A stretch of 64,000 nt of DNA, taken from contig OZ024742.1 of the NCBI GenBank assembly GCA_964016885.1, positions 345,030,001 through 345,094,000 of the forward strand, given 5' to 3'. Position numbers and translations under genes: made by a program. Shown here piece after piece: positions 1 through 64,000 of the stretch (position 1 is the first letter of the stretch; every line of letters begins with the position of its first letter). Below the pieces are notes generated by a model, which was not told the DNA's origin, did not search any database, and saw nothing but the letters and a program-made list of their open reading frames with translations. Origin of the DNA: Eledone cirrhosa. Taxonomy: Eukaryota.

Positions 1-696
1 CTGCGTAAATCCAGGTTTTTCCGGATGATAGCATAAAATAAAATAAAAGAGAATTATTTAAAAGCAATATATATATGCATGCACATACACAAATTTACAC
101 GAACAAGCCCACGCACACCCGTTAAAAGTTGAAAGAGTTGAAATGTAAAAGTTAAAAGGTAAAATATTATTTTAAAAACAATCAGTCACACATAATACAC
201 ACTACTGCATGGCCGTTGGTTCTCATGATTTCCTCAGTTTATCATCCTGCCAGATGTCCATGATCACCCTCCTAACCAAGAAAGGTTGGTGAGGTTACCA
301 GTTTAGTCGCCGACGACCCGACCATACTCCATTTATGAAATAATGTACAAGTAAAGTTTGTTTGTGTAGATAAGTGTACAAACAAAAAATAAAACAAGTA
401 AGATTGCTTACCAACGTATTTTTCTCAATATGGTCCTTATAGGTTACAGTAATAGTCCAATAAGAGGGATCAGATTATAGTATCCAGGTGGAAGATCAGG
501 GATTAATAATATTTTTAAATGTATAGGAAAAACATATACTAGACGAACTTTTGGTTAAATTTTTCATTTTTCTATACTTCACGTCCAGTATTTTTTTTTC
601 CTATATATATATATATATATCGCTGAATTTATATTTGTATTAATACCCGAGTCTTACAATTAACCAGTTAATAATTCTATTGAGTTCAAAACCCTT

Positions 697-1707
697 GTGA
701 ATGGACTCAACACTAACTTACAATTCACAATGGGTTACAGCCATAAACAACTCCCTTTCCTCGACATCCTCATCAAGAAAACAAGCAACAAAATAAAAAC
801 AGACATATACTACAAACCCACAGACTCCAAACAATACTTTCCATTCAACTCGTGCCACCCTAGACACACCAAAATGGCAATTCCTTATAACCTAGCCAGA
901 AGGATCTGCACAATAGTTTTAGATAAATACACATGCTACACACGACTAGAAGAATTAAAAAACACACTTATCAGCAGAAACTACCCACCATCCCTTATCA
1001 CCAATGGATTTCAACGTGCCCTAAAACTAGACATCCAGGAACTCAGACACCCCAAACCCAGAAATGAACCGCAACAAAAAACTCTACCATTCATCTCCAC
1101 ACACAACCCCATCATCAATGAGACATTCAACACCATCCTCCAGAACATTCCTTTACTAAAAAGAGACCCAAGAATGAACAATATCCTTCAAACGCACAAC
1201 ATCATAAAGAGCAAAAGACAACCCAAATCCATAAAAAAACATCCTCACACAAGCCAAAATCCCAAAACCCTCACAATGAACCCTACAATAACAAAATGTG
1301 GAAGGCCCACCTGTGGCATATGCATAACTTTAATAGAAGGTTCAACATTCCATTTTAAACAAGGACAACCTTTCACAGTTAAACACAACTTTACATGTGC
1401 ATCTGAAAACCTAATCTATGTTTTGACCTGCTCAGGTTGTCAAGAGCACTACATAGAACAGACAAAAAACAGCCTCCGTCAACGTATGACCGTCCATAAA
1501 TCACAAATTAAAATACAGGAATACAGAAAGATTGCATTTAATGAACATATCGCCAATTGTGCTCTCAACCAACATCCAAACTTTAAAATTTTCCCCACTT
1601 ACAAATTCATAGACAGCGCTACTTTCATCCAACGTACCAATAAGGAAACGCATTTCATTAATAAATTCCAACCACTACTCAATGCTCTAAAATTCGGACC
1701 AATCTAA
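697..1707 (+). CDS. PLE reverse transcriptase C-terminus plus GIY-YIG endonuclease (truncated)
   Basis: LPFLDILI..TDIYYKPTDS..SCHP (PLE RT thumb); CGRPTCGIC Cys motif; NLIYVLTCSGCQEHYIEQT (GIY-YIG); C-terminal E..FINKFQPLLN. Confidence 0.9.
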   Translation: MNGLNTNLQFTMGYSHKQLPFLDILIKKTSNKIKTDIYYKPTDSKQYFPFNSCHPRHTKMAIPYNLARRICTIVLDKYTCYTRLEELKNTLISRNYPPSLITNGFQRALKLDIQELRHPKPRNEPQQKTLPFISTHNPIINETFNTILQNIPLLKRDPRMNNILQTHNIIKSKRQPKSIKKHPHTSQNPKTLTMNPTITKCGRPTCGICITLIEGSTFHFKQGQPFTVKHNFTCASENLIYVLTCSGCQEHYIEQTKNSLRQRMTVHKSQIKIQEYRKIAFNEHIANCALNQHPNFKIFPTYKFIDSATFIQRTNKETHFINKFQPLLNALKFGPI

Positions 1708-2093
1708 AACTGCAACAAACCATCAAACACCCTACCTAATCCTTTTTTTTTATAAATTAAATATCACCCAGCAAGAATTGCTTCCCCCTGCATATTAACT
1801 CTCTAAAAAGGGAAATCATATCAAACCTCAGTCCACCATTTGCCTCCTTCACGGAACGATGGTTCAACTAAGCACCCTTGCTATATTAACACATTTTGAA
1901 CTACTTAACTTCATTGACTGTGCTTGTAAATATCATTATCTTTTCTTCCACATTGACTTTTACGTTCCACATTATGCACGTTTTTTTTCCTTTTTCTTTT
2001 TTCTTTTTTCACTTCTTAAACCTTGTTTGTATATAACATTATTCTTTCTGCACCTTCTGTTTAACATGTGCGACACCACACTAATACATTTCA

Positions 2094-2134
2094 CTATCAT
2101 TTGATAATGTATATAAATGCTGAAACCGGTAATA
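2094..2134 (+). ncRNA. HHR-like motif, U3-A8 core variant
   Basis: TTGATAA t gtat ataa atgc t GAAA ccgg TA atag; palindromic stem III (accggt); stem I weak. Confidence 0.5.
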
Positions 2135-2365
2135 GACAATAATTAAATATATAAATGCCATTGTTAAATAATAAATAAATCAACTAATACCTTAACACTT
2201 CACACAATGTAAAACATTTCGTTTTAATCATTTTCTAACCCAGAAAAAAAGAGAGAGAGAAACAAAAAAGGAAAAAAAAAATTTTTTCGTACTCATAATC
2301 GTTTCTTTCTGCCTGTTTTCATATATATATTTACATCCTAACTCGTGTGCTTCCTCTCCGCATTG

Positions 2366-2445
<80 letters not shown>

Positions 2446-2866
2446 TGAGGTACATCCCCTCCTGCTGGTTTTATTTGATTAGCTGACCTTTGATGAGTTT
2501 ATAATGGCAGGGTGATTTTCACACTCGTTTCTTATAGCTGAATCAACTCTCTTAAATTTATAAAGAATATCTTCTACAAATTTCTATATCAAAGATGAAT
2601 TTTAGGTAGGTGTCTGCGTTTTAATGAGGTGTAAGATACATGTATTTTGATAAGAATGGGATGACAGTAAAAAGAGAAAAGAAGGATAGTTTTGGAACAT
2701 TTGTCAAAAATGTGTCGTGTTGATATTGGTTTGGGAGAGGAAGTGTGTGTGTGTGTGTGGAGGGGGGGGGGGGCATGCTATCTCCCATATTCACTTCCCT
2801 ATATTTAAATATATTTTCAGTCCATATACATTACATACATAGACACACACATACACACACATATAA

Positions 2867-2913
<47 letters not shown>

Positions 2914-3463
2914 CACATACATACACACACACATATATATACACATACATATATATACACACACATACACATATATACACAAACACATGCATACCTCCAC
3001 ACATACATGTTAATGCATACATATACATATATATACACACACACACACATACACACACGCACACATATATATATTTCACACATACGCACGTGCATACATA
3101 CACATATACACACACATGCACACATACATATAAACATGTACACACATATCTGTATACCTACAGACACATATAAAAAACACACATCTATAAATACATATAT
3201 GTACACACATCTACTCAAGTGTTTATGTTCACATATAAATTGGTGTGGGAAAGGGGAAATTAATGAAATGTTATTGTACCTCAGAGTGTTTTTCTTAGGA
3301 GGGGATGTTTACAACCACCTTCTCAAACAGCCTTATCTTGCAACTTCATTCTTTTCCTTTTTTTCAAATATATATATATATATATATATGTCTAATGGTA
3401 GCTAAGATGCTCCCATAGGCGGTATGCCGATTGAGCACTCTATGCTCCTACGGAACAGAGTAT

Positions 3464-3783
3464 TATAGAATGGAAAACGAAAAATCAGTAATGCATCGGA
3501 ACACAATTTATTGTGTTACAATTGTTTCCCCGGCGAACCGCTCGAGGTGCGACCCGTGTGTGGATCTACCTGACTCTAGACTCGCAGGTTCCTCGGACAC
3601 GTCTAATGATTTCGGATCATATCTTCTTAATCCGAAATCAATAGACGTGTCCGAGGAACCTGCGAGTCTAGAGTCAGGTAGATCCACACACGGGTCGCAC
3701 CTCGAGCTGTTCACCGGGGAAACAATTGTAACACAATAAATTGAGTTCCGATGGATTACTGATTTTTTGTTTTCCATTCTATA
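3464..3783. repeat. ~320 bp near-perfect palindrome containing an HHR-like motif on each strand
   Basis: Arms of ~155 bp around a ~10 nt loop near 3620-3630; plus arm reads gtgt CCGAGGA ... GAAA caattg TA acac (3647-3734). Confidence 0.9.
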
Positions 3784-4059
3784 TATACTTCTCATTTAGT
3801 ATTTACGACAGCGACACCACCAAACTACAAATTAAATACTAACTTATGATGACATAACATATGGCTCTAACTGTTAGAGCAAGATTTTAGGTGAGATTTT
3901 TATCTAGAAATTGCTATTTCTAATGGTTGCTCATGTATGTATTTATTAGCAGTCAATATACGTTAGAATTATTCAGTCTAATTTTGCAGAATAAATAGTT
4001 ATTACAGCAGTAAAGGTTACAAGAAACAACCAGATATCTATTGTAATATTTAGATTTGA

Positions 4060-4380
4060 TAGAATGGATCTCTGTCGGTTTCGACGAGATATATTCCAGT
4101 TGTATGATCAACCGAACAGGTTACTCTTAAAATTAACGTGAGTGTGTCTTGGTATTCCACGGGATCGTGTAACTGGGGTGTAATTCAGGTGAAGATTCAA
4201 CGTTAAATAGTGAAAGAAATTGACCGCTTGAACTGACGGATGTCGGAACAGTTTCCGTCTAATAAAAGTGGAAACCATGCATCAATCCGAGACTAAGATA
4301 AATGGTATTTTCTCAAGATGTCACGCAGTGAGATCGAACTCGGGATCCTAATAATTGTTTTTTAAACAGTCAGCCATGAC
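4060..4380 (-). mobile_element. Diverged tRNA-derived SINE (family 2)
   Basis: Minus strand gagttcgatctcactgcgtgacatcttgag (B-box-like); homologous copy at about 46040-46370. Confidence 0.55.
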
Positions 4381-4416
4381 ACGTCCACTTATGTTTAGTA
4401 GACATTAATGAACATA

Positions 4417-4603
4417 GGCGGTGGATTGGCAGTATCGGTGGAGGGTCGGACGCCATGCTTTCCAGTATAGTTACGTCCCTTTACGATCTGAGTTCAAATC
4501 CCGCCGAGGTTGACAGTGCCTTTCATCCTTACGGGGTCGATAAAATAAAGTACCAGTAATGCACTGGGTAATTGCTGGCCTTGTGCCTAAAGTAGAAACA
4601 ATT
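4417..4603 (+). mobile_element. Full-length tRNA-derived SINE (family 1) with target site duplication
   Basis: A-box-like tggcagtatcgg, B-box gagttcaaatcc, conserved gcctttcatccttacggggtcgataaa domain; direct repeat attaatgaacatag at 4404-4417 and 4601-4614. Confidence 0.9.
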
Positions 4604-4619
4604 AATGAACATAGAAAAC

Positions 4620-5090
4620 CTGTTTCTGAATTTTATCTTTTACACGTATGCCCATTAACTGAAGCAGGTGGAGGAGTTCAAGAATCTCTGAGCCTTGTTC
4701 ACAAGTGATCGAAGCCAGGAGGCTGAATTAAGTGCAAGAATTACAGGAGCTTATACAGTAAAGCACCAGCGTCAGCATTCAGTAATCAGAAGAAGGGGGG
4801 GGGGGTGTAAAAGCCAAACTCGCTATATTCAAATCAGTATTTGTACCAACCCTTATATATGGTCAGGAATCTTGGCAAACGACCGAAAGAATACGATCGC
4901 GAATTTACACGGCCAAAATGTGGTTCCTTCGCGGGGTCTTTGGAGTAACGTTACTTGTTAGAGTGTGTAGCTCGGAGATCAGAGACCGCTCCAGCTAACT
5001 CCACTACTTATACGAATTGAGAATTCACAGCTCTGTTACTATGAGCATGTCGTTAGAATGTCCCAGGAAAGAATTGCTTATCTCCGAGCT
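4620..5090 (+). pseudogene. RTE-clade LINE RT C-terminal fragment
   Basis: Translates in part to KAKLAIFKSVFVPTLIYGQESW and HVVRMSQERI; frameshifted. Confidence 0.65.
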
Positions 5091-5890
5091 ACGCACTCCA
5101 TCGAGTAACATTATACAAAAGACTCATCGGTGGAACCCCATTTAGTCGGTATTTTTGATCGTATTCTTTCGGTCTTACTTACACATTTATTTTCTTTTCT
5201 TTGCTATATCTTTTGTTCACCACTATTTCCTATTTATCATCATCATTGCCTTAAACACTATCACTACTGCTCCCTGCATAGTCAAAAACAACATATTTTT
5301 GGCACATAACTACTGACCCGTTCCATTTTATTCTCACCATTCACTCGTCTCCTCATTGGCAACTTATAAATACCTGAATCTTATATGTCAACACTCCTTC
5401 TTATCCTCGTCACCCCTACTGATTTTCTGCATATCTGCCCCTACAGCTTGGTACCGGCCCGTTTCAAAATATTTTTCTTTCCATTTCTTTCCATAATTTC
5501 CACGGGCCACATTCACTGAAACACAACACTCAGAATTTTTGGCACAAAATCTACAGAAAAATTCTTTTCCTAATCATATGATCAACAATTTTTGGCGCAA
5601 GAGATAAACAACGTCATTCACGTTATCTTCTACAACCAATCCAAATATAATCTAAACAAATAGCAATCTGAGCGAATTTTTTGCATACAATTGGCAGAAA
5701 CTTTCCAAAACATCAGATACACATCAACATATACACGCGCAGCACTCCATCTCACTTAACGTTTGCAAATCATCCAAACGTGAAAGCGGAAAAGATTTCA
5801 TGGATACATATTCTTAAAGACTCCATTTACATTTTGCATTTTCAGTTTCGTTTTCATATATATATATATATATATAGATATATAGATAGA

Positions 5891-7654
5891 TATATTTCTT
5901 TATTAGCCACAGGGGCACAAAAGAAGGGGACAAATACAAAGGGGGGAAGTTTACATACAATAAAAACGTGTAAAATGTTATCACAAATGGAATTTAAAAA
6001 GTTAGTCGATTTTCCCCAATAGAGGGAGACAGTTTATATGGGTAACACATACCCCCGAAAAAAAATGTGCAACCCTCATCTCCAGGAGTACGAAGAGTTT
6101 GTACTCCTTTCCTCTCCTCCTCCTTTCCCTCAACCTACAGGCTGATATAGAGAGAAGGCCCATTCACTCGGGCCATTCTCGCCACTTTCACCCACCTTTC
6201 ATAAAACTTGCTGGGGTACAGCACCTCTCTCTCCATCCTGATTCTTCTTCCAAAGTGGTATTTGAAAAAAAGAATCAGTTGTTGGCCGGAGTGAAAGGTG
6301 TCTGACCTCAGCCCTTTCAACATTGTCCACCATACAACTTCTTTCGCCATAGCTATCACACAAAGGAAAACCGCCTCTCCTTCGTTTTTGAAGGAAGGTG
6401 GCGGTTTGATCATGACAATGGACTCGGTGGTCAACTTGATTGGTCCCACCCGCGACAATAGTCGTTCTACATAGCCCCACAGGTCAGTGACGCCCGGGCA
6501 GTGTATGAATGCGCGCGCGACGGTTTCTTCGTCTCGCACGCACCTCGGACAGATCTTTTTTGCAGGGTCCCTGCCCGGGCGCCCATGTCTGTAGAGCTTG
6601 TCTCGAACTGGTAGAGCTCCTCGGTAGCACTGCCAGGCCAGGGACTTTTGGAAGTTGTCCATCGGTCCCGGGCGGAAGGTCCTACCGAACAGACTGGCCA
6701 GTTCATCTTCCACTACGCCTAGAGTTTCACCGAGCGCGTCATCGCACTTGCTGCGGACCAACCCTCTATAGAATGACGAAGTGGAGTCTCCACTGATCGC
6801 CGGGTCCGCCTGCCAGAGGGCTGTGAGCGCCTGAGCACATTCGATGCACCAGTCGCCCATTTTCCTCGGTCTTTGCTTGACCCAGGACTGCAGCTCGGTC
6901 AGCGAGACGAGTCGTGGGAAGGCTCGCCTCACGAACGGGGCCCACACCGGTTGTCCGCTGAGGAATACGTAGAGATGCCGCAGCCTGAGCGCGTGTTTGC
7001 GCATCGTCAACCACGGCATCCCCAGCCCTCCGTTAGAAGGGTGTTGGCAGCAGATGCATCTTCTCACCAAAGGAGCCCGCCTCTTCCAAAGGAATCGGAA
7101 GAGCGCGCGCTCCATTTTGCCGAGCGTTTTGGCTGGACAAGGCACGACGGTCAAGCGGTAGCAGATGGCGGACGCTATAAAAGTGTTCGCTACCTCCGCT
7201 CGACCTTTCAAGGATAGTTTACACTCGGCCCACTTCTGGGTGAGTGCAAACACCTTGGCCGTCACTTCGTTCCAGTTCTTCTCCACCTGGAGGTCCGGAC
7301 CAAACCAGACCCCGAGCAGCTTTACCGGTCCTTCCGTCCAGCGTCCAACGACGCCATCGGAAGGCATCGGTCTGCCTCTCCACGATCCGAGTTGCAAACC
7401 GATGGACTTGTCCCGGGTCAGCTTCGCTCCTGTGACACTTTCGTATTCCTTCAGTAAGGTGCCGACTTCCTCGATTTGCGAGGCACTCGACAGCATTACT
7501 GTCACGCCGCTTTCCGCAGTCCCGGTTCCAGAGGGATGCCCTGCAATAGCTCCAGCTTCCGCAGTAGTGGCTCGAGAGTCAGTACATACAGAAGGGAGGA
7601 GAGAAGGTATCCCTGTCGAATGGATCGCGTAATATGGAACGGCTCCGAGAGGTA
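5891..7654 (-). mobile_element. 5'-truncated Tx1/L1-clade LINE (RT C-terminus, zf-RVT, 3' UTR) in (GATA)n
   Basis: ORF 6135-7505 (GGLG motif, CPRC..ET..H/R.F.HC); RQGYL-SPLLY upstream; gatagata at both ends. Confidence 0.92.
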
Positions 7655-7669
7655 TAGATAGATAGATAG

Positions 7670-7764
7670 GTATTTAATATAGAAATGGGTTCTACAGGAC
7701 TATAACTGTTTCATTCGAAGGAAATAATGAGGAAACTTACTGTGGTTACCCTCGATTGAACCCG

Positions 7765-7766
<2 letters not shown>
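7670..7766. mobile_element. Short footprint of the 16.7 kb HHR family (inverted degenerate HHR plus terminal tail)
   Basis: 7690-7734 is the reverse complement of the 16670 HHR with a damaged core; tail acttactgtggttaccctcgattgaacccg matches 16766-16795. Confidence 0.65.
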
Positions 7767-7810
<44 letters not shown>

Positions 7811-7840
7811 ATATAAATGTATATATATATATGTGTGTGA

Positions 7841-7934
<94 letters not shown>

Positions 7935-8427
7935 TTATTAAAATAACAGATTAAAGTTTAAGCAAAGAATCGCTGCTTTCACCCTTAACGGGAACTTCTA
8001 AAACTAACAAAGTCAATCTGTTAACGCAGATGTGAATATTTCAAAAAACGTTGCAACCGGAGGAAGATAGGAAGACGATACTTTGGTTCGTGGAAACGTT
8101 CCCTGGCAAGGAACGGGAAAAACGAATATAATACGTCATTATTTGGAGCGGTGAAAAACAATTACACGCAAAGACAAAACCACGTTTATGGTATAAAAGA
8201 ACTCGGAACGCGTCTTTCGCTGTTCGTATGGTGGAATGCTACTGTGTGTGTGTGTGTGTGCGTGTGTGTGTGTAGTTGTCTCGTTTGCGTGTGTGTGTGT
8301 GTGCGTGTGTTGTGTGTTGTTGCATCGCTTGTTAACTTAAACCAGCCATTTCATTTCGCTTCTCTCTAATCGGTTGTTTATTTGCGGTTGCAGTTGTTTG
8401 ATAAGAAGCGCTTCCTTAATACGTAAC

Positions 8428-8450
<23 letters not shown>

Positions 8451-8458
<8 letters not shown>

Positions 8459-9200
8459 TGAGAAGAATTGAGTGCTGCGTGGTTGCACATGGGTTACATA
8501 TGAAAAAAATAATCCTTCATCAGTGATTTTCCAACCTTCATTGGTATTTCATCGCTTTAAAAATCATATACCTCCAGTTGGTGCGAGCAATAGCTAAATA
8601 AAGCTATTGGGTCAAGTAAATCGCGTAAAGCGAGCGAGACAAGTAAACAAACATATAAGGTATAGCAACGGAAAGATAGGAAGAAACAAGCACATGGTAT
8701 CCGTTCAACTTAAGCTGAGTGAATTTCATGGGCGAGAGAGATATAGCAGACCGTCCGACGTGAGTGAAGTGTGAGCGAGAAAGGACCCCACACAGGCCAA
8801 ACGGGAGGAAGTGAGAAGAGGAGAAAAAGTTTAAGCAATGAATCGCTGCTTTCACCCTTAACGGGTTCTTCTGAAACTAACAAAGTCAATCTGGAAACGC
8901 AGAAGTAAATATTTCAAAACACTTTGCAACCGAAGAAAGACAGGAAGACGATACTTTGATTCGTGGAAACGTTCCCTGGTAAAGAACGGAAAAAAACGAA
9001 GATAATACGTCAAGTACCAGTAATGCACTGGGTATGTGCTGGCCTTGTGCCAAAAAGTAGAAACAATTATTTGGTGCAGTGAAAACAATTACACGCAAAG
9101 ACAAAACCACGTTTATGGTATAAATGAAGTCGTAGACTAATATTCCCTTAGGTGGTTCATAGAGACGTTCTCTGGCAATGAACGGAAAAACGACGGTTCT
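8451..9200 (-). mobile_element. Composite non-coding repeat with HHR-like motif (A4 variant)
   Basis: 8828-9125 is repeated at 7945-8200 and partly at 59403-59485; 8451-8820 is homologous to 50810-51300; a SINE 3' fragment is inserted at 9013-9069. Confidence 0.65.
8828..8878 (-). ncRNA. HHR-like motif with CAGAAGA core
   Basis: Minus strand: agttt CAGAAGA accc gttaa gggt GAAA gca-loop-tgc TT aaact; all three stems pair. Confidence 0.55.
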
Positions 9201-9270
9201 TATATATCTGATATATATATTTATCCTTATCGAGCCCTCTTTGGATTTTAGTCTTCAAATTTATTATTAT

Positions 9271-9347
<77 letters not shown>

Positions 9348-9479
9348 TTAACGATATATTGTTTATGGTATTCCAAGTAGATTCTTCACCCATTTACTAT
9401 AAATATATATATATATAGATAGATACATATAAATGTATATATATAAATATATATAAAAATATGTGTATTGATATATATT

Positions 9480-9533
<54 letters not shown>

Positions 9534-9699
9534 CTTGTGCGTCTGTGTCTGAGTCTGTGTATGTAAAAATGTATGAATGTACACATGCATATATATATAT
9601 GTCCGTCAGATAACCCTAAGCGTATGAATGTACACATGCATATATATATATGTCCGTCAGATACCCCTAAGCGGCCACCTGGCAACATGTGGTCAGGGA

Positions 9700-10493
<794 letters not shown>

Positions 10494-10754
10494 GCTTACA
10501 TATAAGTTCAGACAACATAGGTGCACCAAAAGTATTTAATAAACAACAAGTCGATTTACTTATATTAACCTCCTACTAACTAAAATACACCCATGTATAC
10601 ATCTAAAGGGCCTCTTTCACGTAAAGCTGCTCCCTAACACGACGCTATCCACTACATTACATATATAGAAACACAAACGCGCGATCACTTACGGCGCAGG
10701 CATTACGATGTTGCTCTCAGTTCAATGACAACGTGATTAGAAACGACTATTCAA

Positions 10755-10965
10755 ATTGATTACATCCAAACTGACAATACATATGTATGTATATATATAT
10801 ATGTATGTATGTATGATTACATCCAAACTGACAATACATATGTATGTATATATATATATGTATGTATATATGATTATATCCAAACTGACAATACATATGT
10901 ATGTATATATATGTATGTATATATGATTATATCCAACCTGACAATATATATGTATGTATATATAT
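10755..10965. repeat. Minisatellite, 4 x ~55 bp
   Basis: tgattac/tatccaaactgacaatacatatgtatgtatata repeated four times. Confidence 0.85.
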
Positions 10966-11054
10966 GTAGAGGTGAGTTTTATTGTAGCACAATAAAGCAA
11001 TGCAAATATCTGATAAGTAGCACTCTACAGTTTGTAGGACTGGAGTATAAATAA

Positions 11055-11240
11055 TTCTTTCTACTTTTGGCACAAGGCTAGCAATTATTCTAGTGCATCA
11101 CTGGTACATTATTTTATCGACCCCGTAAGGATGAAAGGCAAAGTTAACCTAGGCGGGATTTGAACTCAGAATGGCAAGGGCCGTAACTCTATGCATCAAA
11201 GCATGGCGTCCAACCCTCTACCGATACTGCCAATTCACCA
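11055..11240 (-). mobile_element. SINE family 1 with target site duplication
   Basis: Reverse complement of the 4417 SINE; flanking direct repeat actggagtataaataat. Confidence 0.88.
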
Positions 11241-11289
11241 CTGGAGTATAAATAATATAAAATCAAAAGATGGTTAAAACAGTTCCAAG

Positions 11290-11360
11290 TATTTTATTAT
11301 GCGCATTTCAAAAACAAATATCATCATGGGATGATATCTGCGTTCTCATCAGATAAAATA
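11290..11360 (-). ncRNA. Type I hammerhead ribozyme with long stem II
   Basis: Minus strand: tattttat CTGATGA gaacgcagatatcatc ccat gatgatatttgttttt GAAA tgcgca TA ataaaata; 8-bp stem I. Confidence 0.85.
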
Positions 11361-12656
11361 GGGATACATGATATGAAGCTTAAAAAACAGTTGTGAATAG
11401 TGAAGTTTTAAATCAACATATGAAAAATAATTTAAGATTGATGTATGAGATTGGAAAAAAGTGAGGGGGGTTTGGAAAAGGTAACGAAGAGGAGGAGATG
11501 AGAGTAAAGAATGGTGGGGGAGGAGTATAAGAAGGAAGGATGAGAGAGGAGGAGAGATGGGTGATAGAGAGAGAGAAAGATAGCCTTTACAACTGAGAAA
11601 AAAAAATATATTGTCTCACAGATAGAAGTTAAAATCCGTTGGAAGATAATAGATAATTTAAAAGAATTTGAAATTAAAAGAGGAAAAGAAATTATTAATA
11701 TGTATTATTAAAATTAAAATATTAATGTTATTAAGGATATAATGTGAAAAGAAGGAGCAGAATGAATGAGTTATGAATTTAGAGGAATTAGTAAGGGTCT
11801 AAATTTGTTTTTATGTAATGTAATATGTGTACGTAAATAGTTTGTTTATAAATGAGCGCGGAAGGCAAAGAAAAAAAAAGAATGTTTAAGGAAGAAAATA
11901 TCTAACATCAAAAAATATATATGTTTACGAAATATTTTCTAATGGTAATAATATAATATATTAAAAGAAATTAGTTAGGGTTTAAGTTTGTTTTTATGTT
12001 TTGTAATATGTAAAAGTCAAACGAGCACGAAAGAAATTTAAGGAAGAAAAATCTAACGTCAAAAAAAAAAAAAAATGTTATGCTTACGAAGGACAATTAA
12101 AGGTAATACTATAATGTATTAAAAAAAAAAATGTTATGGCCAATGATATGAGGGAAGGTGGAAGAATGGATAATGTAGTGGTGGGTAATAATAAGAATTG
12201 AGAAGTAGTTAGGAAGAAAAAGTACAGATTAGAGGTTAGAAATTAAAAAGAAAAGAGGAAGAAAGGAATAACTTAAATAAAAGACCTAGATACAAAAATA
12301 TAATCTGGTATAATGCTCCTTTCTATATATATATATGTATCTCATCTATATATATATATGTATATACGTATGCATATATATATATATATATATACATGCA
12401 TACATATATATAAAGAGAGAGATACATACATATATATATACATACATATATATATATAGATACATACATATATATATCTATATATATATATATATAGATA
12501 TATATATGTATATATATCTATATATATATATAGATATATACGGACACAGAGGCAGTGATTTTCTCAATGGCTAGGATTTCAGTCCACGCTTTGAGATTTA
12601 TTTTTTTAATAAGCTTCCAGAGTCCTCGCTTTGCCTGGAGACTTATATGAGAATAG

Positions 12657-12738
12657 ACTTTCCTGATGACGGGATGATTCTCTGCACCTTCTTCGGAAGA
12701 TGTATTTACTCCATTCCAGAAACTAATTAGTTGGAAGT
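12657..12738 (+). ncRNA. Type I hammerhead ribozyme with extended stem II
   Basis: actttc CTGATGA c gggatg...cattcc a GAAA ctaattag TT ggaagt; inside a ~250 bp insert between (TA)n tracts. Confidence 0.75.
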
Positions 12739-12788
12739 GATATTTTAGTAAGTAAGTTAATTTTATAATTTTCTTATTTTACGTCTCT

Positions 12789-12829
<41 letters not shown>

Positions 12830-12856
12830 ATAAATTTATATATGTACTTACAAATA

Positions 12857-13043
12857 ATTGTTTCTACTTTAGGCACAAGGCCAGCAATTACCCAGTACAT
12901 TACTGGTACTTTATTTTATCGACCCCGTAAGGATGAAAGGCAAAGTCAACCTCGGCGGGATTTGAACTCAGATCGGAAAGGGACGTAACTATGCTGGAAA
13001 GCATGGCGTCCGACTCTCTACCGATACTGCCAATCCACCGCCC
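12857..13043 (-). mobile_element. SINE family 1 with target site duplication
   Basis: Full-length copy; direct repeat tatgtacttacaaataat at 12841 and 13044. Confidence 0.9.
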
Positions 13044-13140
13044 TATGTACTTACAAATAATGAATCAAAATATATCAAATATGTTTAGAATTTTGTGTTT
13101 CTCAATAAGCAAGTTCAATAGATTTATCAAGAGCCATAAT

Positions 13141-13330
13141 AACCAAATGAAAAGATATATGTATATATAGAGACAGAAAGAGCCATACATCGTATAAAAA
13201 ACATGGTATATTGTATATATACCAAATACATCTTCTATAGAAGATGTATTTGGTATATATATAATATACCTTTTACGATATATGGCTTGGCTCTTTCTCT
13301 ATATATATACATATATATTTTCATTTGGTT
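13141..13330. repeat. Imperfect fold-back with perfect palindromic centre
   Basis: accaaatacatcttctatagaagatgtatttggt at the centre; aaccaaatgaaaa / ttttcatttggtt at the ends. Confidence 0.8.
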
Positions 13331-13430
13331 ATATATATATATATATATACACATATATATATATATATACATATATAAATAAATATAGTCTAATCTATAA
13401 ACTGATAAAACAACAGTATGGTGTTCAGAT

Positions 13431-13491
<61 letters not shown>

Positions 13492-13492
<1 letters not shown>

Positions 13493-14785
13493 TAGTAGCA
13501 GTAGCCAGCGTTGCCTGGGTATATAAAATAATATCTGCTTTGATGACTCATCTATGGCCACACTGCTTCTCAATGACTGATCCATGTCCACACACAGGCC
13601 ATGCGGGGGAGGGTGGTGATGACCTCTATCACTGAGAAACGCGGGTGACTGACGAAGGGACATGCTGGGGGAGGGAGGTAATAACCTCTATCACTAAGCG
13701 AAATTTCCTCTCGCTACTTGATTGGAAACCGAAGAATTCTCAAATATACAACTAAAAGCTCAGACGACGTCAGTGGCCATCGTTTTGCCTTTGACCATCT
13801 ATAAGATGTGCAATAATAGGTTCTATCGTAGTAAAAAAGTTGAACAAAATAAATTGATTCATGTGAGAGGTGGAGCCGAAGTTTCGAATTTGAACGAAAT
13901 CGGTTGAAAAATGTGGGAGCTAATGATAGGTCGCCGCCGTCCCTGAACAAAAATTGCAAAGTGTAAAGCTACTATAAGATGTGCAATGATAAGTTCTATC
14001 GTAGTATAAAAGTTGACCAAATAAATTGATTTATGTGTCAGGTGGAGCTGAAGTTTCGAATTTGAACGAAATCAGTTGAAAAGTGTCGGAGCTAATGATA
14101 GGTTCTATCGTAGTACAAAAGTTGAACCAAATAAATTGATTTGTGTGTGAGGTGGAGCCGAAGTTTCGAATTTGAACGAAATCGGTTGAAAAATGTGGGA
14201 GCTAGAGCCGAAAAGGCGGAAATCTGATCGAAAAGGTGGTATTTTCGAATATTTAAGCGGCTGCCACGCCGTTCCTCCTGAACAGAAATCAAAAATGTAA
14301 AGCCACTTTAAGAAGTGAATTAATCAGATCTAGCGTAGTGTAAAATTTAAACAAAGTAGGTTGATTAATGTGGGAGCTAGAGTCGAAAAAGTGGAAATTT
14401 GATTCTAAAAGTGGTATTTTTGAATATTTAAGCGGCTGCCACGCTGTCCCTGAACAAGTGCAAAATATAAAGCCATTATAGAATGTGCAATGAAAAATTC
14501 TATTTTGCTTTAAAATTTGAACGAGATCGGTGGCAAAATGTGGGAGTTAGAGACAAAAATCTTATTTTTCGATACCTAAAAAAAGGTGACCCCCCCCCTA
14601 TCGATTTTTATCTGCAGAATAACCCTGGAATAAAAAAAAAAAAACAATACGCTGATATATAGAAAACACTCCCCGATGACTAATCTATGAGCCTGTAAAG
14701 TTTCATGAAAATCGGTCGCAAGATGTAGGCCCCTATATGTAATATTCAGACACACACACACATAATACTTAATTTTATATATTAC
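13492..14785 (-). mobile_element. Non-autonomous Helitron-like element with internal tandem repeats
   Basis: Minus-strand 3' end cccaggcaacgctgg..CTAG|T; degenerate 5' end tgtaatatataaaa..tgtgtgtctg; internal 120-180 bp repeats at 13800-14570. Confidence 0.65.
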
Positions 14786-15968
14786 ATATATATATATATA
14801 TATATATATAAACATGGCTTTAAAAAAGGGGATGTTTGCATAATTGCAAACGAATAGAATATTATTATTGATACTAGACGAAAAAATACCCTTTGGGTGG
14901 TTTTCTGCTACCATGTGTAGTGTGCATATTGATATTATACGCAAGTATATATGCATGTGGATATGATACATCAAATAAAATCGTAATTGACAATATATAC
15001 AGAAATTGAACGTAGACTGCGTGACCCTGCCTTATGTAATCAGTAACGTAATCCATGATACATTAAAAAAAGACGATATTATATATAAACTGCATTAGGA
15101 GAATATATGAATGTTTATTTAAGCGATCGCTAACCGGAAGTGTTGACATTTGAAAATGTTAAAGAAGTGAATCTTTAAATAAGCAATAAAATATATTTAA
15201 TCAAAAGCTACGAAATTTAGCAGATAAATTATGTAATATTCATTTATTATTTATTTAAAATAATCCAACTAATTTTACAAACGGGGTAAAAAATTATATT
15301 GTGGATGCAGTCCCGCACTCCTTTCTTTATTATAGTTTAGATTACAAAAACTCAGATTACATTTATTGTATTCAGCCATGTAGAGCGATAAACATTTTTT
15401 ATTATTATTTGAATATGTCAAAGCCGGCCATTAATCGCTCGTGTACATGAAACTGACTAGCCTATCTGCTGATATGCATATCTGGCTGATCAGTGGATCT
15501 GCTAATATGCAGATCTGACTGATCAACCAGTCTGCTAATATGCAAATCAGACCGATCAATCACTATATATTTTAGAAAATATCATATATTTTCACTAGCT
15601 CTGATAGTTGGCAGGTGAACAGTAAACTGCAGCGAAGGGTAATCACCCAGAAACATTAGTGTTTGCAATTATATTTACATGCCAACACATGAGCAAGAAT
15701 GAGGGACACACACACATACATACACATACACATACATACACATACATATACACACATACACACACATACACACAAATATATACACATACAAATAAATAAG
15801 TACTCAATAAATATACGCATATACACAGGCACATAAAAACAGCTCTACAGGCAGAAAATGCAGATAGGTAAGAGGTACTCACATAACCATAGTGGCCGTA
15901 TTTCAGGTTGAGGAGGGGTGGAGGTAAGGTGGGAAGGAGGTATAGGGGCCAATAGGAGGAGGTCGTTT

Positions 15969-16430
15969 TTAGCCATCGGGCTTTAACACTGGCTTAAAGT
16001 ATTTGAAAGTTGCAAAGTTCTTGTGCATGCAGTTCGGGCAGTGTTCAGAGAGTTTGTTCAGTAGCGGGCCCTTGGCGAATAAAATTTCGTAGCTCTCTGA
16101 GATACAAAGGTCGCAGCCCTTGTGTCCTCCGTTGTAAGAGCGCGCTTTCTGGAGTATTTTCCATTTAAGCATGAAGGGGGTGGAGTTCTTTTTGAGGTCC
16201 GAAAACATAGGAGGCGAGTGTTGTCTGGTTTGATTTGTCCGGTCTTCTGAAGGAGTGGGTATGGGCATACCAACGGGTCTTAAAGTTGTTGGAGGTCATG
16301 CCGATGTAAGTTTTTTGCAATCATCGGTGCCTGAGATGACATCGCATTTGTATACGATATCATTTGTGAGGCATTTGTTTTCAAGTGGGCATGCTTCCTT
16401 ATTTAGGCAATTACACAGAGCCCCAACTGA
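15969..16430 (-). pseudogene. PLE GIY-YIG endonuclease fragment (Naiad-like), frameshifted
   Basis: CLTNDIVYKCDV..KTYIGMTSNNFKTRW followed by WKILQKARSY..CDLC..E..LNK.SE..CMH. Confidence 0.8.
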
Positions 16431-16669
16431 TCTTATAGACACCTGTTAAGAGAAACTTAATAATAAGGAGTGGCACCCCATCCTGAACCTGTTTATAGAA
16501 TTCTTTCTGCCTTTGTTACTCTAAAAATAAAAATAAACTATAGCTTTGTAGAATTATCTTTTAATGAATTCCCTTTTCTATCAACCAATGACCTACACCC
16601 ATCCCACTCCCCACCCTCTCCTACCACTTGTAGAGACCTATAAATACCATACTTATTTTTTCATACCCA

Positions 16670-16718
16670 GATTCCTGATGATTTCTAAAGAATGAAACAG
16701 TTCTAGTCCTGTAGAATC
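16670..16718 (+). ncRNA. Type I hammerhead ribozyme, GUA site
   Basis: gattc CTGATGA tttct aa agaat GAAA cag ttctagtc ctg TA gaatc; ~85 nt tail then (TA)n. Confidence 0.85.
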
Positions 16719-16801
16719 TCATCTATATTAAAACTTTTATACTCTGCAATGTATTGAGTACCTTACTTACTGTGGTTATCTCCGATTCAACCCGGAATAA
16801 C

Positions 16802-16864
<63 letters not shown>

Positions 16865-17065
16865 TTTGAAGGTTCACCACTGGATAGAGCTGGTCATTCC
16901 GTATGGTCAATCTTGATGTAATAATATGGAGAGTACTCAAGGTAAAGCAGCTCAACCGTCATCGTTTGTGTAGTTGGTGGTGCGAGTACGGAGTTAAATA
17001 TTATAATAAAATAACAGGAGGCTGGACTTGTGTAAATCCTTGACAGGTTTATTATTCTATGATTA

Positions 17066-17116
17066 TTTCCAGGACCGGTTTCCGTATGAATCCGGTGATA
17101 TCATCAGGTATTTGAA
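17066..17116 (-). ncRNA. Degenerate HHR
   Basis: Minus strand: CTGATGA...GAAA ccgg TC; core intact but stems I and II pair poorly. Confidence 0.4.
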
Positions 17117-17215
17117 ATATAATAAATGCATGTAACAGATATATATATATATATACAGAGAGATAGAGAGATAGATAGATAGAGAGAGAGAGATAATAGA
17201 TACATATATATATAT

Positions 17216-17267
<52 letters not shown>

Positions 17268-17559
17268 TGTGTGAGAGAGAGAGCGGGGAGAGGGGGAGTG
17301 ACATCAGTATTAAACTGCATTTAAGATTTTGAAAAACAATTTAATTTTCCTTTACTATGTTTAATTTTGTACCTTTTAATTATATGTCAAAATAAATTTC
17401 GAACTGATTAATTTCAAAGCAGAAATTATATATTAGGATACCTTATTCAAAGGTTTTAAGATGTACCTCATATTTTTATATACATGCATTGTTACAATAC
17501 ATAACATGAAGAAATTATTCCATACAAAATATATTGCTTTCTTCGCTCATTTATTCTTG

Positions 17560-18165
17560 AGAAGGTCGTGGGGTTAGAATCTCAAACATTCCTTCCAGCG
17601 GGGCCTGTTAGAAGCAAGCATCTCCAACTGATCCGGCTGGATCCCCAAGTGAGACCAGCAGAGCTCATGGATGTTATCCAACCATCTTACTCGGAGACTA
17701 TCTCTGGGTTTCCTGTCGGTTGGTTTTGCCAGTAAAATCTGTCCAGCGATTAATTCCTAAGGCATTCTAACAAAATGCCCATAGTATCGAGTTGTGATCT
17801 CTCAATTCGGCTCTGCCTTGATTGACTCTCTGATCTACGAGCTACGCATTCTATCGCGTAACCTTACTTCAAAGATCCTTCGAAGGAACCCCATTTTGGC
17901 CACTTGTATTCCCGATCATAAGGGTTGGCATGAATACCCAATTGAAGAAAGCCAATTTGGCTTTTACACCTACCTCCCTTCTTCTGGTGACCGAATGCTG
18001 AAGCTAACGCATTACTGCAATTATTGCACTTAATTCAGCCTCCTGCCTTCCAACACTCCTGAACACGGCGCGAGATACTTGAACCTCTTCACATACTTCA
18101 GTGGAATTCCATGCATATGTAGAGGATACACAGGATACCTTGGAAGCACGTGCATCTCAGCTTGT
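17560..18165 (-). pseudogene. RTE-clade LINE 3' fragment
   Basis: IQVAKMGFLRRIFEVRLRDRMRSS*IRE..YYGHFVRMP on the minus strand. Confidence 0.75.
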
Positions 18166-18184
18166 CCTTAAAAAAATATATATA

Positions 18185-20320
18185 GGTAGATTTTCAGAAA
18201 TAGTCATGGTCATCAATTAGTTTATGCACTAACTGGTTTCTCCCTGAGTAGCTTTTCAAAGTTTAATTTTGAATTGTGTTTGTGTTGGATTTACTTTTTC
18301 TCACAAGTTGCTATATGCCCTTTTGAGTTATGTCCTTCGTGTGCTGTTTGTCCTTTTGTCTTTTCTCAAATAAGGGAAGAAACTGTTTATATATTTGTCG
18401 TCGCTTATGACACCAAAAAACATCTTGGTTTCCCAATGAATTCGATGTACAATGAGTTGAGTTTGATAGAATGGGGAAACATCGAAATTAGGCAAGGTCC
18501 ATCCACCACAATCCTGTAAAAGTTAACTAAGAATATCTTTCTGATGTACGGGTCCTTAAATTGTTGGCCATGTATCGTCATCATTTGTCGGAGTGTCAGA
18601 CCTGTTTGACCAATGTACTGTTCATGACAACCTTTGCATGTTGTAATATATATTAAACTGTGTACACTATAGGAGAAGGTTTAATTCTGAAAATGGGTCA
18701 TGACTTTGTCATTTACCTTTTATAATTGAATATTTCTTCATTTTGTTTCTCCTTTAGCAAAATTGGAAAATTTAGTTGTACATCTGCGTAGATTTTGGTG
18801 TTGTTTAGATTAGGAGTTGCAATATATTGTATAAACTGTTTTTGTTTTCTTTGTTTCCGTTTCTAAGAGATCCCGGATGATAATTTGTCATACTTATGTA
18901 ATAACATTCTCGATTAAATGCTGAGGATATTTTCTCAAGAGTAATTTTTCATATCTTTTAGTCTGTGGTGTCTTGATGTTGTGTTTGTAAGTAAGTTAAG
19001 TGTAATATTGGTATGGGTGTGTGTTGGATGAGAGATAAGATGTGAAAAGCGCCATTTTCGGAAGTCCTTAGGTTCGAAATATGTCAGTTTCTAGTTTTGT
19101 GTTTCATTTTGTTATTAGTATGTCTACTAAGGAAAGTGTATCGTTACTGGTGTCCATTTTATTGATAATGTTTTGAAAGATTATTTGTTTGCCAAATTGT
19201 CCTTCACAAAATAAGGCAGTCATCCAGGTATCCATTTCAGTTTTCATTTATATGGTAGCTGAATTCATCCCTGTAAAATGTGAGGATTGTCTTTAGAGTT
19301 TCCATCCATGTTAACCTATGGCTATGCTGGTATATGTTGGGGCAACCTTTATTCTTATTTTGTTGGTAGACTGTTTCATCGAATATGAAATAATTGTTTT
19401 TGAGATTATACTGAAAGTCATCTATAATGAAGTGTTTTATTAATATGGTGTGGTAGCTCACAAGGAAATGTGTCCAAGCGGTATTTAATAGCCTCAATTC
19501 CATGGTCTAGTGGAATGTTATATAGTTTCACAATATTCAGCGAATCTATATAGGTATTTTTGTTTTAACTTTGTTGGTTATTTAAGTCTAGATAGATCGT
19601 CTCGTATGAAGCTCCAAATGTGTTTAAGAAGAGGCTTCAGTAAATTGTCTAGCAGTTTCTTCGGCGATGTGTCTTGCAAAGTAGATCTGTTATAATGGGT
19701 TTTATCTTAAGTAGAATGGTGAGTATATTTCTACAATTGGTTTTTATCTTTTCGCATGTCACATTTATTAGTTTATTATTGTGCCTTTTAGGTACCCCAT
19801 AGAGATTACTTGATTTATATTTAACATCGGTTAGACAATTTTGATGTGACTAGTAAATTAATGGAGTTTGTAATTTATGGAGTTTGTAATGTTGGGTTTC
19901 ATCCTAGTATCTAATGTGCCGTACCAATGTGTCGTGTCAATAAAAACAACAGCGCCTCATTTGTTTGCTTCTCTAACAATATCTATATCCAGTTTTAGAT
20001 CGTTTAGATGGTTTCATTGTTGTATGGTTAAGTTGGATTTTGTCTCATTTCCCATTTATCAACGTGATGATATGAGGTGTATTCTCAAAACTTATCAAGG
20101 GTTGTATCCTTGCCTTTTAGGGTTTGGTATTCAGTTTGGGTTTTGATTAATGGTTCATAGTTGATTGATTCTTCAAAAATTGTTCTGCTGCGAGTCTTCA
20201 ATAATTTTTGGTATATTTACTTAACATATTTTTTGTAATACATACAAGTGATAAAGAGTTTTATGAGGGAATAATCATTTACAGTTTTTTCTAACTGTAG
20301 ACCATCCTTTATCACTGTAT
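18185..20320 (-). mobile_element. Degenerate Neptune-like PLE (RT plus GIY-YIG)
   Basis: YLDDCLI near 19215-19235; LIYITTCKGCHEQYIGQTG near 18600-18657; U3-A8 HHR remnant at 18228-18262. Confidence 0.85.
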
Positions 20321-20506
20321 TTGTGGATGCTGACTAAACACTTATTAAAATATATCTATCTCCATCTCTCTTTCTCTCCCTCTCTCTCTCTCTTTCTCTC
20401 TCTCTCTCTATATATATATATATCAAAGGTATATATTTAGTTAGAAACTCAAAATAGTCTCTTACAAAATACCTCAAGGAAAGAGATTTTTCAGAGCCGT
20501 ATATCA

Positions 20507-20748
20507 TAAGTTGAATATAAAAGAGAGATAAACACAGGCATATACATATATGTGTTCAAATCGTAATGGACCAGGTTCGTTAACGTGAGAACATTACTAA
20601 CTATGGACAATAGGGTTTGCTAGACTCAATTTAAGAAACACTATTCTCTATAGTTAGTATTTTTTTCACCTTAGTGAACCTGGTCCCTTACGATTTGAAC
20701 ACATATATGTATATGTCTGTGTTTATCTCTCTTTTATATTCAATTATG
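20507..20748. repeat. Fold-back with ~110 bp imperfect arms between (TA)n tracts
   Basis: ttgaatataaaagagagataaacacag... pairs with ...ctgtgtttatctctcttttatattcaa. Confidence 0.85.
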
Positions 20749-20758
20749 ATATATATAT

Positions 20759-20790
<32 letters not shown>

Positions 20791-20791
<1 letters not shown>

Positions 20792-21191
20792 AACGGAAAA
20801 AATGAAACGAAATCTCATTTCCCACTCTCAGTACGGCTGTTACTTAAATATAAGTATGTACACGTACATACATATATGTATACAGACGTACAGTAGTATG
20901 TATATATATATATACATACATGCACACATATATATATGTACGTATGGATTCACCGAACATTTATTATAATGCTGGGTGTGTTTCTAAACAAACATCCCGT
21001 ATTAAGCCGTAGTGTCTAGGAACCATCGTTGCTCGTTTGTTCAACAAAGGAACGCTGTACTAGTTTCAAGCTTATTAGCTATCGTCAGCAACGTATACCT
21101 TCCTGCCAGATTGTTGAACGTATATACTTACCTTATGCATATTAACGGCGGAGTAGCCCAATTTGCATATCGAGTGGGTTAATCGGCCGGG
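20791..21191 (-). mobile_element. Retrozyme-like monomer (49 kb family) with HHR at 21051-21094
   Basis: Minus strand: acgttg CTGACGA t agct aata agct t GAAA ctag TA cagcgt; octamer atttgcat at 21161-21168. Confidence 0.8.
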
Positions 21192-21484
21192 TGTGTGTGT
21201 GTGTGTATGTGTGTGTATGTATAACGTCATGTAATAAGCCTTAGAATCTTGGTAACATTTACTATTTTAATATTTTATGTAATTTATCTTTTTCCATCCT
21301 TCATCTTATATCGCTCATCCGTTATTTGTAAAAGTAATTACCAAATATTACTTGGATGAACTTCTCAAGGACTCAACATTTTTGAAAACATTTACGTCAT
21401 TTCTTTTTTTTTATTTAGATTTTCTTTCCGCCATTTATATTGATCATATTTTATTTTGCCTCTAGCTCTCCAGCTCTTTAATCC

Positions 21485-22430
<946 letters not shown>

Positions 22431-22548
22431 TTTTCTTTTCTCCCTCTCCTTTTCTCTCTACCTATTTCTCTCTTTCTTTTTCAATCCCTCTCCATCTCTC
22501 TCTTTCTCTCTGTGCACACACGCACAAAGCCAAAGACACACATACATA

Positions 22549-22586
<38 letters not shown>

Positions 22587-22653
22587 CCTATTACCTTCTT
22601 ATACAATATATATATATCCATGTGCAACCAGCAGTATTCTTCTCACCGATATT

Positions 22654-22693
<40 letters not shown>

Positions 22694-22748
22694 AAACAAC
22701 CATCACATAATCAAAATTATATATAAATATATACATATACATATACAT

Positions 22749-22814
<66 letters not shown>

Positions 22815-22818
<4 letters not shown>

Positions 22819-23040
22819 AAGTATGACCCCGACGGCAGAGCTCAAGCCGTTTCGACGGCTATTTCTGGACTAAATTAGAATTTTTAGCCTGGCTAAAAAT
22901 TCTAATTTAGTCCAGAAATAGCCGTCGAAACGGCTTGAGCTCTGCCGTGGGGTCATACTTTTTCCTATTTCCCACTCTACTACCCTCAGTATTTTAGTAC
23001 TCTGGTTCATCCATCTGGTTCCTACCACAATTCCTTTGTT
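22815..23040 (+). mobile_element. Fold-back footprint with partial HHR
   Basis: 22815-22964 palindrome; GAAA cggc ttgagctct gccg half-site; relatives at 51400-51582 and 52178-52370. Confidence 0.75.
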
Positions 23041-23466
23041 ATATATATATATATTTTTTAAATATATGCATATCACATTTATATACACACATATGTAGAC
23101 TTGTGTAGCATATGGCCAAACCTTACAATACGGCGCCGGTCTCCGACTACACTATCTTTTATATTATGTCTATCCACATAGCTTCTTCTCCAACTAAGCC
23201 TTGTAAGTGTATAATAAAACAGAAAATCTGGAAGTTCATCTGTTGAGCTGCAGCCTTAATACAAATCTGTGATCTTAATATTCAGCGGTCCAAATGGATT
23301 TTACATGCGGATAAATTGTGTGATAGGAGTTTATGTGTAATATCTAAACTTAAATAATTGTCACATCGCGCGAAAAAGGACTGAAATAGGATTTGCATAA
23401 TTGCAAACAAATCGAATGTTATTAATAATATTCGGAAAACTCAGGTTACATACATATATATATATT

Positions 23467-23499
<33 letters not shown>

Positions 23500-24079
23500 A
23501 AATTTGAGTGTGTTAGTTAATTACCGACACTTCAGTATTCAGAGTTGAGCACTGAACGAGGTGCGCAGACAGATGTTTACTCTGGAGTAATATAACAAGA
23601 TGTGTAAGTTAACAGGTTAAAGTTTATTCATACGACCCGACCATATATATATATATTTTTTTTTTTCATATAAAATTGTTGGTACAGCGATAAGTTTTAA
23701 AAATAAAATGCTGTATTCTGTGCGGCGTCTATATAATTATTTCTTTGAAAGCATACTAATGTCAGAACTGTTACAAAATATCACCTCTATTCATAAGTAT
23801 TTTATGAATAATTCTTCGCTTATCATTCCTTTCTTTGTTCTTTTCTTTCTTTCCATCTTTTTATTTTTCATGCTTTATTAATTTCCATCTTTCGTATTTT
23901 ATTCCTATTTCTCCATATTCCTTTTTTTTTTTTACCTTCCATGGAACGCTCTGGACGGACGCTCGAATAACAAAACCTCCAAAGAAAACGAGACGGTTCT
24001 GAATACACCCAAATGAATTTGTAGCGCTTTGAAGTTCACATTACCGCCGCTCTCGCCCACATACAACCCCACCTCGCAC

Positions 24080-25125
<1,046 letters not shown>

Positions 25126-25416
25126 CAAAAACATGTATTTATATATATTGATGTCAGAATCGTTACTAACATATAAAACAGCTTCAAACAGTATATCTAG
25201 TATTTTTTAACACACCATTCTTTCTCCTACATATGTATTATATATGTATTACTACCCACCTTGCAACAAAAATGTACATGAATTGTTTCCATAAGTTTCA
25301 ACATTCTATCATATCTATTTTATTACTTATATCTATAATTGTGTCTCTGTATCTTCTATCTATTTATCTATCTATCTATCTATCTACCCATCTATCTATC
25401 TATCTATCTATCTAGA

Positions 25417-28400
25417 TAACACCATCACCCCAAACATAAACTACTGGTGGTTACTAACCGGTTTCTTCAATTTAGACGAGGACAACCTCATTTCAATAGG
25501 GAAGGTATCCGGCGACGCGTTCAGTGGAACGAGTATCGAAGTTCTGACACAGATAAGGCCAGAACGTATCGCCTAAATCCCTGAGCGCGTCATGCTGGAT
25601 GACCGTACCCACCTCAACATTATTGTGGAGGGTAGGCGTCCCTCCTGTTACCTCTGTGGCAATAGAGGTCACCTGAGGGCTGCCTGTCCCCAGCTCACAC
25701 AGAAAAATAACACTGCTACCAACACCAACACCACCCTAACAACCACAACAAAAACAACCACAACAACAACAACAACAACCAACAACACCACCACCACCAC
25801 CACAACAACAACAACAAACACGTGAAAAAACAACACACAATACTGTCCCACCCAACCCCTCCCCACCCAAAACAAATATAAAACACACACCGCAAACACT
25901 ACCAGAAAACATACACCTCCCACCCAACAAGGAAGACGAACCCCTTTCGTCGCAAGTCGAAAATGATCCCTACCAAACAGTAAAAAGAAAGAAGAGGAGG
26001 CGCACCACAGACACATTTGTTAACTTTAACCCTCCCCAAGAGAACACAAACTATAAAAAAACCACCCCTCCCCGTCACACAACACTAACTGCTACACAAA
26101 AAAAGACTTTACAATATACATACATGAACACAGACAACAAAGAACTACTGAAAACAATTTCATCAAACCCTTCGGTCCAAACTGAAGGGCCTAACTTTAT
26201 AACTGCTGTGCGACTACCTCATTTAAAAATGATTAAAGTCCCAATGAACCTTTATAAAACACTGAAAATAAATTTCACGGAGGACATGCCCCCCCCCCCC
26301 CTGCGCCAAACCAATCAACCGCGTCCTCCTAAAAAATGTCTGTGCTAAGAGTAGGGTGTCTAAATGCGCGTGGCCTGGGCTCATCTTCGAAGCAAGCAAT
26401 GCTTCTAAATGACCTCAGGTCACGATCTATAAATGTGATGGTTATCTGCGAGGCCCGGATCAGCGGCATGCGACAGCTAGCCCCCACCTTTGACGACTTT
26501 GAGATGCACGCATCTCTCTGTCAGCCCGGAGGTGGGGGTTGGGTTGTCGTTCTACTGCAAAAACATCTGGGTCTTGCCACACAGATAGTTCACTTGGACC
26601 CAGGGGGTCGACTGGTGGTGCTGGACCTTGGCAGTGGTGAAGGTGGAGCCTTTAGGCTGGTAGCCGCATATGCCCCTTTTGGGACAGAGCGGCCCGACTT
26701 TTTCCAGCGTCTGGAGTCTTTTCCCTGCTTTTAGTGGGGGACTGGAATGGTATCCTGGATGCACGTTGGGACTATGCAGAGGCATGTCCCGATAGAGAGG
26801 GGTGCAACAGCCTCAAGGGGTTACTCGGCCGATTTGACCTGGCCGATAGATTTCGACTAGATTTTCCGACGGTGCGAACTTGGTCTTGGTCAAATCGCAG
26901 CGGATCATCTAGGTCGTACCTAGATAGATTTTTAGTTAGAAATAAGGACAGGGACTTTTAAGGTGTCCATAAATGCTCATGGTTGGCTATTCAGACCACA
27001 AGTTGGTGACCTGCATGGTCAACCTTGATAGAACGCATAGACACAGCCCCGGTTACTGGAAGCTCAACTTGTCCTTGCCGGCAAGTAGAGCTTACAGGGA
27101 TCGGATTAGTACGTTAGTTAAGGAACGGTTGACTGGAGCGATCGTCAACAGCAGGTGGTGGGTATCTCTAAAGAGAGAGATTAGAGTAGTCTCGATAGAA
27201 TTTAGTAAGGTTCTAGCTGCGGATAGGAATAGGAAGGAATGGGAGCTAATAGATAGAGTAGAAGAGGCAATTAGAAGCGGCGGCGTGGCCATAGTGCTAG
27301 CGTCGAGAACGGCTATGAGCCAGTTTTTCGACGCGAAGCACGAAGGCTGCGTTGTCCGAAGTAAAATACATGCTCTAGGGAACGAGGGGACCAAAGCTGT
27401 TAGCTGGGCCAGCGTGACAGAGGCCAAGAGTGGAACTAAATCCACCAGAATGGACGGTCGATCCTTGAGCCTAAGCAGATGTGTGAGGCCTTTCAAAGGC
27501 ACTTTGCCCGACTGATCGGAAGGGGCGGGGAGCCGGTTGGGGACGTGGACTTCGGTCCATACCTCGACGGCCTGCCGCGTCTCTCGGACAGGGAGGCGAA
27601 GTCCTGCGAGGAGCCGATTTCGGCCGCTGAGATAGAGGACGTGCTGAGCCAATGCGGCAAACGCAAATCCCCGGGTCTCGATGGTCTTCCATACGAATTA
27701 TATCTGGCTATGCCGGACTTGTTCCCCGATCTTCTCGAGGCGGTCTACTGCAACTGGCGACAGAACGGGAGAATTCCCTGTACTGTGACCAAGGGCGTAG
27801 TCACGCTAGTGAGGAAGGACGAGAACAAGGGGGACGAAATAAGTAACTTCAGGCCCATAACTCTGCTAAATACAGAGTTACAGATTTTGGCCAAGGTGCT
27901 AGCAAAGAGGTTGGCGCTTGTCGTGGGCAACCTGGTGGGCGATGCGTAGACATGTGCTATCCCGTCCAGGTCCATCCATGACAACCTCCAGCTCATGCGA
28001 TACATCATAGAGAGGGTTGGGAACAAACCATCTTTGGTGGGGCTCTGATCAACTTGGATAAATCTAAGGTGTTCGATAGGGTCGACCATGGTTACCTGGA
28101 TGCGGTGCTAGCGGCAGCAGGCTTCGGACCCGTTTTCAGGGGCTGGATCACTGCTATGCACAACAGCCGCATCTGCTCTAGGGTCAAGGTGAACGGCTAT
28201 CTCTCGGAGCCGTTCAAAATCGCGCGGTCCATCCGACAAAGGGTGCCCTCTCTCCTCCCTTCTGTATGTATTGACTCTCGAGCCACTACTACGGAAGTTG
28301 GAGTTGTTGCAGGGCATCCTTTTGGAACCGGGATTGCGTAAAGCGGTGTCGGCCTACGCCGATGACGTGACAGTAATGGTGTCGACGGCCTCCGAAATCG

Positions 28401-31040
28401 GGGGTCGACTGGTGGTGCTGGACCTTGGCAGTGGTGAAGGTGGAGCCTTTAGGCTGGTAGCCGCATAGAGTCTTTTCTAGGGACGTCCCGTTCCCTGCTT
28501 TTAGTGGGGGACTGGAATGGTATCCTGGATGCACGTTGGGACTATGCAGGGGCATGTCCCGATAGAGAGGGGTGCAACAGCCTCAAGGGGTTACTCGACC
28601 GATTTGACCTGGCCGATAGATTTCGACTAGATTTACCGACGGTGACAACCTGGTCTTGGTCTTGGTCAAATCGCAGCGGATCATCTAGGTCGCCCCCGTG
28701 CTGAGCCAATGCGGCAAACGCAAATCCCCGGGTTTGGATGGTCTTCCATACGAATTATATCTAGCTATGCCGGACTTGTTCCCCGATCTCCTCGAGGCGG
28801 TCTACTGCGACTGGCAACAGAACGGGAGAATTCCCTGTACTGTGACCAAGGGCGTAGTCACGCTAGTGAGGAAGGACGAGAACAAGGGGGACGAAATAAG
28901 TAACTTCAGGCGCATAACTCTGCTAAATACAGAGTTACAGATTTTGGCCAAGGTGCTAGCAAAGAGGTTGGCGCTTGTCGTGGGCAACATGGTGGGCGAT
29001 GCGTAGACATGTGCTATCCCGTCCAGGTCCATCCATGACAACCTCCAGCTCATGCGATACATCATAGAGAGGGTTGGGAACAAACCATCTTTGGTGGGGC
29101 TCTGATCAACTTGGATCAATCTAAGGTGTTCGATAGGGTCGACCATGGTTACCTGAATGCGGTGCTAGCGGCGGCAGGCTTCGGACCCGTTTTCAGGGGC
29201 TGGATCACTGCTATGCACAACAGCCGCATCTGCTCTAGGGTCAAGGTGAACGGCTACCTCTCGGAGCCGTTCAAAATAGCGCGGTCCATCCGACAAGGGT
29301 GCCCTCTCTCCTCCCTTCTGTATGTGTTGACTCTCGAGCCACTACTGCGGAAGTTGGAGTTGTTGCAGGGCATCCCTTTGGAACCGGGATTGCGTAAAGC
29401 GGTGTCGGCCTACGCCGAAGACGTGACAGTAATGGTGTCGACGGCCTCCGAAATCGGGGCGATCGGCACCTTACTGGAGGAGTACGTAAGGTTCACAGGG
29501 GCTAAGCTGAACAGGGACAAGTCGATCGGTTTGCAACTCGGCACGCGGAGGGGCAGACCGATGCCCTCCAATGGCGTCGTCGGACGCTGGGCGGATGGCC
29601 CGGTGAAGCTGCTCGGGGTCTGGTTCGGACCAGACCTCCAGGTGGAGAAGAGCTGGGCGTAGGTTACGCACAGGGTGTTTGCACTGACCCAGAAGTTGGT
29701 CAGTTGCAAACTATCCCTGAAAGGTCGTGCGTAGGTGCCGAACACCTATATAGCGTCCGTCATCTACTACCGCCTGACCGTAGTGCCTTGCCCAAGGGAA
29801 AGCCTCGCCAAGATGGAGCGCGCGCTCTTCCAATTCCTTTGGAAGAGGTGGGCTCCCTTGGTGAGGAGATCCATCTGCTGTCAACACCCTTCGAAAGGAG
29901 GGCTGGGGATGCCGTGGCTAATGATGCGTAAACACGCATTAAGGCTACGGCACCTCCACGTATTTCTCACCGGTCAACCGGTGTGGGCCTCGTTTGTGAG
30001 ACGAACCTTTCCCAGACTCGTCTCACTCACCGAGCTGCAACCCTGGGTCAAGCAAAGACCGAGAAAACTGGGCGTCTGCCACACTGAGTGTGCCCAGGCG
30101 CTCACCGCCCTCTGGCAGTCGGATCCGGTTATCAGTAGAGACTCCACTGCAACATTCTATAGAGGGCTGGTACGCAACAGGTGCGACGACGCCCTCGGAG
30201 AAGCCCTAGACATGGAGGAAGACGAACTGGCCAGCCTGTTCGGTAGGACATTCAGCCCGGGACCTATGGACAACTTCCAGAAGTCCCTGGCCTGGCAGTG
30301 CTACCGAGGGTCTCTACCCGTTCGAGAAAAGCTCTACAGACACGGGCGCTCAGGTAGGCACCCCGCCAAAAAGATCTGTCCCAGATGCGTGTGCGACCGA
30401 AACCGTTGCACACGCATTGGTACACTGCTCGGGCATAGCCGATCTGTGGGGCTATGTCGAACAACTGCTGTTAAGGGTGGAACCGATCCGGTTGACCACC
30501 GAGTCTATTGTAATTATCAAGCCGCCTCCCCCCTTCAAAGATGAAGGAGAGGCGGTGTTTCTGTGCGTAATAGCCATGGTGAAAGAAGTTGTATGGTGGA
30601 CGCGTCTGAAAGGACTGAGGTCAGGCACCTTACTCTCTGGCCAACAACTGGTCTGTTTCTTCCGATATCATTTCGGAAGAAGGATCAGGATGGAGAGAGA
30701 GGTGCTCGACCCCACTCGTTTTTATGAAAGGTGGGTGAAAGTGGCGAGAATGGCCCGTGTGAATGGGCCTTCTCTTTACATAAGCCTGTAGGCGGAAAAG
30801 AGGAAGGAACGAGGGAACACCCCTCTCTGTGCTCCTGAGGAGAAGGGTTGCACACTTTTTTCGGGGGTGTGTGCGACCCCCCAAGGCGCCTCCTCTCTAT
30901 TGAGGATTTTGTTATAAATTTTATTTTTTGTTATATTTTATTTTATTTTTATATTTTGTTATTGGGGACGCCTTGTTTTGTAAACTCCCCCCTTTGTACT
31001 TGTCCCACTTTTGATGCCCTGGTGGCAAATAAAAGAAACA
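25417..31040 (+). mobile_element. Tx1-clade LINE, ORF1 remnant plus disrupted ORF2, with internal duplication
   Basis: ORF1 knuckle CYLCGNRGHLRAACP; APE motifs LNARGLG, GDWN, SYLDRF, SDHK; RT motifs KSPGLDG, FRPITLLN, KVFDRVDH, RQGCPLS, YADD; starts and ends in (TATC)n. Confidence 0.95.
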
Positions 31041-31070
31041 TATCTATCTATCTATCTATGTATTTACTAT

Positions 31071-33620
31071 CCTTGCAAGACAAAGATGGACGCATTCTAC
31101 TTGAATCCAAGCAGATGTGCACGGTCTTCCACCAGCATTTTGCACAACTGTTCGGGCAAAGCCGTACGTCAAGGGAGGTGATGGACTTCAGCACCTACCT
31201 CGACGGCGTACCACGACTCTCGAACGCGGATGCGGAGAGCTGCGAAAGGCCGATCACAGCGGGCGAAATAGAAGATGCCCTAGGCCGCTGTGGGAAACGC
31301 AAATCACCCGGTTTAGATGGTCTACCCTATGAGTTTTACATAGGCATGCCAGACTTGTTTTCTGGTGACCTCGAAGTTCGAAGCGGTCTACTGCAACTGG
31401 CAGCAGAACGGGAGGATTCCCAGTTCTGTAGGCAGAGGCGTAGTAACGCATATCAAGAAAAATGAGAACAAGGGAGATAAGCAATTTCAGGCCCATAACT
31501 CTGCGCAACACAGAGTTAAAGATTTTGGCCAAGGTGTTAGCAGCGAGGCTGGCGCTTGTCGTCGAGAATCTGGTAGGGGAAGCGCAAACGTGTGCAATTC
31601 CGACTAGGTCCATACACGATAACCTCCACCTCATGCGATACATCCTAGAGAGGATAGGGTGTAAATCTGGCTTCGATGGGGCTCTGATCAATTTAGATCA
31701 GTCTAAGGCATTTGATAGGGTCTACCATTAATACTTGGAAGCGGTTCTCAAGGCGGCCGGTTTCGGTCCCGTCTTCAGAGGCTGGATCGCTGCCATGCAC
31801 ACAAGTATCTGCTCGGCAGTCAAGGTGAATGGCTACCTATCGGAGCCATTCCAAATCATGCGTTCCATTCGACAGGGATGCCCTCTCTCCTCCCTTCAGT
31901 ATGTACTGACTCTCGAGCCATTACTGCGAAAGTTGGAGCTGTTGCAGGGCATCCCGATCGAACCAGGACTGCGGAAAGCAGCGTCGGCCTGTGCCGACGA
32001 CACAACCGTAATGGTGTCGAAAACCTCGGACATCGGGGTAATCGGCAACCTATTACAGGAATACGAAACATTGACAGGAGCAAGACTAAACCCAAACAAG
32101 TCTGTCGGTTTGCAACTCGGCACATGGAGAGGCAAACGCATGTCTTCCGACAGTGTCGCTGGACGCTGAGCGGAAGGACCGGTGAAATTGCTCGGGGTCT
32201 GGTTTGGTCCAGACCTCCAGGTGGACAAAAACTGGAACGAGGTCACAGCGAAGGTATTTGCACTCACCCAGAAGTGGGTTGAGTGCAAACTCCCCTTGAA
32301 AGGTCGAGCGGAGGTGGCGAACACTTACATAGCGTCCGCCATCTACTACCGCTTGACAGTCGTGCCTTGTCCCTGCGAATACCTCACCAAAATGGAACGC
32401 CTACTCTTCAAGTTCCGCTGGAAGAAACAGGCTCCATTGGTGAGGATATCCATCTGCTGTGTACACCCTTCTAACGGAGGGCTGGACATGCCGTGGCTGG
32501 TGATGCGCAAACACGCGCTGAAGCTACGCCATCTCCAGGGGTTTCTGACCGGTGAACCGGCGTGACTGTCGTTTGTGAGACGAACTCTTCCACAACTCGT
32601 CTCACTGACAGAGCTGCAGTCCTGGGTCAAGCGAAGACCGAAAATGGGCGCCTGGCACCTCGATTGCTTTCAGGCGCTCACACCCCTCTACCAAGCGGAA
32701 ACGGCAATCAGCGGAGACTCCACTTCGACATTTTATAGGGGATTAGTGGAGGATAAATGCGACGACGTTCTCGGGGAAACTCTAGGCATCGAGGAAGACG
32801 AACTGACCAGTCTGTTCGGGAGGACTTTCCGTCCAGGGCCTATGGATAACTTCCAGAGGTCCCTGGCCTGGTAGTGCTACCTAGGAGATCTACCAGTTCG
32901 AGACCAAATCTACAGGCACGGACGCCCTGGCAGAGATCCTGCCAAAAGGACCTGTCCAAGATGCAAGCAGGACATCGAAACCATTCTGCACGCAATTGTT
33001 CAGTGCCCAAGGGTGACCGACCTGTGGAATTATGTCGAACAGCTACTGTCACGTGTAGGACGCATCCAGTTGTCAGCCGAGTCCATCGTGAGGATCACCC
33101 CGCCGCCTTCATTTAAGAATGAAGGAGAGGCGGTCTTCCTCTGTCTGGTGGCTATGGCGAAAGAGGTAATATGGCGGACGAGGTTAAAAGGACTGAGGGC
33201 AAGCACATTTCTCTCCGGACAACAACTCATCCCCTTCTTTAAGCACCACCTCAGAAGGAAAGTGAGAGTGGGGAGAGAGGTGCTACACCCCAGTAAATTC
33301 GCAGAAAGGTGGGTGAATGTGGCGAAAATGGCCCGGGTGAATGGGCCTTCTCTGTATATAAACCTGTAGGTTGACGAAGATAAACAGAGGGAAGACGGGA
33401 ACACCTACAAAACGTGTTCCTGGTGTTGAGGGTTGTTCTATCCACGGGGTGCAAAATAACCCCGCAGTAGCATTACCCCCCCACCTAATAGGGATTCCAA
33501 TTCTTTTATTTTTATACAGTTTATTGTTATTTATCATTGTTAAAGCTTTTATGTAAAACCCCCGCCGTCACGTCTTGTAATGTCCCATTTGTGTACGCCC
33601 TTGTGGCAAATAAAAAAAGA
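31071..33620 (+). mobile_element. Tx1-clade LINE, 5'-truncated, second subfamily
   Basis: RT to C-terminus ..ARVNGPSLYINL*; distinct 3' UTR; tatctatc at both junctions. Confidence 0.93.
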
Positions 33621-33645
33621 TATCTATATATATAACTATCTATCT

Positions 33646-36600
33646 ACTTAACTGAAATCGTCTTGAAAGAGGCAATGCCGGAAATACAATACATACAAAG
33701 GGCTAAACTCTATGGAAGCATTTCGGTGCTCTTCAAAAGTGAAGCCCTTGCGAAAACATACTCATTGACCCCGGTCACCTCTGCCACACACACCTTTTTT
33801 CCTACATACATGGGAAAAAGAACACAAATAATAAACATCACCAATATACTACCCAACATTAACATCAGGTGGATTCTGGCAGGTTTCTTGGAGGAAGATG
33901 AAGACACAATACTGTCGATTCAAAAATCCATAAGAAACAACTAGAACGGCACAAGCTTGTAAATTTTGGTCCAAATGAAACCGGACAGAATTCCAAGATA
34001 CCAGAAAGGGGGCCAGTAGACAATACCAATTACATCCACATTTCGGCAGATGCAAGGAGGCAACATTGTTTTAAATGCGCGAGCACATCGCATTTAAAGG
34101 CCTCCTGTCCCCTCTTACGAACAAAAACCCACACCCCCAAAAAGTACTTTTACCAACACCAACTCCAAAACCACAATAACACCAACACACAAAACAAGCA
34201 AACACACAAACACAAACAACTGTTCAACAACAGAAAAAAACACAAACAATTCCGCTGAAAAGCACAGTCCCACCCCATCCCACTCCATCCAACACTACCA
34301 AAATCACACACACAAACACACCATCACCACACAACATAAACCCTCTCACACTCCCCTGATAACGATTCATCACCAGACGAGGCTACTTCTCCTTCCCCAA
34401 GTGAAGATGAAGGAGAGCCTCGTAAATAAAAAAAAAGAAAAAAGAATAGACACTACAAAGCCACAAAAACAACAATCACCAACACAAACACACAACCACC
34501 AACACAAATAACAAATGAAACACCACCCCAATCAACCCCCCACCCCTACCAGCAAAACAAACACCAACACCACCCCAAACACAAATGCCCACCATAAAAT
34601 GAAAACTACAAAATTAACAACAAACCAAAACAACACAACAAAAAAACAAACAACAATACACATACATTAACAAAAACAACAAAAACCTAATGGAGGTCAT
34701 CCCCCAAGACCACAAAGTAGAAACCGAGGGGAAAACGTTTGTAAAAGCAGACTCTCAACCACACTTAAAACTAATAAGGGTTTCGATAGAGACCTATCAG
34801 ACATTGAAAGAAAAGTTTTCACAGGACGTTGGCAACCCCTGCCAAAAACCAATAAACCGTGTCCTGTTGAAATGTTTCCCCACCCCACTCAACACTCCCA
34901 CCAGAACTGAAATGGAGATTGAACAACCCGATCTTCAGGAAACGAAAATGTAAGTGCACCTTTTCGTCCTTTTTTCCAACTCTTCTCCACCAACATGGCT
35001 GACGTACGAGTTGAAAGCGTGAATGAGCGTGGCCTAGGGATGCCCTGGAAACAGGGCCAACTTTTAAACGACCTTAGGTCACACGGTATAGATGTAATAG
35101 CCATCACCGAGTCCAGGATCCACAACAGGCAGCAACTAACCCCCATCTTCAATGACTTTGAGATCTACGCATCTCTCTGTCAGCCGGGAGGTGGAAGGGG
35201 AGTGACTGTCATGTTTCGGAAAAATCTGGATCTCGAAGTACAGCAAGTAAACTTGGACCCGGACATCTAGATCGTATCTAGATAGGTTTTTCATTAGAGA
35301 AAAGGACAATACGATGTTAAGCTGTCCACAAATGCACATGGTTGCCTATTCAGATCACAAACTAGTCGTCTGCATAGTCAACCGTGATAGAATACATAGA
35401 CAAGGAGCCGGATACTGGAAGCTGAACGTGCCGTTGCCGGCACGAAAAGCCTACAGTCAACGGATAAGTAGATTAGTTAAGCAAGGGTTAACGGGAGCCA
35501 TCGTCAACAATAGATAATGGTACTCTCTCAAGAGAGCAATTAGAGTAGAATCGATAGGGTTTAGGAGAGAATTAGCTGTAGAGAAAAACAAATCAGAAAC
35601 AGAACTAGTAGCCAAAGTAGAAGAGCCGCTTAGGAGTGGCAACGCAGCTAGAGTGCTAGCAATGAGAACGGCACTAGACCAGTTTTCGACGTGAAATACG
35701 AAGGTTCCGTGGTCAGAAGTAAATCACGTGCTCTAGGAAACGAGGGAGCAAAAGCTGTTAGCTGGGAGCGAGTGGCGGAAGCGAAAAGTGGCAACAAGTC
35801 CACGATTCGGTCTTTGAAAGACCAAAACGGACGCATGCTACTTGAACCCAGGCAGATGTGCGCGGCCTTTCAGCGGCACTTTGCGCCACTGTTTGAGCAG
35901 AACGACGGTGCACCGAACGGGGCAATGGACTTTGGTTCATACCTCGACGGCCTGCCGCGTCTCTCGAACATGGACGCCGAGTTCTGCGAAAGACCGATCA
36001 CAGCCACTGAGATACGGGACGCTCTGGGAAACGCAAATCACCCGGTCGAGATGGTCTACCGTATGAGTTTTACATAGGCATGCCGGACTTGTTCTCTGGC
36101 GTCCTCGAAGCCGTCTACTGCAATTAGCAGCAGAACGGGAGAATTCCCAGTTCTGCAGGCAAGGGGGACGAAATAAACAATTTCAGGCCCATAACTCTGC
36201 TCAACACAGAGTTAAAGATTTTGGCCAAGATGCTAGCAACGAGGCTGGCGCTTGTCGTCGAAAGCCTGGTAGGGAAAGCGCAAACGTGTGCAATCCCGAC
36301 CAGGTCCATACACGACAGCCTCCACTTCATGAGATAGATCATAGAGAGGATGGGGTGTAAACCCGGCTTCGGTTGGGCTCTGATCAATTTAGATCAGTCT
36401 AAAGCATTCGATAGGGTCGACCATCGATACTTGGAAGCGCTTCTCAAGGCGGCCGGATTCGGTCCCGTTTCCAGAGGCTGGATGAAGGCGATGCACACCA
36501 GCATCTGCTCGAAGGTCAAGGTGAACGGTTACCTATCGGAGCCGTTCGCAATCACACGTTCCATTCGACAGGGATGGCCTCTCTCCTCCATTCTGTACGT

Positions 36601-38302
36601 ATTGACTCTAGAGCCACTACTGCGGAAGTTGGAGCTTTTTCAGGGCATCCCTTTAGAACTGGGACAGCGAAAAGCGGCGCCCGCTTATGCCGACGACGTG
36701 ACGGTAATAGTGTCGAAAACCTCAGAAATCGAGGTAATCGGCAACCTACTACAGGAATACGAAAGGTTCACAGGAGCAAAACTGAACCCGGACAAATCTG
36801 TCGCTTTGCAACTCGGAAGGTGGCGAGGTAAACCGATGCCGACCGACAGCGTCGTCGGACGCTGGACGGAAACCCCGGTGAAATTGCCCGGGGTCTGGTT
36901 CGGTCCAAACCTCCAGGTGGAGAAAAACTGGAACGAGGTCATGGCCAAGGTATTTGCGCTTACCCAGAAGTGGGCAGAGTGCAAACTGTCTTTGAAATGT
37001 CGAGCAGAGGTGACGAACACTTTCATAGTGTCCGTCATCTACTACCGCTTGACTGTCATGCCTTGTCCCCGTGAATATCTCACCAAGATGGAACGCATGC
37101 TTTTCCAGTTCCTGTGGAAGAAGCAGGCTCCGCTGGTGAGAAGATCCGTCTGCTGTCAACACTCTTCCAACGGAGGGCTGGGCATGCCGTGGCTAATGAT
37201 GCAAACAAGCGCTGAGGCTACGGCATCTTCAGGTATTCCTCACCGACCAACCGGTGTGGGCACCGTTTGTGAGACAGGCATTCCTACAACTTGTCTCGCT
37301 GATGGAGCTGCAGTCCTGGGTCAAGTGAAGAAGATGGGCGCCTGGCACATTGAATTCGCCCAGGCGCTCACAGTCCTCTGTCAAGCGGGCACACCAATCA
37401 GTGGAGACTCCACTTCGACATTCTATAGAAGGTTAGTACTTTACAAGTGCGACGACGTGCTCGGGGAGACTCTAGGCGTCGAAGACGACGAGCTCACCTG
37501 TCTGTTCGGTAGGACTTTCCGCCCGGGACCTATGGAGAACTTCCAGAGGTCCCTGGCCTGGCAGTGCTACAGAGGAGCTCTACCTGTTCGAGATAAGATC
37601 AACAGGCTCGGACGCCCCGGCAGGGATCCTTCCAAGAGGACGTGTCTAAGTGGCGAGCAGGACATTGAAACCGTCTTGCACACAATTGTACACTGCCCGG
37701 GCGTAAGCGACCTGTGGAACTATGCAGAACAACTGCTGTCGCGTATGGGACAAATCCAGTTGACTGCCGAGTCCATAGTAAGGATAACACCGCCAGCCTC
37801 TTTCAAAAACGAAAGAGAGGCGGTTTTCCTCTGTACAGTGGCTAAGGTGAAAGAGATGTTTTATGGTGGACGAGATTGAGAGGACTGAGGACAGATGCCT
37901 TTCTCTCCGGACAACAATTGATTCCCTTCTTTAGATACTACTTTAGAAGAAGAATCAGAGTGGAGAGAGAGAGGCACTGCACCCCAGTAAATTTACTGAA
38001 AATGGGGGGGGGGGATAAATGAAGCGAACATGGCCCGAGTGATTGGGCCTTCTCTGTTTATAAGCCTGTAGGTTAAAGATGAGATCAAAAGGAAGAAGGG
38101 AGCACTTGCACAACACGCTCCTGAAGTCGAGGGCTGTTCTATCGACGGGGTATTAAACAACCCATTTGTGGCGTCTCCTCCCTATTGGAGATTTCGATTG
38201 TTATAATTGTTTGTTTTATATTTTTTTTTACACGACTCAATGTAAAATCCCCGGCATGTATTGTCCCCTTTTCTTGTGCGCCCTTTTGGCAAATAAAGAA
38301 AT
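33646..38302 (+). mobile_element. Tx1-clade LINE, ORF1 and ORF2 remnants, third subfamily
   Basis: Knuckle CFKCASTSHLKASCP near 34066; ORF2 start at 34995; RT ORF 36350-37879 with KAFDRVDH, RQG.PLS, YADD; ends aataaagaaatatatctatc. Confidence 0.93.
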
Positions 38303-38355
38303 ATATCTATCTACTTAACTATTTATCTATCTATCTATTTATCTATCTATCTACA

Positions 38356-38525
38356 TTTTTTCGGGGGTATGTGTTACTCATATAAACTGTCTCCCTCCAT
38401 TGCGGAAAATCGACTAACTTTTTAAATTGCATTTGTGATAACATTTTACACGTTTTTATTGTATGTAAACTTCCCCCTTTGTATTTTTCCCCTTCCTTTG
38501 TGCCCCTGTGGCTAATAAAGAAACA
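38356..38525 (+). mobile_element. Tx1 3' UTR-only fragment in (TATC)n
   Basis: Matches 22229-22400. Confidence 0.9.
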
Positions 38526-38691
38526 TATCTATCTATCTATCTAACATCTACGTATCTATATAACTATCTATCCATCTATCTATATAACTATCAATCTACT
38601 TATCTATCTATCTATCTATTTATCCATCTGTTTATCGATCTGTCGAGCAGCCTTTCTGTCTGTCAGACAATCTGATTCTCTGTCTTTATAC

Positions 38692-38694
<3 letters not shown>

Positions 38695-38761
<67 letters not shown>

Positions 38762-38774
38762 CATATATCGATAC

Positions 38775-38806
<32 letters not shown>

Positions 38807-39216
38807 GTGTGTGTGTGCGTGTATCTCTCTCTCTCTCTGTATATATATGCATGTATGTATGTATGTATGTATGTATGTATGTATGTATGTATGTATGTAT
38901 GTATGTATGTATGTATGTATGTATGTATGTATGTATGTATGTATGCATGTGTGTTTCCATATTCCGGACAGTGCAGTTAGCAGTTATCTGAAATTGTATG
39001 ATACAAGTTTGTGAAATCTAAACCAGAACATACAGCTGTCCAAATAACGCCATGTACTGTTTTGGGAAAATAACATCAACAAAAACACAGCCATTACATT
39101 AACAACAAATAATAAATATATAACACAGGTCTTACTTTCTTTCAATATAAACAAACGTTGCAAGATTTGATGGCATTCCTTTCCTTCTTTATTTTCTTCT
39201 CTCCCTATATATGTGA

Positions 39217-39270
<54 letters not shown>

Positions 39271-39567
39271 ATGTATGTATTTATATACAGATATGTATGT
39301 ATGGATGGATGTATCTAAGTTTATATGTATATGTATGCATACATGTATATGAATGTATATGTATAAGTATATGTATAAGTATATATATATATACACATAC
39401 ATATATATATGTATGTATGTTTAAGAATATATATACATATTTATACATAAATGTATGTATATATATATATATATGTTTATACATGCATATATACATACAT
39501 GCATATACACATACATACATACATACATACATACACACATACATACATACATACATACATACATACA

Positions 39568-39599
<32 letters not shown>

Positions 39600-39945
39600 C
39601 ATTCATATAGTACTTCGCAATATTATATCAAAACGATAAGCTGAGTAAATCTGCATGTGGATTCGCTTCATTACAACATAATATTCAAGACAAACCGCTC
39701 ACATACATTCTTTACTCCTTTTGTTCGTCCTGGAGAGAATATGTTTCCTAAACAAACAATGGATGTTATTATTTTGGAATATTCCAGTTTTGTTAATGAT
39801 TTCCTCGATGCAACCTTCCAACGTTTCATCCCGGGAATGGAGTGAATGGCGTCGCTGTAATAATGCCTATCATGTCATTCTGTATGTGTTCTAACAATGG
39901 CGGCAACCCATAGAGTTTCCTTCATTTTCGTCATCTTATCATTGA

Positions 39946-39983
<38 letters not shown>

Positions 39984-40278
39984 ACCTCCTCTTCCTCCTC
40001 CTCCTCCTCATCATCATCATCATCATCGACGTCATCGTGTCATTGTCATCACCATCATCATCATCATCATCATTGTCGTCGTCATAGCCATCGTTATTAT
40101 TGTCATTATTATCGTTTTATAACCATATTCATCAACATCATCGGCCGTTTCAGTAATATTATTACACCTACACCATATATATATGTTCATATATATTGTA
40201 TATTATATATATATATATATAATATATTATATTATATCATATATATGTATGTATATACATACATATATGTTATATTAT

Positions 40279-40313
<35 letters not shown>

Positions 40314-40402
40314 TATATATATATATATATATGCATGTATGTATGTATGTATGTATGTATATACATACATATATATATATTATATTATATCATATATATA
40401 TT

Positions 40403-40448
<46 letters not shown>

Positions 40449-40640
40449 CATACATATATATATATATATTATGTTATATTATATCATATATATATATATA
40501 ATATAATATAATATAATACAATATAATATAATATAATATATAATATATATTATATACACACACACATATATATATATATATGTGTGTGTGTGTATATAAT
40601 ATATATTATATATTATATTATATTATATTATATTACATTA

Positions 40641-40722
<82 letters not shown>

Positions 40723-40812
40723 TATAATATATATGATATAATATAATATAATGTATTATAATATATAATATATATTATATACACACACACACATATAATA
40801 TATATATATATG

Positions 40813-40874
<62 letters not shown>

Positions 40875-40929
40875 AATATATATATGATATAATATAATAT
40901 ATATGTATGTATATACATACATACATACA

Positions 40930-40991
<62 letters not shown>

Positions 40992-40992
40992 A

Positions 40993-41045
<53 letters not shown>

Positions 41046-41503
41046 ATACTTTGGGAGGGTCATGTTGCCAATAAGAAACACACGCACCAGTTGCTTTCAC
41101 TTCAATTTATTATATATTTATAAATTTACGAATTTACAAATTTATAAATTTCTGGTTGGTTGGTTGGTTCCACAACCAGATAGTTGTTTATATATAGTGA
41201 TAGTCCTTTCGTCACACACTCTGTCACCTCTTCAGTGACTGCGGATTCCTTTCTTTGTTTCTGTGCCTCTCCTTTGTTCTTTCCTACGCCATTTTGTTTC
41301 TGTGTGTGTGTTGTGTGCTTAGTCTAAGCATGCGCCACATTCGGGTGTCTGTGTGTGTTTATGTTCATTTATCTATTTGTTTATTCATTTATTTATTTAT
41401 TTACATGTTACTTATTGGCAACATGACCCTCCCAAAGTATAACAATATCGGTTTCAACACACGATTTCAGATAAAGAATCTTGCTAAACAAATTCAGAAA
41501 CGA

Positions 41504-41540
<37 letters not shown>

Positions 41541-41620
41541 GATATAATATAATATATATGTATGTATATACATACATATAAACATATATATATGATATAA
41601 TATAATATATATATATGTAT

Positions 41621-41663
<43 letters not shown>

Positions 41664-41788
41664 TGATTTAAATGTTTTAGATACAAACACCCATATGTAT
41701 AGATTATAGTTATGGTGTAGAATATTTGTTTGTATTATTGTTACTATTATTATCGTTGTTATTATTAATATTATTACTATTATTATGA

Positions 41789-41841
<53 letters not shown>

Positions 41842-41860
41842 ATTATTATTATTATTTTTG
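38695..41860. repeat. Microsatellite-rich block: (TA)n, (TATG)n, (CATA)n, (CAT)n, (ATT)n
   Basis: Read directly from the sequence. Confidence 0.9.
41040..41447 (-). mobile_element. HHR-bearing non-coding element with inverted copy of its terminus
   Basis: 36-37 bp inverted repeat (41040-41075 / 41411-41447); degenerate HHR at 41196-41240; homolog at 44462-44870. Confidence 0.7.
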
Positions 41861-42756
41861 TTGTTTTGTTATTGTTGTAAGTATTATTGATCTAGTTGAT
41901 GTCTATATTATGAAAGAATCTCTGAATATGTCTGTGTTTGTTTGTTGATTGGTGTGTGTGTGAGTGGGTCTGTCTCTTTGTGTATGTGTGTGTATGAGAG
42001 AGAGGGTGAGTGTGTGTATGTGTGTATATATTTGTGTGAGTGTGTGTATGAGAGAGAGAGAGTGAGTGTGTGTGTATGTGTGTATGTATTTGTGTGAAAA
42101 ACACCCTTTCTCATCCGTTTGATTAACAATGTTTTTTTTTTAGATTGAATGTTTCTGGTCTGTCCATCGTATTCTGGCATGGACTGTAATAAAACTCAGC
42201 GAAATCAGTGTTAACGAATCTCGCCACAATGGTTTAGTAAGAAAAAGAATAAGAAACCCATGAAAAAAAAACAATAAAATAAATTACGAACAAAAATATA
42301 AAACATAACAAAACACAAGAAATCAGAAATATCTCTTGTATAATAACGTGCAGATATACTCACTGCATCACGTATTCAAAATGGCGTCCCTGCATTACAG
42401 CAGTACACAAAAAAAAAAACATTGAAGGAAGAAATAGCAACAATTGAAAAAGTAAAAGCATAGAAATATTTGCAGGCTTGTATTTATTGATTGTGCTTAA
42501 CTTTAAAGATAAGACGATGATGAAGAGTTTCCAAATGTAGAGTTAGTTACGAGTAAGATGTATGTTAAAAAAAAAAACACAACACAAATAAACAATTAGA
42601 CGAACAGCCATTAACTCCTTGGTGGGATGGTACGGGTGCCGTTTCGATACATGGCGTGTCTTGGACGTTTTACACCTGTCTCAGCCCATCTCAGCCCATT
42701 CCTCACCAGATCGGAATTCAGTCGATTTCTTCCAAACAAAAAGAGGGGGTAGAGAA

Positions 42757-42896
<140 letters not shown>

Positions 42897-43168
42897 GGAA
42901 GGGAAAGAAAGACAGACAGAGAGATAGAAGAAAGACAGACAGAGAGATAGAGATCAAGAGATATAAAATAAGACTCAATTCTTTTCCTGCACTGGTATTT
43001 TAAGGGAACGTTTACCTCCACGGGATTTGAACCCAGAGCACATTGAGCCGGAATAAATATCGAGATATTTTTACTCGAAAGCTTTAATAACCCAACCAAT
43101 ATATCGCCATTGTATGCAAAATGGCGGACGCATAATAAGTTGTTGTTGTTGCCGTTTAGCTGAGCAAG

Positions 43169-43242
43169 TGTATGAATGATGGTGTTCAAGATATGACATC
43201 GTAAGTTTTGGATGTCATATCTTGAACACCATCATTCATACA
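43169..43242. repeat. Perfect 32-bp inverted repeat with 10-nt loop
   Basis: tgtatgaatgatggtgttcaagatatgacatc / gatgtcatatcttgaacaccatcattcataca. Confidence 0.9.
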
Positions 43243-43796
43243 ACTTCCAGTGTCTTCATTTGAATTTGATGTCTCATCATTGGGTAAATATTGTTTTATT
43301 TTAATTTATTTTAATTTTACATTTACTTTTACATATACAGGTATACATTTTATACAACGGCGTAACCCATATTTTTTTAAATTATATATGTAGTCAACAA
43401 TAGTTGGGTATATAATAAATTTTGTATATAGTCAACCATAGATCTGTATATAATAAACCTTATATTAAGGAAAACAATGTTTCGTTTACATGTACTTAGT
43501 TTTTTATTGTCTATCGAACTGTTACGCGCGTTTCGCAGAGAAATTGCTCAGGATCACCAGTAGAGGTTATGGACTGAACTCCAATATCGGTCTGCTCCCC
43601 CGACTGGCGATTCAAAAAAAATATATTGTTTATTGAGATATGTGAGATGATGATTATATCCATATAAACATCGGCCCTATTCTTTTCGTGTATGTGAGCG
43701 TATTTAAGTGTTTGAGTGCATAGGTAGGGCTACATTTGTGCGTATATATACATGTATTTCCATGTGTGCATGTCTCTGTGTGTGCGTGTATACATG

Positions 43797-43893
<97 letters not shown>

Positions 43894-44008
43894 TATATGA
43901 GTTCAAATCCCGCCGAGGTTGACTTTGCCTTTCATCCTTACGGGGTCGATAAAATAAAGTACCAGTAAAGCACTGGGTAATTGCTGGCCTTGTGCCTAAA
44001 GTAGAAAC

Positions 44009-44050
<42 letters not shown>

Positions 44051-44329
44051 GTAGAACACTGGAAGGTAATATCCGTAGTGGTAGAGCACTCAGTCTATGG
44101 GACGAGTTAGGTAGAAGTGGTTACACAACAGTTAGTTCACCATACCGAGAACAATTGTTTCACCTTAGCGGAATCGTAAATATCTTCCACGATTTTTTAA
44201 TGGCCCTTTTTGTGGCAATATATAATTATTAATAACAATGCACCGTATTTGCCGGCCTTTTGGACGTCGCTTCGCCTTTTTTCTATTATATTTTATGTTA
44301 TATTTTGACTTTTATAGGCATTTTTATGG

Positions 44330-44409
44330 GTCACGTCCAATATCCGCAGTTTTTCACTCTTCGTAGTTGCTCTAAAAACGTCAACTCCGCGAATACCGGG
44401 GGATGACTG
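44330..44409. mobile_element. Single Tigger/pogo-like terminal inverted repeat
   Basis: Reverse complement TA|CAGTCATCCCCCGGTATTCGCGG; partner end not found. Confidence 0.5.
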
Positions 44410-44411
44410 TA

Positions 44412-44462
<51 letters not shown>

Positions 44463-44600
44463 TGTTATACTTTGGGAGGGTCATATTGCCAATAAAAACA
44501 CAGGCACCTGTCGATTTCCACATCAATTTATTATAAATTTCCGGTTGACTGGTTGGCTGGTTTGTTGGTTGGTTCGATAACCGAATGGTATTTTATATAT

Positions 44601-44645
44601 TACCAAAGCTCTTTCGTCATACATTCTGTGACCTCTTCAGTGACT
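44601..44645 (-). ncRNA. Type I HHR (41/44 kb family)
   Basis: Minus strand: agtca CTGAAGA g gtca cagaatgta tgac GAAA gagc TT tggta. Confidence 0.6.
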
Positions 44646-45246
44646 GATTTCTTATTTTGTGTCTCTCCTTTGTTCCGTCATACACCATCTTGTTTTTGTG
44701 TGTTTTGTGCTGTGTGCTTGGTTTGCACATGCGTTAAATACGGGTGTTTATGTGTTTTTATTTATTCATGTGTTTATTTACTTGTCACTTGTTGGTTGTT
44801 TTATTAGTTTGGTTTCTGTATGTGTATGTCTTCATTTTGTCCTTAATTACTAGTTGTGATGTTGCTATTCCACTCATGTTTTCTGTTTAATTTTGAAGGA
44901 GCCTTGTTGTGAAAATAATGAATTGTAAGCGATTCCAAGGTCATGGTCTCCTCATCAGAAGATAAACGATTCTCTCTACAGAATGATAAGCTTAACATTT
45001 TCTTCTTTTCACAGCGTGGTTTCTAATTGTTAACAAAAACTGTGGTTACATTTACATTAAATCTAACTTAAATAAGCATTTATAATTCTTTATTGTATTT
45101 CGAAGCATTGGAGAATATGAAATGTGAAAATATAGTCGCTACAATGCAGATATCATTATAATAAATGTATGAAACGTGCTTTTGAGATGGGGTGAGGCTG
45201 AATAATTCGACATAGACGCCTAAAGTCGATATATTGAAGTATTATT

Positions 45247-45745
45247 ATCGGTAGAGGGTTGGACACCATGCTTTGTAGCATAGAGTTACGGCCCTTTATG
45301 ATCTGAGTTCAAATCCTGCCGAGGTTTACTTTGCCTTTCATCCTTATGGAGTCGATAAAATAAAGTACCAGTAATAAACTGAAATAATTGCTGGCCTTGT
45401 GCCAAAAGTAGAAACAATTATTATACTTATTGATTGGTAGTATCGGTAGAGTGTCAGATAACTTGCTTTGCAGCATAGAGTTACGACCCTTTATGTTCTG
45501 AGTTCAAATCCCGCCGAGGTTAGCTTTGCCTCTCATCTTTATGGAGTTGATAAAATAAAGTACCAGTCACGCACTGGGGTTCATTTAATCGAATTTCCCC
45601 TCTCCCCAAATTGCTAGCATTGTGCCTATAGTAAAAATTATTATCATTATAATTATTGATTGGCAGTATCGGTAGAACGTCAGATAACTTACTTTGCAGC
45701 ATAGAGTTACAGCCCTTTACGTTCCAAAAGTAGAAACAATTATTA
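45247..45745 (+). mobile_element. Three tandem SINE family 1 copies
   Basis: Copies at about 45247-45420, 45432-45640 and 45657-45745 (internally deleted). Confidence 0.85.
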
Positions 45746-46868
45746 TTATAGTTATTTTCATTGTGGCGACAATATTTTCAAATACTTTTATATTTTTATA
45801 TGCTCTTTCTTTCTTCTTATTATTTTTAGTTTCAAAAATTTTAGAATGAGACATGTACTTCCAAATAGAATGTTGGACATTCCTACGTTTCTAGGTAGTA
45901 TTGGGTGATTAGGTGAAGTAAGACTGCGTTCAACGAGGAATAAAGTCTACATTATGATTAACTACTTAACATAAGACTACATCCGCCATTACATCAGACA
46001 CTGATAGCGACCGATAATCATGGAATTGAACGGAATGAAGCTCCACAGGTTTTGACGATGATGTTTCTTGTTCAATCAACAGATAAACCTGCTCGTGAAA
46101 TTAATGTATAAATAACTGAGCGTTTCACAGACACGTGTACCTTTAACGTAAATCTCAGGGCAATTCAACGTGACAAGGTGTATGAGGAGGCTAAGCCTTT
46201 GAATTTTAAGTACAATCCAAGTAACGAGCTTCTAATCAATTTCTGTCTGCCCAATTTTTTACCCACAAACATGGATCGACCCCAGGGTATGGTAAATAAC
46301 AATTGTCCAAGATGGCATGCAGTGAGATCGAACTTGCTACCTAATAACCTCATTCGCGCTTGCTAATTCCACTGATCAATAACCAATACAGTTGTTAATT
46401 ATAGAAATCAGATGAGATGAAAATTTATCATCGATTAAAATTAATGCTGCAACAGAACAATCGTTATAGGCATTGAACAACTAACGTATGGAAATCAGAA
46501 ACTCAATGTAGTTATTCCAATCTTAACTTATCTGGGTTTCATATCTATAGGAAATCATGTTTTATAATTATAGTTTTGTTGTAAAACTTATATGTATGAC
46601 ACATCTGGTCTTTGCACATAACGTAATATTTTCTATATATTACAACTCCGAAGTTAATTACGTCGAATGAAAATTATGATGAAGTTGCTTAATAATAGAA
46701 AAGGAAAAGGAAATACAAATGAAAATGAGATAGAAACAGTTTTAGACAAATCAAAAGTAATACTTCTTTTCAATTTAAAACTGAATGATAAATCATGATT
46801 ATTGTTGCTGAAGGAAATTACGTTGGTGGTTCGGAAGAAGAAAATCTGTGATGAATTCAAGCATTATT

Positions 46869-47237
46869 TTGGCAGTGTCGGTAGAGCGTCAGACACTATG
46901 CTTTGCAGCATAGTTATGCCCTTTTGCATCCTGAGTTCAAATCCACCGAGGTTAACTTTGCCTTTCATCCTTACAAGGTCGATAAAATAAAGTACCAGTG
47001 ATGCACTGGAGTAATCACTGGCTTTGTGCCAAAAGTAGAATCTCTTGGGCGGTGGATTGGCAGTATCGGTAGAGGGTCGGACTCCATTCTTTGCCGCATC
47101 GAGTTACGGCTCTTGCCATTCTGAGTTCAAAGCCCGCCGTGGTTAACTTTGCCTTTCATCCTTACGGGGTCGATAAAATAAAGTACCAGTAATGCACTGG
47201 GTATTTGCTGGTCTTGTGCCAAAAGTAGAAACAATTA
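46869..47237 (+). mobile_element. Two tandem SINE family 1 copies
   Basis: 46869-47040 and 47048-47237. Other copies or fragments at 43019-43140, 43898-44013, 53439-53505 and 57746-57925. Confidence 0.88.
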
Positions 47238-47696
47238 TTTTCAAGAATAAACTCTTCTTGTATGAAACCCTTCAAAACAGTTTTTTGAAGGAGATATGAT
47301 CGTCATCTCCAGCAAGTCGAGCATACATGACCATAACTCAAAACTGTAAATGAAAATAGCAACAAAAAAGGCAATATGATTTTCAACTTTTAAAACCAAC
47401 AATATATGTAAAATGTAGATATCGTCGGTACATTTAAAAAAAAAAGGTAAAGACTGCCCCAAGCTATCAGGTCCAACAGGGCGGTGATCATCGGTTTTAT
47501 TCGTCATCGACGTTAAGCGACTAAAAGTACAAGATTCATTGCCTAATGAAGGGTTAACTCCGAGACACTACTGGTACTCATGCTCAGCTAAGAGAGAAAG
47601 AAAGAGTGAGAGAGATAGAGTGAATATGTGAGAGAGAGAGAGAGACATAGGGTGAGTGAGTGAAAGAGAGAGAGAGGGGAGAGAGAGTGAGTGAGT

Positions 47697-47743
<47 letters not shown>

Positions 47744-47756
47744 GGAGAGAGAGAGA

Positions 47757-47799
<43 letters not shown>

Positions 47800-48229
47800 A
47801 GAATCTCAAATGCAGGAAAATAATCGCGAACACAGCTTAGAAAATCGGGAAAACAGTAGCCAACAGCCGCTACAATGAGCTCTCTACCACTCAAACTCCC
47901 GCTGAGCGTTCTGCACTATTGAGCCAAAATGACCCCTGACGGCAGCAACCATGTTAAATAGAAACTAAATAACAGCTTTTTCAATCTGACAACATTTGTA
48001 AATTAAGATTTGAGCGTCCGGTGAGTTGAAATGCTTAGAAAATGTAGAAAACCACGAATACAAAAAAGAAAAAAAAATTGTGAATGTAGCTTAGAAAATG
48101 GGGTAAAATAACTCGAGACGGGAGAACTTGTTAACCAGCGGCCGCTACAAAGAATCGAACTTGACGCTTCAGTGTTTATGTGTGTTGCAACTGTATCAAG
48201 TATCAATATTTGGGATCTGGAAGGTAATA

Positions 48230-48575
48230 ATATTGTTGATGAACTCCGCCCAGAAGTTAACAAGAGTACGAAACCACAGCCTGTCTGTATATTACTGTCA
48301 TGGTCTGCTGTAAAAGATTGTTTGCTGGTTACCCCGTGGTTTGCAAATGTAGAAACCACGAGACAACCAAATACCGGAACTTATGTGGCTGCTTCCTTTT
48401 TGCACCGGTCGTCATCGTCGAGAACTCAGGTGTTTTCAAACCTTGGAGAGCTGACCTCTTCCGCAAAATCGTATCGATAGCAACCCGTCTGAGGAAGGAG
48501 GCCCACGGTGTGAGGTGGCTGTTGCAGCATGTGTCGCTGGCCATTGTCCGCGGAACACAGTTGAAATATCGTCCC
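48230..48575 (+). pseudogene. Restriction-like endonuclease C-terminus of a CRE-like non-LTR element
   Basis: KYRNL..FLFAPVVIVENSGVF..WLLQHVSLAIVRG resembles the KY..L..F.P.A.ET.G..QRLSLAIQRGN pattern. Confidence 0.6.
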
Positions 48576-49214
48576 GAACTAGGTGGAGGATTTATTTCTC
48601 TTTCTGTATATTTTACAAACAAAAATATATCGGAATTTAAAAGAAAAAAAGACAGAAGAAAAACAATATCCGTACTTGGCAAGTGTTTACTGCCGTTTAG
48701 TGAGCGCTCTTTATCATTTAAACCGGTCATATCCGACCATAATTCGCTCACCTCTTTCTGTTTAAACAGGCTATAACTGGTCACACATACGTTAAGCTAT
48801 AGTTAATAATAATAAATAACATTAATATCTCGTAGATTCGATATTATGTGAAACAATTATGTGAACTAATGTGAACAGGTAATAGTATATAGAGAGTAAT
48901 GTGAATGATAAAGGGTTACACTCGATCTACAAAGACAACACAAATGAAACAAACAGAGAGAAAGATAGAGAGAAAAAGGAAGGGGAAAAGGCAAGAAGAA
49001 GAAAGTAAGATATCGTATTAAATGTAAATCATTGAGCTTATTGGCGGAGAAGTATATATATATATATACATATATATATAAGTTGAAAAAAAAATGAAAA
49101 CGAAATTTCATTTCTCACTCTTAGTATGGCACTTACTTAAATGTAAGTATGTATGTATACGTACATACATATATGTATACAGACGTACAGTAGCATGCAT
49201 ATATACATATATAT

Positions 49215-49287
<73 letters not shown>

Positions 49288-49436
49288 CAGGTACACATAC
49301 ATATATGCACGCATCAGTTTAGCGGACGCTTATTATAACGCCGCTTTGTTCGTTTGTCAACAAACTGAACAGCCTGAATTTATGCCATACGGTGTTAAGG
49401 CAACCACGTCACCTTTTTGTTCAACACTGACACAGG

Positions 49437-49481
49437 AACGATGTACTAGTTTCAAGCTTGTTAGCTATCATCAGCACCGTT
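49437..49481 (-). ncRNA. Type I hammerhead ribozyme, GUA site
   Basis: Minus strand: aacggtg CTGATGA t agct aaca agct t GAAA ctag TA catcgtt. Confidence 0.88.
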
Positions 49482-49554
49482 TACCCATCTGCCAGATAGT
49501 TGAACGTTCGAAAGTATATACTTTCCTTATGAAAATTAACGGCTGAGCAGCCTA

Positions 49555-49562
49555 ATTTGCAT
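49555..49562 (-). promoter_or_regulatory. Octamer motif ATGCAAAT upstream of the HHR
   Basis: Conserved at 21161 and 63393 at similar spacing; function is inferred only. Confidence 0.45.
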
Positions 49563-49736
49563 ATTGAGTGAGTTAAATCGGCCAGGCATACCGAAAACGA
49601 TAAGTTGAAAAAAAAATGAAAACGAAATTTCATTTCTCACTCTTAGTATGGCACTTACTTAAATGTAATTATGTATGTATACGTACATACATATATGTAT
49701 ACAGACGTACAGTAGCATGCATATATACATATATAT

Positions 49737-49787
<51 letters not shown>

Positions 49788-49952
49788 CAGGTACACATAC
49801 ATATATGCACGCATCAGTTTAGCGGACGCTTATTATAACGCCGCTTTGTTCGTTTGTCAACAAACTGAACAGCCTGAATTTATGCCATACGGTGTTAAGG
49901 CAACCGCGTCACCTTTTTACTTTCGAACGTTCAACTATCTGGCAGATGGGTA

Positions 49953-49997
49953 AACAGTGCTGATGATAGCTAACAAGCTTGAAACTAGTACATCGTT
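49953..49997 (+). ncRNA. Type I hammerhead ribozyme (inverted copy)
   Basis: aacagtg CTGATGA tagctaacaagctt GAAA ctag TA catcgtt. Confidence 0.82.
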
Positions 49998-50150
49998 CCT
50001 GTGTCAGTGTTGAACAAAAAGGTGACGTGGTTGCCTTAACACCGTATGGCATAAATTCAGGCTGTTCAGTTTGTTGACAAACGAACAAAGCGGCGTTATA
50101 ATAAGCGTCCGCTAAACTGATGCGTGCATATATGTATGTGTACCTGTATG

Positions 50151-50211
<61 letters not shown>

Positions 50212-50280
50212 ATATATATGTATATATGCATGCTACTGTACGTCTGTATACATATATGTATGTACGTATACATACATACT

Positions 50281-50343
<63 letters not shown>

Positions 50344-50366
50344 TTGTATATATATATATATATATA

Positions 50367-51296
50367 TGAATAAATTTAGTCCTTCATCAGTGATCTTCCA
50401 AGCTTCATTGGTATTTCATCGCTTTAAAGACAATATACCTCTGGTTGGTGCGAGCAACGGCTAAAGAAAGTCGTTGGGACATGTAAATAGGGGGAACGAG
50501 CGAGACTGTAAACAAACAGAGATGGTAATGCAACGAAAAGTGAGGAAGAAGGATTAAATACCAATGAAGGTTGGAAGATCACTGATGAAGGACTAAATTT
50601 ATTCATATGTAACCCATTTGCAACCACGCAGCACGCCATGTTTTCATATTTTTCATATATATTTTCCTCCGCTGTGACCCGTCTGTTTCTTTCTTACTGC
50701 TTCCTCTTTTCTCTGTATCTCTCACTTCCTTTACCCCCTCTACCAGTCACTCTCTCTGTTAGCATCTTCCTCACACTTTCGCTCACTCACTCTCTGCTAC
50801 TCCCTCTCCTACTTCCTCCCGTTTGACCTGTGCGAAATTCTTTCCTCGCTCACACTTCGACCAGGTCGGATGGTCTTTATTCTCTCTCGTCTACGATTTC
50901 ACAGAACTTATGTTCATCGATTTCAGGGACTTGATTCCTTCTTCCACCCGTTTGATCTGTGCGAAATTCTTTGCTTACTCACATTTCGACCAGGTTGGAT
51001 GGTCTTTATTCTCTCTCGTCCACGATTTCACAGAACTTATGTTCATCCATTTGAGGCACTTGACTGCTTCTTCCTCGCTTTTGGTTGCATTACCATCTTT
51101 GTTTGTTTACTGTCTCGCTCGTTCTCCGTATTTACGTCTCCCAACGACTTTCTTTAGCCGTTGCTCGCATCTACCAGAGGTATATGGTCTTTAAAGCGAT
51201 GAAATACCAATGAAGGTTTGAAGATCACTGATGAAGGACTAAATTTATTCATATGTAACCCGTTTGCAACAACGCAGCACACCATGTTTTCATATT

Positions 51297-51300
<4 letters not shown>
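50367..51300 (+). mobile_element. Rearranged non-coding repeat (inverted plus duplicated termini)
   Basis: 50367-50550 inverted; terminus repeated at 50556-50655 and 51203-51300; internal ~125 bp tandem duplication; homolog at 8451-8820. Confidence 0.7.
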
Positions 51301-51391
<91 letters not shown>

Positions 51392-51593
51392 AATATATAT
51401 AACGAAGTAAATGTGGTAAGGAACCAGGTGGACCATAACGCACCAAAGTACTCAATACTTAGGGTAGTAGAGTGGGTAATAGGAACGAGTAGGACCCCGA
51501 CGGCTAATTCTGGACTAAATTTAGTCCAGAATTAGCCGTCGAAACGGCTTGAGCTCAGCCGTCGGGGTCCTACTCGTTCCTATATATATATAT

Positions 51594-51945
51594 ATTAACA
51601 AAAATAGACATTCGTGTGATAAAGTATATTTTATTATACATATTTCAGAGGTACGGAGCTATCTTCAACTGTACGTCCTCATCAGATAAAATAAGATAAT
51701 GCATGATTTACCTTGACGAAGTAGATGGTTAAAATTCAGTCATGGCAGTATGATGAGGACGTACTGTTGAAGATAGCCCAATACCTCTGAAATATGTATA
51801 ATAAAATATACTTGATCACACGAATGTCTACTTTTGTTAATATTTTGAATTAGTATTAATAACTCCGGAAAACCATAACTGTGGAGTGCTTCTAATCTAT
51901 TGTAAAACTTTATTCATTGATTTATTCATTGAACCTTGTTTAACC

Positions 51946-51950
<5 letters not shown>
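51594..51950. mobile_element. Fold-back footprint with intact minus-strand HHR at 51627-51693
   Basis: ~90 bp arms; minus strand tattttat CTGATGA gg..ctct GAAA tatgta TA ataaaata; stem I identical to the 11290 HHR. Confidence 0.78.
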
Positions 51951-52029
<79 letters not shown>

Positions 52030-52367
52030 AGAAAAAAGATGAAATCGAAAATACAACTGGAGTCTTTTTAAGAATATTTGTTTCCTTTCCCGGGTTCCCA
52101 GTACTTATGCTTTTCAAAAGTAGAATGATGGATGGTTTGTGGTTTTTCTCGCATATATATATGTATATATACATATATAGGAGAAAGTAGGACCCCGACG
52201 GCAGAGCTCAAGACGTTTCGACGGCTATTTCTGGACTGAAATAGCCGTCGAAACGTCTTGAGCTCTGCCGTCGGGGTCATACTTTCCCCTATTACCCACT
52301 CTACTACCCTAAGTATTCAGTACTCTGGTGCGTTATGTCCATCCGGCTCTTTACCACAACTCCTTCG

Positions 52368-52409
<42 letters not shown>

Positions 52410-54050
52410 TAATGAATATTAACTGTGCACCTGTGCAGGTAATCAAAATGTATACATATATTGCTTACCTGCACAGGTGCACAGGCAATATTTATTAGAA
52501 TGATGTTGATGTGTATGTACATTTTTGGGATACCATGTATATATATATATATATATATACATATACATCGACTTTCGCGCCAATTCGCGTTTGAAGGTTC
52601 TCTATATTGTCATTTTTACTTAAAAAAAAAGCTCAAATTGTTGTTTTTTTATAAATGTAATTTGGTTGCTTATGACTGTCACGTGAATAAGTACATTAAA
52701 TTTCGCGCCAGTTCGTATTTGGGGGTTTTTTATAGCCGTTTTCACAGTCACGTGATTTGTCATAGAGAGTTTTGTGCCAAACAAAAGTCATTAACCAACC
52801 AAATTATTATTTTTTTTAACCTAGCAATTCGAGCCACTTTTTTCCATATAAAACAGAAGTAACATTCAAACACCAACCAGGTGAGAGAAAAACCACAAAC
52901 CCTCCATCTCAATTCTACTTTTGAAAAGCATTAAGGATGTGAAACCGGAAAAGGAAACAGATAAATATGCTTAAAAAAACTCCAATTGCATTTTCGATTT
53001 CCTTTCCTTATACTTTACTCGTGTAGGACATCCCGTTTTTTTTTTCCTTTAAAAAAAATCCTCATTTTGTTATATATACCTATCACACGAGGACCGAAGA
53101 TGCCAACAAGGTCTCAACAAAACGACAACTCACTGAACCAGGACGTCTTAAATGAACTTAAAGAGATTTCCTCCAAACTTTCAATTTTGACCAACAAAGT
53201 GGACCAAATACATATCTACAAAAAAGGACCCCAGGAAGAAGGAGAACATACTCAAGAGACGGATATTACTCCAGCATTAACTAAACTAATCAAAACTTTG
53301 AAACAGCAATCTTCCAAAAGTTGGAACAACCATTAGAACCCAATCTACGAGAGGTCCACTCAGTGAAAAACACCCTAAACAATATATGGACTCAAAAGCT
53401 CACAACCCGCAAATTGGTCATTTGGAATCTCCTAAAAAATAATTGTTTTCACTTTTGGCACAAGGCCAGCAATTAACCAATGCATTACTGGTACTTTATT
53501 TTATCTCCTAATAAATAATGGCAAGGTAGTTATATATAAAAGGTGGCTAAACCCTACCCCAATCATCCTCCCAAAACAAACTCCAAATAAAACCCATCCA
53601 GAACGAACCAAAAAATCAACAAAAACTTAGGGAAAAGATGGCGTTAGAAAAGTTTAAAATAGAAATAGAACTGTTGCGGTTAAGAGCCAACTCCAACGAA
53701 GAAAGATTTAAGTCACTCGACCAACAGATGGAAACAGAAATCTCGAGCCACTCTGAAGGCCTACTCTATGAAAAAACCTTAACACTTTGGAAAGAAAAGT
53801 GTGAGGAGGAAGAGCTAACATCCCTCCAACAATGGGAAAAAACCCGCCACCTGGTTCAACAACTACGAAATGGATTTCGAAAACGAACACTATACAGGTA
53901 ACCTATTTTCAAAACAAACTAAAACTCACATACCACACTCACAACAAACAACAAAAAATAACAAAACGTCCAACATACCCCCAGCAAAACTATGAGGATA
54001 ATCCCAGAATCCTTAGATATAACCCTACTAAAAATACCCCGAAGTCCCCC

Positions 54051-54371
54051 TGTTGTGTACGTGTTCCCAAGTAAGAACAAGTGTAAAGACGGTAGGAAGT
54101 TGTATTAAACAACGTAAGTATAACTGTACGCAGGATGGCACGGAGCTGCAAGCAAAGCACGATGTACAGAGTATAGTGTCACGTTCACATGCGTGTGCGC
54201 ACACGTTGAGTCCAAGGTCTTATTGGACGGGCGAGCCAATCAATATGAAGACTGTATGTGATTGGCCAATGAGTGGCCAATAAGTGGCTGGAATGTGTTA
54301 CGCGTAATGAAAGAAAGGGAATAAATACGGATAGGCGAGAATAGGAGAGTAGCATTAATGTAGACACAACA
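54051..54371 (-). repeat. 3' LTR of the Gypsy element
   Basis: tgttgtgt...acacaaca inverted termini; adjacent polypurine tract aaaagtggggagaaaa on the minus strand. Confidence 0.88.
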
Positions 54372-57300
54372 TTTTCTCCCCACTTTTTAAAGCTTTAAGC
54401 TTGATAAAAACTGGTGACTATTGTAGATTCGTCCATTTTCTAGTCAGTATGTGTGAGGACCAATGTAGTCGACTATTTTGAGTGGTGGTGATAAATTTCG
54501 GTCTTCCTTTTACTGTACTACTCTCTCTTACACGCACATTTTGACCGACTTTCAGAGATTTTGTCTTTTTGCTATAAGATGTTTGGTATCTAGACAATTT
54601 TGCTTTAGCCTCAATATACGACGACTGGGCACATGTGGTGGCGTCTAAGGCGGCAGCGCTTAATTTAGTGCGCAAGGGTCGACCTAAGAACAGTTCTGCC
54701 GGTGTCACGTCGGTCGCACTGTGGGGCGTTGATCGTAGTGTCTGCGGCGCCTTCGATACTGCGTCATCCCATGCCAGACCGTGAAGTTGTAGTGTTTGAA
54801 TAGTTTCATTAAGTATTTTATTGCATCTTTCTACCAACCTGTTTGCTTGAGGATTATAAGGGACATATTTGCAGTGCTTAATCCCATTTTCCTTGAAGGT
54901 TTCGAACAATCCACTGCGGAATTGGGGACCATTGTCCGACACGAGATCTTCCGGCAGGCCAAAACGCGCGAACACAGAAGATAACCAAGTGATTATAGGG
55001 ACAGCTTGTCCACATGCACAGACTTCGCAGCACCGACTGTAGTAATAGATACGTACGACAAGGTAAGCTTTGTTTTTCGGTGCTGTTGCGAAGGGGCCCA
55101 TAATGTCAATTGACACTTTGGTCCATGGTTTTAAAGGTTACCAAACGGGTTGAATTGCGGCGGATAATGGCTTTGACGATTTGTTAGACTGGATGCATGC
55201 CTGGCATGAACGGACAAACGATTCAATCTGTGAATTACAATTAGGCCACCAGTACCATTGACGCAGCCGTTGTTTCGTTCGCACAATACCGGATGACCTG
55301 AATGTGCAAGAACCATAACTCGTCTTTATAAACTGGTAGGAACGACCAAGATGCTTCCGCGAAACATGCACTCCCGTACTATGGACAGCTCAGAGCGGAC
55401 TTGGAAATATGACCGAAGAGTGTTGTCAACGCATCGACATGGAGGCCATCCTTCCGTAATAAACTGTTTTACGCTTTTCAGAACGGTATCGTTTGCCAAC
55501 TCTAGAGCAAATTCAGATAGCGGGTGGGCATGTTCCTCTTGAGGACCAAGGCTGGCTATAATTTCGTTATCTTTGTTCAGTTCTATGGCTGGTAAGTGCG
55601 GGGACCGAGACAACGCAACAGTGACTTGATTGTTCGTTGATTGAAGCGTTGCCATGCAGCCGGTGCAGAACTGAGACCCATGGGAAGAACTTTGTACTGA
55701 AATAGGCCTTTTGGAGTAAGGACAGCGGTAAGCTGCCTCGATTTCTCACACAATTCCATATGGAAATAGGCGTTAGAAAGGTCCATTACTGAGAAGAATG
55801 TCGCACCCGCTAGAGGAGCCGCTAGTTCGTCAAATGAGGGAAACATAAATTTGTCGACAATAATTTTTTCGTTTAAGCGTTTTAAATCACAGCAAATGCG
55901 TATGCGGCCATACTTCTTAAGCACACAAACCATCGGGTGAACCCAGTCACTACTTTCGTTCGGTTCTATAACGTCTGCCTCTAGAAGCTCAACAATAGCT
56001 TGTAGGACAGCCTACAGTTTTGCCAACGTAATATGTCTTGGCTGACGAAATGCTGATGTCGTAACACCGAGCCGCAAGCGTATTAGATGCTAAACAAGAG
56101 GGATTCGATCTATCCTCTTCTCAAAAACCGATGAGAATTCTTTTACCAAGTGGTGGTACGTTCGGCGGCAAAGCTATCTCATCTTTATTCGATGCTGGCT
56201 CTCTCAATTGGGTTTGCATCGCCAACGGTTGAAATCATGTTCTCTAGCTTAGGTGAGATTATAAGTGGGACCATAGCGTTACGACCTAACAACGGTTTAC
56301 ATTGCCTTGGGCCAACATAAATTGCAATCTTATAGGCGGAATTCATTTCTACCTGAATGTTGGCGAAGAAAAATCCGCGAATGCTGACGGAGTCATCAGA
56401 ATGGCTCAACAACTTGTGGGCGGTACGAAGTAAAGGCGATTGACTGAAGTGTGGCTGATAAAATGTTTCGGGGTTATGGTAATTGGAGATGCTGAATCAA
56501 GCACCATGAATAACATGGCATTTTGACCATCAGCCAACAGACTAACGTGCCGACAATCGGCCATAGGAAGCTTAGGATCATGATCATTCTCGGCAGTAAG
56601 CTGACTGATGATTGAATATATTGTAACATCGTTTTCGGTTTCTATTGCTTCTTCAATACGGTGAACTGTTTTGCGACGGCAGCACGTGGCAAAATGACCC
56701 CCATTTCCACAGTTCCGACAAATTGAATTTTTGGCGGGGCATTCGGGAAAGGTCGCCTCATGACCAGGATTCCCACAGAGGAAACATTTGCTGTTGGATT
56801 GCATTGAAATTTTACTTTGTTCTAGAGCAACCTTATCAATATTATGCTGTTCTTGTTTGAAAGCCTTCATTTGAGACTTAATGCTTTCTTTGCAGCGAAC
56901 TATATTACAGGCTTTGTCGAAAGACAAGGTGCGCGAATCCTCGTTTAAAAGCACCTCTCGTGTACTATCGTTTTCAATGGCGGAGATTGCTGCATTAAAA
57001 TAGCGTCTTTAATTTTGGACTTAATTAGACTTTCGTATTCACATTCGGTAACGTTTTTGCGCAGTTTTAAGATAAAACTATCAGTCGACTCACCGTGGTC
57101 CTGCTGAATGCGACTGAATTGATGCCTCTCGAAGAAAACGTTTTGTGTTGTCCTCCACGGGCGACCGAGTTCGTAAATAGCTGCGTCCACATTCTTGAAA
57201 TCGTGGCAGTCGAACACCTGGCGACCGCCTTCACCAAGATAATGGCGCATTAAGGCTTATTAGGAGTCATCTCACAGCGCAACGGAAGAAGGCTGAAGTA

Positions 57301-57452
57301 TTTGAACAATTCCTTCTTCCACGATGTCCATTTCTGCGTGGTCGGTCGTGCGAATTCATTAACCCACAATTAATCCAAGTGGGGTTGATTCATAGTGACT
57401 TTTCAGGAAATGATCCATTATGTGAAGAAAATAGCAGGTAACCTCGCGAACA
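54051..57452 (-). mobile_element. Ty3/Gypsy (Mag-like) LTR retrotransposon, internally deleted
   Basis: Gag with two CCHC knuckles; protease VLDSAS; RT IRICCDLKRLN, FSVMDLSNAYFH, LPMGLSSAP; integrase H..H..WWP..C..C, SDNGPQF, ANRLVER; ccccc on both flanks. Confidence 0.92.
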
Positions 57453-57948
57453 CCCCCCAACACAAGTCAGGACTCGATCTGCAGATCACAACCCGCACAA
57501 AACCTGTTCCAAAATCGTAGACCTCAACCCACACAGAGCCTGTTATAAAATCCCAACCAACACAAAAGAACAAAAATTACAACCCGGACAATCAAGAATC
57601 CGAACCTCAATACGTCCGAAACTTCTATACGAGTCCACACAACAACAGGGAAAATGCCATGAGATATAGTAATACTAGTGTAGGACATCTCGTTTTTTTT
57701 TTCATTTAAAAAAAATCATTTTCTTATGTATATATATATATATATAATTGTTTCTACGTTTGGCACAAGACCAGCAATTACCCAGTGTAATACTGGGACT
57801 TTATTTTATCGACCCCGTAAGGATGAAAACCAAAGTTATACTTGGCGGAATTTGAACTCAGAAGGGCCGTAACTCAATGCGTCAAAGCATGGCGTCCGAC
57901 CCTCTACGAATACTGCCAATCCACCATATATTATATTATATATATATA

Positions 57949-58646
57949 CTAGCAGTAAAGCCCGGCGTTGCTCGGGGTCGCTCAGTAGCTGTGTTAAAGT
58001 TACAATGTTAAGTTTCTTTTTTGGCTTAAAAACTGTAGTGTCTACTGTGCAGACTTGCATGTGGTGCTTTTGATTAATATTCCCTCAACCAACAATATGC
58101 CTTATGGAGTTAAGAAAACATAACGATAACCCGAATGTTATAACAAAAGAGGATGCTGGGAATAAAAACTGCACTGGTTATTTATTAACAAAGATCGAAA
58201 ATGTAAACACTGCAACGCAGAGAAAAACAACGTAAGACGCTCAATGTAAACAGAACAAAGGGAAATAACTCGTCACTTACGCTCAAAAATCGATACATTA
58301 GATTCGATTTCGTCACATAGGGTGGGTCAATTTGAAATATTTTTTTCCGATGTCTTCGCTAGGGCTCAATGTACAAGTATAGCAATTTCGGTGCAATTCC
58401 GTCAGAGATTCTAAGAGGATATGTGTGCCAAAAATCGATAGACAGACAGACAACCACAGCTTTATATATATAGATGACATAATCAAAAACAAGAACTTAT
58501 TTGAAAATTTATTTGACCGATGGTTCCGCCGGACCTTCATCTATAAGTGTAGCAATTTCACCGAAATTTGAACGTACGGTTTAAGAGGAGATGTGTGCCG
58601 AAGGTTTTAGTAGACAGACAGACAACCTCAGTTTTATATATATAGA
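57949..58646 (-). mobile_element. Non-autonomous Helitron
   Basis: Minus-strand 5' A|TCTATATATATAAAACTGAGGTTGTCTGTC; 3' hairpin cccg agcaacgc cggg followed by CTAG|T. Confidence 0.8.
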
Positions 58647-58731
58647 TAATATAATATGCATAATTGCAAACGAATCCAATATTACTATTAATATTCGAAA
58701 AACTCAGATTACATTTATATATATATATATA

Positions 58732-58791
<60 letters not shown>

Positions 58792-59370
58792 TATATAATA
58801 AGGGTTGACGGACCCACCATATTTATCAATGCCAGTACAGGTTGTATCTCAGCGCACTCGATGGGCAATGTAAGATACATTACCAGAGTATACACATAGT
58901 TATTCGCCTCAACACAACTCACGTAAATCGGGTGCCTATAAGGTTCCCGGACTCGAGTTTCTGAAGCCCTAATGCAGCAGTAAGGTGCACTGCACTATCT
59001 GTCTGCATATATTATGCAACAATGCACAATCGGTATATGCTGGTCCATCAGCGGGTATCGCCTAATCAATAACCAATCGATCGACATAATCCAAACACCG
59101 GCCCGCGCCGGTCATGACTGTTCGTGACAACCGACACGGTAAAGCGATTAACTGGCAACCGATAGGACTCTATCTCTCAACTAGCCACTGATTTATACAT
59201 TTTACGTGGGGACGGGAAGCTAAAAAGAATCAATCTATTAGTTCCTGTCAGAAGCCCTCGGCCAACGTATCTCACACACAAATTATCAAGGGGTGAAAAG
59301 ATGGCTATTAGAAATAGCAGTTCACATTCATATAAAATAGAATGTCTCCAAGCCCCATGGCTAGAGGAAA

Positions 59371-59405
<35 letters not shown>

Positions 59406-60439
59406 CAGATTAAAGTTTAAGCAAAGAATCGCTGCTTTCACCCTAAACGTGATCTTCTGAAACTAACAAAGTCAATCTGTAAACATCTTACTCGAGTTCT
59501 CAACCTTCTTAAGGTGTATGCCCCCACGCCCACCTTTCTGGCTGTGCGACCTCGACGGCGACAGCACCATCGGAATTGCCATTCTCGGACGGAGACGGGA
59601 CGTCTTCATCTACTCGACATGTATCAGACTGCTCTCTCCAGAAGGCTAAATTAATCCCACAATTTAAAGAAAAACTATTAATTTATGTGATATAACTTTA
59701 ATGACTTTCCTTACTACACCTACAATACAGACAGAAATGGTAAATTGTTTAATGAGATACTAGTTTTTACCTGTCGTTGGATAGGTTCTCTACATCAGGT
59801 GAAATATTTGTCGAAGACAGGAGTAGAACATCGTCAAGATAGTCATCATTCAGCCTGGTCTTTAAACAATCCTTGGTATATTTCGATGTCTGACTATCCT
59901 ATATATTTAGATATGCGCCATAGAACTGCAGTATTAAACCAAAGATATCTATCTTAATGTGGATATGTGGCTAGTTTGTTGCAAGTCACTTACTTAGTAT
60001 ATCTGATTATCTAATATACATACTTAACAATCGCATAAACATTGATCTTGAAAGTAAGTTTATTTCCCAGATACAGTGAAACGACAGTAATGGTTATGGA
60101 AATTTGACCCGTCAGCCGATATAGTATGCTTTATATCCCCATCGTTTACCATAGAATACACACAAGAACCTAAGCAATCAGCTACAGCAACGTACACACA
60201 TCGTACACTCAACAATACTTATAAATTTACATGATGTCTGTTTGTATCATATGGTTGTTTTTATTTTATAAGCTCAACATTCAGCTGATATCGTTTAAGA
60301 CCAACAAATACTTGTTTGAGTTTGCTTGTTTGTTACGGTCACACAAAAGAATTCGTTCAGTTAAGTGAGTCTTGTGGCTAGACGTCTTCTCTAGTCGGTT
60401 TTCTAATCCAAAATAATTCATAGCACCTTTTAAAGGATC

Positions 60440-60530
60440 GCTTAACCTAACATTGAAACCGGTTGGCAGGCTGGACAAAAATACTTCGCGGGCCACATCT
60501 GGCCCGCGACCCATTCTTGCCGACCCATGC
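60440..60530. mobile_element. hAT-like transposon end
   Basis: Subterminal palindrome cgcgggccacatctggcccgcg followed by ttgccgacccatg. Confidence 0.45.
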
Positions 60531-60890
60531 CCTAACACATTCTCTATATAAGATTTCTCATTCTTTATATCTCTTCCCTTTTTATCTTCCTTTTCATGTC
60601 TTACCTATTTTTAACAATGTAAACAAACTGTAGAAACATACGGAGATATTGCGGTGCCCCAGCATGGCCTCAACCTCTCGACTGGAACACATAGAAAAAT
60701 AATAGAATAAGATATAAACATGTATACAGGGAGGAGAAAGGATGTACCTAAATAGCGGAGATTTGTCGAAGGAAAAGTATTTTGAGAAAGTATATCGAAA
60801 ATATGGAAAAATATTTGTAGGTAGAATTATTACGCAACATGGCTTCATGTGAATTTCCAGGGATTTAGAGATTTTATAGTTGTGCTTCAA

Positions 60891-61017
<127 letters not shown>

Positions 61018-61488
61018 ATATATATATATACATATATATATATACCAGGTTTAATAAAGAAATTACTTCTAGAGGACTAGAACTGTATTTATATGTGAAT
61101 CTGTAAGTGTACTTATATGATGTTCTTGCATGTATTTATTATATAAGATAGCATGGTTCCAAACGCAGGAAATGCTGTTCATTCTCCGAAAGAATTATAA
61201 TCCAGGTATTCACATTCTAAGATGATGTTGTTAACTAAAGGATTATTTTTTTAAATTCAAAGCAGGTGAATATCTGAGAAGGAAAATAAAGAAAATAAAT
61301 ACAAAGTGGAATGTTGATGGATACGATACTACATATACAATGCTACATATACAATGCTATATATATATATATATAGACACATGCACTTACATACACACGA
61401 TAACATTTCGTACTTTATCAAGCGTAAAACTAATAATATATTTCTTCATTCCACTGTGACGTTTGCTTTGTTATTTCTGGTTGCCTTT

Positions 61489-61537
<49 letters not shown>

Positions 61538-61541
<4 letters not shown>

Positions 61542-61862
61542 AAAAAGAGATGAAATCGAAAATGCAACTGAAGTCTTATTTTTTTAAAAAATATATATAT
61601 TTATTTGGTTCCTTTACCGGTTTCGCAGTTCTTCTGCTTTTCAAAAGGTGAGTTGAGATGGAGGGTCTGTGGTTTTTCTCACATCTGAACTCACCTTTTG
61701 AAAAGCAGAAGAACTGCGAAACCGGTAAAGGAACCAAATAAATATATATATTTAAAAAAAAAATAAGACTTCAGTTGCATTTTCGATTTCATCTCTTTTT
61801 CTTTATACTTTCACTCGTGTAGGACACCTCGGTTATTTTTCATTTTGTAAAAAAAACCTCAC

Positions 61863-61870
<8 letters not shown>
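61538..61870 (+). mobile_element. Fold-back footprint with two U3-A8 HHRs
   Basis: ~118 bp near-perfect arms (61538-61654 / 61688-61804) plus tail; (TA)n on both sides. Confidence 0.85.
61694..61731 (+). ncRNA. Type I HHR, U3-A8 core variant
   Basis: cctt TTGAAAA gcag aagaa ctgc GAAA ccgg TA aagg; mirror copy at 61611-61648. Confidence 0.75.
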
Positions 61871-61947
<77 letters not shown>

Positions 61948-62070
61948 TATATATACACACATATATATATATACACAGCGCAGATATGTACAGAGAGAGA
62001 GAGATGCACGTACATCTCTCTCTCTCCTTCCGTGTGTACATATGTGACGAGTATGTGGATATTCCTAACC

Positions 62071-62152
<82 letters not shown>

Positions 62153-62170
62153 GTATATATATATAGATGA

Positions 62171-62219
62171 GATTCTACATGACTAGAACTGTTTCATTTT
62201 TTAGAAATCATCAGGAATC
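62171..62219 (-). ncRNA. HHR of the 16.7 kb family
   Basis: Minus strand: gattc CTGATGA tttctaaaaaat GAAA cagttctagtcatg TA gaatc; two substitutions relative to 16670. Confidence 0.7.
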
Positions 62220-62695
62220 AGTGTGACAATTATTGACACATAGTGCTGGACACATGGTACCATGTGACAACAAGTGCAGAGAGATCACTAGATATAAAGC
62301 AATGCCTGTGCCGTGAAGCTTTTATCGCGAGCAAAGGCACTGCACAAAGCCAGTCCCACTCTCTTAACCAAGATGATATTTACCAAAAAGAAGAACAAGT
62401 CAACATCATTGGATACCATCAGGGTTGCAGGTGTTATATCAGAGTTTTCCTTCTCCTAGAATTCTGCCTTGACAAAAGCTAAGGGGTCATCTCTCCCGGT
62501 GATTTTGGATGGCCATTGAGTCTTAAGAGCTCCTTTGCCCTTTGACAGGTTTTGTTTTTAGTCCTGCAGGATGTCCAAAGTCACCCTCCTCACCAAGAAA
62601 CCTTAGTGGGGTTGCCAGTTTAGTCGCCAACGACCCGAACATGGGACGGGTTGTACTGGGATACACGTTACCAGTAGCACCAACTGGTGACCTGA

Positions 62696-62737
<42 letters not shown>

Positions 62738-62746
62738 CACATACAT

Positions 62747-62822
<76 letters not shown>

Positions 62823-62891
62823 CAATATATATATATATACATACCTACATATACATACATACATACATACATACATACATACATACATACA

Positions 62892-62969
<78 letters not shown>

Positions 62970-62971
<2 letters not shown>

Positions 62972-63617
62972 AAAACAAATAACGAAACGAAATTAAATTT
63001 CGTTTCGTTTGTAACTCACTTTTGTATGACTGACGCTTAAACAATTAAGTTAAAAATGTACATCCACATATGTATACTGAAATACTAGTATGCATATGAA
63101 TACACACACGTGTACATATGTAGATGTACCGAGTTTTTCACTGGACACTTTACTGTGAGTGTTCAGCTATTCTGTATGTAAACACACAGACAAACCGGTT
63201 TTTAGAGTCATACTGGTTTTCGAGGAAACACCTTTCCTCTATTCTCCAGAAAGCCAGACAGGAATATTGGACTAGTTTCGATGTTGTTACATCTCATCAG
63301 CAATATTTACCTATCCTCCGGCCTTTCTAGAGAATCGTAAAAGCACATATCGTTATATGCTTTTTCTATGAAAATTAGTAGTGGGCAGACTAATTTGCAT
63401 AGAGCGTGAGTACGTACCGGTTCAGCGGAGACGATAAAAACAAATAACGAAACGAAATTAAATTTCGTTTCGTTTGTAACTCACTTTTGTATGACTGACG
63501 CTTAAACAATTAGGTTAAAAATGTACATCCACATATGTATACTGAAATACTAGTATGCATACGATTCTCTAGAAAGGCCGGAGGATAGGTAAATATTGCT
63601 GATGAGATGTAACAACA
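62970..63617 (-). mobile_element. Retrozyme-like element: ~465 bp monomer, partial tandem copy and inverted piece
   Basis: 62970-63096 repeated at 63435-63561; 63561-63617 is the inverse of 63283-63338. Confidence 0.82.
63263..63307 (-). ncRNA. Type I hammerhead ribozyme, GUC site
   Basis: Minus strand: aatattg CTGATGA gatgt aaca acatc GAAA ctag TC caatatt; perfect 7-bp stem I and 5-bp stem II. Confidence 0.92.
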
Positions 63618-64000
63618 TTTTAATACTACAACAATTTTAATACTACTACACCAAATGACCAGCCCTGTCCACTGTCCAATTGGTCAAGTAGAGACTAAAA
63701 TTGGCACTCCCAAAAATTCTTATTTAGACAAAATGAACCATTTACTCATGGTATTCTCATTAGAAACCCATTATATACTTGTTTAGCAGTAAATTGATTT
63801 ACCATCTGTCATATACTATCCCCTCTTTTTCTTCCTCTATTACTAATATAAATACTTCAATTTTTCTGATTTTATCCAATTTATCCAAAATCTCTGAAGA
63901 AGTGACAACTGATTATACATTTGCTATCGAATACTTGCTAACATTATATGATTACGCAAGCAGCGATACATAGGTATTCCGTCTGTTACAGAAACATATG

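What the first reader, a model, noticed from the sequence alone, without database searches (positions are those of the whole stretch)
49474..49590. Conserved octamer pair upstream of the ribozyme: possible snRNA-type promoter
Seen: ATGCAAAT on the HHR strand lies 73, 81 and 93 nt upstream of the core in three diverged copies (21161, 49555, 63393). A second, oppositely oriented octamer-like word (atgcatat/atgaaaat) lies ~25 nt away, although the 63 kb copy barely aligns elsewhere. Known: the HHR-containing newt satellite 2 is transcribed from an snRNA-type promoter with an octamer. Inference: a similar internal promoter is conserved or convergent in this invertebrate family.
Basis: partly seen in the sequence, partly recalled or inferred. 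Interest (0 to 1): 0.75.

Follow-up and report, generated by a model that had tools for sequence, protein, structure and literature searches.

The report
Retrozymes carrying hybrid snRNA-type promoter
The octamer sits in a very abundant family of small hammerhead-ribozyme repeats and matches the box upstream of this animal's own U6-type genes, so it likely forms part of a built-in promoter predicted to start transcription just ahead of the ribozyme, while the second, inverted word is found only in younger lineages and is predicted to be a hairpin partner.

Summary
The three copies belong to three young lineages (A, B, C) of a tandem hammerhead repeat (31,054 exact matches in G000, control 1) with Penelope-type insertion marks: a non-LTR retrozyme. 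The octamer is intact in 59 of 68 ribozyme-selected copies, is the longest identical run between A and C, and persists in older lineages D, E, F. All 5 intact host Pol III genes (U6, U6atac, MRP) carry the same box at -76..-78; U1/U2/U5 do not. Behind it, a profile built from host U1/U2/U5 promoters fits best 14 nt downstream (rank 1 of 214 offsets), strongly in D/F but poorly in the window's own A/B/C. A TATA-like word lies 41-43 nt from the octamer, not 46-48 as in U6, and all 104 full monomers hold T4+ runs. Best reading: an internal POU/SNAPc promoter, more likely Pol II, starting near 49490. The 'pair' is not family-wide: the inverted word is confined to the A/B/C clade. No RNA data; transcription untested. 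The scan reported this before on other DNA of this genome.

The parts
49080..49601 (-). Full monomer of lineage A retrozyme (522 bp here, TA run expanded; 472 bp typical); its 3' end abuts a (TA)n microsatellite
49602..49917 (-). Second, 5'-truncated tandem unit
49918..50285 (+). Inverted 5'-truncated copy with its own hammerhead (core at 49960); lacks the octamer; Penelope-type tandem/inverted layout
   Evidence: (I8)
49552..49563 (-). Extended octamer TATGCAAATTAG (octamer 49555-49562), same box as in host U6/U6atac/MRP promoters
49532..49548 (-). PSE-like block (TCAGC core 49542-49546, 16 nt behind the octamer start); weak fit in this lineage, strong in older lineages
49529..49536 (+). Second octamer-like word; overlaps the 3' half of the PSE-like block; predicted RNA hairpin partner of the octamer; only in A/B/C
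49515..49520 (-). TATA-like word, 42 nt behind the octamer start, 26 nt behind TCAG; also part of a predicted hairpin
49490..49490 (-). Predicted transcription start (octamer +72; inferred from host U1/U2/U5 geometry), 16 nt before the core, 47 nt before the cut
   Evidence: inference
49437..49481 (-). Type I hammerhead: stem I 49475-49481 with 49437-49443, core 49468-49474, palindromic helix III, predicted cut between 49444 and 49443
49597..49603 (-). Conserved TTATCGT block at which insertions end (likely reverse-transcription start on a TA target)
20790..21194 (-). Lineage B copy: octamer 21161-21168, second word 21135-21142, TATA-like 21121-21126, core from 21088
62970..63618 (-). Lineage C insertion: 465-bp unit plus partial unit and short inverted piece (63560-63618, +); octamer 63393-63400, second word 63368-63375, core from 63300

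Best explanation
The octamer is likely the activator site of an internal snRNA-type promoter carried by each unit of a hammerhead retrozyme, predicted to start transcription, more likely by Pol II, about 8-28 nt ahead of the ribozyme core. Inferred mechanism: a POU factor on the octamer helps SNAPc bind the adjacent PSE-like block; polymerase reads through the T runs and following units; hammerheads cut out monomers that hold the next unit's promoter at their 3' part; a Penelope-type enzyme copies them from a fixed site into (TA)n, so tandem copies regain a promoter in front of a ribozyme. Shown: motifs, spacings, conservation, insertion structure. Inferred: binding, polymerase, start site, cleavage, circles, the mobilising enzyme. 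The second word is a derived feature of the A/B/C clade, predicted to close an RNA hairpin with the octamer.
For: Host Pol III genes with intact upstream DNA (3 U6 types, 1 U6atac, 1 MRP) all have TATG(C/G)(A/T)AATKAG at -76..-78 and TATA at -30; the other 14 U6 and 7 U6atac loci examined, which look like processed copies, lack it. Octamer exact in 59 of 68 ribozyme-selected copies that cover the site (87 examined); longest identical run between A and C consensus, 12 nt; kept in D, E, F 85-96 nt before the core, including 3 of 4 D/E/F copies that were found by the ribozyme alone (L328, L329, L310 yes; L122 no). In D, E, F the octamer has no consistent RNA partner, so a stem does not explain it. 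A profile from 14 host U1/U2/U5 promoters scores best at octamer+14 averaged over 5 lineages: rank 1 of 214 offsets, z 4.7, 0 of 300 column-shuffled profiles as good at any of 140 offsets; these letters were not in the search pattern. TCAG-to-TATA spacing 26-27 nt equals host U1/U2/U5. Longest T run is 4 or more in 104 of 104 distinct monomers and 5 or more in 77. 56 of 60 listed terminal copies end at one motif and run into (TA)n. Newt satellite 2 has an snRNA-type Pol II promoter (passage in PMC2220036).
Against: No transcript evidence. The PSE fit is poor in the window's own lineages: A/B -12.6, C -20.0 bits against -4.0 to 18.8 for host genes left out by class; ranks 37 of 1012, 34 of 892, 155 of 978. 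PSE-only profile is matched by 31 of 300 shuffled profiles at their best offset; the TATA part alone is not significant (z 2.1). Host Pol II genes have no proximal octamer (0 of 14 exact), and the host distal element is absent from A, B, C monomers (best 6.6 vs host minimum 16.0). Within A/B the octamer (0.026 non-consensus) is no more constant than +34..+41 (0.029) although more so than other flanks (0.14-0.16). One B array has ATGCATAT, improving the hairpin (5 of 68). The TCAG anchor was chosen after I saw the likeness; lineages and host paralogues are related; most D/E/F copies were selected by the octamer.
Confidence: 0.6

Rival explanations
1. It is a U6-type (Pol III, type 3) promoter; rare read-through of the T runs yields the full-length templates.
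For: Only host Pol III genes carry the proximal octamer, with the same flanking letters; a profile of their +8..+30 block ranks first at the expected offset; octamer-to-start distance (72 vs 76-78) is close.
Against: A U6-type TATA at 46-48 nt from the octamer is missing in A/B, C, D and E (only F scores 4.6 there; host 9.9-11.0); without the three letters next to the octamer the block ranks 12th; every monomer holds T4-T11 runs and insertions end beyond them, at a fixed motif.
Confidence: 0.17
2. The octamer is kept as an RNA feature (hairpin arm or protein-binding word); the elements are transcribed only by read-through from host genes.
For: In A and C the octamer is predicted paired with the second word (mean 0.85-0.86); the monomers are hairpin-rich; the 2020 review says metazoan retrozymes seem to lack promoters (PMC7761336 passage).
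Against: The second word varies while the first stays, leaving a mismatch in 63 of 68 copies; D, E, F keep the octamer without the partner; match to the host promoter box and PSE spacing is unexplained.
Confidence: 0.12
3. The promoter was functional in older lineages (D, E, F) but is weakened in A/B/C, where a POU dimer site or the hairpin now replaces the PSE.
For: PSE fit falls from 6.8 (D) and 0.9 (F) to -12.6 and -20.0 in A/B and C, exactly where the second word appeared.
Against: A/B/C are the youngest, most numerous lineages (many 99-100% identical copies) and keep the C-A of the PSE core and the spacing.
Confidence: 0.11

Closest known systems
Metazoan non-LTR retrozymes (Cervera and de la Pena 2020, PMC7229834, passages and parts 3-4 of 6 read; Li, Clavereau and Pollet, bioRxiv 10.64898/2026.07.22.740005, parts 1-3 of 5 read)
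   Same: Type I hammerhead in each short, low-GC tandem unit without a long ORF; thousands of copies; Penelope-like elements proposed as mobilisers.
   Different: Units are 420-520 bp and carry a conserved octamer/PSE-like/TATA-like block; the parts read describe no promoter, and a review states that retrozymes seem to have none (PMC7761336 passage).
Newt satellite 2 (Coats, Zhang and Epstein 1994; not held, known only from its title and a passage in PMC2220036; octamer, PSE and a start 46-47 nt before the cut are recalled)
   Same: Hammerhead tandem repeat with an internal snRNA-type promoter, Pol II.
   Different: Invertebrate host; no sequence comparison was possible; here the octamer copies the host's proximal Pol III-gene box.
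Host Pol III type-3 promoters (U6, U6atac, MRP in G000)
   Same: Same extended octamer directly upstream of the PSE zone.
   Different: TATA-like word 4-6 nt closer and weaker; no distal element; T runs inside the unit.
Host Pol II snRNA promoters (U1, U2, U5 in G000)
   Same: TCAG-type core with a TATA-like word about 26 nt behind it.
   Different: These have an AATTAAAT element at -90 and no octamer; fit is poor in A/B/C.
Penelope-like elements (Craig et al. 2021, PMC8557442, passages read)
   Same: Partial tandems with an inverted 5'-truncated copy, microsatellite targets, promoter inside the terminal repeat.
   Different: Non-coding; no autonomous partner was identified here.

Membership tests
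Non-LTR retrozyme | Type I hammerhead in each unit | tested here: met
   Core pattern, helix II and stem I pairing; 31,054 matches vs 1 control; Rfam gathering score not reached
Non-LTR retrozyme | Short low-GC tandem units, no long ORF | tested here: met
   Units 424-519 bp; none of the 13 window ORFs of 200 aa or more overlaps a copy
Non-LTR retrozyme | Self-cleavage and circular RNA in vivo | not testable with these tools
   No RNA holder listed
Non-LTR retrozyme | Strongly self-paired monomer | tested here: inconclusive
   Circular folds of -150 to -173 kcal/mol for three monomers (two A-type, one C), no shuffle control, TA runs contribute
Penelope-mobilised element | Fixed 3' end, partial tandem plus inverted truncated copy, microsatellite target | tested here: met
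   56 of 60 listed ends into (TA)n; layout at 49 kb and 63 kb
Penelope-mobilised element | Shared end with an autonomous PLE | not tested
   No partner search was run
Host Pol III type-3 promoter | Proximal TATGCAAATKAG box | tested here: met
Host Pol III type-3 promoter | TATA box 46-48 nt behind the octamer | tested here: not met
   Best TATA-like at 41-43 in A/B, C, D; only F at 46
Host Pol III type-3 promoter | Transcribed region free of T-run terminators | tested here: not met
   104 of 104 monomers T4+, 77 T5+
Host Pol II snRNA promoter | TCAGT-type PSE with TATA-like word about 26 nt behind | tested here: inconclusive
   Met in D and F, below host range in A/B, C, E; lineage mean rank 1 of 214
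Host Pol II snRNA promoter | Distal element (ATTACYTCCCTTG type) about 200 nt upstream of the PSE | tested here: not met
Host Pol II snRNA promoter | Mapped start about 56 nt behind TCAG; SNAPc dependence | not testable with these tools
   No raw RNA reads
Newt satellite 2 promoter | Functional octamer and PSE driving Pol II | not testable with these tools
   Paper not held; features recalled

The most novel reading that the evidence does not exclude
These retrozymes run on a hybrid promoter found in no host gene examined: the Pol III genes' proximal octamer joined to a Pol II-spaced PSE. Capture of the POU/SNAPc machinery would then have happened in both newts and this invertebrate, giving a general answer to how hammerhead circles are transcribed and a natural series for testing what sets polymerase choice.
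Probability: 0.4. Interest if true: 0.72.

Novelty: new variant of a known kind. Interest (0 to 1): 0.5.

Why it matters
How retrozymes reach high, tissue-wide expression is open; a review assumes read-through because no promoter was seen. An upstream-type promoter normally cannot travel with a retroposon; a tandem or circular unit with a ribozyme solves that, since each monomer carries the next unit's promoter. The finding gives exact, testable predictions (start at octamer+72, octamer and PSE mutants, amanitin sensitivity), defines the host's snRNA promoter elements, and implies tens of thousands of dispersed POU sites.

Tried and rejected
Rfam scan of the window: 0 matches. RNA runs: no RNA holder listed; only contigs could be laid, which show no starts. 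In one search none of the 34 variable places of lineage C fell in either word, but that is expected by chance for 8 nt; single monomer-length contigs at low depth in two other organisms' runs are not taken as evidence. One search had lineage B in the wrong orientation and was replaced; the fold labelled B is an A-type monomer. Octamer counts were out of register and are replaced (its column profile of 30 distinct A/B sequences is used). Rejected: octamer pair as a family-wide unit (absent in D, E, F); insertion ends as Pol III termination points (they lie at a motif beyond the T runs); host distal element inside the monomer. A pyrimidine-A step at octamer+71/72 in all three window copies is too likely by chance to count. 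Papers not held: Coats 1994, Luzi 1997, Denti 2000, Cremisi 1992, Pabon-Pena 1991. Literature searches (listings seen) showed no paper describing an octamer/PSE promoter in an invertebrate retrozyme; supplements of the retrozyme papers were not read and may bear on this.

Full report
Observation. The three octamers, their distances to the hammerhead core (73, 81, 93 nt) and the inverted second word 25-26 nt away are as described. The octamer is not enriched in the window as such (6 vs 4.95).

The element. Each copy belongs to a young lineage with many near-identical relatives in G000, a 3.0-Gb animal genome: A (472-bp unit), B (about 422 bp), C (465 bp). A pattern for their hammerhead has 31,054 exact matches against 1 for the reversed control. 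It is a type I hammerhead with a palindromic helix III, of the kind reported to work as dimers (PMC6155905 passage; palindrome role recalled). Insertions end at one conserved motif and run into (TA)n in 56 of 60 listed terminal copies; 169 further units continue past it. The 49 kb and 63 kb insertions have a partial tandem plus an inverted truncated copy, as described for Penelope-like elements (PMC8557442 passages). This is a non-LTR retrozyme (PMC7229834; bioRxiv 10.64898/2026.07.22.740005).

Conservation. Of 87 copies chosen by the ribozyme alone from the first 19.5 Mb of C1 (tandem copies are not independent), 68 cover the site: 59 have the exact octamer, 5 (one array) ATGCATAT, 4 single changes; the second word splits 39 ATATGCAT, 26 ATTTTCAT, 3 other. 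Among 30 distinct A/B sequences the octamer is among the least variable blocks but not uniquely so. Between A and C (53% identity) the 12-nt extended octamer is the longest identical run, the second word next with 11. A search for octamer plus a hammerhead with another helix III gave 453 matches, control 0; many are decayed A/B/C copies, others are older lineages D, E, F. These keep the octamer 85-96 nt before the core but lack the inverted word, and their octamer has no consistent predicted partner, whereas in A and C it pairs with the second word. A tree of 15 rows groups A, B, C (95/88). So the octamer is the shared character and the pair is clade-specific. Of four D/E/F copies found without the octamer in the query, three have it.

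Host promoters. U1, U2, U5, U6, U6atac and MRP genes were fetched. The five Pol III loci with intact upstream DNA all have the extended octamer at -76..-78 and TATA at -30; the other 21 U6/U6atac loci examined lack it and look like processed copies. Fourteen U1/U2/U5 promoters have a TCAGT core at -55..-58, a TATA-like word near -30, AATTAAAT near -90 and no proximal octamer; U1, U2 and U6 mostly share a distal element near -260. In vertebrates the octamer factor binds cooperatively with SNAPc and one gene is used by both polymerases (PMC3499247 passages); in insects the extracted Pol III promoter span is 4 bp longer than the Pol II one (PMC1761439 passages).

Fit of the repeat to these promoters. 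A profile built only from the 14 Pol II promoters scores best 14 nt behind the octamer start when averaged over five lineages (rank 1 of 214, z 4.7; 0 of 300 shuffled profiles as good at any offset). It is the top site of the region in three of four D copies and in F, but only rank 37 of 1012, 34 of 892 and 155 of 978 in A, B, C, below the host range. The PSE part alone is weaker (31 of 300), the TATA part not significant. A U6-type TATA at the host distance is missing in four of five lineages; the best TATA-like words lie at 41-43 and score below host genes. The distal element is absent. All 104 distinct full monomers contain T4 or longer, 77 T5 or longer. By Pol II geometry the start falls at octamer+72: 8-28 nt before the core and always upstream of stem I, 47 nt before the cut in A; I recall a like distance for newt ovary transcripts but could not check it.

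Mechanism and limits. The simplest account is an internal POU/SNAPc promoter, Pol III-like in its adjacent octamer and Pol II-like in spacing, carried in the 3' part of each monomer so that tandem copies made from circular or multimeric RNA put it before the next ribozyme. I put a real promoter at about 0.8-0.85 and Pol II given that at about 0.7. Nothing here shows transcription, binding or cleavage; no RNA run was available. A review states that retrozymes seem to lack promoters (PMC7761336); newt satellite 2 is the known exception (PMC2220036). Eight earlier notes of this scan on the same genome reached similar readings; I consulted them after forming mine, and they are not evidence. The host's taxon was not determined here.

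Noticed in passing
window 17078-17107 (-) and 16676-16705 (+): Two further hammerhead motifs of other families (helix III ACCGGT type, and a minimal type) without an upstream octamer; 355 genome matches to the broader pattern vs 27 control.
   Followed up: partly
L126, L271, L335 (G000 C1/C2): Old, diverged hammerheads with ACATGT helix III that also have an exact octamer 70-98 nt upstream; with L328, L329, L310 that is 6 of 61 loci examined from the 100 listed. Possibly still older promoter-bearing lineages.
   Followed up: partly
L151-L170, L171-L173, L186-L200, L201, L209, L226-L232: Host snRNA promoter anatomy: proximal octamer only in Pol III genes, TATA-like word also in Pol II genes, non-octamer distal element near -260. 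The U6 promoters could serve as guide-RNA promoters for this animal.
   Followed up: yes
L301-L307 (C1:143.3-143.8 Mb): One lineage D copy repeated about every 58 kb, part of a large tandem duplication.
   Followed up: no
window 6138-7673, 21621-22400, 27800-38300: Several diverged copies of a LINE-like element (RVT_1, zf-RVT) with (TATC)n-type tails.
   Followed up: partly
window 54421-55137 (-): Open frame with a weak integrase-core (rve) match, LTR-element-like fragment; observed only.
   Followed up: no
window 15470-15560: Short repeated unit of about 33 bp bearing octamer-like words (ATGCATAT, ATGCAGAT, ATGCAAAT) in tandem; a similar stretch lies upstream of L205.
   Followed up: no
L210-L221: Many processed U6 copies lack the first few bases and are fused at the 3' end to other repeats.
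   Followed up: no

What the first reader, a model, noticed from the sequence alone, without database searches (positions are those of the whole stretch)
62970..63617. Second retrozyme subfamily with covarying stems and the same architecture
Seen: stems I and II differ from the 49 kb HHR (aatattg/caatatt vs aacggtg/catcgtt; gatgt/acatc vs agct/agct) but pairing, the AACA loop and the palindromic ACTAGT stem III are kept, as is the monomer, partial, inverted layout. Inference: the covariation indicates selection on the RNA fold.
Basis: partly seen in the sequence, partly recalled or inferred. Interest (0 to 1): 0.7.

Follow-up and report, generated by a model that had tools for sequence, protein, structure and literature searches.

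The report
Penelope-inserted hammerhead retrozyme, truncated copy
This is one truncated copy of a young 465-base repeat, present as thousands of units in this animal genome, that carries a predicted self-cutting RNA fold whose base pairs stay matched between lineages and that was likely pasted in by Penelope-type jumping-gene enzymes, a known kind of element.

Summary
A minimal type I hammerhead lies on the minus strand (C17 at 63270) in a 465-nt unit, followed by a partial unit and an inverted piece. The genome holds 7,671 units with this lineage group's core and 39,611 of the wider family.

Covariation holds up. Across 16 lineage representatives 93.8% of stem cells pair, against 62-70% in a tree-based null (P<0.001). 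Most double changes sit on one long branch.

Of 38 complete two-armed insertions, 33 end at two fixed sites about 70 nt apart, mostly in (AT)n. This is the Penelope 'tail' signature. Inner junctions do not pile up at the cut site, so the template likely ran through it; circle and uncut multimer cannot be told apart.

This copy lost most of its second arm and has one complete ribozyme, so selection likely acted on source copies. Cleavage and expression are untested, and no homologous autonomous parent was found. One insertion joins a retrozyme arm to a Penelope ORF arm.

Verdict: a new member of the animal non-LTR retrozymes. The scan reported related two-armed families on other DNA of this genome.

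The parts
62969..63433 (-). Full 465-nt retrozyme unit (unit positions 1-465 = 63433 down to 62969), outer lap of the long arm
   Evidence: fold z -10.1
63434..63564 (-). Partial second unit (positions 335-465), 5'-truncated inner end of the long arm
   Evidence: 98.5% to 62969-63099
63560..63618 (+). Remnant of the opposite (short) arm, positions 95-153; hammerhead breaks off inside stem II
   Evidence: 100% to 63281-63339
63263..63307 (-). Minimal type I hammerhead: stem I 63307-63301/63269-63263, CUGAUGA 63300-63294, stem II 63293-63289/63284-63280 with AACA loop, GAA, palindromic ACUAGU 63276-63271, C17 at 63270
   Evidence: cleavage not tested
63241..63335 (-). Extended stem I hairpin around the hammerhead (UA bulge, GG/CC, distal stem with compensatory pairs)
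63393..63400 (-). ATGCAAAT octamer-like motif in a hairpin, shared with the 49 kb and 21 kb lineages; possible promoter element (label recalled, untested)
62969..63037 (-). 'Tail' between the short end (positions 386-398) and the long end (462-465); holds a 13-bp terminal hairpin at 63009-62981
62696..62968 (.). (AT)n/(CATA)n microsatellite, target at the long end
   Evidence: 66 of 71 long or short ends abut (AT)n
63619..63637 (.). About 19 nt of duplicated filler joining the arm remnant to the middle of another repeat; inferred deletion scar
   Evidence: comparison with L177
49078..50288 (.). Sister-lineage (B) complete two-armed insertion, both ends in (AT)n, 60-nt tail
20749..21191 (-). 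Third related unit (B2 lineage, AATA loop)

Best explanation
This is a truncated copy of a young, high-copy, non-coding 465-nt repeat with a type I hammerhead fold (a non-LTR retrozyme) that was likely inserted by the reverse transcriptase and GIY-YIG endonuclease of a Penelope-like element, and whose stems were likely kept paired by selection on the RNA of source copies. Shown: unit, copy number, paired stems across lineages, two opposed arms, two fixed outer ends, (AT)n targets, scattered inner junctions. Inferred: tandem source arrays are transcribed; neighbouring hammerheads pair through the ACUAGU palindrome and cut after GUH; a PLE protein nicks both strands of an (AT)n target and primes one cDNA at position about 465 and the other at about 391; copying runs through the cut site on a circle or an uncut multimer; the two 5'-truncated cDNAs are joined head to head. 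In this copy a later deletion removed positions 154-391 of the short arm, which leaves one complete hammerhead and so no unit-length RNA from this locus.
For: Copies: 41 full-length matches to a 221-nt query at 100% rounded identity among 47 listed (40 of 849 candidates scored); 7,671 exact cores of this group; 39,611 of the family against 2 controls. Pairing: 93.8% of 336 cells, 9 of 21 pairs with a change on both sides, slid controls 30-46%; tree null 62-70%, P<=0.0007 in 8 of 8 settings. Stem II pair A-U or U-A in all 100 listed rows; the U.U intermediate is 3 of 7,671. One stem I position shows four pair types. Ends: 33 of 38 complete two-armed insertions have one long and one short end, none has two of the same; 66 of 71 such ends abut (AT)n; direct repeats of 15 and 17 nt flank two non-microsatellite insertions (L005; L292). 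Autonomous RT+GIY-YIG elements exist here with the same two-end (TA)n layout and tails of 62 and about 39 nt. The tail equals the span between two RT start sites in vitro (PMC11167929). Inner ends: 0 of 58 at positions 160-170; 5 pattern matches genome-wide at the cut.
Against: No cleavage or expression data. The lowest-energy fold pairs C3-G5 with the stem III strand (-16.7 against -15.2 kcal/mol for the open hammerhead fold). Only 1 of 9 Xenopus retrozyme dimers cleaved in vitro (preprint), and hammerhead mutants did not affect PAc insertion in vitro. The count of pairs with double changes does not beat the column shuffle (184/500) and gives P 0.002-0.17 in the tree null. The base pair of stem II and the top pair of stem I are broken in 8 and 9 of 16 rows. 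Ten of 36 lineage-level variants at paired sites of the whole unit break a predicted pair. Core invariance is partly forced by pattern-based sampling. No PLE pseudo-LTR homologous to the unit among 50 GIY-YIG loci examined, of 10,595 candidates. Long arrays show DNA-level block duplications (L234-L236), so array length is not purely a copying record.
Confidence: 0.85

Rival explanations
1. Same PLE-driven insertion, but the hammerhead never needs to cut: the hairpin is kept as a protein-binding or packaging structure and the template is an uncut read-through multimer of an older array, not a circle.
For: Hammerhead cleavage was dispensable for PAc insertion in vitro. In L029 one variant sits in the second lap of both arms and not in the first, which fits a template with unlike units. 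The triple-variant sublineage has mostly long arrays (70 matches in 7 insertions). No variant private to one insertion and fixed in a long two-armed array was found that would force a single circle.
Against: The unpaired catalytic core (except N7 and H17) is invariant across lineages about 66% identical, H17 varies only among C, U and A, though sampling favours this. In L291 a lineage switch maps between positions 165 and about 213-233, next to the cut at 164/165 (one case).
Confidence: 0.35
2. The repeat is a DNA-level satellite or palindromic element spread by recombination or a DNA transposase, and the fold is a relic.
For: Long arrays carry higher-order duplications; AT-rich palindromes inflate folding scores.
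Against: Fixed asymmetric outer ends, scattered inner truncation points, (AT)n targets and long direct repeats match PLE insertions. A three-site A>G change in one stem occurs only as the triple (70 of 70), as one editing hit on an RNA would give.
Confidence: 0.04
3. These are solitary or tandem pseudo-LTR fragments of an unfound autonomous PLE, not a self-standing non-autonomous family.
For: 5'-truncated PLEs give pLTR-only copies (preprint); only 50 PLE loci were examined.
Against: Units run head to tail for up to 33 copies with no ORF; none of 56 insertions continues into a homologous ORF. The one ORF-linked case has an unrelated pseudo-LTR.
Confidence: 0.08

Closest known systems
Animal non-LTR retrozymes (Cervera and de la Pena 2020, PMC7229834, passages seen; Li, Clavereau and Pollet 2026, bioRxiv 10.64898/2026.07.22.740005, parts 1-3 of 5 read)
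   Same: Non-coding tandem units, one type I hammerhead per unit, low GC (37%), highly self-paired, thousands of dispersed copies, long target duplications where visible, PLEs in the same genome.
   Different: 465 nt lies above the 170-400 nt expressed range of 2020 but inside the 51-972 bp range of 2026. Head-to-head arms with two fixed ends are not described for retrozymes in the parts seen ('inverted' occurs 0 times in PMC7229834). Expression, circles, cleavage and homology to a pseudo-LTR are not shown here.
EN+ Penelope-like elements (Craig et al. 2021, PMC8557442, passages; Frangieh et al. 2024, PMC11167929, parts 1-2 of 4 read)
   Same: Partial tandems, inverted 5'-truncated arm, tail at one end only, AT-rich or (TA)n targets, hammerhead upstream of the RT start sites.
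   Different: No ORF; tail 69-74 nt against 30-40 nt in print (62 and about 39 nt in local PLEs); either arm can hold many units.
Metazoan type I hammerheads with short palindromic helix III that act as dimers (Cervera and de la Pena 2014, PMC4209133, part 1 of 4; review PMC6765202, passages)
   Same: Helix III of 1-2 bp closed by a palindromic loop, bulged helix I, short helix II.
   Different: Helix II base pair is not conserved across the lineages here; Rfam models do not reach threshold; dimer activity untested.

Membership tests
Type I hammerhead ribozyme | CUGANGA / GAAA / UH core with stems I-III in type I order | tested here: met
Type I hammerhead ribozyme | Stems kept by compensatory change | tested here: met
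   limited independent events
Type I hammerhead ribozyme | Match to a curated Rfam model | tested here: not met
   0 hits at gathering score in the window; E-value mode not run
Type I hammerhead ribozyme | Self-cleavage after H17 | not testable with these tools
   energy estimates only
Animal non-LTR retrozyme | Non-coding tandem units each with a type I hammerhead | tested here: met
   family arrays of up to 33 units; this locus has one complete hammerhead, so it fails the two-unit 'active' criterion of the 2026 preprint
Animal non-LTR retrozyme | Low GC, self-paired, no LTR layout, long target duplication | tested here: met
   GC 170 of 465; z -10.1; 15- and 17-nt direct repeats in L005 and L292
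Animal non-LTR retrozyme | Expressed as linear and circular RNA | tested here: inconclusive
   no RNA holder listed; contigs only
Animal non-LTR retrozyme | Homology to a PLE pseudo-LTR | tested here: inconclusive
   none in 50 PLE loci of 10,595 candidates
PLE-type insertion | Inverted truncated arm plus one-sided tail (two RT start sites) | tested here: met
   33 of 38; this copy is one of the 5 exceptions
PLE-type insertion | AT-rich or (TA)n target | tested here: met
   66 of 71 ends
Autonomous PLE | RT plus GIY-YIG ORF | tested here: not met
   no ORF of 200 aa or more overlaps the locus; no PLE match beside it except a weak 23% hit 1.3 kb away

The most novel reading that the evidence does not exclude
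Each arm of a PLE-type insertion is primed on its own RNA: a Penelope protein dimer cuts both strands, starts one template at the long site and the other at the short site, and can carry a retrozyme circle and its own mRNA together. L267 would be such a hybrid: its retrozyme arm ends at the long site, its RT-GIY-YIG arm ends at that family's short site, both in (AT)n. It would name the mobilising PLE although that PLE shares no sequence with the retrozyme. L248 has two different lineages in its two arms.
Probability: 0.3. Interest if true: 0.72.

Novelty: new member of a known kind. Interest (0 to 1): 0.42.

Why it matters
The element type is known and its link to Penelope-like elements is proposed in print from co-occurrence and pseudo-LTR homology. 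This family adds insertion-level evidence: a strict long/short end rule, (AT)n targets and copying through the cut site, in a lineage young enough that units at seven loci are near-identical. It offers a ready template and candidate enzymes for testing how retrozymes are mobilised, and whether circles or uncut multimers are copied. The locus itself is an ordinary dead copy.

Tried and rejected
Rfam scan: no hit. Sequencing runs: no RNA holder listed. Runs X4 and X5 each hold one self-looping contig of unit length plus 30; run type is unknown, tandem DNA gives the same, and X5 also holds the B family, so this is not used. Autonomous parent: no homology of the unit to pseudo-LTRs in 30+20 GIY-YIG loci; 18 other ACTAGT-type motifs were unrelated singletons or the B family. 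Single-circle proof: the A>G triple fixed in all 20 units of L229 is not private, it occurs in 7 insertions. General editing signature: unit-private changes show A>G 16 against T>C 32, no excess. Copying of cut linear monomers: no pile-up at the cut. L268 as a second hybrid: the PLE piece stops after about 190 nt with no family end, so it may be a nested insertion. Changes could not be mapped to individual branches, so the number of independent compensations is not counted. Lunse et al. 2017 is not held. Literature searches; none listed a paper on this family or on hybrid two-armed insertions, judged from listings only. bioRxiv supplements were closed and may list related families. Search of earlier findings by sequence gave nothing.

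Full report
Observation. The minus strand at 63307-63263 reads as a type I hammerhead: a 7-bp stem I, CUGAUGA, a 5-bp stem II with an AACA loop, GAA, the palindrome ACUAGU, and C17 at plus 63270. It sits in a 465-nt unit (62969-63433), followed by a partial unit (63434-63564) and an inverted 59-nt piece (63560-63618) that breaks off in stem II. The two units are about 66% identical overall. Rfam has no match at gathering score. The hammerhead folds at z -3.6 and the unit at z -10.1 against shuffles; AT-rich palindromes add to the latter.

Family. The window lies in a 3.0-Gb animal genome; earlier scan notes call it a cephalopod, which I did not check. A 221-nt query gave 41 full-length matches at 100% rounded identity among 47 listed, with only 40 of 849 candidates scored. 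The core of this lineage group occurs 7,671 times and the wider pattern 39,611 times against 2 controls. One sublineage has 70 marked units in 7 insertions with almost no substitutions, so copying is very recent.

Covariation. I aligned 16 real copies standing for lineages: 12 multi-insertion clusters were found among 141 insertions; I used representatives of 11 of them (the window copy standing for its own cluster) plus 5 further haplotypes, and left out the other singletons. On 21 named pairs, 93.8% of 336 cells pair and 9 pairs show a change on both sides; slid controls give 30-46%. The shuffle control is beaten for cells (0/500) but not for number of pairs (184/500). A null that evolves columns independently along the tree gives 62-70% paired, P<=0.0007 in all 8 settings, and P 0.002-0.17 for double-change pairs. 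Most double changes lie on one branch of 1.25 substitutions per site. Others are inside groups: stem II A-U versus U-A, paired in all 100 listed rows, with the U.U form at 3 of 7,671 (the A.A form was not counted); and one stem I position with U-A, G.U, U.G and A-U. Against: two end pairs are often broken, 10 of 36 lineage variants at paired sites of the whole unit break a pair, and unit-private changes are not significantly rarer in the core (2/2,216 against 201/85,761, P=0.11). The structure was drawn from these sequences and loci were found by the core pattern. I read this as selection on source lineages with neutral decay of copies.

Insertion anatomy. Among 56 insertions (315 units; a non-random sample) 38 were complete and two-armed. 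In 33 of them one arm ends at 462-465 and the other at 386-398; none has two long or two short ends. Of 71 such ends 66 abut (AT)n. Two insertions outside microsatellites show 15- and 17-nt direct repeats. This matches the PLE layout of an inverted truncated copy and a one-sided tail (PMC8557442, passages), and the tail corresponds to two RT start sites in vitro (PMC11167929, parts 1-2 of 4). The genome has many GIY-YIG candidates; 7 of 9 ORFs scanned had both RT and GIY-YIG Pfam matches or, for the other listed cases, one of them, including a 938-aa frame with both, RT scores mostly just under the curated cut-off (exactly 6 of 9 had both). Two local PLE families show the same two-end rule with tails of 62 and about 39 nt. 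Their pseudo-LTRs are not homologous to the unit.

Template. None of 58 resolved inner junctions falls at 160-170 (10 unresolved ends and 4 insertions chosen by the cut-site pattern were left out). Genome-wide, 5 matches and 4 true junctions lie exactly at the cut, against my rough estimate of 2-3 by chance. Copying therefore ran through the cut site. A circle or an uncut multimer both fit. L029 hints at a template with unlike units, and long arrays carry DNA-level duplications. L291 switches lineage just 3' of the cut. An A>G triple in one stem occurs only as the triple (70 of 70), which suits one editing hit on RNA; it destroys the octamer-like motif shared by all three window lineages. There is no general A>G excess.

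This copy. It is one of the 5 exceptions: long end in (AT)n, short arm stopping at 153, about 19 nt of duplicated filler, then the middle of an unrelated repeat. I infer a deletion after insertion. With one complete hammerhead it cannot release a unit-length RNA or form a dimer in cis. Stem III is unstable in the monomer (-9.3 kcal/mol with one pair against -15.2 open) while ACUAGU self-pairs at -4.8, as for dimer-acting metazoan hammerheads (PMC4209133, part 1 of 4; PMC6765202, passages).

Novel lead. In L267 a retrozyme arm ends at the long site, and the opposite arm is 42 nt of retrozyme joined to a 5'-truncated RT-GIY-YIG element that ends at its family's short site; both ends are in (AT)n. 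The PLE part is 98-99% like its closest copies over 441 nt and carries a stop and frameshifts; the retrozyme units differ from each other by 0.4%. A nested insertion with deletion explains it equally. L248 has two lineages in its two arms. These are 2 of 38.

Comparison and verdict. It works like, and meets the sequence criteria of, an animal non-LTR retrozyme (PMC7229834, passages; bioRxiv 10.64898/2026.07.22.740005, parts 1-3 of 5); expression, circles and cleavage are untested. Earlier scan notes describe two-armed families elsewhere in this genome. I had the end rule before reading them; note e1-8803865 gave the editing lead, which held for one triple only, and its 'cut units' reading was not supported by my junction counts; the single-circle reading of e1-8665707 was neither confirmed nor excluded. 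Verdict: new member of a known kind, interest 0.42.

Noticed in passing
window 61540-61870: Two-armed pseudo-LTR fragment of an RT+GIY-YIG PLE family (same terminus as L091, L096, L102; 62-nt tail; (TA)n target); no canonical hammerhead seen in that pseudo-LTR.
   Followed up: partly
window 62192-62214 (-) and 16675-16697 (+): A different hammerhead-like family (TTTC stem II, AGTTCTAGTC after GAAAC), frequent in fetched loci.
   Followed up: no
window 10191-10213 (+); L094, L095, L106: Hammerhead-like motif lying downstream of RT-GIY-YIG ORFs, probably the pseudo-LTR ribozyme of another autonomous PLE.
   Followed up: partly
window 17107, 31778, 41235, 44640, 51685, 11352 (all -): Further hammerhead-like cores of other repeat families.
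   Followed up: no
L267:1653-5389: Hybrid insertion: retrozyme arm at the long end, PLE ORF arm at that family's short end, both in (AT)n.
   Followed up: partly
L229, L286-L292: Very young sublineage, 70 marked units in 7 insertions, with three A>G changes in one stem that destroy the octamer-like motif and never occur singly at the middle site.
   Followed up: partly
L291:65-921: Array switches from one lineage to another just 3' of the hammerhead cut site.
   Followed up: partly
L281, L284, L285: Three separate insertions share the same arm junction (positions 165 and 174), with short microhomology.
   Followed up: partly
L236 and L234-L235: Long arrays with a five-unit higher-order repeat or local block duplications, a step towards satellite DNA.
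   Followed up: no
window 664-1707 (+), 18528-19834 (-), 53786-53956, 57548-57676: Fragments of PLE RT/GIY-YIG ORFs elsewhere in the window.
   Followed up: no
window 6053-7673, 21444-22242, 27800-37900: Several copies of a GC-richer coding repeat with ORFs up to 513 aa, direct and inverted; not identified.
   Followed up: no
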